51,264 nucleotides of DNA. Source: Candidatus Angelobacter sp. (GTDB taxonomy: Bacteria; Acidobacteriota; Terriglobia; Terriglobales; Acidobacteriaceae). Shown here in pieces: positions 1 through 51,264 of the stretch. A model generated the notes under the pieces. The model was given only the letters and a program-made list of their open reading frames with translations, was not told the origin of the DNA and searched no databases. The stretch's first letter is position 1. Every line of letters begins with the position of its first letter. Where the stretch lies: positions 1-51,264 of the forward strand of contig DASZEU010000238.1 of assembly GCA_035940535.1 (NCBI GenBank). The letters run 5' to 3'. The position numbers were made by a program, and so were the translations under genes.

Positions 1-104
1 TTTCAGCCATAGGCATTGGTGGATTTAGGCCAAAGGTGAACTTCATATCTCAGCATCTCTGGCGCCTTCTATGTGCTGAAATTGTCTCAGGCGCAATGAA
101 TTTT

Positions 105-308
105 CAGTCGTCCCCTGAAGCCTGGATTATTCAGGTTTGAACGTAATATGCGGAAAATGCGCTAAAATGCATGAAACCCATACACTGGTTATATACGGCG
201 TGTCGTTTCTGGCCCTATGCAAAAATGAGCCTCAAACCCGCACCATTACTGCACTTCCCGCATTTTTGTTCAAATACTCATGAATAATCCAGGCTGAAGG
301 GGGGACTG
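105..308. repeat. ~200-bp imperfect palindrome (MITE-like element or structured RNA)
   Basis: Perfect 15-bp arms agcctggattattca (119-133) and tgaataatccaggct (281-295). Further paired blocks at 105-109/304-308, 112-116/298-302, 136-142/268-274 and 148-153/258-263. No ORF inside. Confidence 0.5.
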
Positions 309-326
309 GCTTATCTGCCTATCTTT

Positions 327-356
327 CCCGCCGTTGAAACGGCGGGCTGTTTTCGT
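327..356 (+). terminator. Candidate intrinsic terminator
   Basis: GC hairpin cccgccg (327-333) / cggcggg (340-346) followed by ctgttttcgtt. A second hairpin gtccggc/gccggac lies at 359-377. Confidence 0.45.
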
Positions 357-410
357 TCGTCCGGCTAAACGCCGGACTAGCACCCAGATGCTATAACGCT
401 GGTGTACCAA

Positions 411-455
411 AACACATCAGCGGCAATCAGTTCAAATCAGCGTTCATCAGCGTTG
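411..455. repeat. ATCAG(CG) short tandem units, 10-bp period
   Basis: ATCAG starts at 416, 426, 436 and 446. Same unit type as the arms of the 40927-41035 palindrome. Confidence 0.6.
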
Positions 456-478
456 AGCTTTTGGTTGCGGTAATTGAA

Positions 479-1843
479 TTACTCCTCGTCCACAACGCCG
501 ATCTTCGACAAACGATATCGCAATGCATTGCGAGAGAGCCCTAACATGCGCGCTGCCTGACTTTTGTTGCCCTGGGCACGACGCAAGGCTTCGCGAATCA
601 TCTCGTCCTCCCACTGTTCCAGGGTCACGCCTTCGGGAAGCAACGGGGCTGTAGCCGTTGCAGCTACCGCCTTCGCAGGACCCGAATCGAGGTGGATGTC
701 GTCAACGTCGATCACCTCATCAGATGAAAGAGCAACGGCGCGTTCCACTGTGTTTTCAAGCTGGCGCACGTTGCCGGGCCAGTGGTAATCCATTAACAGC
801 TTGATAGCAGGTGGTGTAATTGTCTCGATTTCTTTGCCGTTCTGGTGGGTAAAACGTGCGAGGAAATGGTGAACCAGGTCTGGAATATCTTCCTTATGCT
901 CGCGCAACGGAGGAATATCAATGGGCACAACGTTCAACCGGTAATAGAGATCTTCACGGAAGGTGCCCTGCTCCAGCGCCGCCCGCAAGTCCTTGTTGGT
1001 TGCCGCTACCAGGCGGACATCCACTTTAAGAGTCTTGGTCCCCCCCAAACGCTCGAACTCGCGTTCCTGAAGCACCCGCAGCAGCTTCACCTGAATGGGC
1101 GCGGGGACATCGCCGATTTCATCCAGAAAGAGCGAGCCTTTATCGGCCAGTTCAAACTTTCCCAGCTTGCTGTTGTTGGCTCCGGTGAATGCGCCTTTTT
1201 CATACCCGAAGAGCTCGCTCTCAAAAAGATTGTCGGGAATGGCCGTGCTGTTGATCTTGATGAATGGCCCTGAAGAGCGGCGCGAATTCTGATGGATGGC
1301 GCGGGCGATCAGGTCTTTGCCGACTCCGCTCTCGCCGCCTAGCAAGATCGTTGAATTCGTGGGAGCCACGCGCGCCACAACGGCCAGCACCTCTTGCATC
1401 TTGCCGCTGCGGGCAACGATATTCTGGTAGTGGTAGCGTTTGCCGAGGGCTTCGCGAAGGCTGCGATTCTCATCGCGCACCTTCTGAACGTCAAGCTCTT
1501 TGCGAATGACCAGCTTCATCTCCGCCATGGTGAATGGTTTGAGCACATAGTCGCTGGCTCCGGCCTTCATGGCGTCCACCGCGGTCTCCACCGAGCCGTA
1601 GGCTGTCATTACGACGATTGGCACTCCAGCATCCAGACGCTTGGCCTCCTGAAGAAACTCCAGGCCGTTCATCCCGGGCAGTTTGAGGTCGGTCAATACC
1701 AAATCGATGGCCTCTCTGCGCAGGCACTTCAACCCGGTCTCGGCTTCGGCGGCCGTATGTACAACATGCCCCTCTTCTCCCAGGCTGATCTCCAGCAGCC
1801 TGCGCATTTTGGGCTCGTCTTCAACGATCAAGATGGATGACAT
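479..1843 (-). CDS. Sigma-54-dependent response regulator (NtrC/Fis family: REC + AAA+ + HTH)
   Basis: N-terminal receiver (ILIVEDEP...DLVLTDLKLPGMNG). AAA+ with Walker A GESGVGKD and the GAFTGA sigma-54 contact loop. C-terminal Fis-type HTH (QAARMLGLSRNALRYRL). Confidence 0.95.
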   Translation of the reverse strand: MSSILIVEDEPKMRRLLEISLGEEGHVVHTAAEAETGLKCLRREAIDLVLTDLKLPGMNGLEFLQEAKRLDAGVPIVVMTAYGSVETAVDAMKAGASDYVLKPFTMAEMKLVIRKELDVQKVRDENRSLREALGKRYHYQNIVARSGKMQEVLAVVARVAPTNSTILLGGESGVGKDLIARAIHQNSRRSSGPFIKINSTAIPDNLFESELFGYEKGAFTGANNSKLGKFELADKGSLFLDEIGDVPAPIQVKLLRVLQEREFERLGGTKTLKVDVRLVAATNKDLRAALEQGTFREDLYYRLNVVPIDIPPLREHKEDIPDLVHHFLARFTHQNGKEIETITPPAIKLLMDYHWPGNVRQLENTVERAVALSSDEVIDVDDIHLDSGPAKAVAATATAPLLPEGVTLEQWEDEMIREALRRAQGNKSQAARMLGLSRNALRYRLSKIGVVDEE

Positions 1844-1851
1844 GACAAGAA

Positions 1852-3135
1852 TTAATGCAACTTTGCTTCCATTTCGGCGGATGCCGTTTCAGCGACGGCT
1901 TCAGGGAATAAAACTTGAAAGCAAGCACCCTGCCCCGGTTCGCTCGTCACCCGGACTGCGCCCCCGTGCAGGTCAACGAGCTTGGTAACAATCGCCAGCC
2001 CCAGACCTACGCCTGACTGCTTGGTAGTCACAAAGGGATTAAAAATGTGCTCTCGCGATTCTGCCGGAATGCCCGGCCCACTGTCTTCAATTTCCACCGC
2101 TATTTCTTTATGCTCTCCTTTTTCTATCGGATGAATTCTAATCTTCAAATCGCCTCCCGCTTCGCCCATGGCTTCACAAGCATTCAGCAGAAGATTGGTA
2201 AATACCACGTCGCAGAATTCCTCGTCGGCCATGACATTAGGAAGCGCGGGCGCATACTCACGTTGGACATTGACTCTAGTTGCTGCCTTTTGCTCCTGCA
2301 CATATCTCAAAGATTTTTCCACGATGGGCGGAAGCTGCTGCGATCGTAGCTGCATTTGTGATGGACGGGCAAAATCCAGGAAACGGCTGACCAGCGCGCT
2401 CAGGCGGTTTACCTCGGTATAGATATAGCCGGCAAGCTCTCTGGATAACGAGTCAGAGTCGCTAAGTTTTTGGTGAAGGATCTCAGCGGAACCTTTGATC
2501 ACACCCAATGGATTGCGGATTTCATGGGCCAACCCCGCAGAAAGCTGTCCGAGAGCAGCCAAGCGCTCGGCGCGGCGGGCTTCGTCCTGGGCTTTTTTCA
2601 AACTGCGATTAGCCTGGCTCAAGTTTTCTGCTGAGACTCGATAGCGCTGGGTCTGCCACCGCGATTCCATCACGAAGCGATTGACGATCATGCCCACCAA
2701 AAAGAAAAACACAATACGCAGTGAGAGTTCAGCTACGCCCTCAGGCGTCAAACGGTACTGCTTCAGTGCCGGATAGAGATAAGAACAATAGGCTGCCGAG
2801 GTCAACAACGTCCAGAAAAGCGTCCCCAACGGACCAAAATACATGGCGGCCGTCATGATAGGCAGATAGTAAATAGGGTAATAGCTGCTTTTAATTGGCA
2901 CATCACTGGTGTGGACCATGATGAGCGTTGCCAGCGCCAGCTTGATAACCACAGCCAAGGTCTCGCCATAGTGGGGAACAGCCCGGACAAACCTGCCTTC
3001 CAAAAGCTGAAAAGTTCCAATCAACAAAAGAATGACCTGCTTGTGCCATTCCCGCACCGGAGGCAGCAGGGCCAGCACGACCAGAAAAAGCAGCCACAGC
3101 AAGTCGAGCCAGCGAGGATTGGCGCGTTCTTCCAT
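1852..3135 (-). CDS. Membrane-bound sensor histidine kinase
   Basis: About 170-aa hydrophobic N-terminus. H-box LAHEIRNPL. HATPase N/G boxes (LLNACEAM, DSGPGI, GVGLGLAI). Lies 8 nt upstream of the regulator gene. Confidence 0.9.
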   Translation of the reverse strand: MEERANPRWLDLLWLLFLVVLALLPPVREWHKQVILLLIGTFQLLEGRFVRAVPHYGETLAVVIKLALATLIMVHTSDVPIKSSYYPIYYLPIMTAAMYFGPLGTLFWTLLTSAAYCSYLYPALKQYRLTPEGVAELSLRIVFFFLVGMIVNRFVMESRWQTQRYRVSAENLSQANRSLKKAQDEARRAERLAALGQLSAGLAHEIRNPLGVIKGSAEILHQKLSDSDSLSRELAGYIYTEVNRLSALVSRFLDFARPSQMQLRSQQLPPIVEKSLRYVQEQKAATRVNVQREYAPALPNVMADEEFCDVVFTNLLLNACEAMGEAGGDLKIRIHPIEKGEHKEIAVEIEDSGPGIPAESREHIFNPFVTTKQSGVGLGLAIVTKLVDLHGGAVRVTSEPGQGACFQVLFPEAVAETASAEMEAKLH

Positions 3136-3189
3136 GAGCGATAGGAGCTTCTCCTATCGCTCATAATACGGCATATTTGTGAGCGATAG
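3136..3189 (-). promoter_or_regulatory. 5' leader with two mutually exclusive hairpins abutting the kinase start codon
   Basis: Perfect 12-bp stem gagcgataggag (3136-3147) / ctcctatcgctc (3151-3162) ends at the ATG (3135). A third copy, gagcgatag, lies at 3181-3189. Confidence 0.4.
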
Positions 3190-3227
3190 CGAAAGCGCAA
3201 GGTCAACCGCAGAGCAAAACCCCTTTA

Positions 3228-3262
3228 ACCACAGAGGCCACGAAGGAACACGAAGGAAATCA
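3228..3262. repeat. CCTTyGyGG-family intergenic repeat (reverse orientation)
   Basis: ccacagaggccacgaaggaacacgaaggaaatc. Its reverse complement gives the units ccttcgtg.. ccttcgtgg cctctgtgg. Confidence 0.6.
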
Positions 3263-3383
3263 AAACATACTGGCTTAAGCTGCCTAAGTTCTTCGCATGA
3301 CGAAGATTTTTGACTGATAGCAGCGCAGGGCGCTGCAGCGTAGAATCTCAGTTTGGCCATAACTCGTTCAATTTGAGGTTGAT

Positions 3384-3418
3384 TTCCTTCGCGACCTTCG
3401 CGTCCATTGCGGTGAACT
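3384..3418. repeat. CCTTyGyGG-family intergenic repeat (forward orientation)
   Basis: Units ccttcgcga (3386), ccttcgcgt (3395), ccattgcgg (3404), then tgaactg. Exact 9-bp period. Inverted relative to 3228-3262. Confidence 0.6.
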
Positions 3419-3579
3419 GGTTTTGGTTGTCACTCTGAAATTACCCAATTACCAAATCTCACCGCGCAAAATAACCAGTCTTGGTTCGAATGACCAAGTT
3501 GTCCTGCCGGGGGCGGATTATGATCTTGCGGAACGTATCGTCTTTGATCGGTCGCGAGGGATAGTACCTACGAATTCTC

Positions 3580-3608
3580 TTGACAGGTCCCTTATTTCGA
3601 TTATTCTA
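3580..3608 (+). promoter_or_regulatory. Candidate sigma-70 promoter for arsR-arsM
   Basis: TTGACA (3580-3585), 16 nt, TATTCT (3602-3607). Overlaps the 8-bp palindrome ttctagaa and a tcgatt/aatcga inverted repeat. Would leave a very short leader before ATG 3619. Confidence 0.35.
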
Positions 3609-3618
3609 GAAATATAGG

Positions 3619-3972
3619 ATGAATCGATTCATGTCCAAGCCCAACGCCAACGACGTGGCCCGCTATGCGGACATGCTCTCTGCTATGGGAACGGAGACCC
3701 GGCTGCGCATCATGCGGCTGCTTCTGAGCGCGCACCCTGAAGGTTTGGTGGTTGGGGAGATTGGCGAAGAGTTGGAAATTCCCAATTCCACGCTCTCTCA
3801 TCACCTGGATAAGCTCAAGAATGACGGCCTGATCTGCATTCAGCGCGAGGGCACTTTCCTCCGCTGTACGGCCAACACGTCCGCATTGGAAGAACTGCTC
3901 GGATTTTTATACGCCGAGTGCTGCACCCGCAACAAAGCTGTAGAACCGCAGCGTGTTGTCTGCTGTGGTTAG
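3619..3972 (+). CDS. arsR: ArsR/SmtB-family metalloregulator
   Basis: Winged-HTH pattern ([10 protein letters not shown]...[31 protein letters not shown]) with C-terminal cysteines. ATG 3631 is an alternative start. Confidence 0.9.
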
Positions 3973-3981
3973 GAGAGAGCG

Positions 3982-4809
3982 ATGAATACCGAAAACATCA
4001 AGGAAGTCGTCAGGGAAAAATATGGTGAAGCCGCGCGGCGCGTGGTTGCCGGGACAGGAAACTCCTGCTGTGGCGGCTCGCCCTGCGGTACCGAGGTCGA
4101 TCCCATCACCAGGGATTTGTATGACAGCGCGCAAGTGATTGGACTGCCCGAAGCTGCGGTGCGGGCATCGCTGGGCTGCGGAAATCCTACCGCTCTTGCC
4201 CAACTGCATGCGGGCGAAACCGTGCTTGATCTTGGCTCCGGCGGAGGGATCGATGTGTTGCTCTCCGCGCAACGGGTTGGTCCCACGGGCAAAGCTTACG
4301 GCCTCGACATGACGGACGACATGCTGTCCCTAGCGCGCGAGAACCAGCGCAAGGCTGGTGTGGAAAATGTTGAATTCCTCAAGGGTGAGATGGAAAACGT
4401 TCCCCTGCCTGATAACTCCGTGGACGTAATCATCTCCAACTGCGTCATCAACCTCTCTGCCGACAAAGACCGAGTGATGCGTGAGGCCTTCCGAGTGCTG
4501 AAGCCCGGCGGACGCTTTGCGGTTTCCGATGTCGTGGTGCGCGGCCTTGTGCCTGACGATGTTCGCAAGAGCATGCTCTTGTGGGTGGGCTGCATCGCTG
4601 GCGCACTGCAAGAGACGGACTACAGGACAAAACTTGCTGACGCGGGCTTTTCGGCCATCGAGATTGAGCCAACCCGCATTTATAACATCAATGATGCGCG
4701 GACGTTCCTGGGCGCGCAAGGCATCGACGTGGATGCCATCGCTCCCCAGGTTGAAGGCAAGTTCATGAGCGCCTTCGTGCGCGCCACCAAGCCTGTGAAG
4801 TGTTGTTAG
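3982..4809 (+). CDS. arsM: Arsenite S-adenosylmethionine methyltransferase
   Basis: SAM motif [11 protein letters not shown]. ArsM-type cysteine contexts LGCGNP, NCVINL, VGCIAGA. Follows arsR. SD aggagag lies upstream. Confidence 0.85.
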
Positions 4810-4816
4810 CCAGGAA

Positions 4817-4908
4817 ATTGCCATGATTGCCACAAATGCCAAAATTGCCATAATTGAAAATTTCTCTCCAATTATGGCAATTGTGGCAGTTATGGCAATC
4901 CTGGCAAT
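4817..4908. repeat. 92-bp palindrome built from 4 + 4 nine-bp TGCCA/TGGCA units
   Basis: TGCCA at 4819, 4828, 4837, 4846 and TGGCA at 4875, 4884, 4893, 4902. The 40-bp arms 4817-4856 and 4869-4908 pair with 4 mismatches. Lies between the convergent arsM and PilZ genes. Confidence 0.8.
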
Positions 4909-4909
4909 G

Positions 4910-5629
4910 CTAGATAGTCATCCGCCGGTCGAGCCAGTTCTTAAGATGTTGATATGCGCCCTCGGCCAGAGAGTGAAACTTCACGCCAACCAGCCCTTCG
5001 GTATTGACCCAGGTGACCTCTCCCCGGCCCTGGATGGTTCCACCGAATGGAAGCTCAAACGAGAAACCAATCGTGGCTCCCAGTTGCTGCAACTCAGGGC
5101 ACCAGATGGCCATGCCTCCTTCGCTCAGGTTCGACATGGTGGCCCGGGGATCTTTGGCGTCCGTTTTCAAGTTGACCGGCGCCACCAGGGGATAGCGGAA
5201 ATAGCGGCGCTTCTCCGCGGCCATCAGGGGCGCTGCCGACTGGAATAGCTGGCCAATCTTCTCCGTAGTGAAAGGATGATGGACCACAAAATTCGCGCCC
5301 GCACTCAAGGCCAGAGTGACCTCGCTCGAAGAGGTAACGCAGGCGAACACCACCGAAGACTTGTTGGATTTTCCATTGCGAACCGCCTCAATCAGTTCCA
5401 TTGCGCCCGCAACCCGCAGGTCAACGATGATGCCGTCCAACTTTCTACGCGCAATATACTCCAAGGCGGAGGCCGGGCTGGGAGCGCAGCTCAATTTGCC
5501 GCCGGAATCGGCAACTGCTTTCGTAATGGCGCGGAGAGCAGGGTAGTCATCGCACACCACTAGAAAATCCAGGCCATGTCCCGCTCTACGAGCGGCTCCG
5601 GCAGCGACCGTATCTGTTTCTGGAAGCAC
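4910..5629 (-). CDS. Receiver-like domain + PilZ domain protein
   Basis: N-terminal REC-like pattern (FLVVCDD...GIIVDLRV). C-terminal PilZ motifs (RRYFRYP...DLSEGG-like SNLSEGGMAI). GTG start. Confidence 0.75.
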   Translation of the reverse strand: MLPETDTVAAGAARRAGHGLDFLVVCDDYPALRAITKAVADSGGKLSCAPSPASALEYIARRKLDGIIVDLRVAGAMELIEAVRNGKSNKSSVVFACVTSSSEVTLALSAGANFVVHHPFTTEKIGQLFQSAAPLMAAEKRRYFRYPLVAPVNLKTDAKDPRATMSNLSEGGMAIWCPELQQLGATIGFSFELPFGGTIQGRGEVTWVNTEGLVGVKFHSLAEGAYQHLKNWLDRRMTI

Positions 5630-5737
5630 GAGTCAAAGTGTAGCGCAGTATCCTGAACAAGCAATTTTTTTAACCGGGAATTCACGCAAAATAGTAATAA
5701 TTAGAATTTACTAATCTTACAAAGGGGATTGGAAAGC

Positions 5738-6144
5738 ATGACCACAAATGTTCTTCATATCAATGAGAAAACCTACGGCCAGTTGCTTCTCGGACGCTCC
5801 CTCACATCATCCATACTGCGGAGGAATACGAGCGATTCACGGCCGAGTTGATGGAACTGGACGAGCGTGAGAATCCTTCGCCGGAAGAAAAAGCGTTAGC
5901 CGACTTGCTGGCCATGCTGATTGAGCAGTTTGAAGAGCGTCGCTACCCCATCCGAAAGGGCACGCCTGTGCAAGTGTTGCACCATTTGATGGAGGCCCGT
6001 GGTCTCACGCAAAAGGACCTCTGTGAGATTTTTGGCTCAAAAGGAATTACGTCTGAGGTCGTGCGCGGTAAGCGTTCCATCAGCAAAACCCACGCCAAGA
6101 AGCTAGCTTCTTTTTTTAAAGTCAGCGCGGGTCTGTTCATCTGA
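5738..6144 (+). pseudogene. HigA-family HTH antitoxin, apparently frameshifted, with no higB partner
   Basis: The ORF from 5848 ends GSKGITSEVVRGKRSISKTHAKKLASFFKVSAGLFI (HigA C-terminal pattern). The same frame is open back to 5767 (LPHIIHTAEEYERFTAEL) but has no start codon. ATG 5738 is in another frame and stops at 5849. Confidence 0.6.
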
Positions 6145-6176
6145 ATCGCTGTTTTGATTTTGGAGAAATTAAGCAA

Positions 6177-7148
6177 TTATCCTTCCCATGCATCTCCCCA
6201 TTCGGCTTTGCGGGCTTTGCGATAACTCTCTTTTTGCGACTTGGTAATAGTGCGGTCCTCCAGTCCATGGGGCGTACATAGCAGGAGTTGCACATGTCCG
6301 CTGTGCTTGCGTGGATGGCGGACAATGCGCTCTTTCGCTGGCAGAAAGTTGTTTCGGGCAGCTACAACATACGAGAATTTTTCGTCTTCGTAGCCGAGCG
6401 ATCCTCCCTTCAAATGGCGATGTTCTGAACTGCGCTCGACACGCTGGGAAAAGTGGCACCAGTCACCGGCGACTGCCATAGGACACTCTGCCGCGTGAGG
6501 GCAGGGAGCCAGAAGATGCGCCCCGGAGGCGATCAACATGGAGCGCACTGAATTGACCAAACCAAAACCTCTGCGTGTGCCCGGTTCCAGCACTACCAGG
6601 AACTTCTGTGTAGACGCCCATGCTTGTCTCACGACTCGCTCTGCATCAGCTTGTGAAAGTTCGCCTAAGGTATAGGAAATTACGATCAGATCATGAGGTT
6701 CGAGCAGCAGGTCAACCCTCAGATCACGCCTGATCCAGCGGGCGCTTCGCACTGCTTCAAAAGGACTGTGAGCGCCGAGGCGTTTCCCCTGCTCCAGCCA
6801 CGCCGCGTCCTCTTCGATCAGGGTTACTTGGCCTAGCAGATCAAATTCGTGTGCCGCGGCATGGAGTCCCGTTCCCGGGCCTGCTCCCAGATCGAGAAGG
6901 CTGGTGACATTTGATTCGGGCGCCAGCCGCTGAATTTCGGAAAACACGCGGACGTTGGCGGCATAAGTGGCAGGCAGACGCGCTAGCAGGTAGGCGGCGC
7001 GATGCGCTTCGGTACGTAGCGGGCGAGAGGCAAAATCGGCAGCCTGGTATCGCTGCGTCAGTTCTGCCGAAGCCTGCGCCAAGCGTCGCCGGTCGATCTC
7101 TTCGACTTCTTGCTGAATGGCATCTTGTAACTCCTGCGGCAGACGCAT
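6177..7148 (-). CDS. Rsm22-like class I SAM-dependent methyltransferase
   Basis: SAM motif LLDLGAGPGTG. C-terminal Cys cluster (CPHAAECP...CHF). Overall Rsm22-family pattern. Confidence 0.75.
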   Translation of the reverse strand: MRLPQELQDAIQQEVEEIDRRRLAQASAELTQRYQAADFASRPLRTEAHRAAYLLARLPATYAANVRVFSEIQRLAPESNVTSLLDLGAGPGTGLHAAAHEFDLLGQVTLIEEDAAWLEQGKRLGAHSPFEAVRSARWIRRDLRVDLLLEPHDLIVISYTLGELSQADAERVVRQAWASTQKFLVVLEPGTRRGFGLVNSVRSMLIASGAHLLAPCPHAAECPMAVAGDWCHFSQRVERSSEHRHLKGGSLGYEDEKFSYVVAARNNFLPAKERIVRHPRKHSGHVQLLLCTPHGLEDRTITKSQKESYRKARKAEWGDAWEG

Positions 7149-7175
7149 GGGGGATAGTGTAGTGCTAAAAACCCA

Positions 7176-7224
7176 TTACACCGCAAAGGACAAGAAGAAG
7201 AAACGAAATCAGAGGCAAAGGTTC
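7176..7224. repeat. CCTTyGyGG-family repeat (reverse orientation)
   Basis: ttacaccgcaaaggacaag...cagaggcaaaggttc. The reverse complement contains tgtcctttgcggtgtaa. Confidence 0.5.
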
Positions 7225-7298
7225 TACCCCGGATCATGCGGATGAAACGCAGATCAACATTGCTAAATTCATTAAATTACAGGGTCGAAAATCACATC

Positions 7299-7361
7299 GT
7301 TCACTGCTTCCACTCCGTCCACCACGTCCACTCTGTCCACAACGTCCACTTTGTCCACGCC
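7299..7361. repeat. Seven tandem 9-bp GTCCACnnn units
   Basis: GTCCAC at 7317, 7326, 7335, 7344 and 7353. Degenerate units gttcac (7299) and ttccac (7308). Intergenic, between thiC and the Rsm22-like gene. Confidence 0.8.
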
Positions 7362-7443
7362 TCAACATAGCAAAGTTGATTTTCATGAGCTTTCGCGGGC
7401 CGCAGGCCCAAAGTGACAAATTACCAATTTCAAATTAGAAATT

Positions 7444-8892
<1,449 letters not shown>

Positions 8893-9046
8893 TTATCACC
8901 TTATACCAAATGGAAAACTCTTCATTATACGCGCCTTGAAGTGGCAAAAACGTGGCTCTAATTGCATTAAAAATGTCTAATAACACTTGACCCGCTGTTT
9001 GAATGGGGATAACCTTTGTGAGGTCAAATTGGAGTAACATAAAGTC

Positions 9047-9514
9047 ATGAACCCTACATACGCTCGTTTTGGAATAGCCATTGCGGTAATTGTTTTAGGA
9101 TTAGGATGCATGGCCTACATTGGGGTCCAGCAGAGCAAGAGCTATTACGTGCAAATCAAGGATTTACGCTCTTTGGGAAATGATGCTTACGAAAGGCATC
9201 TGCGCGTCGCCGGGAATGTACAGCCTGGGAGCATCCACACGAGAGGGACCAACGCTGATTTTGTGCTGGAGGAAAAAGGCCAGCTTCTAAACGTTAGCTA
9301 CAAAGGCGCTGAGCCCCCTCCCGACACTTTCAAAGATAGCGCCGTGGCCCTGGTAGTGGGCGAGTATGGTAAAGACGGCGTATTTCACGCAAACCAGATC
9401 CAGGCCAAGTGCGCTTCGAAATATAAAGCCCAGGCGGAGCAACAGGCGGCTGGCGCAACAGCTCCTGCTCCCCAAGCGGTTCCGGCGGCACAGGCACAAC
9501 CCAAGGGATACTGA
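9047..9514 (+). CDS. ccmE: Cytochrome c maturation haem chaperone CcmE, CxxxY variant
   Basis: N-terminal membrane anchor and OB-fold pattern (LRVAGNVQPGSI...FVL..). The haem-binding position reads AKCASKY (Cys122...Tyr126) instead of AKHDxxY. Confidence 0.9.
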   Translation: MNPTYARFGIAIAVIVLGLGCMAYIGVQQSKSYYVQIKDLRSLGNDAYERHLRVAGNVQPGSIHTRGTNADFVLEEKGQLLNVSYKGAEPPPDTFKDSAVALVVGEYGKDGVFHANQIQAKCASKYKAQAEQQAAGATAPAPQAVPAAQAQPKGY

Positions 9515-9522
9515 GGTCAACG

Positions 9523-10185
9523 CTGATAGCTTCGGCCCCGCCCGTCCAAGTTGAAAACGTCTCTAAGATTTACGGCCGAACGGCTGCGCTTCGAGATGTA
9601 TCATTGGAATTGGATCATGGCCGGTTCTATGTTCTGCGCGGCGAAAATGGCGCTGGCAAATCGACTCTGCTGAGGATGGTAGCCGGCCTAAGCGAGCCAA
9701 CTCAGGGCCAGATTCGCATCTTTGGACTAAAGACCAGCGAGGCACGGAGTCACCTTGGCTATATGGCCCACGCACCCCTGGTCTACGATGAGTTTTCCGG
9801 TATGGAGAACCTGCGCTTCTTCGCAAAACTCTATGGCATCAATTCTGACGAGCCGTTGGCAGAGGCCCTCCGGCGTGTAGGGCTTGATCCACAGCTCACA
9901 CGCAGGGCCGGACAATATTCCCAGGGAATGCGGCAACGCTTGTCTCTAGCGCGGTCGATCTTTCATTCCCCTAAGTTGTTGTTGCTCGACGAGCCGTTTT
10001 CCAACGTTGATCCAGAATCGGCCAATCAGATTTCCAAGCTACTGGCCGCCATGCGCACTGCGGGCACGACGATTCTCCTTATCACCCATCAACTGGGATT
10101 GCTGGCCGACATAGCCGATGAGTTCCTGTTTCTCTCCGCCGGAGAGCTTGTAAGCCGCAGCGCGGCCCCCCGGGTGACCGCATGA
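9523..10185 (+). CDS. ccmA: Haem exporter ABC ATPase CcmA (start uncertain, probably non-canonical)
   Basis: Walker A GENGAGKST, signature YSQGMRQRL, Walker B LLLLDEP. The ABC N-terminal strand VQVENVSKIYGRTAALRDVSL lies upstream of the track start (TTG 9604). GAGG (9513-9516) sits 6 nt before CTG 9523. Confidence 0.8.
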   Translation: MIASAPPVQVENVSKIYGRTAALRDVSLELDHGRFYVLRGENGAGKSTLLRMVAGLSEPTQGQIRIFGLKTSEARSHLGYMAHAPLVYDEFSGMENLRFFAKLYGINSDEPLAEALRRVGLDPQLTRRAGQYSQGMRQRLSLARSIFHSPKLLLLDEPFSNVDPESANQISKLLAAMRTAGTTILLITHQLGLLADIADEFLFLSAGELVSRSAAPRVTA

Positions 10186-10198
10186 ATAGGGTGAGTGC

Positions 10199-10876
10199 AT
10201 GAGTTCGATTGCAGCCTTGACTTGGGCCAATGTCACTAAAGACCTGCGGTTGGAGTGGCGCTCGCGGGACGTGCTGAACTCCATGCTGTTTTTCGCTTTG
10301 CTGGTTGTGGTCATCTTCAGTTTTGCCTTTGATCTTTCGGCCGAAGAGGCCCGGCGCATGTCTGGGGGATTGATCTGGACCGCTTTTCTCTTTTGTACAG
10401 TGATGGCGTTGAACCAGTCGTGGGCGCGTGAACTGCGGAATGGGGTTCTGGATGCCTTCCGGGTATCTCCGGCTCCTCCAGAGGCTCTTTTTCTTGGCAA
10501 GTGTCTAGGAAATTTCCTTCTCGTGGGATTGCTTGAATGCCTTATGGCCCCGCTGTTTGTCTTGTTTTACAATCTTTCTTCGGCGGGTTCTTTGCTCCAA
10601 CTGGCGCTGGTCTTCCTGCTGGGCACATGGGCGCTGATCGTGAATGGAACATTCTTTGCCGCCATGTCGATTCGCACCCGCAACCGTGAAATGATGCTGC
10701 CGCTGGTGCTGTTCCCGATTTCGATCCCGGCGGTCCTGAGCATGGTCAATGCTACCGTGGGAATCTTGACCGGCGAATTTTCCGCGAGCGGCCCGATTAA
10801 GCTGCTGGCGATCTATTGCGTGGTGTTTACCACGGTTTGTTTCGTACTATTTGAAACGGTGTTAAACGCAGAATGA
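10199..10876 (+). CDS. ccmB: Haem exporter permease CcmB
   Basis: Six-TM CcmB-like pattern. Position between ccmA and ccmC. 4-nt overlap with ccmC. Confidence 0.9.
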   Translation: MSSIAALTWANVTKDLRLEWRSRDVLNSMLFFALLVVVIFSFAFDLSAEEARRMSGGLIWTAFLFCTVMALNQSWARELRNGVLDAFRVSPAPPEALFLGKCLGNFLLVGLLECLMAPLFVLFYNLSSAGSLLQLALVFLLGTWALIVNGTFFAAMSIRTRNREMMLPLVLFPISIPAVLSMVNATVGILTGEFSASGPIKLLAIYCVVFTTVCFVLFETVLNAE

Positions 10877-11742
10877 AATCAAAACTTTTTCCCTTCTTTA
10901 CCGGCTTGGTGGTGATGTTGCTGGCTTACGGCGCATACCAGGCTCTGTTTGCTGCGCCAACCGAAGAAACGATGGGCGATGTGCAGCGCATCTTCTACTA
11001 CCACGTCCCTTCAGCGTGGACGGCCATGATTCTTTTTCTGGTAAATTTTTGCGCCTCGGCCGTTTACTTTTTCACACGTAGTCCCAAGGCGGATGCCTGG
11101 GCACTTACAGCCGCCGAGGTTGGAGTCGTCTTTTGCACCGTCGTCCTGGTAACCGGTCCCATCTGGGCGCGGCCGGTATGGGGCATCTGGTGGACCTGGG
11201 ATTTGCGCCTGACGACTACGCTCATCATGTGGCTCCTCTATGTGAGTTACCTGTTGCTGCGCCGCTCGTCTGAGCCGGGCTCGTCCTCGACGCTGGCTAC
11301 GGTCTTTGCGCTGAGCGCTGCAGTTGACATACCTATCGTGTGGATGGCGATCCGCTGGTATAGCGTTCATACGCAGCATCCCCAGCCGGTGTTTGGAAAC
11401 GGCCCGAACACAGGTCTTGATCCGCAGATGAAAATTGCCTTGTTTGCCAATTGGTTCGCTTTTATGGCCTTTGCCGCTTTGATCTTTTGGGTCCGCTATT
11501 CGGTGGAGCGCACCACGCAGTCCGTGGCCAGGGCGTATGTGCAAAAGGCGTCGCAGCGAACAGCCGCAGTGCTGGGTATGTCCACTCTTTTCCTCTTTCA
11601 GTCGGGCCGTACTCCTGACTCACGTCATGTTTTTCTGATCAGCGCCTACGCCATTACCTGGATCATTCACATCACTTATTTTGTGATTATTGGCCGCAAG
11701 ATCGCGCGATTAAAAGCGGAACAGGCGGAGCTGAAACTGTAG
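10873..11742 (+). CDS. ccmC: Haem exporter/haem lyase subunit CcmC with fused CcmD-like C-terminus
   Basis: WWD motif WGIWWTWDLRLT and conserved His contexts. The extra ~45-aa tail HVFLISAYAITWIIHITYFVIIGRKIARLKAEQAEL matches the CcmD pattern. Confidence 0.9.
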   Translation: MKSKLFPFFTGLVVMLLAYGAYQALFAAPTEETMGDVQRIFYYHVPSAWTAMILFLVNFCASAVYFFTRSPKADAWALTAAEVGVVFCTVVLVTGPIWARPVWGIWWTWDLRLTTTLIMWLLYVSYLLLRRSSEPGSSSTLATVFALSAAVDIPIVWMAIRWYSVHTQHPQPVFGNGPNTGLDPQMKIALFANWFAFMAFAALIFWVRYSVERTTQSVARAYVQKASQRTAAVLGMSTLFLFQSGRTPDSRHVFLISAYAITWIIHITYFVIIGRKIARLKAEQAELKL

Positions 11743-11753
11743 CTTTAAGAATG

Positions 11754-12863
11754 TCACTGCAATGAAGCGCTGGCAACTTTTGACGCCAACTCCAGGCGGT
11801 CAATAACCCCTTCCAGGTTGCCATCGCGCACGATGACAACGAATGGCAAACGCCGTCGTATGATCTCGGCATTCAGCAGAGGCCTGTGCTCTGATCCGAA
11901 TTGCTCCAAAATCTCGCCTTGCTGCCTGATTCCCAACTCGCGCAGGATTGGGGGAGTAAGGACCTGTATCACATCAGATTCCTTTTGAGCGGCGAAAACT
12001 GACAGCACGGCAGGTCGGTAGTTGCTTATCATAAGACTGATATTGTTCCCATAGCCGATCGACGCTTGCCGGCATTGCAGATATGCCAGCTCAAGTTTTG
12101 GCTCGGCTTTGGTAAGAGCGCGGTGAATTTCGGCAGGCGACGCCACGGTTAGCACTCGGCCACCTGGATCAAGCAATACGAACTGACGGATCTCTGTAAA
12201 ATCCGACGCTAACGCTGCCACAAGATGCAGCCTGGTATTCCACCACGGAGTTGGGCCAAGACGTATGGCGACGAATTCAGCCGAGGCCAGATCCTGAAGT
12301 TGCTGCTGGATATTTGGAAGGAACGATGGTCCGAGGTCCGGTGCAGACTTGATTTGCTCAATGGCAGCCATGGTCGCAACCGGCTTTGTCGATTGATGCT
12401 GAATCACTGAGATCAAGACCTGCTTGGCGAGGTCGTCAGGAGTTTTAAAGAATGCCACCCAGCGTTCTGCCTTCAAGCGGTCCCGCAAGTCATGAATGCG
12501 TTTACCATCGTTTTGCTGCTGCTCGGCATCGCGCTGAGAATCCGGCCAAGGAAAGTCCTCAGCTAACATGAAGATCAGACGTGGCCTTTTCGCGTGTCCT
12601 GCAGCTAGATACTCGAGTTCGGTAATGGATTTTCCTTCCGGGTTGTCTTCAGCAGGAACGTAACCAAACTTCCAGGCTAATATGCCGACGTAAATATCGC
12701 ATGCTGCTGCGTCCGCTTCGCAAGCAGCCCTGGGCCGATCGTCGCGTGCAGGATATTTCTCCATGGCATCGACGTTGTAGTTACATTTGCGCAACGAATC
12801 AGCCACTGCACGCCGATAATCCTTGAGGTCTTCGTAGGTGGACGAGATATAGATAGTGGTCAT
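11754..12863 (-). CDS. DUF4062 (NDT/TIR-like) N-terminal domain + CBS-pair-like C-terminal region
   Basis: N-terminus IYISSTYEDLKDYRRAV...CDIYVGILAWKFGYV...SITELEYLAA..PRLIFM is the DUF4062 pattern. The C-terminal half holds two CBS-like stretches (IRQFVLLDPGGRVLTVASPAEIHRAL; LPFVVIVRDGNLEGVIDRLELASKV). Confidence 0.7.
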   Translation of the reverse strand: MTTIYISSTYEDLKDYRRAVADSLRKCNYNVDAMEKYPARDDRPRAACEADAAACDIYVGILAWKFGYVPAEDNPEGKSITELEYLAAGHAKRPRLIFMLAEDFPWPDSQRDAEQQQNDGKRIHDLRDRLKAERWVAFFKTPDDLAKQVLISVIQHQSTKPVATMAAIEQIKSAPDLGPSFLPNIQQQLQDLASAEFVAIRLGPTPWWNTRLHLVAALASDFTEIRQFVLLDPGGRVLTVASPAEIHRALTKAEPKLELAYLQCRQASIGYGNNISLMISNYRPAVLSVFAAQKESDVIQVLTPPILRELGIRQQGEILEQFGSEHRPLLNAEIIRRRLPFVVIVRDGNLEGVIDRLELASKVASASLQ

Positions 12864-12942
12864 TTATGCCAAGTGGTAAAAGCTACCAAATCGGGACAGT
12901 TTGGCCAAGACAGTCAAAAGCTGGGCCTTAGCTGTCGACCAA

Positions 12943-13227
12943 TTAGCGGTAAATCTCGCGCCGGTGACCAATCGTGAGGACTAGCACAATCAATTTCGTG
13001 TCCTGGATGTCAGCAATAATACGGTAATCGCCAACACGATACTTCCAGAAATTGCCGAATTGCTCTCCTCTAAGGGCAGATCCAATTGACCGTGGATTGT
13101 CTAAAGAAGCTACTCTTTGAGTAAGGAAAGCAAGTATCCGGTGCTGAATCTGTCTATCGAGATTTTTTAGCTGCTTTGATGCGCTTGCGGACAGCTCGAC
13201 CTGCCAGCTCTTTTTTGTCGAAACCAA
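12943..13227 (-). CDS. relE: RelE/ParE-family type II toxin
   Basis: SWQVELSASASKQLKNLDRQIQHRI...YRVGDYRIIADIQDTKLIVLVLTIGHRREIY. TTG start. Confidence 0.9.
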   Translation of the reverse strand: MVSTKKSWQVELSASASKQLKNLDRQIQHRILAFLTQRVASLDNPRSIGSALRGEQFGNFWKYRVGDYRIIADIQDTKLIVLVLTIGHRREIYR

Positions 13228-13435
13228 GGTCTTGAATCACCTCGTCAAGAGTATAGGTTCGCTCTTCAGCATTGCCGATGCGCTCTTTAACATGGTGGGC
13301 CAAATATAGGTCTTCCATGTCGTTAATGTGCTGCAAGACGGCTTCACGAACATAGAACGTCTTGGTCCGACCTGTCTTCTCGGCCAAGGCATTAAGTCGT
13401 TTTTCAATGGATTCGGGCAACCGAACAGCCAACAT
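13154..13435 (-). CDS. Ribbon-helix-helix (CopG/RelB-type) antitoxin
   Basis: MLAVRLPESIEKRLNALAEKTGRTKTFYVREAVLQHI is the RHH pattern. SD ggag lies upstream of ATG 13435. The track's 248-aa ORF is an artefactual upstream extension. Confidence 0.85.
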   Translation of the reverse strand: MLAVRLPESIEKRLNALAEKTGRTKTFYVREAVLQHINDMEDLYLAHHVKERIGNAEERTYTLDEVIQDLGFDKKELAGRAVRKRIKAAKKSR

Positions 13436-13446
13436 AACAATCTCCA

Positions 13447-13460
13447 CTATACAAGTATAG
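13447..13460. promoter_or_regulatory. Candidate relBE operator palindrome
   Basis: ctatac-aa-gtatag, a perfect 6-bp inverted repeat 12 nt upstream of the antitoxin ATG. Confidence 0.4.
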
Positions 13461-13564
13461 CAGATGCCTGCGCGAGTACCTTGACCACAATAAAAATGGT
13501 TGGCTGGCTTTGAATGCGAGTTGCACATTTGAAAGACAGAGCGGAAGCATTTATCTTCTACCGC

Positions 13565-14344
13565 ATGCAAATTCAAGGCAAAGTTGTGATTGTAACTGGT
13601 GGTTCCAATGGAATTGGCCGGGCCCTGTCCAAGGCTTTCGCAGCCCAGGGAGCGCGGGCCGTGGTGATCGCCGACCAGGACGAAAAGAGCGGCCAGCAAG
13701 TGGCCCAAGAGATCAAGGCGACCTTTCTGGCAACCGACGTCTCTAAGGAGGCTGATGTTCAGCGGCTGGTTGAAAACACAACCAAGCAGTTTGGCCAGGT
13801 GGATATATTTTGCTCCAATGCCGGCATTGGCGTTGATGGCGGGCCTGAAGCCCCCAATTCTGAATGGCAGCGGATATGGGAGATCAACGTGATCGCCCAC
13901 GTCTATGCTGCCCGCGCCGTGCTGCCCCAGATGCTGGCCCGCAAAGAAGGCTACCTGGTGCAGACGGTTTCAGCCGCCGGACTGCTTTCCCAAATCGGGT
14001 CAGCCCCCTATTCGGTCACCAAGCACGCGGCTCAGAGTTTTGCCGAATGGCTGGCGATTACTTATGGCGACCAAGGCATCCGTGTCTCGGCGCTTTGTCC
14101 TCAAGGGGTGCGCACCAACATGCTGCTGAAGGCCGAGTTTGGTGGAGGAGCGTTCCTCATGGAAGGCGCATTGGAACCTGACCAAGTAGCGGCAGAGGTC
14201 ATGAAGGCCATTGGAGAGGAAAAGTTCTTGATCCTTCCGCACCCCGAGGTGGCCAGATATTTCCAGAACCGAGCCAATGACCACGAACGCTGGCTGCGCG
14301 GCATGAGAAAGCTGCAAGCCAAGATGGCGCCGTTGAAGAAGTAG
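13565..14344 (+). CDS. Short-chain dehydrogenase/reductase (SDR)
   Basis: TGGSNGIG cofactor motif right after ATG 13565. YxxxK (YSVTKHA). NAG motif. Confidence 0.9.
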
Positions 14345-14347
14345 CAT

Positions 14348-15157
14348 TTATTTTTGGCATTTTGGGCAATAGTGGGTACCTCTTCCTGCTACTACGATTT
14401 TCTTGATGTGGGTTTTACAAACCAGGCAGGGTTCGCCGCCGCGCCCGTAGGCGCGGTGCTGGAGTTGGAAGAAGCCTTCTTGGCCTTCGGCATCTACGTA
14501 GTCCGAAATGGACGAGCCTCCAGCGGCGATGGCCTCCTTCAGTACTTCCTGAAGAGCGGCATGGAGTCTGGTTGCTTCCTGCCGGGTCAAAGAACCAGCG
14601 CGTCGTCGCGGACGGATGCCGGCGCGGAACAGGCTTTCATCAGCATAGATGTTTCCTACACCGTGCAGCAGTTTCTGGTTCAGCAACGCTCCCTTGATGG
14701 GGGCCTTGCGTGCCTTGAACAGTTGAATAAACTCTAGAAGGCTGACCAGCAGCGGCTCGGTTCCGGGACCGGCAAAGCCGGTTTGCTGTACTTCGAGGCG
14801 GCCGAATCGCCGAGGATCGACAAACCTCAATTCTCTTCCCGATTTCAACCGGGCTACGAGGTGCGTGTGATTGGCCATTTCGGTTTCCGGGGCAGCCACC
14901 AACATGCGCCCTGTCATCCCCAGGTGTACGATCCATTGGTTTTTTGCGCCGTTAGGGCCAGAAAGATCAAAGACGATATGCTTTCCAACTCGGCGTACCT
15001 GATCCACTCGCGCGCCTTCCAGTACCGCAGCGATGGTGGCGGCTGGTGATTTCAATGGCTCCCGCTTCTTGCCAATCCACACCGACTCAATGCGGTCTCC
15101 TGCAACCCTCTTGTGCAGGCCGCGTGCAATGGTTTCGACTTCTGGTAGTTCTGGCAT
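14348..15157 (-). CDS. mutM: Formamidopyrimidine-DNA glycosylase
   Basis: N-terminal MPELPEVE. H2TH region. C-terminal zinc finger CLVC...CPKCQ. Confidence 0.95.
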   Translation of the reverse strand: MPELPEVETIARGLHKRVAGDRIESVWIGKKREPLKSPAATIAAVLEGARVDQVRRVGKHIVFDLSGPNGAKNQWIVHLGMTGRMLVAAPETEMANHTHLVARLKSGRELRFVDPRRFGRLEVQQTGFAGPGTEPLLVSLLEFIQLFKARKAPIKGALLNQKLLHGVGNIYADESLFRAGIRPRRRAGSLTRQEATRLHAALQEVLKEAIAAGGSSISDYVDAEGQEGFFQLQHRAYGRGGEPCLVCKTHIKKIVVAGRGTHYCPKCQK

Positions 15158-15480
15158 TCTGTCAAAATCCTTTCGCTTATGCTCGAAGTCATTTCGACGT
15201 GGCGATTGATTGTTTTACCGCGATCAAGGCGTTTTTGAATGCTTCGGGATCATTTGCAGAGACCAAGATACGGTCGAAGCTTCTGGATTTCGAAAACATT
15301 CTTTGGACCGATAATCGCAACGAGCAGGGCTGCGAGGCAGATGAAATCGGTGAGGCGGCGCGTGGTACTCACATTTCATTCTACTCTGGGCAGCAGCAGT
15401 TTCCCCCTGCAAATATTTCGCATCCAACTCTATGATCTGCAAAACATCGCAATTGAGGAGTCCAAAAAGGGGGAAGATCA

Positions 15481-15789
15481 ATGCGTCTGATCGATAATCT
15501 GCGCAATGCTGAGCAGAAAGGCGTGCGAACCGTGCGTCGGGGCATGGAACGCGTCCGTGAGGAATGGGGGGACATAGAGCGGCGGATCCGGCAACGGATG
15601 CGCATCTATCCCCAAAAACTAAAGAATGTTGCAGCTTCCCGCTCGGAGCACGAGCAAGAAGCGGACATCATGGACCAGGGAATCCCATCAGGCATAGGCG
15701 AAGCAGCAGAATTGGAATCGAAGAAGCCGATCGTCTCTGTGCACGGGCGGGACATCCGCGATGAAGATCTTGATAAGTCCGCAGCGTGA
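15481..15789 (+). CDS. Hypothetical charged protein
   Basis: 102-aa ORF with SD-like gggggaag 5 nt upstream. No recognisable domain. Confidence 0.45.
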   Translation: MRLIDNLRNAEQKGVRTVRRGMERVREEWGDIERRIRQRMRIYPQKLKNVAASRSEHEQEADIMDQGIPSGIGEAAELESKKPIVSVHGRDIRDEDLDKSAA

Positions 15790-15794
15790 AGAAG

Positions 15795-15845
15795 CACTCA
15801 GCAGTCAGCACTCGGCATTCAGCCCGCTTGCATTTTGGGCTGAAG
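15795..15845. repeat. TCAGC-type short repeats with hairpin
   Basis: tcagc at 15798, 15805 and 15819. Hairpin tcagccc (15819-15825) / gggctga (15837-15843). A similar string (ttagcattcagcaggtcagcacagc) lies at 21788-21815. Confidence 0.35.
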
Positions 15846-15941
15846 GGTCACAGGGTTCTGGGCATGGTTAGTTAAGTGATGCCTTGCACAACTTGTTTTT
15901 GAAACACACTCCAATGAGCCGGTGATCGAAGTGATTGTCGG

Positions 15942-16340
15942 CTATTTCCTTTTTGCCGAATTTGTAATGACCGATTTGCGTATCGGGATGATTGCGCCCT
16001 GGCTGGGATCGGCCTGCGCATGGCTGGCGCGCGTGGCAATTTCCTGGTGAACGAAACGCACAAACTCTTGCATCTGGCGGTTCATCTCTTCCATGCGCTC
16101 CCGCATTTGCAGAATGATGGCCATACCGGCAATATTCACGCCCAGATCACGGGCGAGAGAAAGTATGAATTCCAGCCGCTGCAAATCTTCTTCGGTATAA
16201 AGGCGGGTGTTACCTTCCGTCCGGGAAGGCTTGAGCAAGCCCTCACGCTCGTAAAGCCGTAGCGTCTGCGGATGAATGCCGTACATCTCCGCCACGGAGG
16301 AGATCATGTATGCGCCTTTGGATTTACGCTTTGCCGTCAT
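15942..16340 (-). CDS. hspR: MerR-family heat-shock repressor HspR
   Basis: MerR HTH (YMISSVAEMYGIHPQTLRLYEREGLLKPSRTEGNTRLYTEEDL). Last gene of the dnaJ string. Confidence 0.9.
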   Translation of the reverse strand: MTAKRKSKGAYMISSVAEMYGIHPQTLRLYEREGLLKPSRTEGNTRLYTEEDLQRLEFILSLARDLGVNIAGMAIILQMRERMEEMNRQMQEFVRFVHQEIATRASHAQADPSQGAIIPIRKSVITNSAKRK

Positions 16341-16343
16341 GTT

Positions 16344-16844
16344 TCACGCTCTGTGTTTTGCATAAATGCAGTGGTCATAGTTGCGCCAAAAAATCACCCT
16401 TTCGCAGACTAAGCCGTTCTTCTCGGCCACCCGTCGCGAGCTTAGGTTTTCCGGCCTTATCATGGAAATAACCCGCGGCGCTCCTAACTGACCGAAGGCA
16501 TAATCCATGCACGCTCGAGCCGCTTCAGTCGCAAAGCCATTGCCCCAGAGATTGCGCCGGACATGGTAACCGATCTCTACCTGGTCTCTTTCTTCGACCA
16601 GTTGCACAAGGCAACCGCAATCCCCGATGACTTCACCAGAGCCTTTCAGAACCAGGGCATGCAGCCCGCAGCCATCTTTTTCATAACGCGCCAGGCTCTT
16701 CTTGATCCAGACCTCAACTCCTTCGCGCGTCAAAGGCGCTGGATAAAACTGCATCGCCACCGGATCGCCTAGAACAGCCTCCAGAGCATCTACATCGTCC
16801 AGCGTAAAAGGGCGCAGGAGCAATCGATGGGTCTCCAGGATCAC
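16344..16844 (-). CDS. GNAT-family N-acetyltransferase (RimJ/RimL-like)
   Basis: ETHRLLLRPFTLDDVDAL...GNGFATEA pattern. GTG start. Confidence 0.9.
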   Translation of the reverse strand: MILETHRLLLRPFTLDDVDALEAVLGDPVAMQFYPAPLTREGVEVWIKKSLARYEKDGCGLHALVLKGSGEVIGDCGCLVQLVEERDQVEIGYHVRRNLWGNGFATEAARACMDYAFGQLGAPRVISMIRPENLSSRRVAEKNGLVCERVIFWRNYDHCIYAKHRA

Positions 16845-16864
16845 CCTTTTATGCCCTCATACCT

Positions 16865-18085
16865 TCATACCTTGGCCCACAGTTCCCTTCGCGGGTCTTC
16901 GGGATTCAGTTTTTGCAATTCCTGCCAGAGTTCGCGGGCTTTCAGGTCGCGTGCCTCCGGAACCACAATCTTGACCTCAACGATCTGGTCGCCGCGCAGG
17001 TCTTCACGCAGCGCGGAGGGCACACCTTTTTCCCGCAGCCGCAGTTTTTGTCCACTTTGCGTTCCTGGAGGAACCTTGAGTTGTGATCGCCCATCGATAG
17101 TGGGAACCTCGATCTTCGCCCCCAATGCTGCTTCCATGGCGGAAACAGGGGCTGTCACATAAATATCATCGCCCTCGCGGCGGAAAATCGGATGCTCACC
17201 GGTGCGAATGGTAATGTAAAGATCGCCTGGGGGGCCGCCATGCATTCCGGCATTGCCTTTACCAGCCAGACGGATTCGCTGCCCATCCCGTGTTCCCGGT
17301 TTAATGCGGACTTCCAAGGGAGTCGTGTGGTTCACCACGCCTGCGCCCCGGCAAACGGGGCACCTATCCTGCGCTTTCCCAGTTCCCTGGCAATCGGGGC
17401 ACTCGCCATTGAATTTCATCCGGCCGCTGGTCTGGGTTACCTGACCGCTACCTCCGCAACGCGGGCAGGTACCCGGCTTGCCGACCAGTCCTGTGCCGCC
17501 ACAATTGGCGCAAGTGTCCTGGCGGGCGATCTCGATACGCATTACGGTGCCCCGAATGGCGTCCCAGAAGCCTACATTGACTTGGTATTCGAGATCAGAG
17601 CCGGGTTCGGGCTCAGTGCTGGTGGCCGTTCCCCCTCGATTGCCAAAGATGCTGGAGAAGATGTCATGGAACCCTCCTCCGCCACTCTTTCGACCACCTG
17701 TGCCGCTGGTGAAATCGTTGAAATCGAATCCGCTGAAATCAAAGGGCGCACCCTGTTTTGGTCCGGCGCTTCCAGAACCAGGACCTGCGCCGAAACCGCC
17801 TGCTCCGAACCCATCGCCGCGCGCGTATGCTTCAGCCGCCGCCGGATCGATATTGTCAGAATAAAAGCCGAGCTGGTCGTAAATCTTGCGTTTCTTGGGA
17901 TCACTCAGGACGTCGTTGGCCTCAGAGATCTCTTTGAACTTTTCCTCGGACTTTTTGTCGTTAGGATTGACATCAGGATGGTATTTTCTGGCGAGCTTGC
18001 GAAAAGCCTTGCGGATATCGTCCTGAGAGGCGTTTTTCTTCACGCCCAGGAGGCCGTAATAATCTTTCTGTTGTGTAGTCGCCAT
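16865..18085 (-). CDS. dnaJ: Chaperone DnaJ
   Basis: J domain with HPD (KYHPDVNP). G/F-rich linker. Four CxxCxGxG zinc-finger repeats. Confidence 0.97.
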
Positions 18086-18208
18086 AAAACTGTTGCCGGG
18101 GTTCCTTCACTTCGCTCAGGATTTCGCCTGCTGGCTCCACCCCTTCGATGACTCAGGGTCACGCCAGCATAACGGCTCAACTTTCTGTTGTGTAATCGCC
18201 ATAAAACT
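18064..18208. repeat. 28-bp direct duplication of the dnaJ 5' end flanking an 89-bp insert
   Basis: ctttctgttgtgtaGtcgccataaaact (18064-18091) versus ctttctgttgtgtaAtcgccataaaact (18181-18208), 27/28 identical. Both copies contain the ATGGCGA start context on the minus strand. Confidence 0.75.
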
Positions 18209-18422
18209 TCGAAAATCGGTTTTTAAATGCACTTCGATCTAAAAACCTCCGGGGCTTCTGCCTTGGTCCATCCTACCCAGGCCTTACGGCCTGGGCCAAA
18301 CTATTCCGCGCCTCCGGCGCTGGACCTTGGCAAGCCAGTTTTCATGCACAATTCCCACCGCAACTAGGGTTTACTGCCTCTTCGAAACCATCTCAGGTTC
18401 ACCTCAGGTCATGACCCAACGC

Positions 18423-18836
18423 CTACTTCGCCACATCTTCCGGAGAAGCTTTGGTGGCGTGCCACGCTACCACCTGCCACTGTCCGCTACGTTTCAGGAA
18501 TGTTCCAGTGTTGCGGAAGCAGGCGGTCTCGCGCCGGCCATCATCTTCGTCATCCATAACCATACGAAAATTCACCACTACCATGCCCTCATAAGGATGA
18601 ACCGTAATGTCTTCTGCCCTGTAAGTCGCCTTCGATCCGGTCTCTGCATGAGCGCCTATCGTCTTCATCACTGCAGCCTTGTCCATGGTTACGCCTGCAG
18701 AACTGGTATAGATCACGTCATCGGCAAAAAATCTTTCAAAGACTTCTTTGTCGCCTTGCGCCACAGCCGCAAGAAAATCCCGCAGCAGCATCAAGACCGC
18801 CCTCATGGCCGTCACGTCGTTGCGGTTTCTTAACAT
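18423..18836 (-). CDS. DUF4440/SnoaL-like (NTF2-fold) protein, cytoplasmic paralog
   Basis: FLAAVAQGDKEVFERFFADDVIYTSSAGV...FLKRSGQWQVVAWHAT. Roughly 60% identical by eye to the upstream paralog. No signal peptide. Confidence 0.8.
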   Translation of the reverse strand: MLRNRNDVTAMRAVLMLLRDFLAAVAQGDKEVFERFFADDVIYTSSAGVTMDKAAVMKTIGAHAETGSKATYRAEDITVHPYEGMVVVNFRMVMDDEDDGRRETACFRNTGTFLKRSGQWQVVAWHATKASPEDVAK

Positions 18837-18854
18837 GAGCAGTTTGGAGTTGCA

Positions 18855-19346
18855 TCATTTTATCGCTTTCGCGTCCTCGGGCGGCGCCTTGGTTGACTGC
18901 CAAGCCACCACCTGCCACTTCCCGTTGCGCTTAAGAAATGTTCCTGTATTGCGATTGTAAGTGGTCTCCCTCTGGCCTTTGTTTTCGCTGTGGATCACCA
19001 GGCGGAAATTGACAACCGCCATGTCGCCATAAGGATGAACGGTAATGTTATCGGCCGCAAAAGTTGTGGCCGGTTCATTCGCAGCCCGAACGCCAACATT
19101 CTTGATAATCTCGGCTTTGTTGACGGTTACACCGGCGGAACGCGTGTAGATCACGTCATCAGCAAAAAAATCTTCAAAAACCTGCTTGTCGCCTCGGGGT
19201 ACTGCCGCCAGGAAGTCCTGCAACCGTTTGGTTAAGTCGCGGGTCACTTGGTCATGATTGGATGCACAGGAGGTCGTGAACGCCAACACCAACATCAACG
19301 CTGTCGAACGGACCGAATGCAATCGGATTGATTTGGCCGTATGCAT
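18855..19346 (-). CDS. DUF4440/SnoaL-like (NTF2-fold) protein with lipoprotein-type signal peptide
   Basis: Signal peptide ending LAFTTSC. Then FLAAVPRGDKQVFEDFFADDVIYTRSAGV...FLKRNGKWQVVAWQST. SD ggagg upstream. Confidence 0.8.
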   Translation of the reverse strand: MHTAKSIRLHSVRSTALMLVLAFTTSCASNHDQVTRDLTKRLQDFLAAVPRGDKQVFEDFFADDVIYTRSAGVTVNKAEIIKNVGVRAANEPATTFAADNITVHPYGDMAVVNFRLVIHSENKGQRETTYNRNTGTFLKRNGKWQVVAWQSTKAPPEDAKAIK

Positions 19347-19369
19347 TACTACCTCCGGATTGCTGTTTT

Positions 19370-19537
19370 TTATGCCGCTCCAACTTCCTGAATCAAGAGC
19401 TTCAAATTGGGATCGGCAGCCGTTGCCTGCTGAATGAATTGTTGCGCCGATTCCAATGTGTAGAGTCCGGGCAAAGCAATCAAATTGACCACATGACTCA
19501 AGCCTTCTGCCACCTTTACCACCAGATATTGTTTCAC
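19370..19537 (-). CDS. Possible small ORF (55 aa), below the track cutoff
   Basis: GTG 19537 preceded by gaggtg 6 nt upstream. Encodes MKQYLVVKVAEGLSHVVNLIALPGLYTLESAQQFIQQATAADPNLKLLIQEVGAA. No homology assessed. Confidence 0.3.
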   Translation of the reverse strand: MKQYLVVKVAEGLSHVVNLIALPGLYTLESAQQFIQQATAADPNLKLLIQEVGAA

Positions 19538-19560
19538 CGCTGTCACCTCATTTGCTCAAA

Positions 19561-19578
19561 GGGCGGCTACCGCCGCCC
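19561..19578 (-). terminator. Hairpin downstream of dnaK (terminator or attenuator)
   Basis: gggcggc-tacc-gccgccc, a 7-bp GC stem. On the minus strand it is followed by tttgag (weak U tract). Confidence 0.4.
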
Positions 19579-19634
19579 TCGGAGTCCTTCTCCTTTGAAC
19601 TCAAAATACCCTCTGATGTTGCGCTAAACCGCAA

Positions 19635-21581
19635 TCAGTTTTTAGGTTCCACGTCCACGTACTCGGCGTCAATTACGCCTTCGTCCTTTTTCTTTTGCTC
19701 GCCCGCGCCCGCAGCGCCGTTGCCCGATCCACCAGGGGCGGCCTGTGGCCCAGCGCCGTCGGCTGGCGGAGCGGTTTGGGCTTGGGCTTTGTACATGGCC
19801 TCCGCGAGCTTGTGAGAGGCGCTGGTGAGCCGTTCGAGAGCCGACTTCATGGCGCTGGCATCCGAGCCTTCCAGGGCTTTCTTGGCTTCCGCCACTGCGG
19901 ACTCCACGTTGTCCTTGTCTGATCCGGAAATCTTATCGCCATGCTCGCGCAGCATCTTCTCCACGTTGTAAACCATGCTGTCAAGCTGGTTGCGGGCCTC
20001 GATCTCCTCGCGCTTGGATTTGTCTTCCGCGGCGTGGGCCTCGGCTTCCTTGGCCATGCGCTCCACCTCTTCCTTGCTCAAACCGGACGAAGAGGTAATG
20101 GTGATCTTTTGGTCCTTGCCCGTGCCCCGGTCCTTCGCGGTCACGTTGAGGATGCCGTTTGCATCGATATCGAACGTGACTTCGATTTGTGGGATGCCCC
20201 GAGGAGCTGGTGGAATGCCGCTCAGATGGAACTTGCCCAGAGTGCGATTGTCTTTCGCCATGGGCCGCTCCCCTTGCAGCACGTGAACCTCGACGGAAGG
20301 CTGGTTGTCAGCCGCGGTCGAGAACACCTCGGTTTTCCGCGTCGGGATCGTCGTATTGCGCGGAATCATCGAAGTGGCGACGCCACCCAAGGTCTCAATC
20401 GAGAGCGTGAGCGGGGTCACATCGAGCAGGAGCAGATCTTTTACATCGCCCGCCAGCACGCCCGCCTGGACGGCTGCGCCGATGGCCACAACTTCGTCAG
20501 GATTCACGCCCTTGTGAGGTTCCTTGCCAAACAGGTCCTTTACGACCTGCTGGATGCGAGGCATGCGAGTCTGACCACCGACCAGCACTACCTCATCGAT
20601 GTCCTTGGGCGTAACACCAGCGTCTTTCATCGCTTGTTTACAGGGATCCAGAGAACGCTGGATGATGTCTTCGATCATCTGCTCCAACTTCGCCCGAGTC
20701 AGCTTCTTTACCAAATGCTTTGGTCCGGTGGCATCTGCGGTGATGAAGGGCAGGTTGATCTCCGTCTCCATGGTGGTAGAAAGCTCGATCTTGGCTTTCT
20801 CAGCCGCATCGCGCAAGCGCTGTAACGCCATTTCGTTGCCCTTAGAGCGCAAATCGAGTCCTTCATCTTTCTTGAACTCTTCGACCAACCACTCGACAAT
20901 GCGTTGATCAATATTGTCGCCGCCCAAGTGAGTATCACCATTGGTGGACTTCACCTCAATAACGCCCTCGCCCACTTCCAGGATGGAGATGTCGAAGGTA
21001 CCACCACCAAAGTCGTACACGGCGATGGTCTCGTCTTTCTTTTTGTCCAAACCGTAAGCGAGCGCGGCGGCCGTAGGCTCGTTGACGATACGCTTTACAT
21101 CAAGGCCGGCAATCTTACCGGCGTCTTTGGTCGCTTGGCGCTGCGCATCATTGAAATAGGCCGGGACAGTAATGACTGCCTCAGTCACAGTCTGGCCAAG
21201 ATGATCTTCCGCAGCCTTCTTGAGTTTTTGAAGAATCAATGCGGAAATCTGGGGCGGCGTATATTCGGCGCCTTGCGCCACTACCGCCACATGGTCGCCC
21301 TGACGAACAACCTTGTAGGGAACCATCTTCATCTCATCGTTAACTTCTTCGTAACGGCGGCCCATGAAGCGCTTGATTGAATAGATTGTGTTTTCGGGGT
21401 TGGTAATTGCCTGCCGTTTGGCGACTTGGCCGACCAGGCGCTCTCCAGATTTAGTGAAGGCAACCACCGATGGGGTCGTCCGGCCACCTTCCTCATTTGC
21501 GATGACCTTGGGTTCTCCACCTTCCATCACGGCCACCACGGAGTTCGTGGTTCCCAAGTCAATTCCAATAATTTTGCCCAT
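19635..21581 (-). CDS. dnaK: Chaperone DnaK (Hsp70)
   Basis: Canonical Hsp70 signatures ([28 protein letters not shown]). Confidence 0.98.
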
Positions 21582-21645
21582 GGCTTATTGCCCTCCTAGC
21601 TATAAGTGCTTAGAGATTTTCGAGATACGCTCTAACAACAACCGT

Positions 21646-21675
21646 ATTATGCGAGTTGAGTCGGTTATTGTCAAG
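21646..21675 (-). promoter_or_regulatory. dnaK promoter with embedded HspR operator (HAIR-like)
   Basis: The minus strand reads CTTGACA-ataaccg-ACTCAAC (21675-21655), 11/14 matches to CTTGAGT-N7-ACTCAAG. TTGACA (21674-21669), 17 nt, CATAAT (21651-21646). Lies 64 nt before the dnaK ATG. Confidence 0.6.
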
Positions 21676-21980
21676 TTGTTAGATGGAGGAAAAGTGAAAG
21701 AGGTTGCAGAATCTGTAAACCTTCAGAAATAAATAACTTAGGACCAATAACTTTGAGAACAAAGCGGTCCAGCCCGGGGTGATTTTCTTAGCATTCAGCA
21801 GGTCAGCACAGCAAAATTCTGATGGAATGTGACGCTTTATTGCTAACCTACTGCTATTTTCTTCTTGGTTTCAGTCTTGGAAGATTTGATGGATTCGCGG
21901 AAAAGGCTTTTAACCAATTGCTCCACCCGCTCGTTATCTAATCTTTTCGAAGGAAAAAAGAGAAATTGGGTGCAGTCAGA

Positions 21981-22715
21981 TCAGTCGTAGCGTTCGTAAA
22001 TGACGCTCTTTTTCTCGAATCCCAGATCTTTGAGCAGTTCCCGGTTGGCTTTGACCATGTTGTTCAGGCCGCAGATATAAGCATTCAATTGAGTGCGCCT
22101 CTCAGGAGGCAGGGCCTCCACGATGGCGCGAACGTGTTCTTGCACATAACCGCGAGGCCCCTGCCACGAATCGTTGGGGCGGCTTAAGGTCGCCACGTAG
22201 TGGAAGTTCGGATATTGCGCCCCGACTTGCACAAAAAGATCGCGATAAAAAATAGCTTCTTCGTGGCGAGTTCCAAAGACGAGCCAAAACTCGTGTCCTT
22301 GCGATCGCTCCGCGTTAGCGAACAACCATTGGATGAAACCGCGAATGGGCGCAACCCCGGTACCGGTGCAGATAAAAATGGCGTCCGTCAGCGGGTCCCG
22401 CAAGGTGAACATCCCGTGGGGACCGTGAAAATGGATGATCTCTCCTTCTTTTATGTCGCACAGCAGGTTGGAAAAGAAACCGTCATCCACCCGATTCAGG
22501 CACAAGTCGAAACGGTTCGCATTATAGGGGGCTGAGGCAATGGAGTAAGCGCGCGTGATCTCCCGGCCTTCTTTCGGCGCTACCAGCGAGAGAAACTGTC
22601 CGGGAATGAAATCGAAGCGGTCCACCTGCTGGACGGCAAACTCCAGGTGCCGTGTCTGCTCTGAAAGCTGAACGGCGCGCATCAGTTGAGCGGTGTGTAT
22701 CTTCCGTTCGGGCAC
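21981..22715 (-). CDS. Ferredoxin-NADP reductase-like FAD/NAD(P)-binding oxidoreductase
   Basis: RAYSIAS flavin motif. GTGVAP NAD(P) motif. C-terminal YICG...YERY. The start is either GTG 22715 or ATG 22682. Confidence 0.85.
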   Translation of the reverse strand: MPERKIHTAQLMRAVQLSEQTRHLEFAVQQVDRFDFIPGQFLSLVAPKEGREITRAYSIASAPYNANRFDLCLNRVDDGFFSNLLCDIKEGEIIHFHGPHGMFTLRDPLTDAIFICTGTGVAPIRGFIQWLFANAERSQGHEFWLVFGTRHEEAIFYRDLFVQVGAQYPNFHYVATLSRPNDSWQGPRGYVQEHVRAIVEALPPERRTQLNAYICGLNNMVKANRELLKDLGFEKKSVIYERYD

Positions 22716-22809
22716 GGGGATGCAAACAGTTGCTCTTGGGAAATTTTGAACGAATCAGTATAGCTGCTCAGCACTCCCGGAGAGGCAACACCTCCTACCT
22801 TGGCAGTGT

Positions 22810-24702
22810 TTATTCCACGGTCACTGATTTGGCCAGGTTACGGGGCTGGTCCACATCGCAGCCGCGCCGGACGGCCATGTGATAGGCCAGCAATTGCAGC
22901 GGCACAATTTCCAGGATGGGCAGAAGAAGCTCGGTGGTCTGGGGCACGTAGAGCACCTGGTCGGCAGCGTCTTTGATCTCTTCATCTCCCTCGATGGCGA
23001 CGGCTATTACTTTGCCGGAGCGCGCCTTGACCTCTTTCATATTCGAAATGGTCTTTTCATAGCGCAAAACCGAATCTGGATCATTGGGATCTTTCGTAGC
23101 AAGAACTACCACCGGAAGGTTTTCATCAATCAGGGCATTGGGGCCATGTTTCATCTCGCCAGCAGGATAGCCTTCAGCATGGATATACGAGACTTCTTTG
23201 AGCTTGAGCGCGCCTTCCAGGGCAATCGGGTAGTGAATCCCACGGCCCAGGAAGAGAAAATCCTGTGCGCCGATGTACCTCTTAGCGAGTTCATCGCATT
23301 CCTTTTCGCGGGTGAGCAAAGATTCCAGTTTGCCGGGAATCTTGGCCAGCTCTCTCACGTATTCTTTGCCGCGCTCCGGGGTTATCTCTCCGCGCAGCTC
23401 TCCCAGATACAAAGCCAAAAGGAAGAGCGCCGTTAACTGGGAGGTGAAAGCCTTGGTGGAGGCCACGCCGATCTCCGGCCCGGCATGGGTATAAAGTGTG
23501 CCCGCCGCTTCGCGGGCGATCATGGCGCCCACCACGTTGCAGATAGCAAGCGTCTTGGAGCCTTTGTCTTTGGCCTCGCGTTGCGCCGCAATGGTGTCGG
23601 CGGTCTCGCCGGATTGGGTAATTAAAACCGCAAGATCCCGGCTCGAAGTAATGGGATTCCGATAGCGATATTCGCTGGCGTAGTCCACTTCCACCGGAAT
23701 GCGGGCCATCCGCTCGATCATGAATTTACCGGCCAGCCCCGCATGCCAGCTTGTGCCGCACGCCACGATGTTGATTTTCTGGGTCTGGAGAAGGTCGTCT
23801 TCGCTAATATTCATCTTCTCCAGAAAAACTTTGCCTGAATCAAGCGAGATGCGGCCCAGAGCGGTCTCGCGGACTGCGGTGGGCTGCTCATGAATCTCCT
23901 TGAGCATGAAGTGCTTGAATCCGCCCTTTTCCACCATGATCGGATCCCAGGAGATATGCTGCACCTCCCGCGCCATCGACTTGCCATGAAAATCCGTCAC
24001 CTGCACGCCTGCGGGTGTAATCACCGCCAGATCACCGTCATGGAGGAAAAACAAATCCCGTGTATGGGGAAGCAGGGCGGGCACATCGGAGGCTACAAAA
24101 TACTCGCCATGTCCCAAACCGATAACCAGAGGCGGTCCATTGCGCGAGGCCACAATCTTGTCGGGCTCTTCGACGGAGATCACGGCCAGGGCAAACACAC
24201 CAGACAGCTCTTTTACAGTCTGGCGGACAGCATCTTCCAACTTCGGACTGTTTCCGTTACCCTGCTGGAGCAGATGTTTTTCCACTAAGTGGGCGATGAT
24301 TTCAGTGTCGGTCTCTGTGGAAAATATGTGGCCTTCCTCGGTCAGTTTTTTCTTCAAAGAGAGATAATTTTCAACGATGCCGTTGTGGACGACTACAATC
24401 TTCCCGGTGCAATCGCGGTGGGGGTGGGCGTTTTCCTCACTCGGCCGTCCGTGGGTGGCCCAGCGCGTGTGGCCTATTCCATAAGTGCCATCCAGCGGTT
24501 TAAGACGGATGACCTCTTCCAGGTTCCGCAGCTTGCCTTCGGCCCGGCGTATTTGCAGGCTCTCCTGCTGCCCATGTCCGTTGCCATTGCCCGCAACGGC
24601 AATGCCGGCAGAATCGTACCCGCGATACTCAAGACGCCGCAACCCATCAATGATTACCGGGACGACGCGTTTTTTGCCAACGTAACCAACGATTCCGCAC
24701 AT
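22810..24702 (-). CDS. glmS: Glutamine--fructose-6-phosphate aminotransferase
   Basis: N-terminal MCGIVGY. Two SIS domains. C-terminal LAKSVTVE. Confidence 0.97.
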
Positions 24703-24764
24703 GATGATGTTCTACTGGATGATTATTCCCGAATCAGAGTTGCCGAAAAAGCTAAATAAGACAA

Positions 24765-25010
24765 CTATTCTTCCAGCCGATAGCTGAACTCTTCAATCAC
24801 AGGGTTGGTCAGCACTTCACGAGCAATCCGCTCAACCTCGGCCTTGGCAGCGTCTTTTTCGAGGACGCCATCAAGCTGAAGCTCAAAAAATTTTCCCTGA
24901 CGGACCTCAGCCACGCCTTTGTAACCCATCTTTTTGAGAGCGCCATGGATAGTCTTGCCTTGCGGATCAAGGACAGTTGTCTTCAACATCACGGTGACTT
25001 GGGCTTTCAT
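24765..25010 (-). CDS. purS: Phosphoribosylformylglycinamidine synthase subunit PurS
   Basis: 81 aa starting MKAQVTVMLKTTVLDPQGKTI...NPVIEEFSYRLEE. The track ORF extends upstream artefactually. Confidence 0.9.
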   Translation of the reverse strand: MKAQVTVMLKTTVLDPQGKTIHGALKKMGYKGVAEVRQGKFFELQLDGVLEKDAAKAEVERIAREVLTNPVIEEFSYRLEE

Positions 25011-25103
25011 GGATTGAATAGGATTATACCGTGAACAGCGCACGTGCCGAATGAACCAATAAGTGACGTCCATTGTGGTTGAAATGTTAGCTAAGATGAT
25101 TAG

Positions 25104-26057
25104 CTAAATCAATTCGAATCTCAACTCTCCCAGCTTCTCCACGCTGCACGCTACTTTGTCGCCCGGCTTCAGCCACACCTGTTTGTCTTTGGGGTGACCC
25201 AGGATCACGCCTTCAGGAGTGCCGGTAAAGATGATGTCGCCGGGCTTCAGCGTAATGTATCGAGAGATGTAGCTGATGACTTTCGAAGTGTTGAAAATGA
25301 AATCGCTGGTGCTGGAGGACTGACGGGTTTCACCATTAACGCGGCATTCGATCTTCAGGTTATCGGGATCGATTTGGTCGGCCGTAACCAGATAAGGCCC
25401 AATCGGCGCGAAGTGATCGGGAGTCTTGCCCAGCATCCACTGGCCGCCGGTCTCCAGTTGCAATTCCCTGGCGCTAAAGTCATTGCCGGTCGAATAGCCT
25501 GCTACGTAAGAAAGGGCATTTGCCTCGCTCACGTTCCTCGCTTCTCGGCCCATTACGATTACCAGTTCAACTTCGTAATCAAACTTGCTTGCAATTTCGA
25601 CTGGCAGCCTGAGCTGCTTATTGTGAGGATGCAAAGCGTTATTGAACTTGCTGAAGAGTACCGGCTGCTTGGGGATGGGCACGCCGATCTCCTCGGCATG
25701 ATGACGATAGTTCAAACCCACACAAACGATCTTTTCCGGACGCGTCACCACCGGCCCAAACTCAACCGTCCCTTCATCGAGGAAGGCGCTTTGCGCAGAG
25801 CCAGACTGAAGAGCCGCATCCACCACGACATTGAGGCTAGCGCCATCCTGGTGCTGGAGCAGATCATCCATAGTTTCCGGCGCGGGGATATGCAGCAGCT
25901 TGGAAGCCTCCGTAACATCCAGAATGCCCCGCGCAGTCTTCACACCTAGCCGATATTCTCTGTCCCGGCGCATGGTCAAGAGCGTCAAACCACGAGCCAA
26001 CTCGCGCTCCTGTTTGCGTTCCGGCTGGGCCTGAACTGACGATGTAACAGCCACCAA
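25104..26057 (-). CDS. Fumarylacetoacetate hydrolase (FAH) family protein
   Basis: VGLNYRHHAEE...YEVELVIVMG...GTPEGV pattern. Confidence 0.9.
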   Translation of the reverse strand: MVAVTSSVQAQPERKQERELARGLTLLTMRRDREYRLGVKTARGILDVTEASKLLHIPAPETMDDLLQHQDGASLNVVVDAALQSGSAQSAFLDEGTVEFGPVVTRPEKIVCVGLNYRHHAEEIGVPIPKQPVLFSKFNNALHPHNKQLRLPVEIASKFDYEVELVIVMGREARNVSEANALSYVAGYSTGNDFSARELQLETGGQWMLGKTPDHFAPIGPYLVTADQIDPDNLKIECRVNGETRQSSSTSDFIFNTSKVISYISRYITLKPGDIIFTGTPEGVILGHPKDKQVWLKPGDKVACSVEKLGELRFELI

Positions 26058-26119
26058 TGTTCCCTTTCAGACCTCTACTAAGGTCTGGTCTCGTATTCTT
26101 GGCTATCCGTTGCGCGCGG

Positions 26120-26623
26120 CTATTTCGGGGCGGGCGAATTCAAAGCGTCCGCGCCAGCTTTGGCGCATTGGCCGTCTTGTTCACTGGAGCCCCCGGAAAG
26201 ACCGATGCCGCCCACGATCTTGCCACCCATCAATATGGGAAGGCCGCCTTCAACCGGAACCGCTCCTTCGATGCCAAGAATACGCAGTCCGGCGCCGCCG
26301 GCTGCCAGCGCATCCTGGAATGCCTTGGTCGGCCGCTTAAATCGCGCCGCCGAGCGGGCCTTGCTGATAGATACGTCGGCGCTCCCGTTTTGGGTGTTGT
26401 CCATCTTCTCGTAATAAATAAGGACACCAGCCGGATCAACAATCGCTACGGCCATCGTCCAATTGTTTTTGCGGGCTTCCGCAATGGCCTGGGCAGCCGC
26501 TTTCTTGGCGTCCTCAAGACTGATCGTCGGACCATAAGCAGGAGGACCCTGCGCAGCCGCCGTGGCCAGCGCACACAGCGCAAATATCGCGGGCAATATG
26601 AATTTCAGAGATTGGGGGGACAT
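26120..26623 (-). CDS. Secreted GlcG/HbpS-like (DUF336) haem-binding-type protein
   Basis: Signal peptide. DAKKAAAQAIAEARKNNWTMAVAIVDPAG...GGIGLSGG pattern. ATG 26623 has SD aggag. The upstream part of the track ORF is rejected. Confidence 0.85.
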   Translation of the reverse strand: MSPQSLKFILPAIFALCALATAAAQGPPAYGPTISLEDAKKAAAQAIAEARKNNWTMAVAIVDPAGVLIYYEKMDNTQNGSADVSISKARSAARFKRPTKAFQDALAAGGAGLRILGIEGAVPVEGGLPILMGGKIVGGIGLSGGSSEQDGQCAKAGADALNSPAPK

Positions 26624-26730
26624 GATAGCTCCTCTGTTCGTTCGGTATGACACCAGAGTTCCTGCACGAAAAACGCGCGCAGGAACGTGGCAACGGAGTC
26701 TAAGCGGCCTGCAATCACGTGTCAAGGCTG

Positions 26731-26770
26731 GTCGTGAGAGACTGTCGTGAGAGACTGGTCGTGACACACC
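26731..26770. repeat. 13-bp tandem repeat (about 3 copies)
   Basis: gtcgtgagagact at 26731-26743 and 26744-26756, then gtcgtgacacacc at 26758-26770. Confidence 0.6.
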
Positions 26771-26901
26771 GATTGTGGTAGCCAGAACGCATTCATGAGC
26801 TTCAGGAGTTCAACCGCGACGACCTGTTTGTGCTCGTTTATTGCGATGCTCGTCTTTTGATATAGTGCTATCCTTAAATGAAGACAAGATGAGGTAGAAC
26901 T

Positions 26902-27141
26902 ATGCCAGCCCTCGATTGGTCACAATGTCCTGGGGTAGAAAGTGACCCTGATAAGCTGGGTGGTGCCTATTGCTTCCGCGGAACCAGGGTTCCAATTTCC
27001 ACCGTTTTCGAAAATCTTGTTGCCGGTGCAACCATTGACAACATTGTCGAATGGTTCCAAGGTATCACTCCGCAGCAGGTGAAGACCGTGCTCGATTTTG
27101 CCGCTTGTAGCTCACGGCCAAAGGCAAACGCGCATCAATAA
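26902..27141 (+). CDS. DUF433 domain protein (antitoxin-like)
   Basis: DPDKLGGAYCFRGTRVPISTVFENLVAGATIDNIVEWFQGITPQQV is the DUF433 pattern. SD gaggtag. Confidence 0.8.
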   Translation: MPALDWSQCPGVESDPDKLGGAYCFRGTRVPISTVFENLVAGATIDNIVEWFQGITPQQVKTVLDFAACSSRPKANAHQ

Positions 27142-27190
27142 ATGCAGTTATTGCTTTATCGACATTCCATCTTCACGGTAATAATCAGAC

Positions 27191-27910
27191 CTACGCTCCC
27201 GCGGACACCGGCATGTCTGAAATTACACCTTTGGGAATATGGTAACGCTGAGTACGTGGAAGCCTGCCTAGCAATCCAAGAGCAAGAAATGCTCCGGCCA
27301 CAATCAGGAACGTAGCCAGCCGGAGATGGTCCAGACTTGGGCCAGACAATTTGAAATAGCGGCCCATGCGCCACATGGCCCAGCCAGCGAGTTGGGTTGG
27401 CACGACCATCCATACGGTCACATAGAACCAGGCTTTCTCGGCGCCTTCACCGCGGGTGGAGCGGCGCGCGCGCGGCGTGACATCGAGAAGTGTGGCGATC
27501 ACAATCCCAGCGGCCAGTACGTAATAAAGCCGGGCAAACAGATCATTGATCATCCATTTGCCGGTAAAGAAGTTGATCAGCAAGCCAACCAGATTGATGG
27601 TGAAGGGCACAAGCAGGGCGATCCAGGCAGTGGTGTAGCAGACCACACGATACCAAAGATTAGGCTTGTCTTCGCCGTAATGCGTAATGTAGGGGCGAGG
27701 TTCTACCCCCGGCAGCCGTCCGGCGAATCCTCGCCAGGCACAGACTGCTGTAACAATAGCGAGCCAGATCCAATGGCGGCGATCGGGACCATGAGCGTAC
27801 AAATCGGCGGTCAAGTTTCCGGGCAAAACCCAAAACGCCCAAATCCATATAGGAACGTGCAGCACCCGATAGTAGTTTTTGTTCCGCTCACGTTCGACGA
27901 CTTTTTTCAT
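27191..27910 (-). CDS. Polytopic membrane protein of unknown function
   Basis: 239 aa with about 6 hydrophobic segments. Lies 29 nt downstream of the LytTR regulator gene on the same strand. Confidence 0.7.
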   Translation of the reverse strand: MKKVVERERNKNYYRVLHVPIWIWAFWVLPGNLTADLYAHGPDRRHWIWLAIVTAVCAWRGFAGRLPGVEPRPYITHYGEDKPNLWYRVVCYTTAWIALLVPFTINLVGLLINFFTGKWMINDLFARLYYVLAAGIVIATLLDVTPRARRSTRGEGAEKAWFYVTVWMVVPTQLAGWAMWRMGRYFKLSGPSLDHLRLATFLIVAGAFLALGLLGRLPRTQRYHIPKGVISDMPVSAGA

Positions 27911-27939
27911 GCGCCCAATCTCCGGTCGTTATTCTAATT

Positions 27940-28707
27940 CTATCTTTGCTGATCCAAGAGTGCCCTCAGCCGCGCATAGCCAGCACGGCTGACTGGCAGT
28001 CGCGTACCGTCGGAAAGGACCACGACATGGCTATCTTTGCCGTAGGGCTCCAGCCTGGCCACCCGCTCGAAATTAACGATGCAGGAGCGGTGGATTCTCA
28101 GAAAGTTTTTCGGATCAAGGCTGGCCTCCAGGCTGGAGATAGTCTGCTGCTTCAAATGCTTCTTGCCCTGGCTGGCGAGAGAAACATAGTCGTCTTGGGC
28201 CTCGGCGTAGTCCAGCTTGGCAACAGGAATGATCTGTACGCGCGTCCCATCTTTTACTACGATGCGCTCGGCATACTGTCCAGGCTCGCGGGCTGCGGCC
28301 ACAAATTCACCAGGATTGGGTAATCTCTCCTCTCCCAGCCGCCGCTTTACCCGCTCCAGCGCAGCTTCGAAACGTTCGGCGGCAAAGGGCTTCAGGAGGT
28401 AATCCACCGCGTGTACTTCAAAAGCGCGTAGCGCGTGCTGATCGTAGGCAGTAGTAAAGATAATGGCCATATCCGTACCGATTAGTTCCAAGACCTCAAA
28501 GCCGTCGAGCTTAGGCATCTGGATATCGAGGAATAGCAGCTCTGGTTTCAATTCGGGAACCATCTTCACAGCTTCAAATCCGTTGGCGCACTCGCCGGCG
28601 ATCTCAATCTCGGGATGCGCCTTGAGCATTTCGCGCAGGATTTGCCGGGCCAATTCCTCGTCTTCCACAATCACGGCACGGATTTTCTTTTCGTTTTCCA
28701 AGCTCAT
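27940..28707 (-). CDS. LytR/AlgR-family response regulator (REC + LytTR)
   Basis: REC (AVIVEDEE...LLFLDIQMP...YLLKPF). LytTR C-terminus (FLRIHRSCIVN). Confidence 0.93.
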   Translation of the reverse strand: MSLENEKKIRAVIVEDEELARQILREMLKAHPEIEIAGECANGFEAVKMVPELKPELLFLDIQMPKLDGFEVLELIGTDMAIIFTTAYDQHALRAFEVHAVDYLLKPFAAERFEAALERVKRRLGEERLPNPGEFVAAAREPGQYAERIVVKDGTRVQIIPVAKLDYAEAQDDYVSLASQGKKHLKQQTISSLEASLDPKNFLRIHRSCIVNFERVARLEPYGKDSHVVVLSDGTRLPVSRAGYARLRALLDQQR

Positions 28708-28714
28708 GGCCTCT

Positions 28715-28900
28715 CTGTTTTCCTTTGCGTCGGGATTTGATTCTCCTCTGCGTCCTTTGTACTACTATCAATCAAATTCTTCTCGTGCCGCGACAATTTT
28801 CTTACTTTCCCTTCGTATCCTTGGTGTTTTCTTCGTGTTCCTTTGTGGTGAAGATGTCGGTTTTCCTTTGCGGCCTTCGCGTCCCTTGCGGTGAAAAGTT
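28715..28900. repeat. Array of about 6 same-orientation CCTTyGyGG-family units inside an operon
   Basis: For example ttttcctttgcggccttcgcgtcccttgcggtgaaaag (28861-28898) and ttttcttcgtgttcctttgtggtgaag (28827-28853). Fills the 203-bp gap between the kinase and regulator genes. Confidence 0.75.
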
Positions 28901-28910
28901 CGTGGCTCTG

Positions 28911-29990
28911 CTACGCTGTGGTGAACGCTGTTGATCTCTCTGCCGGCAAACTAATTTCAACCCGGAAGCAATTCCCCTCCGGCCGCGCAGTAAAGGCGGA
29001 TTGATTTCCGTAGCGCGCATCCAGCCGCTGGCGGACGTTCCGTAATCCAGTGCCTGTGCCACGGCGCGGTGGCATGTCCGGGTCAAAGTTGTTCTCAATC
29101 AGGATTACCAGATCCGGCGGCCCATCCCGGCAGGAAATAGCAATCTTGATCCATCCGCCTGCGGTGAGGTTGGAGATGCCATGCGCGATGGCATTCTCCA
29201 CTAACGGCTGGAGCAACAACGGAGGCACAAGGCACTCCAGAGTTTCAGGTTCGATCTTCTCTTCCAGGTTCAGGCGAGAGCCGAAGCGGATCTTCTCCAC
29301 CGACAGGAATGAATGCACAAGAAAAAGCTCGTCGCGCAGCGGAATCAACGTTTTTTCTCCCATGCCCAGAGTTGCCCTTAGAAAATCGGCCAGTACGACA
29401 CACATCTCCCGCGCTTTGGCTGCATCAATGGCGGTGAGCGCGCTGATGGAGTGGAGACTATTGAAGAGGAAGTGAGGATTGATCTGGGCCTTGAGGGCCC
29501 GCAGCTCTGAATCGCGGGCCATGACGCGAGCTTCCATCTCTCGCTGCTCAGCCTCACGTGACGCTTCAGTTGAGATCAGAACGTAATGAAGCGCCACCGA
29601 CAGCAGGTACAGCAGCACTCCGCTTCCAAACAAGAGCGGATACCCTGGCGCAATCTGCTGGTCGAGTCCGTGAAATGTCGCCAGCGTAGAAAGAGCCAGC
29701 GCCAGACCTTTAGCCATCAGCGTCCACAGTGCGCTCACCACCATGGCCGCCGTAAGATGAGTTAAAACCAAGCGAGAGAAGCCAGCGGTCTGCAGCGGAG
29801 TGCCTCGGCACGGGTACCACGCCGACAGGCAGATAAAGGCGTAGATCAGACACAACGGCACAACCAGGACCAACGCCTTCGGCCAACTCAATCCTGTTGG
29901 AGCGGCCAGCAGGAGCAGTATCCCGCCCAAGGGGACCCAGGCTAGAAGATAGAGTGCGAGCCGCCGGAATTGACCAAGAATCGGATGCAT
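28911..29990 (-). CDS. LytS/YehU-type sensor histidine kinase
   Basis: Multi-TM N-terminus. His_kinase motif INPHFLFNSLHSI. HATPase region (NAIAHG...GTGTGLRNV). Confidence 0.9.
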   Translation of the reverse strand: MHPILGQFRRLALYLLAWVPLGGILLLLAAPTGLSWPKALVLVVPLCLIYAFICLSAWYPCRGTPLQTAGFSRLVLTHLTAAMVVSALWTLMAKGLALALSTLATFHGLDQQIAPGYPLLFGSGVLLYLLSVALHYVLISTEASREAEQREMEARVMARDSELRALKAQINPHFLFNSLHSISALTAIDAAKAREMCVVLADFLRATLGMGEKTLIPLRDELFLVHSFLSVEKIRFGSRLNLEEKIEPETLECLVPPLLLQPLVENAIAHGISNLTAGGWIKIAISCRDGPPDLVILIENNFDPDMPPRRGTGTGLRNVRQRLDARYGNQSAFTARPEGNCFRVEISLPAERSTAFTTA

Positions 29991-29993
29991 AGA

Positions 29994-30734
29994 TCAGCGC
30001 GGGTTCCTGATTACAACTCCTCCAAATACGGCAGCGCCCTTGATATGCAAGGTCCTGGTAGGCTCAGAAGCATGGCGGGTTTGGTCTTCAAAGGCCCCGA
30101 AAACCCCCGCGCCCTCCACCACCACCGCCCAGGTCTCCGGGACGATGATTTCACCACCACCAAACACGGCATTGACCTCCATCACAACTTCGTTGCCCTC
30201 CAGGTCGGAACGGGTCAAATCAATTTTGAATCCGCCAAAGACTGCGGTAATTTTTCCGCCGCGAAAGTTTTTTGAATCCACTTTTCTGTCGGTACCGGAG
30301 AAGATATAGACCGAGTTGAATTCGGAGGCCGTTGAGGCCGTTGAACGCGATGTCCCCGCCGGAGATTTTTCTCTTAAGGCATTCCAGAGCAAGGCGGCGC
30401 CGGCGAAAATGATGAAGAGTGGCCACATATCCTGCAACCTTAGAAGGCCCAGTTTACTTAATTGGACGAGCACACCTGCCAAAACAAGTCCTGCACCCGA
30501 CATGCGTTCGCGTCCCTGGCGGAACAGCATCTGCGCCAACCCAGCCACAATCAAAATCGAGGGCCAAAAGTTAAATAAGAACCTTGGTGGAAGCAAGCCT
30601 AATTGATTGAGTAATAAGACCACTCCTACGCCAATAATGATGAGAGCGGTAACGATTGTCCCTTTGCGTACGTCAGCAAAACCATCCGTGATCACTTCCT
30701 CGCGCTTACTCTGGAGATCAGAATCGGAATTCAT
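29994..30734 (-). CDS. LiaF-like (DUF2154-type) membrane protein
   Basis: N-terminal TM pairs. C-terminal repetitive beta pattern (GGKITAVFGGFKIDL...VNAVFGGGEIIVP...GAGVFGAFED). Confidence 0.75.
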   Translation of the reverse strand: MNSDSDLQSKREEVITDGFADVRKGTIVTALIIIGVGVVLLLNQLGLLPPRFLFNFWPSILIVAGLAQMLFRQGRERMSGAGLVLAGVLVQLSKLGLLRLQDMWPLFIIFAGAALLWNALREKSPAGTSRSTASTASEFNSVYIFSGTDRKVDSKNFRGGKITAVFGGFKIDLTRSDLEGNEVVMEVNAVFGGGEIIVPETWAVVVEGAGVFGAFEDQTRHASEPTRTLHIKGAAVFGGVVIRNPR

Positions 30735-30994
30735 TGTTCACCTCGTTGTGCATCTGTGAATTGGGACTGTTTTGTTTCACAGGAACGCGCCGCCGGAGCA
30801 CGGTCCGCAAAAAGTAAAACCACACCTGCCACAATCAGCAGCAGAGGCCACCACTGCACCCAGGCATGAAGCATGGGAAAATGCAGTCTGGAGATGATGG
30901 TTTCAAGTTTACTCTCGAACAATGCTGTGCCAATGGCCACCACAAAGCCCGCAGCAAAGGCTTCGTTATCGAATTGCTGATTGCCAGCCGCCAT
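30731..30994 (-). CDS. Small two-TM membrane protein
   Basis: 87 aa with WWPLLLIVAGVVLLF. Its stop overlaps the LiaF-like start by 4 nt. Confidence 0.55.
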   Translation of the reverse strand: MAAGNQQFDNEAFAAGFVVAIGTALFESKLETIISRLHFPMLHAWVQWWPLLLIVAGVVLLFADRAPAARSCETKQSQFTDAQRGEQ

Positions 30995-31107
30995 GTTGTC
31001 CTCCTCCGTTCCGCTTCGATTGACAGCCTAGCCGGTACATTCGGGCGTTACCTCAGTTTTTCGGCGAATAGCGGCGGAATACCGGCGAACGACGGCTCTT
31101 AAGCGGA

Positions 31108-31151
31108 TTTTTGCCGCCAAGGGCGCGAGGTGGCGCAAAGGAAACCAAAAG
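31108..31151. repeat. CCTTyGyGG-family repeat (reverse orientation)
   Basis: The reverse complement reads cctttgcgc cacctcgcg cccttggcg gcaaaa (9-bp units). Confidence 0.5.
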
Positions 31152-31342
31152 CTCACCGGAAGAGAGCATATTATTGGGCTTCAAGTCGAATCAAAACTAA
31201 AGCCCAAGATGCGCAAAGTAGAAGTATTTTTGCGCAAGAATATAGATTTTGTACGATCTGTGAAGGCGCGTCGTATCATCTCTTAGGTTAACCTTTGCGT
31301 GCGGCGGTCTAACACTTCAGGAAGAGGAAACAAAAGCTGCCA

Positions 31343-32485
31343 ATGGATGACACTCCCAAAATTGAACTGGTCCGTGAATCCGACGATCAAGAGATCAAAG
31401 TCGCAGGACCAACCGCACGAGCTCGCATCGACCATTGGCTCTCAACCCTGGTCGAACGCGGTGGCAGTGATCTGTTGCTGGTTCCTGGGGTTCCGGCCTG
31501 TATTCGCTTGGAAGGCGAGGTGCTCAATATTGAAGCTCGTCCGCTGAACGGCCCGGAGATTGAGGCGGCGGTTTCTGTCGCGCTCTCACCTCATGCGTTG
31601 CGAGTCTTTAAGGAAGCTGGCATTGCCGACTCTTCCTATCGCATCTCTGGCGTTGGACGCTTCCGAATCAACTTGCACCGCGAACGCGGCCGCACAGCCG
31701 CCTCGATTCGTGCTTTGCCCACCAAAATACCTTCCCTCCACGAGCTTCATCTGCCGCCGAGCGTGGAATCTCTCGCCCACCTTCCCCGCGGACTGGTGCT
31801 GATCGGCGGCCCGGCAGGCTCTGGCAAATCCACTACCATGGCGGCTTTGATTCATGAGATCAACCGCCGCGAGGCACGCCACATTCTCACGATTGAAGAC
31901 CCAATCGAGTATGAACACACTCATCTGCGCAGCGTGGTCGAACAGGTCGAGATCGGCATCGATGCACCCGACTTCCCTACCGCGCTACGTGCGGCGCTCC
32001 GACAGGCCCCCGACGTTCTAGTAGTAGGCGAGATGCGCGACCCGGAAACCATGCGCATCGCGGTGGCCGCCGCCGAGACCGGACATCTGGTCTTTTCCAC
32101 CCTGCACACCACCGATGTAGCTTCGACCATCTCGCGCATCTCCGATTCTTTCCCGGCGGAACGGCAAAACACCATCCGCCAGGAGTTAGCGATGGCGCTA
32201 GCGGCAGTTCATACCCAGATCTTGCTACCCAGCAAGCTCGGCGGACGTGTCCCCGCAGCCGAATTACTGCTCGTCGGATACGGCACCCGCCAGCACATAA
32301 GGCGCAACGCACTCCAGCATCTCCATCAGGAAATCACCATGACCAAGAAAAGCGGCTCCTTCAGTCTGGAAGAATCGCTAACCGATTTGCTGGTCCAGGG
32401 ACATATCGGACGCGAAGATGCGTTACTCTATGCTGTGCATCCTGATGATCTGGATACGCTGATGAAGGCTAAAGGACGAAAGTAA
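31343..32485 (+). CDS. pilT: Type IV pilus retraction ATPase PilT/PilU family
   Basis: Walker A GPAGSGKST. Asp/His boxes (ILTIEDPIEY, VVGEMRD, GHLVFSTLHT). Confidence 0.93.
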   Translation: MDDTPKIELVRESDDQEIKVAGPTARARIDHWLSTLVERGGSDLLLVPGVPACIRLEGEVLNIEARPLNGPEIEAAVSVALSPHALRVFKEAGIADSSYRISGVGRFRINLHRERGRTAASIRALPTKIPSLHELHLPPSVESLAHLPRGLVLIGGPAGSGKSTTMAALIHEINRREARHILTIEDPIEYEHTHLRSVVEQVEIGIDAPDFPTALRAALRQAPDVLVVGEMRDPETMRIAVAAAETGHLVFSTLHTTDVASTISRISDSFPAERQNTIRQELAMALAAVHTQILLPSKLGGRVPAAELLLVGYGTRQHIRRNALQHLHQEITMTKKSGSFSLEESLTDLLVQGHIGREDALLYAVHPDDLDTLMKAKGRK

Positions 32486-32571
32486 GGTTCTTCACAATTA
32501 TTCCGAGAAACCGTTCAGCCGAGTGATGAGATGAGGCTGCGTGTCTGAGTAGTAGGCCATTTAGCGTGAAG

Positions 32572-32634
32572 GCGTGTATCAGGGCATGATTTTAGTCGTG
32601 CCGAAAAAGCCTTTTATGTATAGGGCTTTAGCCC
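32572..32634 (+). repeat. ~63-bp dispersed repeat, copy 1
   Basis: gcgtgtatcagggcatgattttagtcgtgccgaaaaagccttttatgtatagggctttagccc. Roughly 85-90% identical by eye to 42392-42454, same orientation. Internal aaagcc/ggcttt hairpin. Confidence 0.8.
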
Positions 32635-32787
32635 TTGCGCAGTTGCGCTGAAACTGTTGCAACAATTTCAACATGACCACTGCCCAGGCTTGTGATAATT
32701 CCCTTTTGATAGTTCCTTTTCGGTATTCTATAGATCATCAGAACCAGTTAACTACGCGCCCAAATATGGCCAAGGAACGAAATAAGG

Positions 32788-33789
32788 ATGCCGCCCAAAA
32801 AGGTGACTATAGCAACAGTTGACATTGAGGTGAAGGAAGGCGACGCACTTGCAGAACAAGCTGACGTGCTTGTTCTGAAGCACGCTCAGGCGCTGTATGG
32901 CGTGGATGCCCTGGTGGTCGATGCTCTTCGAACTGCAGGTAGAAATATTCAACTGCCTGAGCCATGGGGAGCTTGTCTTGAAGATTCATTGCCAGCTATT
33001 AAAGCCTCACGCCTCCTCTTTATCGGAGTTCCACCACTGCTTGAGTTTGGTTATCGAGAAATTCGCACTTTCGCCCTGCATGCAATTGCTACTTTGGCTG
33101 AAAAACTTCCCAAGACAAGACATGTCCTCCTAACAGTTCACGGACCCGGCTATGGCTTGGATGAGATCGAGGCTTTTGAGGCAGAGCTAGCGGGGTTAGT
33201 TGACGCTGTCCGCGCCGGTAATTATCCCGAGGCGCTTCAGAGAATTACGATCATTGAATTTGATTCCCGTCGCGCAAAACGCCTTGCGAAAACACTTGTC
33301 GGCTTGTTCCCTGAACATACCATAAGCAAGACCGGTGCTTCGGACCAGCCAGCGAGCGCCAAGACTATTGAAAGGTTGCGTGCCGCAGGGAACGCCTCTG
33401 ATGAGAAAGCACGCGTTTTTGTGGCCATGCCTTTCAAGGATGAGATGTATGACACCTACTACTACGGCATCGAGAAGCCGGTTAAGGCTGCGGGTCTTTT
33501 ATGCGAACGTGCGGATCTTACGACTTTCACGGGTGACGTCTTGGAGTGGGTACGATCGCGAATTCGCTCCGCCCATCTCGTTGTTGCGGATCTTACTGAT
33601 GCCAACCCGAACGTATATCTTGAGGTCGGTTACGCATGGGGTGTCGGCATTCCGACGGTCCTCGTCGTGAAGAGTACAGATCATCTCAAGTTCGACGTTC
33701 GCGGACAGAGATGCCTCGTATACAAGAAGATTAAAGAACTTGAGGACCTGCTCACGGTGGAATTGAAGCGCCTGCACATCGATACCTGA
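32788..33789 (+). CDS. Macro-like N-terminal domain + nucleoside-2-deoxyribosyltransferase/TIR-like C-terminal domain
   Basis: N-terminal macro-fold pattern (EGDALAEQADVLVLKHAQ; RLLFIGVPP; VLLTVHGPGYGLDEIEA; ITIIEFD). C-terminus VFVAMPF...HLVVADLTDANPNVYLEVGYAWGVGIPTVLV. Assigned by eye only. Confidence 0.7.
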   Translation: MPPKKVTIATVDIEVKEGDALAEQADVLVLKHAQALYGVDALVVDALRTAGRNIQLPEPWGACLEDSLPAIKASRLLFIGVPPLLEFGYREIRTFALHAIATLAEKLPKTRHVLLTVHGPGYGLDEIEAFEAELAGLVDAVRAGNYPEALQRITIIEFDSRRAKRLAKTLVGLFPEHTISKTGASDQPASAKTIERLRAAGNASDEKARVFVAMPFKDEMYDTYYYGIEKPVKAAGLLCERADLTTFTGDVLEWVRSRIRSAHLVVADLTDANPNVYLEVGYAWGVGIPTVLVVKSTDHLKFDVRGQRCLVYKKIKELEDLLTVELKRLHIDT

Positions 33790-33909
33790 GGCCGCCTCTT
33801 GCAATATGCACGCGCCCACTCAAGCTCAGGTACGTTCTTGTGCTCAATGGCACTTTCAATTCGTTTCAGTTCCTTAAAGCGCGTCACGCTGTCCTCTCTC
33901 CACTGTAGG

Positions 33910-35145
33910 CTACTGCGCCCGCGTTGAAGCCTTCGTCATTTTCTTCAGCGTAACTGGAATCGAGGTTCGCGCCACAAGAGTGCCGCTAATCTCGGTGCCA
34001 TCCTGGTTGAGTGTTCCTTTGAATAGTGGTTGAGTCATCTCAGCGCCCCACGCAGCAAACTCGATCTGCTGACCATCTTGCTTGATAGAGCTGTAAGTGA
34101 TCGTGGCGCCTTTCTGTCCGGACTTTGGTTCGATAATCTCCATCTTGGCCAGCACCGTATGATCGGGCAGGTTTTTTAAGTGAAGAACATATTGAAGTGT
34201 TGCTCCGTTCGGCGCCTCGACGGTTGCTTGCCAGTCCCCTTCCAGTTGCTTGGAGACCGCCGGGCCGCGATGGGACATCTCTGGCCGGGCTTTGACTTCG
34301 CGTCTCTTCTCCGGTGGCAGCAGTGTGGCAACCCGGGTTTTCATGTTGTAGCGATCGCCAGGGATGAGTTCCAGGTAGGAGACCCCATCGTGAGTCTTCC
34401 CATCGGTCACCAGCACCACGCTCCTGCCGGTAACTTCAAATTCGTCGCCGGTAACCACGATGCCGGCGCTGGCATCCAGCCCGATGCCTAGTAAACCAGG
34501 GTGGTCAGCAACCACCGCCGTCAATTGCTCTTCGGCCGACCTTTGCACCACGTGCGCGTTCACAGCAACATCCTTAAGAAATCCAAATCCACGGTCGTGG
34601 CCGGGAACGACCAGGTGGCGGTCACCGTCGGTGGTTGCTCCATGCAACATCAAGGTCCCCATGACCGCGGCGCCTGCCGAATCTCCGCCAATCACGCCAC
34701 CGCGCTGGAGCAAAGCCTCGAATTCGCGTTGTGCGCGTGTTCCCAGGTAAGGCTCCACTAATTGCCCTGCCTTGCCTCCGGAAAACCAGATTCCCGTGGC
34801 CCGCCGTAACGGCGCAACGAACTCCTCCGAGTCGGCTATCTTACGGTCTCGGGTGTGTACCACCACAAGATCTTGCACGCCAAAAACCGGCTTGAGCTGC
34901 TCCACCAAACGCTTGAAAGCTTCTGACGTAATCTGTTCTTCGCCCGCCGCTGTAGGAATTAAAACAATGTGAGCATGGGTGCCCCCGGCCAGCGCCGCAA
35001 AACGTTGCGCAACTTCCGGGACCGGCATCGCTGCGCCACCTTCGAGCACCAGAGTTCCTTTCGATGGACCATTCGTCCATGCGAGCGGCCCAATGACAAA
35101 GAGCGAAATAAATGACGCGACCAAGAGCTTTGGCATCTTTCCCAT
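33910..35145 (-). CDS. Secreted peptidase S51 (cyanophycinase-like) with extra C-terminal domain
   Basis: Signal peptide. VLIPTAAGEE...WFSGGKAGQL...IGGDSAGAAVMG (Ser nucleophile context). About 130-aa unassigned C-terminal domain. Confidence 0.8.
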   Translation of the reverse strand: MGKMPKLLVASFISLFVIGPLAWTNGPSKGTLVLEGGAAMPVPEVAQRFAALAGGTHAHIVLIPTAAGEEQITSEAFKRLVEQLKPVFGVQDLVVVHTRDRKIADSEEFVAPLRRATGIWFSGGKAGQLVEPYLGTRAQREFEALLQRGGVIGGDSAGAAVMGTLMLHGATTDGDRHLVVPGHDRGFGFLKDVAVNAHVVQRSAEEQLTAVVADHPGLLGIGLDASAGIVVTGDEFEVTGRSVVLVTDGKTHDGVSYLELIPGDRYNMKTRVATLLPPEKRREVKARPEMSHRGPAVSKQLEGDWQATVEAPNGATLQYVLHLKNLPDHTVLAKMEIIEPKSGQKGATITYSSIKQDGQQIEFAAWGAEMTQPLFKGTLNQDGTEISGTLVARTSIPVTLKKMTKASTRAQ

Positions 35146-35438
35146 TGGGTCTCCCCTTTGCTTCAGATACGTCTTAAAACTAAATCGGTTGTGCGAATGC
35201 GCTGTCGTCGATACTTAGACACCTGAGGCCACGGGTTTGTTCCGATGTCGTGTCTCGAAAATCACATGGTTATACTGCTAACTATAGGCACACTCAATCG
35301 CCGCGATTTCGAGACCTGATGCGGATAGTCGAGCGTGTTTCCAAAATAGGGTTAGATCAAAACAGGTGGAAGCCCAGGACTTCAGTCCGGGGAGTGGACT
35401 ATTTAGAGTCCGCGAAAATCGAGGCTCGCATCGGGGCA

Positions 35439-36044
35439 CTATTGCAGATGATTCAAAAACGTACACCTGCTCTTCTCATATTCCTCGATCTGTTTCAAAC
35501 ACTTCAAGGTCGCGCCGATCTCATCCGTTCCTTCCAGCAGGCAGCTCCGCTGGAAAGGATCCATCTGAAAATTGCACAAGAAACCATCCTGGGCCGACAC
35601 TGTGCATTGCTCGAGATCGATCTTCAAACTAAAGGACCCAGATGTAGCCCGCGCCATGAATTCGGCGATGTCAGCAGGCGAGAGGACCACTGGCACCAGC
35701 CCATTCTTGACGCAATTGGTCGAAAAGATATCGGCAAAGGAAGCGGCGATCACAACGCGGAATCCATAATCGCGCAACGCCCATACCGCATGCTCGCGTG
35801 AGGAGCCGCAGCCAAAATTTTTCCCGGCGAGCAGAATTGTTGCTCTCCGAGAAGCAGGCTGGTTGAGTGAGAACTCCGGGTTTGGAACTCCCTTGCTATC
35901 GAAGCGCCAATCAAAAAAGAGAAAGTCTCCATAGCCGGTGCGCTCAATGCGTTTCAGGAACTGCTTGGGAATGATCTGGTCGGTATCCACATTCTCCCGC
36001 TGTAGTGGAGCTACGATGCCGGTATGACTTTTGAACGGTTGCAT
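35439..36044 (-). CDS. leuD: 3-isopropylmalate dehydratase small subunit
   Basis: DTDQIIPKQFL...GKNFGCGSSREHA pattern. Confidence 0.95.
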   Translation of the reverse strand: MQPFKSHTGIVAPLQRENVDTDQIIPKQFLKRIERTGYGDFLFFDWRFDSKGVPNPEFSLNQPASRRATILLAGKNFGCGSSREHAVWALRDYGFRVVIAASFADIFSTNCVKNGLVPVVLSPADIAEFMARATSGSFSLKIDLEQCTVSAQDGFLCNFQMDPFQRSCLLEGTDEIGATLKCLKQIEEYEKSRCTFLNHLQ

Positions 36045-36047
36045 TTG

Positions 36048-37460
36048 CTAGTCCTTATAGTGCCAGCCGCGAATATCGGTGAAGCGGCCGGTGATGGCAG
36101 CCGCAGCCGCCATCGCTGGGCTAACCAGGTGGGTACGGCCGCCGGCCCCTTGGCGTCCTTCAAAATTGCGGTTGCTGGTTGAGGCACAACGCTCTTGCGG
36201 ATTCAACCGGTCAGGATTCATACCCAGGCACATGGAACAGCCCGGCTCACGCCACTCAAATCCGGCTTCCAGAAAAATCCTGCTCAGCCCTTCCTGCTCG
36301 GCTGCCTGCTTGACCCTTTGCGAACCCGGCACCACCATGGCCTTCACACGGCTGGAGATCCGATATCCCTTAATCACGCGCGCGGCAGCGCGAATGTCTT
36401 CCAGGCGCGCATTGGTGCACGACCCGATAAATACTCGGTCAATCGCAATTTCTTGCATGGGCGTACCTGGCCGCAAGCCCATGTACTCAAGCGCGCGCGC
36501 TATGCTGCTTCGTGTGGAATCGCTGGAAACTCGTTCAGGATCGGGAACGCGCTCCGTCACGGGAGTTGCCATCGCCGGATTTGTACCCCACGTAACAAAC
36601 GGCGCTAGCGCCCCACTGTCCATCTCCACCGTTGCATCGAACACGGCTCCCGGGTCGCTGTTGAGTTGACTCCAATAATTTTTTGCTTCTTCCCATCGAC
36701 TCGTGCTCGGAGCAAACCGTCGGTTCTTGAGATATCTGAAAGTGACATCATCCGGGCCAATCATGCCCGCCCGGGCGCCCGCTTCAATACTCATATTGCA
36801 GATGGTCATGCGCGACTCCATGGAGAGTGCGCGAATGGTGTCGCCAGCATACTCAATCACGTGCCCGGCTGCGCCGTCGACGCCGATTTTTGCAATCAGC
36901 CCCAGAATAAGGTCTTTGGCTGTGACGCCTGCGCCAAGTTCGCCGTCAAACTGCACCAGCATGGTCTTGGGCTTCTTCTGGAGCAAACATTGCGTGGCCA
37001 TCACGTGCTCCACCTCTGAAGTTCCAATGCCGAAAGCCAAGGCTCCAAAGGCGCCATGCGTGCTGGTGTGACTGTCGCCACACACAATGGTCATTCCCGG
37101 CTGAGTCAGGCCCAACTCCGGCCCAATCACGTGGACAATTCCCTGGTCCGGCGAATCCAGATCAAACAATGGCACTCCGAACTCGGCGCAGTTCTTCCGC
37201 AGAGCTTCAACTTGAGAACTCGCCAGCGCGTCGTTAATGATCATGCGATTGGTACTGGTAGGCACGTTATGGTCCAGCGTGGCAAAGGTCAGGTCAGGAC
37301 GACGAAGCTTTCGTCCCACCAGACGCAGACCCTCAAAGGCCTGCGGTGACGTGACCTCATGCAGCAGATGAAGATCGATATAGAGAAGCGCAGAACCTTG
37401 CGGTCCGGCGGAAACCGTGTGGTTGTCCCAGATCTTTTCGAACATTGAACGGGCTGCCAT
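36048..37460 (-). CDS. leuC: 3-isopropylmalate dehydratase large subunit
   Basis: MFEKIWDNH...VCGDSHT...[10 protein letters not shown]...[11 protein letters not shown] 37460 chosen because it lies 10 nt after the leuB stop. Confidence 0.95.
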
Positions 37461-37470
37461 GGTTGAATCC

Positions 37471-38586
37471 CTAGACTGCATGATACGAGAACCGCCGATC
37501 CAGCATGGAGACAAATGCCTGTTCCACCAGTTCTCCCATAGTACTTGTGCCTACGATGTGGCTCTTTGCGCCCACGTAGTCCGGACTCGCCAGATCGGGG
37601 GTGCGATATCCGTCTTCCAGCACCTTCTCGATGGCGAACTCCAGTTCATCGGCTTCACGGGGCATGCCCGCAGAGTGGCGCAACAACATGGCAGCCGAAG
37701 CGATGGCTCCCAAAGGATTTGCTGTGCCCTTGCCGGCTATGTCGGGGGCCGAGCCATGGACTGGTTCATAAAGGTTTACCGTGCCGCCCACGGTTGCCGA
37801 AGCCAGCATCCCTAGCGATCCGGTAATGGCCGCAGCTTCATCGGAAAGAATGTCGCCAAAAAGATTTTCCGTCAGGATCACGTCAAAGCGCGTGGGATTC
37901 GAGATCAGATGCATGGCACATGCATCCACGTAGACATGTTCCAGCTTCACCTCGGGATACACACTGCCAACGCGATTGACGGTCTCCCGCCATAACTGCG
38001 AGGTTTCCAACACATTGGCTTTATCGACGGATGTGAGCTTTTTGCGGCGGCTGCGGGCTTGTTCGAAAGCTATGTGGGCCACGCGCTCAATTTCTTCCAC
38101 GGAATATCGCATGGTATTGAAAGCGTGGCTCCGATCTTCAGCAAAGCCCCGAGGCTCAGAAAAATAGAGACCGCCCAGAAGCTCGCGGACAATCAGCACA
38201 TCTGCTCCCTCAACTCTCGATCGGCGAAGCGGCGAGCAATCTGCAATAGCGCTGAAAGAAACCGCAGGACGCAGATTGGCATAGCCGCCCAGGGCAGTCC
38301 GCAACTGAAGCAATCCGGCTTCCGGACGTTGAGTTCCGTTCAAATGATCAAACTCCGGTGCTCCAACCGCGCCCAGCAGCACGGCATCGCCGTTGAGGCA
38401 CGTATCCAGAGTCGCTTGCGGCAAAGGACTGCCCGTCTTGCGAATGGCCTCTCCACCAATAGGTCTCTCGACGAATTGGAATTCACAGTCATAAAACGCA
38501 TTGAGTGCGCACAACACCCGTACCGCCTCGCGGCATACTTCCGGTCCGATACCATCACCAGGGAGAACTGTTATTTGAAACCGCAT
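37471..38586 (-). CDS. leuB: 3-isopropylmalate dehydrogenase
   Basis: [17 protein letters not shown]...[15 protein letters not shown] 38586. Confidence 0.95.
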
Positions 38587-38629
38587 TGATGTCCGACTTT
38601 CCTTGAGGTTGATAATGCTTAACAAAGGT

Positions 38630-39817
38630 TCAACTCGCAGCGTGAGCAACTTCGGTTTTTGTCCGCAGCGCTTGCGGCACTAACGAAATCAGGTCCTGGT
38701 CGTAAATCCGCTTTTTGCTTTCCGCCAGCTTCATGAATTGGCAATACAAGGCCTCCAACTCAGTACTGGAGGCGGCATAGCCAAGCTCAGCCAGCCGCTT
38801 GCTCAGCGCATGGCGGCCGGAATGCTTGCCCAGTACCAGATTGTTTCCGGGTACACCTACCGACTCAGGCGTCATGATCTCGTAGCAAAGGGGATTGCTG
38901 ATGACTCCATGCTGGTGGATGCCGGCCTCATGAGCAAAGGCATTGCGTCCGACAATTGCCTTGTTGGGCTGCGGGCCAAAGCCGATGATCTGGGCCAGAA
39001 GGCAACTGGCGGGGTAGATCTCCTGGGTGTTGATCGAGGTGCTAACAGGAAATTGCGCCTTGCGCACAGAGAGCAGCATGGCGATCTCTTCCAAAGAAGC
39101 GTTGCCGGCGCGCTCGCCAATGCCATTAATCGTGCATTCCACCTGGCGAGCGCCGGCATTGATTCCAGCCATAGTGTTGGCTACCGCCAAACCCAGGTCA
39201 TTATGGCAGTGGACCGAAATGACAACTTTTTCAATCCCTCGCACCTGCTCCCGCAAGGTCTGGATGGTGCGCGAGAATTCATCTGGGATGGTATAGCCCA
39301 CCGTATCGGGAATGTTGATCACAGTCGTGCCGGCCTCGATGGCGGCCTCCACTGCCTGGCACAGGAATTGAATGTCGGAGCGCGTGGCGTCTTCAGGAGA
39401 AAACTCCACCTCATCGCAAAACGAACGGGCCCGCGTAACCGCTTCGTGAATCTGATCGAGCGCCTGCGCCCTGCTGATCTTGAGTTTGTATTGCAAATGC
39501 AAATCCGAAGTAGCTAAGAAGGTGTGAATGCGCGGACGCCTGGCTGGCTCCAGAGCAACCCAGGCGCGTTCCACGTCCAACCTATGCGCACGCGCGAGTG
39601 CGGCAATGACTGGACGTCGCACCTCTGCGGCAATGCGATGAACGGCTTTGAATTCATCCTCGGAAGCTATGGGAAAACCTGCTTCGATAACATCGACTCC
39701 AAGCCGGTCAAGCTGGCGCGCCATGCGCAACTTGTCAGCGATGCCCATGCTGCAACCGGGAGCCTGCTCGCCGTCCCGCAGCGTCGTATCAAAAACCGTA
39801 ATATGACTCCCATCCAT
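38630..39817 (-). CDS. leuA: 2-isopropylmalate synthase-family enzyme, short form (~395 aa)
   Basis: [13 protein letters not shown]...[13 protein letters not shown]...HEAGIHQ. ATG 39817 has SD aggagg. Ends shortly after the catalytic/subdomain region. Confidence 0.88.
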
Positions 39818-40000
39818 CGGCCGCCCTCCTGGAATTTTCTTTTGGCCTCGGCATATCCGGTTTCTTTGACATGTCCGGCCCAAAGCCTTATGCTGGCGGC
39901 CGCCATGAAATAAGTCAAATTTATAATTCTTCTGATAACATTAGTATTTCTTATTGTATTAGCCCAGGCATTGAGTCCCTCAGCTTGGAGAAGAGAAGGC

Positions 40001-40918
40001 ATGGATTTTTTTCACCTGGAGACATTTCTCGCAGTGGTCCAAACCGGCAGCTTTTCTGCTGCGGCCAAGGTGGTCCACCGCACCCAGCCGGCGGTAAGCC
40101 AGATCGTGCGCAAACTCGAAGAGGAGATCGGCGAAGCCCTGTTTGACCGCTCCTCCCGCGACGGCACCTTGACCGACGCCGGCAGGTTGCTGCATGAATA
40201 CGCGCAAAAGATGCTGAACCTGCGGCGTGAGGCGCGGGCCTCCCTGGAGGAGTTGCGACAGTTTCAGCGCGGAACTCTGGTGATCGGAGCCAATGAGTTT
40301 ACTTCGCTCTACCTGTTGCAGGTATTGGAAGAGTTCCGGCGATTTTGTCCGATGATCAAGATTGCGGTGCAGCGTTGTCTGGCCAGTTCTATCCCCGACC
40401 AAGTACTCGACCACACAGTAGAACTAGGCATACTTTCTTTTCATCCTGAAAACAGCCTGTTGCAGACCATCGTGGTATTTCGAGACCAGTTGATTTTTGT
40501 GGTGCCTCCCGGCCATCCACTGGCCAAAGCAAAGTCGGTGAGAATATGGCAGTTGGGCGCAGAGTCTTTTGTAGCCCACAACGTGGTCTCGCCAACCCGC
40601 ATGAAAGTCCTGGAAGCCTTCAAGCGCCACAAGACGCCGCTCAATATTGGCGTCGAGATGCCCACCATCGAAGCCATCAAGCGATTTGTAGCGGCTGGCA
40701 ATGGCGTGGCGCTGGTTCCAGAAATCGCCGTAGAGCCGGAACTGACGCGAGGCGAGCTCTTCTCGATTCCAGTACAAGAACTAAAGCTGGAACGCAAACT
40801 GCGCATCGTCTATCGCAAAGGCAGCCAGCTTTCCCACGCAGCCCGCGCATTTTTAAAAGTCGCAGAGTCGGTCAGTGCCAAGGTCAAGGGGCGGTATTTG
40901 TTTCAGATGGAGAAATAA
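40001..40918 (+). CDS. LysR-family transcriptional regulator, divergent from leuA
   Basis: MDFFHLETFLAVVQTGSFSAAAKVVHRTQPAVSQIVRKLE is the LysR HTH. Confidence 0.9.
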   Translation: MDFFHLETFLAVVQTGSFSAAAKVVHRTQPAVSQIVRKLEEEIGEALFDRSSRDGTLTDAGRLLHEYAQKMLNLRREARASLEELRQFQRGTLVIGANEFTSLYLLQVLEEFRRFCPMIKIAVQRCLASSIPDQVLDHTVELGILSFHPENSLLQTIVVFRDQLIFVVPPGHPLAKAKSVRIWQLGAESFVAHNVVSPTRMKVLEAFKRHKTPLNIGVEMPTIEAIKRFVAAGNGVALVPEIAVEPELTRGELFSIPVQELKLERKLRIVYRKGSQLSHAARAFLKVAESVSAKVKGRYLFQMEK

Positions 40919-40926
40919 GAGAATCT

Positions 40927-41035
40927 TTACCGCTGATAACGCTGATTTGACTGATCGACGCTGATCCGCGCCAGCTTGGTTCTTCGACACGACTTAATCA
41001 GCGGGAATCAGTCAAATCAGCGTTATCAGCGGTAA
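40927..41035. repeat. 109-bp palindromic element with perfect 29-bp arms built from CGCTGAT units
   Basis: ttaccgctgataacgctgatttgactgat (40927-40955) is the exact reverse complement of 41007-41035. CTGAT at 40933, 40942, 40951, 40961, mirrored by ATCAG at 40997, 41007, 41016, 41025. Confidence 0.85.
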
Positions 41036-41043
41036 GGCTTTTT

Positions 41044-42207
41044 TCAGTACTTAGGCACCTTAGGGTCGATCTTGTCCGACCACGCCGCAATGCCGCCAGT
41101 AAGGTTCTTGACCTTGGTGAATCCTGACTTGTGCAGGAACTCGACCGCCATGGCGCTGCGGCCTCCCATCTTGCAGTGGACAACCATCTCTTTGTCGGGA
41201 TCAAGCTCATTCACGCGTTTGGGCAGATCGTTTAACGGAATCAGATGGCCGTTGAGGTTGCAAATCTGGTATTCGTGCGGCTCCCGCACATCCAGAATGA
41301 ATACGTCTTCTTTGGCATCCAGACGGCGCTTGAGTTCTTCCACGCTGATTTCAAAAGGGTTGGTGCTCACGGGTTTTTCCTGTCCTCGCAGTCCGCAGAA
41401 TTCTTCGTAATCGATCAGTTTAGTGACAGTGGGGTTCTTTCCGCAAACCACGCAATCAGGGTTCTTGCGCAGTTTCAATTCGCGGAAGCGCATGCCCAAC
41501 GCGTCCACAAGCAGCAACCGTCCGATCAAGGGCTCGCCCTTCCCAAGGATGAGCTTGATGGCCTCGGTAGCTTGGATCAGGCCAACCAATCCCGGCAGGA
41601 TGCCGAGCACGCCTCCTTCGGCACACGAAGGAACCAATCCGGGCGGAGGCGGCTCAGGATAGAGGCAGCGATAGCATGGGCCGTCCTTCGCGGCAAAGAC
41701 GCTGGCCTGTCCTTCAAAACGAAAGATCGAACCGTAGACATTGGGCTTGCCCGTAAATACACAGGCGTCGTTGACCAGAAAACGAGTCGGGAAGTTGTCG
41801 GTGCCATCCACGATGATGTCGAAACCCTCGAAAATCTTTAGGGCATTTTCACTGGTCAGCCGCGTCTCAAAGGGCTTAACGTTGACGAACGGATTGATAG
41901 CGGCAATTTTGTCCGCAGCCGATTTCAGCTTCGGACGCCCTACATCGCTGGTGAAGTGGATGACTTGGCGCTGCAAATTGCTGAAGTCCACTACGTCGAA
42001 ATCCACCAGCCCTAAAGTGCCGACTCCGGCCGCAGCTAGGTAGAGGGCAAGCGGCGAACCCAGCCCTCCAGTGCCGATGCAGAGCACGCGCGCCGCCTTG
42101 AGCTTCTCCTGCCCTTCCATACCTACTTCCGGCATGATCAGGTGGCGGGAATAACGCAATACCTCCTCTTTCGATAATGGGGAAACGTCTGCCGGTGTAG
42201 TGGCCAT
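41044..42207 (-). CDS. moeZ: MoeB/ThiF-type adenylyltransferase with C-terminal rhodanese domain (MoeZ-like)
   Basis: RYSRHLIMPEVG...GTGGLGSP nucleotide loop. CxxC pairs. Rhodanese tail with active-site context VHCKMGGRS. Confidence 0.9.
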   Translation of the reverse strand: MATTPADVSPLSKEEVLRYSRHLIMPEVGMEGQEKLKAARVLCIGTGGLGSPLALYLAAAGVGTLGLVDFDVVDFSNLQRQVIHFTSDVGRPKLKSAADKIAAINPFVNVKPFETRLTSENALKIFEGFDIIVDGTDNFPTRFLVNDACVFTGKPNVYGSIFRFEGQASVFAAKDGPCYRCLYPEPPPPGLVPSCAEGGVLGILPGLVGLIQATEAIKLILGKGEPLIGRLLLVDALGMRFRELKLRKNPDCVVCGKNPTVTKLIDYEEFCGLRGQEKPVSTNPFEISVEELKRRLDAKEDVFILDVREPHEYQICNLNGHLIPLNDLPKRVNELDPDKEMVVHCKMGGRSAMAVEFLHKSGFTKVKNLTGGIAAWSDKIDPKVPKY

Positions 42208-42391
42208 GAGAACTCCTTATTGTAAGAATCTTAGATTGATAAGCGGAGAATGAGCAAAAATTACTATTGCTGTAAGAGCAGCGCGAGAAGAGACATTCGC
42301 ATTCGCGTGGAGAGCAACATCAGTTTTTATTATACCGTTTGCTTCCCATCATAGAGGAGCAAAATTTTGGTAGCGGGTCATTTTGCCTGAA

Positions 42392-42454
42392 GACGTGTGT
42401 CAGGGCATGACTTGAGTCGTGCCGAAAGAGCCTTTAAATACAGGGCTTTAGCCT
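42392..42454 (+). repeat. ~63-bp dispersed repeat, copy 2
   Basis: acgtgtgtcagggcatgacttgagtcgtgccgaaagagcctttaaatacagggctttagcct. Matches 32572-32634. Confidence 0.8.
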
Positions 42455-42517
42455 AATGTCACTTACCGTTCGTGGGGTTAGTATCAATTCTCCCTCTAAA
42501 ACGCTCTGTCATCCAAA

Positions 42518-42952
42518 TTACACGGATTCCACGATCTCAATGTCCTCTTCCGCAAATATCTTGCTGTCTTCCGGTCCGATCAAAACAAAGGACCGCGTGT
42601 GGCAAGCACGCCCTTGCTCCACGCCGGTAATAACGTAAGAGCAATCCAACCAATAGGCCTGGGCTAGATCCGTCTCCGAATATTGGGCGGGATGATCCGG
42701 ATGAGAATGATAGAAACCAACAATATCCTGGCCACGTCCGCGAGCCACCCGCTGCGCTGCAATCACCTGCAAAGGATCGAGGCTATATCGACGCGTCGGC
42801 TCCGGGTGTACGTTATCGCATGGGTAGATTGAGGCTACGCTTCGGAAGCCCTCCGCCGGGCTGCCGAGCAGGATTCCGCAACATTCCTGAGGATAGCTTT
42901 GTTCTGCCTGTTCCCGGATTAAATCGTAATTGACTTGGCTAATCCTGAGCAT
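42518..42952 (-). CDS. JAMM/MPN+ metallopeptidase (Mec-like)
   Basis: ECCGILLG...GFYHSHPDHPAQYSETD (E...HxH-x7-S-xxD). ATG 42952. The upstream part of the track ORF is rejected. Confidence 0.9.
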   Translation of the reverse strand: MLRISQVNYDLIREQAEQSYPQECCGILLGSPAEGFRSVASIYPCDNVHPEPTRRYSLDPLQVIAAQRVARGRGQDIVGFYHSHPDHPAQYSETDLAQAYWLDCSYVITGVEQGRACHTRSFVLIGPEDSKIFAEEDIEIVESV

Positions 42953-43031
42953 CGTGGAAACCCGTCTCGCCAACAACATCTCTCTCCTTGTTACACTAAC
43001 GGGGAAACACCGACAGAAACAAGGAGGAACC

Positions 43032-43874
43032 ATGCGTGGGAAAGTCGTGGTAATCACTGGCGCCACTTCGGGGATCGGCCAAGTCGCTGCGGAGAAGCTG
43101 GCTGGCATGGGCGCTCGCCTGGTGCTGACGGCCCGCGATAAAGCGCGTGGCGAAGCGGCCCTGACCCGGCTACGCCAGATTGCGCCGGACGTCTCTCATG
43201 CGATCCACTATGGCGACCTTTCCCGCGTGTCTGAGATGAAACGCGTGGCCAGCGAGATTGCTGGGGCGGAACCGCGCATCGATGTGCTCATTAACAATGC
43301 CGGGGCACTGTTTGGCTCCCGCCAGGTTACCGAGGATGGCCTGGAGTTCACCTTTGCGACGAATCATGTTAGCTACTTTGTGCTGACCCAGGGCCTCCTC
43401 AAATCCTTGCAGGCCGCAGCGCCATCGCGAGTGATCAATACTTCCTCCGATGCCCATAAAGGTGCAAAGCTCGACTTTAACGACCTGCAATCAGCCAACA
43501 AATACCGCGGCTTTCCGGTCTACGGACGCTCGAAGCTCGCCAACATTCTGTTCACCAGCGAACTGGCCCGGCGCTTGGCAGGCACCAGGGTCACGGCCAA
43601 CAGTCTCCATCCAGGATTTGTATCGACTCGTTTTGGCGATCAGAGCGGCGGGTTCTTCTCCTACGTGATCCGCGCTGCCAAGGTCTTCGCGATCTCGCCG
43701 GAGAAGGGCGCAGAAACCATCATCTATCTGGCGTCGTCAGACGACGTAGCCAATGTCAGCGGTAAGTACTTTTATAAATGCCGCCCGGCAACTCCTACCA
43801 AAGAAGCGCGGGACGACGAATCAGCCAAGCGTCTATGGCAGGAGACCGCTAAATTGGCAGCCATAGAGAACTGA
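43032..43874 (+). CDS. Short-chain dehydrogenase/reductase (SDR)
   Basis: MRGKVVVITGATSGIGQ after SD aggagg. NNAG. YGRSK catalytic motif. Confidence 0.9.
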   Translation: MRGKVVVITGATSGIGQVAAEKLAGMGARLVLTARDKARGEAALTRLRQIAPDVSHAIHYGDLSRVSEMKRVASEIAGAEPRIDVLINNAGALFGSRQVTEDGLEFTFATNHVSYFVLTQGLLKSLQAAAPSRVINTSSDAHKGAKLDFNDLQSANKYRGFPVYGRSKLANILFTSELARRLAGTRVTANSLHPGFVSTRFGDQSGGFFSYVIRAAKVFAISPEKGAETIIYLASSDDVANVSGKYFYKCRPATPTKEARDDESAKRLWQETAKLAAIEN

Positions 43875-44045
43875 GCCAGTAAGGTGGTTTGAAAGGGAAA
43901 GAAAGCCACGCGTAAAAGGCACCGAATGGCGAGGAGCAATCGATGCATACAGGCCCTATTTACAAAACCGCAAAAAAGGCGCCAGAAGTGAGTTCGTGCT
44001 CGTAGCTGGCGAAGACATCAACCAGATAGCGCAAATGGATGGTGA

Positions 44046-45635
44046 CTAGGGCGTTGTTACCTGTGCTTTACTCTTTTGGGCTGAAAGCCGGCGTGCATTT
44101 TCGGCCAGTTGTTTGGCCTCTGGCAGAAACTCCAGAGCTTTTTGGACCGCGGGATCGGTTTGGGCCTGGACCTTCAAGCCTTCATCCTGCCCGAACTCCG
44201 AGGTGAAAAGTTCGGCCTTGATATTGGCCTTGATCCAGTCCTGCGCCTGAACCAAGTCAGCCTCGGCCGCGTGAACATTTTGTTCGGAGAGGAAGCTGCG
44301 AAACTGTTGCAAAACCTCATCCGTTACCTGGAAATCGGGGCCGATGTGGCGGCCTAGCATGTAATGCTTGGAAAAGTTGAAGAAGACATACTGCCGCAGC
44401 AGATCATCTTGGAACTGGTTTAGCCGCGTATCCAGCTTCTTATCAGGTGTGATTCCGCCGCCGCCGAAGACCGTGCGTCCGCTATCCGTCAGTCGAATCT
44501 CTTTGCCTGCCGGGGGCTGATTCTCAGCTTGCCGACGGAAATAATAATCGAACAGCGAAACGCCATTGTAGTTCCGCTGAATCAACCGGCCGCTGGGAGT
44601 GTAGTAACGGCCGGTAGTCAGCGCCAGGCCGGTTTTATTGGAAAGCGGGAAAACAGACTGCACTAAACCTTTGCCAAAGCTGGTCTCGCCCAGAATCAAC
44701 CCGCGGTCATGGTCTTGAATCGCGCCTGCCACAATCTCCGCTGCCGAAGCCGTTCCCCGGTTGATCAGGACTACCAAGGGATAGTTTCTGTTGTCGCCGT
44801 GGTTCGCATAGAAAACCTGCTTGGGCATGGCCCTGCCGCCCTGCGAGACAACCACAGAACCTTTCTTAAGAAACTTGTCAGCAACGCCCACAGCCTGGTC
44901 AACGAGCCCTCCAGGATTGCCGCGCAGATCCAGAATCAAGCCTTTAAGTTCGCCCAGTCGACCCAACGCTTCAGCAACTTCATGCTCAGTAGTCTCATGA
45001 AACCCATTTACATGGAGGTAACCGATGCCAGGAGTGATGTGGAAAGCAAGATCTACGCTGTTGCGCGGGATTTCGTCGCGTACTACATGAAATTCCAAAG
45101 GATGGTCGGCGCCTTCGCGGGCTATCGTGATCAGGACTTGTGTGCCTTTAGGCCCCTTTAGCAAATCGGATACCTTGGAGCCAATCAGATTTTCCACTGG
45201 CTTCCCGTCGATGGCCAGTATCGCATCGCCTGGACGAATTCCTGCCCGGTAGGCCGGGGAACCGGAAAAAGGCGCTATCACAATGATTTTGCCCTCTCGG
45301 GGAACAATCTCCATGCCCACCCCGCCGTACCGGCCCTGTTTCTCTTCATTAAATGAAGAATAAGACCGTCCGTCAAAGAACAGCGAATGCGGATCAAGCG
45401 CGTGCAACATTCCGGGAATAGCCCCGTTATAGATGGCTTTATCGGGATCGACCGGCTCCGCGTAGTTCTCTTCAATCAAGCTGTAAATCTCCGTAAACCG
45501 CTTGACGTTTTCCCGCACCTCAGACTCCCTGCTGGCCGATTGTGTGGACCGTTGGCCGAACACAACCCCCAGGAAGCCGCAGGAGAGCAAAAACATGCTA
45601 ATAAGGATGAGAGAACGGATTGAATTGCGCTTCAT
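44046..45635 (-). CDS. S41-family C-terminal processing peptidase with PDZ domain
   Basis: Signal anchor. PDZ (GSPAYRAGIRPGDAILAIDG). Catalytic contexts GTASAAEI and TSFGKGLVQ. ATG 45635 has SD ggagg. Confidence 0.92.
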   Translation of the reverse strand: MKRNSIRSLILISMFLLSCGFLGVVFGQRSTQSASRESEVRENVKRFTEIYSLIEENYAEPVDPDKAIYNGAIPGMLHALDPHSLFFDGRSYSSFNEEKQGRYGGVGMEIVPREGKIIVIAPFSGSPAYRAGIRPGDAILAIDGKPVENLIGSKVSDLLKGPKGTQVLITIAREGADHPLEFHVVRDEIPRNSVDLAFHITPGIGYLHVNGFHETTEHEVAEALGRLGELKGLILDLRGNPGGLVDQAVGVADKFLKKGSVVVSQGGRAMPKQVFYANHGDNRNYPLVVLINRGTASAAEIVAGAIQDHDRGLILGETSFGKGLVQSVFPLSNKTGLALTTGRYYTPSGRLIQRNYNGVSLFDYYFRRQAENQPPAGKEIRLTDSGRTVFGGGGITPDKKLDTRLNQFQDDLLRQYVFFNFSKHYMLGRHIGPDFQVTDEVLQQFRSFLSEQNVHAAEADLVQAQDWIKANIKAELFTSEFGQDEGLKVQAQTDPAVQKALEFLPEAKQLAENARRLSAQKSKAQVTTP

Positions 45636-46496
45636 GGGCGGGACAACCTCCATTTGCTGGACGGCTTGCTGATGTTGCGCCAGATGCAAATTAGACGCAT
45701 GGCCGATCAATTGGTAAACGCGACTTGCTTAACAATTCTAACAGCGCGCTCACCAAAACTTCGCAAACATTCTGCGTTTAGCCCAATGCCATTCAGCACT
45801 GGTTCGGCCAAACACATTTTGCGAGGGATCAGTATTTTCACGAGCCGAAGCCAGTGTTGGGGAATGCAAAAATCAACGCTAAGCCCCAGAGGAGGCGACA
45901 TATTTTTTTCCTCCAACAACTCAGCGCAGCTAGAAGCCTGGATAGCAAACCAGCAAACAGTCGCCAAACCCCGGCGGGGTGACATCATGCTCATGATTAC
46001 AAAATACTAATATCCAGGATATGAACAACATAAAATAATATTATTAAGATAAATTGAAGTTTACATAAGCTTTATTCAGTTCAGATATTCGAACGTCTGG
46101 TATCGGAAGGGTTATAGAGAATTTCAGAAATGCAGGTTATAACTGGTAAAAAGCTTTCTTTATGACTTAGGTGTTGGAGTCGATAAGTTGCTGCCTTTGT
46201 GCCCTTAATCGGGCAGCTACACTGGTTCATTCAATCATTACCGAAGTGAATAGATCGGAAAACGACTCTTTAGGGCTCCTTAAATGTGAGATCAATCCCT
46301 AATCGAAATAGATGCCACAAAGTAATGTTGCCGGTATTGTGTAAGTGGATTTCACTATCGAGTCTTACAGCTTATCTATAAAGCTACAAATCGCGTGACG
46401 CTTATCTACCAGAGAGTAGAAGCTGATAGTTATTCACCAGCCTCATGAGGTTGCGATTTTAGTCTACCGCTGTTAGCATGAGCGCGAAGGAGCCTT

Positions 46497-46739
46497 ATGG
46501 ATACACAGCAAATAATTGCAGCACTTAGGGATGAAAGAGACCGTCTTGAGCAAGCTATCTCTGCTCTGGAAGGTGGAGGAGGACGTGGCCGTCGTGGCCG
46601 TCGTCCAGGACCTGTGCCAGGAGGTCCTGGTCGCGGACGTGGAAGACGACGACGTCGTTTGAGCGCCGCTGCCAAACAGCGCATTTCTGAAATGATGAAA
46701 AAGCGTTGGGCGGAGAGAAAGAAAGCGGCGAGAGGTTGA
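46497..46739 (+). CDS. Small basic protein: coiled-coil N-terminus, Arg/Gly-rich core, basic C-terminal helix
   Basis: SD aaggag 6 nt before the ATG. 80 aa: MDTQQIIAALRDERDRLEQAISALEGGGGRGRRGRRPGP...RRLSAAAKQRISEMMKKRWAERKKAA. Followed by a strong terminator. Confidence 0.6.
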   Translation: MDTQQIIAALRDERDRLEQAISALEGGGGRGRRGRRPGPVPGGPGRGRGRRRRRLSAAAKQRISEMMKKRWAERKKAARG

Positions 46740-46771
46740 TCAAGTCTAGGAACCCAGAAGGTTGTGAAAAG

Positions 46772-46800
46772 GGCCGTGCTGATAGCACGGTCTTTTTTTG
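46772..46800 (+). terminator. Rho-independent terminator
   Basis: ggccgtgct-gat-agcacggtc stem followed by ttttttt (46793-46799). Confidence 0.85.
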
Positions 46801-46848
46801 CTCTGTAGTATCGTATGTAGTTCCTGAATTCTTCCTTTTGGAAGCCGT

Positions 46849-47649
46849 ATGGTTCGAAATTATCTCCTTGCACTGATGATTGGTTTTTTCTGCCTGCCCC
46901 TCATGGCCCAAGACAACTATGAGATCCAGGTCTATGGGTCGGACACAGTCGAGCCGCATTCCACCATGGTTGAATTCCACACAAACTTCACTGTGAACGG
47001 CTCCAAATCGGTAATCAATGGCGTCCAGCCTACCAACCATGCCTTGCACGAAACCATTGAGATCACCCAGGGATTCAAGGATTGGTTCGAGACCGGTTTT
47101 TATATTTTCACCAGTGCTCGTTCCGGCGGCGGTTGGGATTGGGTTGGCGACCATATTCGGCCACGGTTCCGCATACCGGAAAAATGGCACTGGCCGGTTG
47201 GGGTTAGCCTGTCGAATGAAATCGGATATCAGCGCCGCAGTTTTGCGCAGGATTCCTGGACCTGGGAAATGCGTCCGATTGTGGACAAGAAACTCGGTCG
47301 CTGGTACCTGTCTTTTAATCCCACGATTGATAAGTCATTGCATGGTGACAACGTGGCCAGGGGTTTTGAATTCTCACCTAATTTCAAGTTCTCTTACGAC
47401 TTCACCAAAGTGGTCAGCGGCGGGCTTGAATACTACGGCGCCATTGGACCAATCGGCAGCTTTGACCCCATCGGAGACCAGCAGCAGCAATTTTTCCCCT
47501 CCATAGACCTCAACGTCTCACCTGATTGGGAACTGAACTTCGGAATCGGTGTAGGCGTAACGCATTCCACCGACCACCTGATCATCAAGGCCATCGTTGG
47601 CCGCCGATTCACATGGGGCCACAACGCCAAGAAAAAAGCTGGATATTAA
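46849..47649 (+). CDS. Outer-membrane beta-barrel protein (MetA-pathway/transporter-like)
   Basis: Signal peptide ending PLMAQ. Alternating beta-strand pattern with aromatic girdles. C-terminal ...GRRFTW. Confidence 0.65.
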   Translation: MVRNYLLALMIGFFCLPLMAQDNYEIQVYGSDTVEPHSTMVEFHTNFTVNGSKSVINGVQPTNHALHETIEITQGFKDWFETGFYIFTSARSGGGWDWVGDHIRPRFRIPEKWHWPVGVSLSNEIGYQRRSFAQDSWTWEMRPIVDKKLGRWYLSFNPTIDKSLHGDNVARGFEFSPNFKFSYDFTKVVSGGLEYYGAIGPIGSFDPIGDQQQQFFPSIDLNVSPDWELNFGIGVGVTHSTDHLIIKAIVGRRFTWGHNAKKKAGY

Positions 47650-47683
47650 CTTCTGCACTATAATTCTTACCTTCGAGGTGCAG

Positions 47684-49351
47684 ATGCTCCGGCTTCTTGT
47701 TCTGATCCTTATGGTTTTCATGGCCGCGCAGATTGGCTATGCGCAGGACCGATCCTATGGCCGTTCCATGGTCATCACTGACCGAGGTATTGTGGGTACA
47801 AGTCACTATCTGGCGTCGCAGGCTGGCGCTCAGATACTCGCCAAGGGCGGAAACGCAATGGATGCTGCGATTGCCGCTAATGCCGTCTTGGGTGTTACTG
47901 AACCCATGATGAATGGCATAGGTGGCGACCTCTTCCTCCTGTATTGGGATGCTAAGACCGGCAAGCTTTATGGCCTGAATGCCAGCGGATGGGCGCCACG
48001 CAAGCTTTCCATAGACATTCTGAGCAAGCAAGGCATCACCTCCATGCCCCATGACGGCATCCACACCGTAACCGTGCCTGGGGCTGTAGACGGATGGGCC
48101 AAGGCGCATGAGCGATTCGGCAAAGTACCGTTGAAAGACCTGCTGGCACAAGCCATCTATTACGCCGAGCACGGATATGGGGTTCCAGAGATCATTCATG
48201 ATTATTGGGTAGAAGAAGAAGCCAAGATGCAAAAGACCGAGGAGGCTCGGCGTGTGTTCCTCCCCGGTGGCAAAGCTCCGGAGTTGGGGGCTCGCTTTAC
48301 CAATCCTGATTTAGCCAAGGCCTTGCGTCTGATTGCCGATCAGGGACGGGATGCCTTCTACAAGGGAGAGATTGCCCGCGCCATAGTTCAGACCTCATCC
48401 GCTTTTGGCGGAACCATGCAACTCGATGACTTGGCTGACTTCTCTGCGGAATGGGTCGAGCCTATCTCCATTGACTATCGTGGCTGGAAAGTTTACGAGC
48501 TTCCTCCGAATGTCCAGGGCATGGCGGCTCTGGAAATGCTGACCATCATGAGCAACTTTGAGCCTGATTCAGAAGGCCCTCAAGGAACAGTGGAGCTACA
48601 CAAGAAAATTGAGGCCATGAAGCTGGCCTATGCTGATCTCTATCGCTACAACGCTGACCAGCGATTTGCAAAAGTCCCTGTGAAAGGCTTGCTCTCAAAA
48701 GAATATGGCGCGCAGCGGGCTTCTTTGATCAATCCCGAGAAGGCCAATTGCGATCCTGGCGCCGGACATCCCGTCACTGGTGATACTACGTATCTGGCCG
48801 TAGTTGATAAAGAGGGCAATATTGCTTCTCTTATTCAAAGCAACTACTCCGGTTTTGGGTCGGGTGTGGTTGTAAATGGGATGGGCTTTGCTCTCCAGAA
48901 TCGGGGAGCTCTCTTCGTGCTCGATCCCGCGCACCCCAATGCATTGGCCGGGCGTAAGCGTCCGTTTCACACCATCATTTCTGCCTTCATGGAACATAGA
49001 GATCTCCACATGGGGTTCGGCATCATGGGCGGAGCCAACCAACCCCTGGCCCATGCGCAGTTTGTCTCCAATGTTGTGGACTATGGAATGAACATCCAGG
49101 CCGCTCTGGAGGCGGCGCGGTTCACGGTCGCAGGCAACAAAGTAACTTGCGACATCGTGATCGAGTCCCGGGTGAAGCCCAATGTTTTGCAAGCATTGCG
49201 CGATAAAGGACACAACCTGAAGGTCCGCAAGGAGTACACTGCCCTCATGGGACGCGGACAGGCAGTCATTCACAATTCCAAAACTGGAATGAATTTTGGG
49301 GCGTCGGATCCGCGCGCTGATGGGGCCGCCATTCCCGAGCCCTTACCTTAA
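47684..49351 (+). CDS. ggt: Gamma-glutamyltransferase
   Basis: Signal peptide from ATG 47684 (SD gaggtg). Autoprocessing Thr context GDTTYLAVVD. GGxxQ pocket (MGGANQP). Confidence 0.95.
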   Translation: MLRLLVLILMVFMAAQIGYAQDRSYGRSMVITDRGIVGTSHYLASQAGAQILAKGGNAMDAAIAANAVLGVTEPMMNGIGGDLFLLYWDAKTGKLYGLNASGWAPRKLSIDILSKQGITSMPHDGIHTVTVPGAVDGWAKAHERFGKVPLKDLLAQAIYYAEHGYGVPEIIHDYWVEEEAKMQKTEEARRVFLPGGKAPELGARFTNPDLAKALRLIADQGRDAFYKGEIARAIVQTSSAFGGTMQLDDLADFSAEWVEPISIDYRGWKVYELPPNVQGMAALEMLTIMSNFEPDSEGPQGTVELHKKIEAMKLAYADLYRYNADQRFAKVPVKGLLSKEYGAQRASLINPEKANCDPGAGHPVTGDTTYLAVVDKEGNIASLIQSNYSGFGSGVVVNGMGFALQNRGALFVLDPAHPNALAGRKRPFHTIISAFMEHRDLHMGFGIMGGANQPLAHAQFVSNVVDYGMNIQAALEAARFTVAGNKVTCDIVIESRVKPNVLQALRDKGHNLKVRKEYTALMGRGQAVIHNSKTGMNFGASDPRADGAAIPEPLP

Positions 49352-49514
49352 GAATCCTCGAGATGGGAAGCTGTGCTGCCGATCGTGTGACTGGTAATCG
49401 AAAATCATGCCATGTCACCCCTCATTTTCATGAACAGCGATCATCACTCGGAGTTTGTTTTAGTGCGGTTTCAGAGTTGCTGTGTCCGAAACTGGTGGAA
49501 AAGTAACCCTTTAG

Positions 49515-51264
49515 ATGTCGCTGAGAAAAAAACTTCTGCTGTTGGTCACACTGAGCATCGCCATCAGTGTAGGGACAGTAGCCTGGCTCCTCGAGGCTCG
49601 CACCGGAGAACAGTTTCGGCAGGTGGAGCAAGAGCGCACGGCTACGCTGGTTGCGCAGTTTCGCCATGAGTTTGATCGTGAAGGCACGGAGATCACTCGC
49701 GGCGTGGATGCCATTGCCGGTTCTGAATCCATGTTGCAAATGGGGCTGGAGCTTTCGAGTGGGGTTGATCCAGGCGGCTACCTCAATGCTGCACAGTCCT
49801 ACGCGTCGGCACAGGCACAACATCTGGATTTTCTTGACCTGTTTACGCCGGAGGGCGCCATCATTTCTTCCGCCCATTGGCCGGCGCGTTTTGGCTACAA
49901 ACAACGCTGGTTTCTTGATCAGGGCTCGGCGGTTCCGCAGACCGCATTTTTGAAACAAGTGGAGATGCCCGACGGCAATGTGCTGGGGATTCTGAGCCTG
50001 CGCGCGGTAAAAATCCGTGGCGCAAATTACTATGTTCTCGGTGGACGCAGGCTTGACGCTCCTTTTCTCCAGGCACTCTCGGTTCCTCCGGGCATGAGGG
50101 TGTTGGTTTATAGCTCCCCAGAACAGGGCGCCGGGGGCTTTCTCACCGCTGCCAGTGAAGGACTGGATACGACCAAGCTCCTCCCCCTGGCACAAAAAGC
50201 ACAGGCGAATCGGCAGGAGAGTTCGGCCACCATCGATTGGGGCGACGGTCAGCAGGAACGTTTTGATGCGATCTCGTTGCCGGGCCTGGCCGATCGTCCT
50301 CCGCCAGTGCTTCTGGTTGGTAATTCGTTGCAGCAGCAATTGGCCGTGGAGGAACATATTCGTAACATCGCTCTGCTGATTGCGGTGAGTGGTGTGCTCA
50401 TCGGAGTGATCTTGAGCGGTGTGGTGGCGACACGTATTACTCAACCTGTGAAAGAGCTGGCTACGGCGGCTGCAGAGATTGGCAGCGGTAACTGGGAAGT
50501 CCGCGTGCAGAGCACTTCAGGCGACGAAATTGGAAAGCTGGCCCAAGCCTTCAACCAAATGACCGAAGAACTGGGAGCACAGCAGGAGCGCCTGGTGCAG
50601 AGCGAGCGGGTTGCGGCCTGGCGTGAACTGGCCCGCCGCCTTGCTCATGAATTGAAGAACCCGCTCTTTCCTCTCCAGATCACGGTTGAGAACCTCTTGC
50701 GGGCGCGGGAGGCCAGCCCGGAACAATTTGAAGAGGTGTTTCGCGAAAGCACTTCGACGCTTCTGGCAGAAATCGCCAACCTGAAAATCATTATTGGCCG
50801 CTTCAGTGATTTTTCCAAGATGCCGGCGCCGCAGTTCCAGGTAGTTGACCTGGATGACATGGTGCTGGGCGTGGCGAAGCTTTTTCAAGGGCAGCTCATG
50901 CGCGAGCCATCACCAATCCACACCGATCTGCAATTGGGGAAAATCCCGCCCGTTAAGGCTGATCCGGTACTGTTGCGCCGGGTCATCGAAAACCTCGTCT
51001 TGAACGCGGTGGACGCCATGCCCAAAGGCGGCAAACTAACATTCCGCACTTATGCCGTCGATAAACATGCCCTCCTTGAGCTTTCGGATACGGGCCAAGG
51101 GCTTACGCCAGAAGAATGCGAACGACTTTTTACTCCCTATTACACGACCAAGCAACATGGCACGGGCCTGGGTCTGGCGATCGTCCAATCAGTCATCAGC
51201 GACCACCAGGGACGCATCAGTGTCAGCAGCAAGAAAGATGAGGGCACAACATTCCGTATCGAAT
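49515..51264 (+). CDS. Sensor histidine kinase (periplasmic domain + HAMP + HisKA + HATPase), 3'-truncated by the window end
   Basis: Missing from the ORF track because it has no stop codon. MSLRKKLLLLVTLSIAISVG... HAMP (PVKELATAAAEIGSGNW...LAQAFNQM). H-box LAHELKNPL. G-boxes DTGQGL and GTGLGLAI. Open to position 51264. Confidence 0.9.
   Translation, partial: MSLRKKLLLLVTLSIAISVGTVAWLLEARTGEQFRQVEQERTATLVAQFRHEFDREGTEITRGVDAIAGSESMLQMGLELSSGVDPGGYLNAAQSYASAQAQHLDFLDLFTPEGAIISSAHWPARFGYKQRWFLDQGSAVPQTAFLKQVEMPDGNVLGILSLRAVKIRGANYYVLGGRRLDAPFLQALSVPPGMRVLVYSSPEQGAGGFLTAASEGLDTTKLLPLAQKAQANRQESSATIDWGDGQQERFDAISLPGLADRPPPVLLVGNSLQQQLAVEEHIRNIALLIAVSGVLIGVILSGVVATRITQPVKELATAAAEIGSGNWEVRVQSTSGDEIGKLAQAFNQMTEELGAQQERLVQSERVAAWRELARRLAHELKNPLFPLQITVENLLRAREASPEQFEEVFRESTSTLLAEIANLKIIIGRFSDFSKMPAPQFQVVDLDDMVLGVAKLFQGQLMREPSPIHTDLQLGKIPPVKADPVLLRRVIENLVLNAVDAMPKGGKLTFRTYAVDKHALLELSDTGQGLTPEECERLFTPYYTTKQHGTGLGLAIVQSVISDHQGRISVSSKKDEGTTFRIE

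Follow-up and report, generated by a model that had tools for sequence, protein, structure and literature searches.

It was only in 2026 that DUF4062 domains were shown to be TIR-like NADases, with examples from phage defence systems and from TEP1, a human vault protein. Two groups of single-gene defences built on this domain have been described: Swarozyc, in which the DUF4062 domain is a TIR-like NADase (Osinski et al., bioRxiv 10.64898/2026.05.01.722283), and Evangelion, which comprises the DUF4062 defences Eva01–Eva04 (Ibarra-Chavez et al., bioRxiv 10.64898/2026.06.25.731849). Single-gene DUF4062 defences require both the core and a lineage-specific auxiliary (AUX) domain. The trigger of such NADases has been established in a single lineage, where it is the binding of the phage portal; in the Swarozyc protein concerned, KpSwz (PDB 10wc/11cq/11cv), the AUX is a winged HTH. 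The AUX of Eva01 is short and tied to the sensing of recombination intermediates/DNA. The KpSwz and TEP1 domains are experimentally established NADases that depend on E97 and E1008, respectively; the human DUF4062 proteins NWD1, NWD2, and NPHP3 were inactive in vitro, and Eva02 conferred no protection, so membership of the DUF4062 family does not by itself imply an active enzyme.

Sensor-gated effectors are also found in other systems. DS-11 (CBS + HEPN) is the first validated CBS-domain defence; within one polypeptide, a HEPN RNase that damages the cell is proposed to be under the control of a CBS-type module, and a predicted adenine-contacting Tyr is essential (DefensePredictor, Science 2026, PMC13092281). 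In TIR-STING/TM-STING, PycTIR/PycTM, and ThsA (SIR2-SLOG or 2TM-Macro), a sensor is found with either an NADase or a transmembrane (TM) effector, and the STING, cNMP-binding, SLOG, and Macro sensors answer a messenger from an adjacent cyclase or TIR gene. In SARM1, the activity of a TIR NADase is restrained by a sensor of nucleotide metabolites (NAD+/NMN) that is attached to it.

Here we analyse a gene for a 369-aa protein in a 51,264-nt stretch of DNA (hereafter the window) from Candidatus Angelobacter sp. On balance, we regard this protein as probably a stand-alone, mobile conflict protein—most plausibly anti-phage and acting by abortive infection—that combines a DUF4062 NADase with a CBS-like switch, with the adjacent relBE pair being separate. 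The original prediction held the domain combination to be undescribed; a CBS-like AUX is indeed mentioned neither in the Swarozyc or Evangelion preprint texts nor in one supplement, although single-gene DUF4062 defences whose auxiliary domains vary have been known since 2026. Thus, DUF4062 defences are known, and the CBS-like sensor arm is what is new. The features of the locus are as follows.

10873-11742, plus strand: ccmC, left flank
11743-13513, no strand: strain-specific cargo slot from ccmC to the SDR gene, delimited by synteny breaks and G+C
11754-12863, minus strand: gene for the 369-aa protein (DUF4062 TIR-like domain, helical linker, CBS-pair-like C-domain), from the ORF list
11754-11756, minus strand: stop codon of the 369-aa gene
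11757-12287, minus strand: residues 193-369, divergent CBS-pair (Bateman)-like domain, from the predicted fold
12231-12245, minus strand: W207-W208-N-T210-R211, C-domain signature and candidate ligand or interface site, from conservation
12390-12863, minus strand: residues 1-158, DUF4062/TIR-like domain, from PF13271 and from profile and fold matches
12612-12614, minus strand: GAG codon of E84, predicted catalytic glutamate, in the motif S79-I-T-E82-L-E84-Y85
12943-13227, minus strand: RelE/ParE-family toxin, 94 aa, TTG start (PF05016, E 5.2e-18)
13154-13435, minus strand: RelB-family RHH antitoxin, 93 aa (NF048017, E 2.4e-29)
13447-13460, no strand: inverted repeat CTATAC-NN-GTATAG, possible RelB operator, read from the sequence
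13514-14344, plus strand: SDR gene, right flank
14348-15157, minus strand: mutM, beyond the SDR gene

As had been described from the sequence, relB, relE, and the 369-aa gene all lie on the minus strand between the ccm operon and the SDR/mutM pair, with a 79-nt gap between relE and the 369-aa gene. Synteny with the close relatives L174 and L175 is lost at window positions 11736 and 11391, respectively, on the ccmC side and is regained at 13512 and 13526; in both relatives, the slot is occupied by different genes, and relB, relE, and the 369-aa gene are jointly missing from it. The G+C content of the slot is 0.46-0.54, compared with 0.55-0.59 in the flanks. Homologs of the 369-aa protein number 313, most of them full length (~368 aa), and the two-domain architecture is kept in more than 100. 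Actinomycetota, Acidobacteriota, Pseudomonadota, and Planctomycetota all have full-length homologs, with identities of up to 71%. When 185,579 species genomes were scanned, 80 loci were retained, of which 14 were full-length matches spanning at least four phyla. The contexts of 16 full-length homologs all differ, with no neighbour gene conserved across these 16 loci; the neighbourhoods are often rich in TIR genes or transposons and include transposases, Tn7-like genes, RES, SLATT_2, patatin, and TIR genes. A syntenic core gene is thereby ruled out, and the 369-aa gene is accessory and horizontally mobile, as the original prediction had supposed. No phage-borne relative was confirmed in a scan of IMG/VR viral contigs, an absence that is neutral with respect to a defence role. 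The family is missed by the current Pfam models in its C-domain, and no PADLOC v2 or NCBIfam model matches the 369-aa protein.

This distribution bears on the possibility that the protein has a housekeeping function in the metabolism of NAD or nucleosides, as an enzyme similar to nucleoside 2-deoxyribosyltransferases (NDTs) that is under CBS-type energy-charge control and has no part in conflict. DUF4062 is distantly akin to the NDTs, CBS pairs are known regulators of metabolic enzymes (IMPDH, CBS, AMPK), and several homolog loci lie amid ordinary metabolic genes. Nevertheless, we consider a housekeeping role very improbable: full-length matches account for only 14 of the 80 loci noted above, at high identity across at least four phyla; the gene is missing from the same site in close relatives; one lineage carries a frameshifted copy; and the fusion of the same sensor to a two-TM-helix (2TM) module is hard to square with a metabolic enzyme.

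The identification of the two upstream genes as an RHH antitoxin and a RelE toxin was borne out by profile searches. RelB scores 101.4 bits against NCBIfam NF048017 (cut-off 50), a match that covers residues 5-73 only, and the toxin scores 65.9 bits against PF05016 (cut-off 23) and 26.7 bits against TIGR02385 RelE_StbE, marginally below the 27.9 cut-off. The type II order is present, the antitoxin preceding the toxin with a 74-nt overlap. RelB has a basic 20-aa C-terminal extension that overlaps relE; an assembly error was ruled out as its origin by three independent contigs from metagenomes, which show 99.7-99.9% identity and are collinear without indels. The palindrome that had been put forward as a candidate operator is a real inverted repeat, but its distinctiveness did not survive scrutiny: a 6+6 inverted repeat is expected by chance at a frequency of ~0.07 per 78-nt stretch (7-8% of equal-length stretches or shuffles of the region), and by statistics alone the palindrome is no better than chance. 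It overlaps a TATACT -10-like box and lies 12 nt upstream of the relB ATG, and the possible operator reading is argued by this position only.

The original prediction had further joined relBE and the effector into one functional module. In such a module, for example, the NADase gene could be regulated by the toxin-antitoxin pair or held through addiction to it, or the NADase could itself be another toxin under the control of RelB. All three genes are on one strand and are missing together from the relatives; the 79-nt gap contains no predicted terminator or sigma-70 promoter, in a scan that is uninformative for an acidobacterium; and Evangelion genes are often near toxin-antitoxin modules and mobile genes, as here, with Eva01 loci among those often near toxin-antitoxin modules. 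However, RelB and RelE homologs are absent from all 90 related loci examined (tblastn, E<=1e-3), which disposes of a conserved relBE linkage; the G+C content of relBE (0.46-0.49) is below that of the 369-aa gene (0.51-0.54); and the homologs are single genes with unrelated neighbours. A three-gene module is therefore, in our assessment, highly unlikely. relBE stands as a separate type II toxin-antitoxin pair that shares an insertion slot with the 369-aa gene, a co-resident and not a partner, although the three genes may be co-transcribed in this strain. The incidental adjacency of relBE is a caution for calls of function by 'guilt by association'.

The N-terminus of the 369-aa protein is assigned from its sequence to the DUF4062 TIR/NDT-like domains, with a conserved Glu, E84, at the catalytic position. 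PF13271 matches residues 4-88 (E 2.7e-20; 72.8 bits, cut-off 24.7), in agreement with the DUF4062 signature noted previously; this model spans only about half of the domain, whose true length is ~164 aa. The family HMM also matches the structure of the KpSwz DUF4062/TIR domain (10wc_A, E 1.8e-8, residues 3-153) and that of the human TEP1 TIR domain (11gz_A, E 3.6e-5). Among 49 homologs, Y5, S7, S8, E35, R40, D51, S79, T81, and E84 are invariant, and E82 is Glu in 47. E84 is aligned with position 115 of the TEP1 chain, which corresponds to E1008 (the 220-residue chain comprises construct 895-1113 plus one residue), and with Ala84 of the KpSwz 15-C E97A chain, which corresponds to residue 97. 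The E84-Y85 pair further corresponds to the E-Y motif (E87-Y88) of Eva01, on the published description of which Y5 takes the place of F11, and M34-E35 that of the conserved Glu of the Q/W/E region. The full-length AF2 model (pLDDT 85.9, pTM 0.80) gives the N-domain a TIR/flavodoxin-like fold of five strands (3-8, 30-33, 57-62, 95-100, 135-139) with five helices between them, for which Foldseek returned the TIR domains of TIR-STING, RPS4, SPARTA, and SARM1 as well as NDT, with a prob of 0.99-1.0.

By analogy with the KpSwz and TEP1 domains, the 369-aa protein is predicted to hydrolyse NAD+. In the mechanism that we propose, residues 1-158 would act as a TIR-like NAD+ glycohydrolase whose catalytic glutamate is E84, and residues ~193-369, joined to them via a helical linker, would hold the NADase off until a cue is received; activation would probably proceed by oligomerisation. 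From the comparisons made here, we infer NADase activity and a role in defence, as well as the kind of cue and this mode of activation. The setting of NAD depletion or abortive infection, which was suggested previously, now has a direct experimental precedent in the DUF4062 defences Swarozyc and Evangelion (bioRxiv 10.64898/2026.05.01.722283; 10.64898/2026.06.25.731849).

The resemblance to Swarozyc extends beyond the homologous N-terminal domain and the correspondence of E84 to E97, in that both are encoded by a single gene, have the effector at the N-terminus and the auxiliary domain at the C-terminus with a helical linker between them, and show a patchy distribution of the type left by horizontal transfer. 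The KpSwz match stops at residue 153, however, and the C-domain profile finds no KpSwz chain at E<=10; where KpSwz has its winged HTH, the present protein has a predicted CBS-pair-like AUX of ~175 aa. Without a winged-HTH portal-binding AUX, the 369-aa protein lies outside Swarozyc sensu stricto. With Evangelion, it shares the single-gene organization, a conserved DUF4062 core with a lineage-specific, co-adapted AUX, and the lack of an obligatory partner; it differs in that its CBS-like AUX is much larger than that of Eva01, and in that Eva01 is plasmid-borne in Firmicutes, whereas members of the lineage described here lie on the chromosomes of soil Acidobacteriota and other bacteria.

The C-domain (~193-369) is not assigned to any Pfam family. 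The two stretches of CBS pattern that had been read in the C-terminal half correspond, in a separate model of residues 160-369 (pLDDT 88.7, pTM 0.85), to two beta-alpha-beta-beta-alpha units, the first consisting of E197-201/H209-222/E227-231/E237-241/H243-253 and the second of E316-321/H331-335/E341-346/E349-355/H356-368, with a helical insert of ~45 aa separating the two CBS-like motifs. When the C-domain alone was searched against the PDB with Foldseek, the best 50 matches were all CBS-pair proteins, led by 4noc_A (E 3.6e-4, prob 1.0) and followed by 4esy, ClC-Ka, OpuCA, CBS-SAM, CbpB, AcuB, and AMPK gamma; these matches are modest, with TM scores of 0.35-0.64 (on target up to 0.64) and rmsd values of 5-9 A. 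The best match in a BFVD fold search was likewise a CBS protein, below significance. At the sequence level, the Pfam CBS model (PF00571) does not match the window protein at E<=10 and, in 3 of 28 homologs, reaches a best E of only 0.16, the best PDB sequence match is the CBS protein MJ0100 (a weak E of 0.46), and hhalign places CBS1 against CBS2 in the expected register at E 0.14-0.56, below significance. The CBS assignment is thus supported at the level of the modelled fold, with sequence support below significance. In the fold search with the full-length protein, the TIR half brought TIR-STING chains into the top matches, and their long alignments raised the candidate of a STING-like C-domain, which was rejected as the C-domain alone matches only CBS pairs.

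The C-domain is not restricted to DUF4062 proteins. Its family comprises about 670 sequence clusters (672), recognized by the C-domain HMM at E 1e-20 to 1e-37 across fusion classes. Among 87 representative proteins, 33 are fused to DUF4062; of the remaining 54, 53 could be aligned, and 51 of these carry a two-TM-helix N-terminus, one with an additional TIR_2 domain. This arrangement suggests one sensor with interchangeable effectors, as is the case for STING, SAVED, and cNMP sensors. Taken together with the core/AUX precedent of the DUF4062 defences and the precedent of DS-11, this effector swap supports the reading of the 369-aa protein as a gated single-gene defence. DS-11 itself, compared here by description, has an HEPN RNase as its effector and a recognisable CBS domain, whereas the present protein has a TIR-like effector and resembles CBS at the fold level only.

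What the C-domain senses can be considered from its conserved residues. Dimerisation and the binding of adenosyl ligands are typical of CBS pairs, and the ribose-binding [ST]-x-x-[DN] motif sits at the start of CBS alpha2. In the weak MJ0100 alignment (E 0.46), S242-x-x-E245 is aligned with T-x-x-D, and D355-x-x-E358 lies at the equivalent site of motif 2; these [ST]xx[DE] positions (S242/E245, D355/E358) are variable in the 2TM class. The residues conserved in each class, DUF4062-fused as well as 2TM-fused, are WW-x-TR together with P243, E258, Y261, E295, and R356. Adenosyl-ligand sensing by the C-domain, as the original prediction envisaged, may be proposed by analogy with CBS pairs and is unproven. 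A tentative reading that goes further, and that we put forward as a possibility, is that the C-domain represents an unrecognised CBS-derived family of small-molecule sensors (WW-x-TR-L ... P ... E-x-x-Y ... E ... R) that has no signal synthase, is coupled to an NADase or a 2TM effector, and would read an endogenous adenosyl metabolite (e.g., NAD+/ADPR, ATP/AMP, or Ap4A) as a SARM1-like 'metabolic guard'. The likeness to SARM1 is a functional one, that of a metabolite-gated NADase whose TIR domain is among the fold matches; SARM1 is eukaryotic, has ARM regulatory and SAM oligomerisation domains, and shows no homology beyond the TIR-like fold.

Alternatively, the NADase effector could be the same while the CBS-like domain has lost the ability to bind small molecules and serves as a surface that recognizes a phage component, whether protein or nucleic acid. 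The cues of the two characterised DUF4062 defences are phage macromolecules (the portal, via the KpSwz AUX) or are linked to them (recombination intermediates, for Eva01), the ribose-binding positions of CBS pairs vary within the C-domain family, its best-conserved residues (WW-x-TR, E258, Y261, E295, and R356) match no known CBS ligand motif, and the gene has no linked enzyme dedicated to making a signal. Direct sensors of phage proteins usually diversify fast, however, whereas the C-domain is strongly conserved, at 40-70% identity across phyla; moreover, its conserved Trp, Arg, and Tyr residues fit a nucleotide pocket, every fold match is a ligand-binding CBS pair, and the essential Tyr of DS-11 is predicted to contact adenine. 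We therefore rate recognition of a phage macromolecule as rather unlikely, but as an alternative to be taken seriously. If metabolite sensing by the C-domain proves true, the family would provide a tractable bacterial model of metabolite-gated NADases that follow the logic of SARM1, as well as a new sensor family for catalogues of defence systems. In either case, the lineage offers a candidate switch that is well conserved and different from portal binding: a CBS-like module that is also joined to a membrane module in hundreds of proteins.

The neighbourhoods of the homologs were also considered with respect to a Thoeris-like arrangement, in which the CBS-like domain would be the receptor for an ADP-ribose-derived signal from a separate TIR protein, with the DUF4062 or 2TM part acting as a ThsA-like effector. 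The pairing of one sensor with either an NADase or a 2TM effector mirrors the ThsA types. TIR_2 is the commonest neighbour family, at 5 of 150 ORFs within 4.5 kb across 16 loci; three of these neighbours were pinned in the 16-locus set, the other two being too divergent for phmmer/jackhmmer, and a further one, at L176, was found separately. TIR neighbours were thereby identified at 4 of 17 loci (L002, L007, L011, and L176), and at L011 a ThsB-like TIR gene (PADLOC 6.8e-40), a WD40 gene, and the DUF4062-CBS gene are co-directional. The window slot contains no TIR gene (ORF list and Pfam search), and most homolog loci have none; the TIR neighbours are of differing families and orientations, as co-location in defence islands predicts. 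In the 2TM class, TIR_2 occurs in just 1 of 94 neighbours, and an all-vs-all BLAST of these neighbours with a Pfam scan gave no recurrent partner, whether cyclase or TIR. The Thoeris-like arrangement is accordingly improbable, and the stand-alone protein favoured here differs from the STING, cNMP-binding, SLOG, and Macro systems, which its swappable sensor otherwise recalls, in having no conserved signal-making partner. One apparent stand-alone C-domain protein, P0114 (206 aa), is really the downstream half of a frameshifted full-length gene.

The gene for the window protein shares a three-gene insert with relB and relE, laid out as follows:

9047-11742, plus strand: ccmE-ccmA-ccmB-ccmC, one flank of the three-gene cargo
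11754-12863, minus strand: 369-aa ORF (the window protein), 79 nt downstream of relE
12943-13227, minus strand: RelE/ParE-fold toxin, 94 aa, TTG start (PF05016, 66 bits)
13154-13435, minus strand: RelB-family ribbon-helix-helix antitoxin, 93 aa (NCBIfam RelB-like equivalog NF048017, 101 bits, cut-off 50)
13447-13460: inverted repeat CTATAC-NN-GTATAG, upstream of relB
13514-14344, plus strand: SDR gene, the other flank of the cargo
14348-15157, minus strand: mutM, next after the SDR gene

The relBE pair named in the original prediction is sound because both genes match their family models, and the two reading frames overlap by 74 nt (13154-13227). Within this overlap lies a Lys/Arg-rich relB tail of 20 codons that the RelB family model no longer covers; relE has TTG as its sole start, with a Shine-Dalgarno-like GAGGTG 10 nt upstream, and was missed altogether by gene callers in an identical metagenome contig (L091). 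The repeat proposed as an operator is present, but 6+6 repeats occur with a frequency of 7-8% in equally long windows or shuffles, and its position, overlying a TATACT box 12 nt ahead of the relB ATG, is the one argument for such a role.

The locus recurs in three other metagenome contigs (99.7-99.9% identity, without indels), and the homologs of its SDR gene point to an acidobacterium similar to Candidatus Angelobacter. Two relatives keep the backbone ccmABC ... SDR-mutM-MerR-DnaJ, with the ccmC-SDR gap filled by cupredoxin, multicopper oxidase, and ROK genes in L174 (SDR 90% identical; 1047-6000) and by a single 104-aa ORF in L175 (GCA_035295685.1; 5348-6000). Nucleotide similarity of the window to L174 and L175 is lost at 11736 and 11391 and regained at 13512 and 13526, respectively, and G+C is 0.46-0.49 in relBE, 0.51-0.54 in the 369-aa gene, and 0.55-0.59 in the flanks. 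From these similarity breaks, the other cargo in relatives, and the G+C contrast, it follows that relB, relE, and the 369-aa gene are strain-specific cargo in a variable slot (11743-13513). Among Ca. Angelobacter-like Acidobacteriota, the ccmC-SDR gap is a slot whose cargo varies; separately, the mutM-MerR interval of L174 (8299-9774) holds a gene for a 491-aa reverse transcriptase (RVT_1). This gene is absent from the window, where the equivalent place (15158-15941) has no ORF of at least 150 aa.

The adjacency to relBE, originally read as a module, is not conserved, since no RelB or RelE homolog was found in 90 related loci. In the window strain, relBE and the 369-aa gene may be co-transcribed, since a scan of the 79 nt between them predicted neither a terminator nor a promoter, although such a scan is weak evidence. 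A true three-gene relBE module, on which both of these results bear, is very unlikely.

The predicted DUF4062 signature with a Glu in the catalytic position was confirmed by profile matches, by the alignment and invariance of E84, and by TIR and deoxyribosyltransferase fold matches. PF13271 (DUF4062) matches residues 4-88 (E 2.7e-20), and a profile built from 49 homologs of full length (alignment A1), searched against PDB sequences, matches the 'TIR/DUF4062' chain of KpSwz (10wc_A; E 1.8e-8, residues 3-153) and the human TEP1 TIR-like domain (11gz_A; E 3.6e-5), both structures of Osinski et al. (bioRxiv 10.64898/2026.05.01.722283). Catalytic residues were mapped via the construct boundaries in the supplement of that study: the TEP1 chain has 220 residues, one more than construct 895-1113, so that chain position 115 is E1008, and the KpSwz chain is 15-C with E97A, so that chain position 84 (Ala) is residue 97. 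In the window protein, the residue aligned with both is E84, which belongs to the motif S79-I-T-E82-L-E84-Y85 and is invariant (49/49 homologs), whereas the Glu of E82 is kept in 47 of the 49; an E-Y catalytic motif, E87-Y88, is defined in the Evangelion preprint (10.64898/2026.06.25.731849). The AlphaFold model of the whole protein (pLDDT 85.9, pTM 0.80) has five strands alternating with five helices in the N-domain, and the PDB structures that match its fold are those of TIR domains (TIR-STING, RPS4/RRS1, SPARTA, SARM1) and of a nucleoside 2'-deoxyribosyltransferase.

Residues ~160-369 have no match in Pfam, NCBIfam, or PADLOC. Modelled alone (alignment A2; pLDDT 88.7, pTM 0.85), this C-domain forms two beta-alpha-beta-beta-alpha units with a helical insert of ~45 residues between them. 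All 50 of its best Foldseek matches in the PDB are CBS-pair (Bateman) proteins, headed by 4noc_A (E 3.6e-4, prob 1.0) and including ClC CBS domains, OpuCA, the cystathionine beta-synthase SAM domain, CbpB, AcuB, and AMPK gamma, with TM-scores on target of up to 0.64. Support from sequence is no more than suggestive: the CBS protein MJ0100 is matched at E 0.46, with S242-x-x-E245 lined up with its ribose-binding T-x-x-D, the Pfam CBS model reaches at best E 0.16 (in 3 of 28 homologs), and an internal repeat appears in the expected register at E 0.14. On the basis of these fold matches and the suggestive sequence support, we call this a putative divergent CBS-pair-like domain; the CBS-like half originally proposed agrees with that family in modelled fold but not in sequence.

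The same domain occurs behind other N-termini. An exhaustive A2 profile search, clustered at 50% identity, gave 672 clusters at E<=1e-3 and 299 at E<=1e-10; among the 87 listed matches in which at least 90 residues precede the C-domain, DUF4062 is present in 33 and absent from 54. When 53 of these 54 were aligned (A4), two strongly hydrophobic segments of ~19 residues each were seen in 51, compared with none in the window protein and in 61 of 62 proteins of the DUF4062 class. A Pfam scan of this two-helix (2TM) class recognised nothing beyond the TIR_2 of one member (P0258), which precedes the 2TM segment and the C-domain. Common to both classes are W207, W208, T210, R211, L212, L214, P243, E258, Y261, E295, and R356. 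The 2TM family (P0157...P0264; loci L094-L173) is large, Pfam-invisible, and from soil metagenomes, with proteins of ~300-330 aa encoded by stand-alone genes; no recurrent family was found among 94 neighbours.

Abortive-infection effectors such as TIR-STING/TM-STING and PycTIR/PycTM show a pattern in which one sensor is paired with either an NADase or a module in the membrane. Like these, the C-domain is joined alternatively to an NADase-type domain or a membrane module; unlike them, it has no conserved signal-making partner gene beside it, either at 16 full-length loci or among the 94 neighbours of the 2TM class. By analogy, the C-domain would serve as input and the N-domain as output, and this sensor-swapping is the strongest new argument for these roles. 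Genes adjoining the 16 full-length homologs are of many kinds (WD40, amidohydrolase, Crp-HTH, GGDEF-GAF, carboxyltransferase, and others), and the commonest neighbour family, TIR_2, accounts for 5 of 150 ORFs; the reading on which these counts bear, that the protein is a receptor of the Thoeris type for a signal that a TIR protein makes, is improbable.

The window protein is rather probably a single-gene DUF4062-superfamily conflict system in which a CBS-pair-like sensor would control a TIR-like NADase (E84). Most plausibly, a ligand or partner would rearrange C-domain dimers and the TIR-like domains would then assemble, with NAD+ depletion and abortive infection as the predicted outcome. KpSwz ('Swarozyc') defends by abortive infection from a single gene and requires E97 and its auxiliary domain, a winged HTH that binds the phage portal as trigger (bioRxiv 10.64898/2026.05.01.722283). 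The main rival, in which the CBS-like fold detects a macromolecule of the phage instead of a metabolite, is distinctly less probable.

Defences based on DUF4062, and the idea of a 'core plus variable AUX', were already described in 2026 preprints (10.64898/2026.05.01.722283; 10.64898/2026.06.25.731849), the Evangelion preprint reporting DUF4062 defences that consist of one gene, have 'diversified AUX regions' and, often, TA modules nearby (10.64898/2026.06.25.731849). DS-11, a one-protein CBS+HEPN defence, was validated in 2026, before which, according to its authors, no characterised defence had a CBS domain (PMC13092281). The domain combination is therefore an addition within known DUF4062 defences and is novel in its CBS-like part: neither a CBS nor a Bateman auxiliary domain is mentioned in the texts of the two preprints or in the Osinski supplement. 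Auxiliary domains in that study were annotated with Pfam (bioRxiv 10.64898/2026.05.01.722283), to which the C-domain is invisible. A sensor family common to DUF4062 and 2TM proteins appears to be undescribed.

Homologs of the window protein number 313, mostly ~368 aa and 40-69% identical, and no relative was confirmed in IMG/VR. In a scan of 185,579 species genomes, 14 of the best 80 loci matched at full length (one ended by a contig edge), and the remaining 66 shared the DUF4062 half only. Full-length hosts are Acidimicrobiaceae (71% identity), Alphaproteobacteria, Bradyrhizobium, Roseiarcus, Piscinibacter, Gammaproteobacteria, several Acidobacteriota, Thermoleophilia, and Pirellulaceae. This distribution is patchy and of the horizontal-transfer type, and a housekeeping NAD or nucleoside enzyme, on which the deoxyribosyltransferase fold match also bears, is hardly to be expected.

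An integrase fragment lies near one homolog. Another (L004, 9297-17107) adjoins IS elements/transposases and Tn7-like TnsB/TniB/TniQ genes, after which comes a gene for a RES-domain toxin; this arrangement suggests carriage by a transposon. A third stands in a dense conflict island (L007, 600-13700) with patatin, SLATT_2, a DUF433/DUF5615 TA pair, a second DUF4062 protein of different type (405 aa), and a TIR-WD40 protein (1198 aa). In the Acidimicrobiaceae MAG with the closest genome homolog (L011, 421-5519; 71% identity), genes for a ThsB-like TIR, a 957-aa WD40 protein, and DUF4062-CBS are co-directional with gaps of 43 and 78 nt, and could form an operon. Finally, in L176 (3519-4621; also L177) a 1-nt frameshift splits the homolog, beside CAP12/PCTIR-TIR, TIR_2, and TPR genes, into a 146-aa DUF4062 ORF and a 206-aa C-domain ORF; the split, seen on 11 contigs, may represent a decaying copy or a tolerated split.

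Follow-up and report, generated by a model that had tools for sequence, protein, structure and literature searches.

The window, which is the whole stretch of DNA analyzed (51,264 nucleotides), harbors at 32788..33789 (+) a complete open reading frame with an ATG start that encodes 333 residues followed by a stop codon, as given in the ORF list of the window. The reading frame lies exactly where the original prediction placed it. The encoded protein has more than 3000 homologs, the best 120 of which are all full length with 53-93% identity. Based on these homologs and on the strong conservation of both halves, 32788..33789 is a genuine gene and not a chance ORF. The motifs quoted in the original prediction are all present in the protein: EGDALAEQADVLVLKHAQ at residues 17-34, RLLFIGVPP at 75-83, VLLTVHGPGYGLDEIEA at 113-129, ITIIEFD at 153-159, VFVAMPF at 210-216, and VVADLTDANPNVYLEVGYAWGVGIPTVLV at 265-293. 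The AlphaFold (AF2) model of the 333-residue protein has a pLDDT of 90 and a pTM of 0.88. The features of the gene, with the evidence for each, are as follows.

32788..33789, + strand: whole protein, consisting of macro-like domain, linker, and NDT/TIR-like domain (ORF list, homologs, AF2)
32809..33333, + strand: macro-like (macro/LAP-N fold) domain, residues ∼8-182 (Foldseek, hhalign against YmdB, LAP profile match)
32842..32907, + strand: degenerate macro loop-1 region from D19 to D40, GDALAEQADVLVLKHAQALYGVD (hhalign against YmdB, conservation)
33139..33171, + strand: invariant loop H118-G-P-G-Y-G-L-D-E-I-E128 (at the position of the macro phosphate-binding loop 2, ISTGxYGYP)
33334..33402, + strand: Ser/Ala-rich linker with a short helix, residues 183-205 (pLDDT dip, gapped alignment columns)
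33403..33777, + strand: NDT/TIR-like (DrHyd-type Rossmannoid) N-glycosidase-type domain, residues ∼206-330 (Pfam, PADLOC, Foldseek, hhalign)
33418..33420, + strand: Phe211 codon in VFVAMPF, strand b1 (motif position of the NDT/DNPH1 Tyr)
33622..33624, + strand: Glu279 codon in YLEVGYA, predicted catalytic nucleophile/acid (conservation, alignments)

The gene was described as lying between pilT and a peptidase gene. These neighbors encode a PilT-like T2SSE ATPase at 31343..32485 (+) and a peptidase S51 at 33910..35145 (-), beyond which lie leuD, leuC, and leuB. The region is core chromosomal (dnaK/dnaJ, glmS, leuBCD, pilT) and has no adjacent defense genes. The dispersed repeat noted upstream of the gene occupies 32549..32633 and has a second copy at 42370..42453 (83.5% identity, E 5e-20). 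The protein at 11754..12863 (-), noted as the second NDT/TIR-like protein of the window, matches Pfam DUF4062 (E 2.7e-20). The 32788..33789 protein has no DUF4062 match in Pfam, and no relationship between its family and the DUF4062 protein is detected by hhalign. Promoter and terminator predictions near the gene do not exceed chance level, Rfam has no match in 31000-35500, and no reverse transcriptase adjoins the gene in the window. In a relative with 93% identity, the gene occupies the same site. A metagenome scan with the neighboring peptidase S51 yielded one ortholog of 84% identity (L088), whose surroundings have no genes in common with the window and are uninformative on insertion.

The macro-like amino-terminal domain

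The prediction of a macro fold for the amino-terminal part of the protein is borne out by structural comparison. Residues ∼8-182 of the AF2 model match macro domains and the leucine aminopeptidase (LAP) N-domain in a Foldseek search of the PDB, with more than 40 macro or macro-like LAP-N matches at E 1e-6 to 4e-4 and TM scores on target of 0.5-0.68. The domain forms a three-layer alpha/beta/alpha structure with the macro strand order and consists of b1 (10-17), b2 (27-32), a1 (38-49), two strands (62-66 and 75-80), a helix (89-106), a strand (112-116), a helix (126-142), a strand (152-157), and a final helix (160-173). Fold and strand order are shared with canonical macro domains, such as Af1521, YmdB, and MacroD1, and with the LAP N-domain, although no M17 peptidase domain is attached as it is in LAP.

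An alignment by hhalign of a 56-sequence N-domain profile with E. coli YmdB is collinear over 160 columns (pairwise E 5.6e-4) and reproduces the element-by-element pairing of macro motifs proposed in the original prediction. The accompanying claim that the ligand contacts are replaced is correct for the loop-1 Asn and GGG, which are lost, but not for D19 of the GD motif, D40 of loop 1, and G121-Y122-G123, which are retained as in canonical macro domains. In loop 1, N22 and N25 of the YmdB NAAN motif pair with L30 and A33, and the GGGG of YmdB is cut to G38, leaving the GGG loop three residues shorter. The loop-1 motif N-x(6)-G-G-[VLI]-D, with its ribose-contacting Asn, is absent except for the Asp (D40). 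Elsewhere, G18-D19 pair with G10-D11 of YmdB and G121-Y122-G123 with V-Y-G of ISTGVYGYP; the GD Asp and the loop-2 motif G-[VIA]-[YF]-G are both present in residues that are invariant or at least 90% conserved. The roles of the GD Asp, which contacts adenine, and of the loop-2 residues are assigned by reference to known macro-domain structures. Columns that are invariant or near-invariant around loop 2 are T116, H118, G119, G121, Y122, G123, L124, D125, E126, and E128. A new set of invariant residues that sets the family apart from canonical macro domains comprises K31, Y89, R93, T116, H118, D125, and E126, and conservation is strong in the would-be pocket rather than on surfaces only.

Pfam Macro (PF01661) gives no match at E <= 10 in the window protein and none in the 20 relatives scanned. 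Neither Pfam PF02789 (LAP N-terminal) nor the M17 catalytic domain matches the window protein; the relative P0205 scores 22.8 bits against Peptidase_M17_N (PF02789), near the cut-off of 23.4. The N-domain profile matches the Pseudomonas aeruginosa LAP N-domain in the PDB (E 0.023 over 54 residues), and LAP matches in PDB sequence and profile searches are marginal throughout (E 0.02-0.04). Judged by sequence, the domain is closer to the LAP N-domain, which is an assembly (hexamer) and DNA-binding domain and no ligand sensor. ADP-ribose binding is not to be assumed for the macro-like domain because loop 1 is degenerate, and a canonical diphosphate site is made less likely by the acidic D125-E126-x-E128 cap beside the would-be phosphate loop.

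The NDT/TIR-like carboxy-terminal domain

The linker is variable in length and sequence, with pLDDT falling to 62 at residues 181-190, and is the site at which EAD7 is inserted in the relatives P0237 and P0250. The domain that follows has the NDT/TIR-like fold originally predicted. Residues ∼206-330 of the AF2 model match CMP N-glycosidase, NDT, and TIR-like proteins by Foldseek, including the CMP N-glycosidase BcmB in the PDB (4jen; E 1.4e-4, TM 0.75 on target). An independent viral structure library returns the same two fold classes for the protein, in that viral macro domains match the amino-terminal half and a CAP12/Pycsar TIR protein matches the carboxy-terminal domain (E 4.9e-5). The direct match to Pfam Nuc_deoxyrib_tr (PF05014) is sub-threshold, at 22 versus 28.8 bits (E 1.9e-4). 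Homology to the NDT/DrHyd superfamily (PF05014, clan Nribosyltransf) is established transitively through a Bacillus mycoides protein, which aligns with the C-domain by hhalign (probability 98.6%, E 9e-16), clears the PF05014 cut-off at 33.9 bits, and matches NDT and DNPH1 in the PDB. The amino terminus of this NDT-like protein has no relationship to the macro-like domain by hhalign.

The glutamate predicted at the nucleophile position is E279, which does not vary across the 41 sequences compared and lies in an E-x-G-x-A motif after strand 4. E279 aligns with the MilB Glu in THVEIGWA and, by way of the Bacillus bridge protein, with FEVGCA of Trypanosoma brucei NDT and YELGRA of DNPH1. The strand-1 Tyr of the 2'-deoxy-specific NDT and DNPH1 is replaced by an invariant Phe (F211), which we take as the counterpart of that Tyr from its position in the motif and not from an alignment. 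The Tyr is hydrogen-bonded to the catalytic Glu and enforces 2'-deoxy specificity in NDT and DNPH1, and the residue at this position in NADase TIRs is usually Phe or Ala (PMC11204291). With MilB/BcmB, DNPH1 (Rcl), and NDT, the domain shares the Rossmannoid fold and the motif D-x-[ST]...N-x-x-x-x-E-x-G-x-A-x-G, and the strand-1 Phe would make it resemble the ribo-specific MilB. Unlike these enzymes, it scores below the Pfam gathering threshold, is fused to a macro-like domain, lies in a non-biosynthetic setting, and has immune-type partners in relatives.

Among defense libraries, the best match of the protein is the PADLOC model PDLC00733, 'Effector TIR' of CBASS (E 6e-11, residues 257-320); the match covers ∼64 residues and maps toward the C-terminal end of the model, which has 388 positions and is unmatched in its N-terminal part. 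PADLOC contains no model that spans the whole protein and no retron-effector model that matches it, and the Pfam TIR families TIR, TIR_2, ThsB_TIR, and CAP12-PCTIR_TIR have no match in the C-domain. The NCBIfam scan returned nothing meaningful. PDB sequence searches, whether run from the single sequence or from the A1 and A3 profiles, gave only marginal matches and called for fold comparison; the best C-domain matches are CMP/hydroxymethyl-CMP hydrolases (MilB) at E 0.15-0.3.

Distribution, neighborhoods, and fusion partners

The family comprises ∼800 clusters at 50% identity that are annotated only as 'hypothetical'. At least 203 of 185,579 GTDB species, spread over more than 12 phyla, carry members with 42-71% identity, so that ∼0.1% of species is a lower bound. 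The family is common in the soil phyla Acidobacteriota, Planctomycetota, and Chloroflexota. Core-genome conservation with a housekeeping neighborhood, named in advance as counter-evidence, is absent; the distribution is patchy and the neighborhoods are varied. When all ORFs of 80 GTDB loci were clustered, no conserved neighbor emerged and no biosynthetic or salvage genes recurred nearby. The sole recurrent clusters are ABC ATPases, chemoreceptors, an MNT-like nucleotidyltransferase gene, and occasional paralogous NDT-like genes. A functional link to the upstream pilT-like gene was rejected, as this gene is not recurrent in the 80 loci.

One family context is an integrase/AbiEii/PIN island. In a PADLOC scan of 134 immediate neighbors, scattered matches to ThsB, caspase, SAVED-HNH, SoFic, and PDC candidate models were found, for which enrichment is not claimed as the scan was uncontrolled. 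No CD-NTase cyclase model is present among the 25 commonest of the 64 matched neighbor families, and a DRT-type RT model is matched by two of the 134 neighbors without recurrence. Mobile element collections consisting of 72,556 plasmids and 50,697 phage records contain no full-length homolog and harbor C-domain relatives only. Such C-domain-only relatives are encoded on megaplasmids and within the lysogeny modules of prophages.

In relatives, the two-domain core is fused to TIR, DUF4062, EAD1, EAD7, bDLD1 (bacterial Death-like), CHAT, and Hsp70 domains. An N-terminal TIR_2 fusion is present in 15 of 150 representatives, and P0258 has DUF4062 N-terminal to the core. In one lineage (P0134), a ThsB-like TIR takes the place of the C-terminal NDT-like domain, while in P0141 a ThsB-like TIR precedes the macro-like domain; both TIR domains match PADLOC ThsB models (E 1e-36 to 5e-15). 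P0176 and P0223 have an unrelated helical C-terminal domain. The invariant residues of the macro-like domain, including loop 118-128, are kept in P0134, P0176, and P0223 despite the swap of the C-terminal partner. The macro-like domain thus acts as an autonomous module, in the pattern of a sensor with interchangeable effectors. Two apparent long fusions, L031 (703 residues) and L078 (669 residues), were rejected, since choosing the longest ORF in GC-rich DNA had created them artificially.

Most family members, including the 32788..33789 protein, have no adaptor domain. EADs bring effectors to NTPase-based immune systems (PMC7159879). The fusion partners found elsewhere in the family favor a bacterial immune effector encoded by one gene over a housekeeping enzyme, and a putative role in NAD-linked immunity is strengthened by those partners that are TIR, EAD, Death-like, or CHAT domains.

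Proposed function and its alternatives

The explanation that we prefer, with about an even chance of being correct, is that the protein is a stand-alone abortive-infection-type effector in which the macro-like module would detect a trigger and control a ribo-specific N-glycosidase that is probably an NADase. We infer the substrate, ligand, activation mechanism, and defense phenotype of the protein along the following lines. The C-terminal NDT/TIR-like domain would be the enzyme, in which Glu279 cleaves the N-glycosidic bond of a ribonucleotide, most probably NAD+ or alternatively an adenine or cytosine ribonucleotide. Cleavage would deplete an essential metabolite and abort the infection. The degenerate macro domain would be the regulatory module, with an adenine-nucleotide-type pocket (D19, D40, G121-Y122-G123) rebuilt around K31, Y89, R93, T116, H118, D125, and E126. 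This domain may bind a nucleotide, either ADP-ribose-like or derived from the infection, or a different trigger, and binding would activate the glycosidase, probably by a change in oligomeric state, as in other TIR/NDT-type effectors.

An effector role is supported by the matches to both folds, by the alignment of E279 with the MilB/NDT/DNPH1 nucleophile and the Phe at the position of the deoxy-specific Tyr, and by a CBASS 'TIR' effector as the closest defense-library model. Additional support comes from the retention of the macro-like module with swapped C-terminal partners, the conflict-system fusions, the patchy spread over more than 12 phyla with no conserved neighbor in 80 loci, the integrase/AbiEii/PIN context together with the scattered and uncontrolled defense-like neighbor matches, the C-domain-only relatives encoded by prophages and megaplasmids, and the precedents of Swarozyc and the retron Ec86 NDT-like effector. 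Arguing against it are the core chromosomal setting with no adjacent defense gene, the same site in the 93%-identical relative, the lack of full-length homologs in the plasmid and phage collections, and the lack of a whole-protein PADLOC model, as well as the degenerate loop 1, the sequence affinity of the N-domain to the LAP N-domain, and the acidic cap.

A recruited effector subunit, in which the core is inert alone and acts on a STAND, vWA-MoxR, or TIR-signaling system encoded elsewhere, is considered unlikely. The protein could then be a trans-acting, ThsA-like receptor-effector that responds to a second messenger from an unlinked TIR or cyclase. Fusion to EAD1, EAD7, or bDLD1 in relatives implies attachment to NTPase cores encoded elsewhere (PMC7159879), the ThsA receptor of type II Thoeris is a macro domain (PMC11204291), and the window has another TIR-like gene in the DUF4062 gene at 11754..12863. 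Yet the adaptor domain is missing from most members and from this protein, a linked partner is absent in the 80 loci, and unlinked signaling partners are unusual among bacterial defense systems. This alternative overlaps with the preferred explanation, the sole difference being the origin of the trigger.

It is also improbable that the two domains form a product-handling or self-limiting pair, in which an ADP-ribose-type product or signal, formed from NAD+ by the NDT/TIR-like domain, is hydrolyzed, sequestered, or proof-read by the macro-like domain. Macro antitoxins, such as DarG, process the product of DarT. The logic would be that of a cis toxin-antitoxin or of signal termination, and the macro-like domain would not be an upstream sensor. 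Most macro domains are enzymes that process ADPr (PMC9503650), the invariant polar residues H118, D125, E126, D40, and K31 are enzyme-like, the pTM of 0.88 suggests a fixed interdomain arrangement, and the TIR-fused variants hold a second NAD-consuming domain. The hallmarks of macro hydrolases (NAAN Asn, GGG loop) are, however, gone along with any Pfam Macro match at E <= 10, and the non-NAD-type C-termini of P0176 and P0223 would leave nothing to process.

A low probability is given to a housekeeping or secondary-metabolic nucleotide N-glycosidase or transferase that acts in salvage or in modified-base metabolism like MilB/BcmB/DNPH1/NDT and uses the LAP-N/macro-like domain solely as an oligomerization scaffold. 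The TIR, DUF4062, EAD1, EAD7, Death-like, and CHAT fusions have no metabolic rationale, a ThsB-like TIR supplants the NDT-like domain in P0134, and conservation extends beyond surfaces to the would-be pocket. The patchy presence at high identity in ∼0.1% of species (a lower bound) from many phyla and the lack of recurrent biosynthetic or salvage genes also speak against such an enzyme, even though PDB sequence searches match the C-domain best to CMP/hydroxymethyl-CMP hydrolases, the N-domain has its closest PDB and Pfam sequence matches in hexamer-assembling LAP N-domains, and the locus is stable in a close relative within a core genomic region.

Several defense systems resemble the effector proposed here. 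Swarozyc is a single-gene system of a DUF4062 TIR-like NADase and an auxiliary domain that is triggered by the phage portal (bioRxiv 10.64898/2026.05.01.722283). The 32788..33789 protein is similarly one polypeptide from a solitary gene with a TIR/NDT-superfamily domain and a predicted catalytic Glu, its non-catalytic auxiliary domain is proposed to be needed for activation and its outcome to be abortive infection by NAD+ depletion, and the relative P0258 has an N-terminal DUF4062. In contrast with Swarozyc, the catalytic domain is not DUF4062, which in the window is present in the separate gene at 11754..12863; the order is reversed, with the auxiliary domain N-terminal and the enzyme C-terminal, and the auxiliary domain has a macro-like fold. 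Type II Thoeris (ThsB TIR and ThsA TM-macro; PMC11204291) also couples a macro fold to TIR-type NAD chemistry, a likeness extended by the fusions to ThsB-like TIR in P0141 and P0134. Unlike Thoeris, the locus has no adjacent thsA or thsB, no ThsB partner, and no TM effector, the macro-like domain differs from ThsA in having neither a Pfam Macro match nor the loop-1 Asn/GGG contacts, and the output domain is a predicted NDT-like glycosidase rather than a membrane effector. In retron Ec86/Eco1, the NDT-like toxic output depends on the oligomeric state and is off until triggered (bioRxiv 10.1101/2023.08.16.553469). A nucleoside deoxyribosyltransferase-like domain would be the antiphage toxic output here as well, but with no reverse transcriptase or ncRNA partner and with a different accessory domain. 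CBASS TIR-type effectors (TIR-SAVED, TIR-STING) combine a ligand-sensor domain with an N-glycosidase effector by the same logic, although no CD-NTase gene is found nearby in the window or the 80 loci.

Sensor-plus-NADase proteins are central to innate immunity from bacteria to humans, as in Thoeris, TIR-SAVED, TIR-STING, SARM1, and Swarozyc/TEP1. The defense repertoires of Acidobacteriota, Planctomycetota, and Chloroflexota are poorly explored. A literature search outside Burroughs et al. 2015 (NAR) and Burroughs & Aravind 2020 (J Bacteriol), the likeliest places for such a listing and hence a limit on this negative, found no description of a two-domain macro-like and NDT/DrHyd protein. The family has no above-threshold Pfam family, and PADLOC matches only the 64-residue stretch. 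Tentatively, and with less than even confidence, the family may represent a widespread and hitherto unrecognized single-protein antiphage system in which a degenerate macro receptor switches on a fused NDT-type NADase, as a one-chain analog of Thoeris. If true, the ligand of the receptor would be an ADP-ribose-derived or infection-generated adenine nucleotide, the TIR-macro-NDT relatives would carry signal generator, receptor, and executioner on a single chain, and the macro-like module would represent a new class of portable sensor for NDT-like, ThsB-like TIR, and helical effectors. The family would contribute both a new sensor fold, namely the rebuilt macro domain, and a new executioner of NDT type. 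Identification of what the macro-like domain binds could reveal a new immune signal or a new danger molecule derived from infection.

The gene and its surroundings

Features of the window around the gene
31343-32485, + strand: PilT-like T2SSE ATPase, upstream neighbour
32549-32633 and 42370-42453, + strand: two copies of an 85-bp dispersed intergenic repeat, 83.5% identity, E 5e-20
32788-33789, + strand: ORF with an ATG start, 333 aa
33910-35145, - strand: peptidase S51, convergent downstream neighbour, then leuD, leuC, and leuB

The original prediction described a fusion gene lying between pilT and a peptidase; both neighbours are as described, and every motif quoted is found at its position within the 333-aa ORF. 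The ORF is a real gene and is conserved. Over 3000 relatives emerged from the 5.8 billion proteins searched, and the top 120 are ∼325-345 aa long, with query coverage of 82-100% and identity of 53-93%. All 120 are labelled 'hypothetical protein' and lack precomputed Pfam domains. Conservation is strong in both halves, with 47 invariant columns in a 41-sequence alignment. The window at large is core chromosome (dnaK, dnaJ, glmS, ThiF/MoeB, GGT). The PilT-like ATPase matches nSTAND_NTPase5/AAA_16 in Pfam and the PADLOC mad8/mad3/HerA models weakly; since it is not recurrent beside members of the family at other loci, it is treated as an unrelated twitching-motility-type ATPase.

The predicted dispersed repeat is also present. 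One copy lies in the 302-bp spacer upstream of the gene, and the other is flanked by ThiF/MoeB-rhodanese and JAB genes. The copies share a hairpin, GGCATGA(T/C)-TT(T/G)A-GTCGTGCC, in which the one variable stem position is T or C, each facing the same G, so that pairing is maintained through a one-sided change. The fold z-score is just -1.8, the copy at 32549-32633 has no Rfam match, and the element is probably REP/MITE-like.

Elsewhere in the window, GC falls to 0.448 at 46001-47000, compared with a norm of ∼0.54; the overlapping ORFs 46555-47190 (-) and 46849-47649 (+) have no Pfam match, and the stretch could represent a small insert of foreign origin or a non-coding region. A 369-aa protein at 11754-12863 (-) has an N-terminal DUF4062 (aa 4-88, E 2.7e-20) followed by an auxiliary region of ∼280 aa. 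Its gene stands alone among ccmB/ccmC, an RHH/TraY-like gene, and fpg, and the protein matches none of the PADLOC 2023 models. DUF4062 was described in 2026 as a TIR-like NADase making up the single-gene antiphage system Swarozyc (bioRxiv 10.64898/2026.05.01.722283), and the gene is a candidate Swarozyc homologue.

Folds and residues of the two domains

Profile scans of the window protein return little: Nuc_deoxyrib_tr alone in Pfam (aa 257-300, 22 bits, below the 28.8 cut-off), no meaningful match in NCBIfam, and a single PADLOC match to the CBASS-type model PDLC00733 'Effector TIR' (E 6e-11, aa 257-320). With the family alignment as input, AlphaFold2 gives a confident model (pLDDT 90, pTM 0.88), whose sole pLDDT dip is the linker at aa 181-190 and which has 72 PDB matches at E <= 1e-3 in Foldseek. 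The N-half matches leucine-aminopeptidase (LAP) N-domains and classical macro domains, including SauMacro, the PARP14/15/9 macros, macroH2A1.1, YmdB, MacroD1, and Af1521 (E 1e-6 to 4e-4, TM on target 0.5-0.68), while the C-half matches the Clostridium botulinum CMP N-glycosidase BcmB (E 1.4e-4, TM on target 0.75). An independent viral structure library pairs the N-half with alphavirus, coronavirus, and giant-virus macro domains and the C-half with CMP hydrolase, NDT, and CAP12/Pycsar-TIR proteins. Both predicted fold classes are recovered.

A profile of 56 diverse N-domains is collinear with Escherichia coli YmdB across 160 columns at a pairwise E of 5.6e-4 and a probability of 30%, which is weak as a homology statistic. 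The alignment nonetheless agrees with the structure-based expectation and reproduces the element-by-element macro pairing of the original prediction.

Alignment of the window protein with YmdB
GDALAEQADVLVLKHAQALY---GVD with a YmdB stretch of 26 letters
RLLFIGVPP with KAVVHTVGP
LT-VHGPGYGLDE with FPAISTGVYGYPR
ITIIEFD with VYFVCYD

The claim that the canonical ligand contacts are replaced holds in part: the Asn residues of NAAN are replaced by L30 and A33 and the glycine loop is 3 residues shorter than in YmdB, but G18-D19, D40, and G121-Y122-G123 are kept. The new invariant or near-invariant set comprises K31, Y89, R93, T116, H118, D125, and E126. The nearest described sequence relative is the LAP N-domain (PDB profile match E 0.023), and the relative P0205 scores 22.8 bits against Pfam PF02789 (cut-off 23.4). 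As the LAP N-domain also has the macro fold, 'macro-like' is right at the fold level; the evidence stops short of placing the domain in the ADPr-binding macro family. A metabolic role, with the LAP-N-type domain serving assembly of an N-glycosidase, would fit this kinship and is considered improbable.

In the C-domain, HMMER aligns aa 258-308 with MilB, so that E279 falls on the Glu of 'THVEIGWA'. A bridge to the NDT superfamily is provided by a Bacillus mycoides plasmid protein annotated as nucleoside 2-deoxyribosyltransferase, which exceeds the Pfam NDT threshold (33.9 bits). It aligns with the C-domain at an hhalign probability of 98.6% (E 9e-16, 34% identity), keeps VFVAM-F and ADxT...VYxExGYAxGxG, and matches NDT and DNPH1 in the PDB, again with that Glu aligned. 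Together, these comparisons establish homology to the NDT/DrHyd superfamily and E279 at the nucleophile position. F211 is invariant on strand 1, at a place where a Tyr confines NDT and DNPH1 to 2'-deoxy substrates and where Phe or Ala is usual in NADase TIR domains (PMC11204291). F211 is equated with this Tyr through motif position alone; should this be right, a ribo substrate (NAD+ or an NMP, for example) is indicated.

Architectures and distribution of the family

The domain architectures are the most informative evidence on the family. When the N-domain by itself was the query, an exhaustive HMMER search gave 802 clusters at 50% identity; in the 150 best of these, the two domains are nearly always joined, and contig-end truncation explains most apparent separations.

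Extra modules in cluster representatives (P numbers)
TIR_2, N-terminal: 15 representatives
DUF4062: P0258
EAD7: P0204, P0219, weakly P0226; linker insertions in P0237, P0250
EAD1: P0242
Bacterial Death-like domain 1: P0185
CHAT: P0199
Hsp70: P0197
HTH: P0233
vWA-like region: P0182, assigned by eye without a Pfam match
Astacin-like peptidase, C-terminal: P0154

EADs and Death-like domains are adaptors that bring effectors to NTPase-centred conflict systems, in which TIR and DrHyd are standard nucleotide- or NAD-targeting effector or signalling domains (PMC7159879, PMC8195603, PMC9503650). In P0134 a ThsB-like TIR takes the place of the NDT-like domain (Pfam TIR_2 3e-23; PADLOC ThsB 1e-36, PDC-S66 5e-60), as do unrelated helical regions in P0176, P0266, and P0223. 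The invariant residues of the macro-like domain are kept through every such swap and hence serve its own function rather than an interface with the NDT-like domain. A product-processing or antitoxin role of the macro-like domain in cis is unlikely.

In a scan seeded with motifs and run on one genome for each of 185,579 GTDB species, at least 203 loci were confirmed, at 42-71% identity to the window protein. They span Acidobacteriota, Planctomycetota, Verrucomicrobiota, Binatia, Gamma-, Beta-, and Alphaproteobacteria, Bacteroidota, Chloroflexota, Cyanobacteria, Nitrospirota, Chlorobiota, Actinomycetota, Gemmatimonadota, and Zixibacteria. Sparse occurrence with high cross-phylum identity indicates horizontal spread. 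A 93%-identical relative has the gene at the same site as in the window, and Acidobacteriaceae with 61-71% homologues have it elsewhere. Clustering all ORFs of 80 fetched loci revealed no conserved neighbour. Three individually inspected contexts differ from one another, one being an integrase/AbiEii/PIN island. Some of 134 immediate neighbours match PADLOC defence models (ThsB, caspase, SAVED-HNH, SoFic, PDC-S03, PDC-S09; no control set), each confined to at most two loci. An effector relying on an unlinked signalling partner is given a low probability.

Plasmid and phage collections hold no full-length homologue but do hold C-domain-only relatives, in Streptococcus/Staphylococcus prophage lysogeny modules and Bacillus megaplasmids. 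One lies at 3890-4669 of Streptococcus phage Javan508, with similar genes in 26 further Streptococcus/Staphylococcus phage records. These 259-aa prophage proteins have no Pfam match, and their genes are placed between integrase and Cro/CI, the usual place for prophage-borne defence or exclusion genes. At two loci (L056, 234-947; L065, 4515-5498), a paralogous NDT-like gene with a different partner region lies directly upstream of the macro-NDT gene, which suggests tandem diversification of the effector type.

Proposed function

A constant module with a conserved pocket is combined with interchangeable enzymatic outputs, at times with adaptors in front. Sensor domains, among them SAVED, STING, SLOG, and the ThsA macro domain, behave in this way, and the pattern therefore favours a sensor joined to an N-glycosidase. 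Sensor domains fused to TIR/NDT-type glycosidases are a well-known kind of system. Two systems serve as precedents: Swarozyc couples a single-gene DUF4062 TIR-like NADase to an auxiliary domain and is activated by a phage portal, and the NDT-like effector of retron Ec86 is oligomerisation-dependent (bioRxiv 10.1101/2023.08.16.553469). No Pfam or PADLOC (2023) model covers the macro-like plus NDT-like architecture, and no published description was found within an incomplete coverage of the literature; neither the fold of the sensor nor this NDT-like subfamily, nor the pairing of the two, appears to have been described before.

Several features speak against the favoured model: the gene is surrounded by housekeeping genes in the window, loop 1 of the macro-like domain is degenerate, and an acidic D-E-x-E cap adjoins the putative phosphate loop. 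The model is given about even probability; the folds, residues, modularity, fusions, and phyletic pattern are observed, and its substrate, ligand, activation, and phenotype are what we infer. The macro-like domain would be a regulator that senses a trigger or ligand, and the NDT/TIR-like domain an N-glycosidase that depends on Glu279, with NADase as its most probable activity. Once activated, the protein would deplete an essential nucleotide and abort infection.
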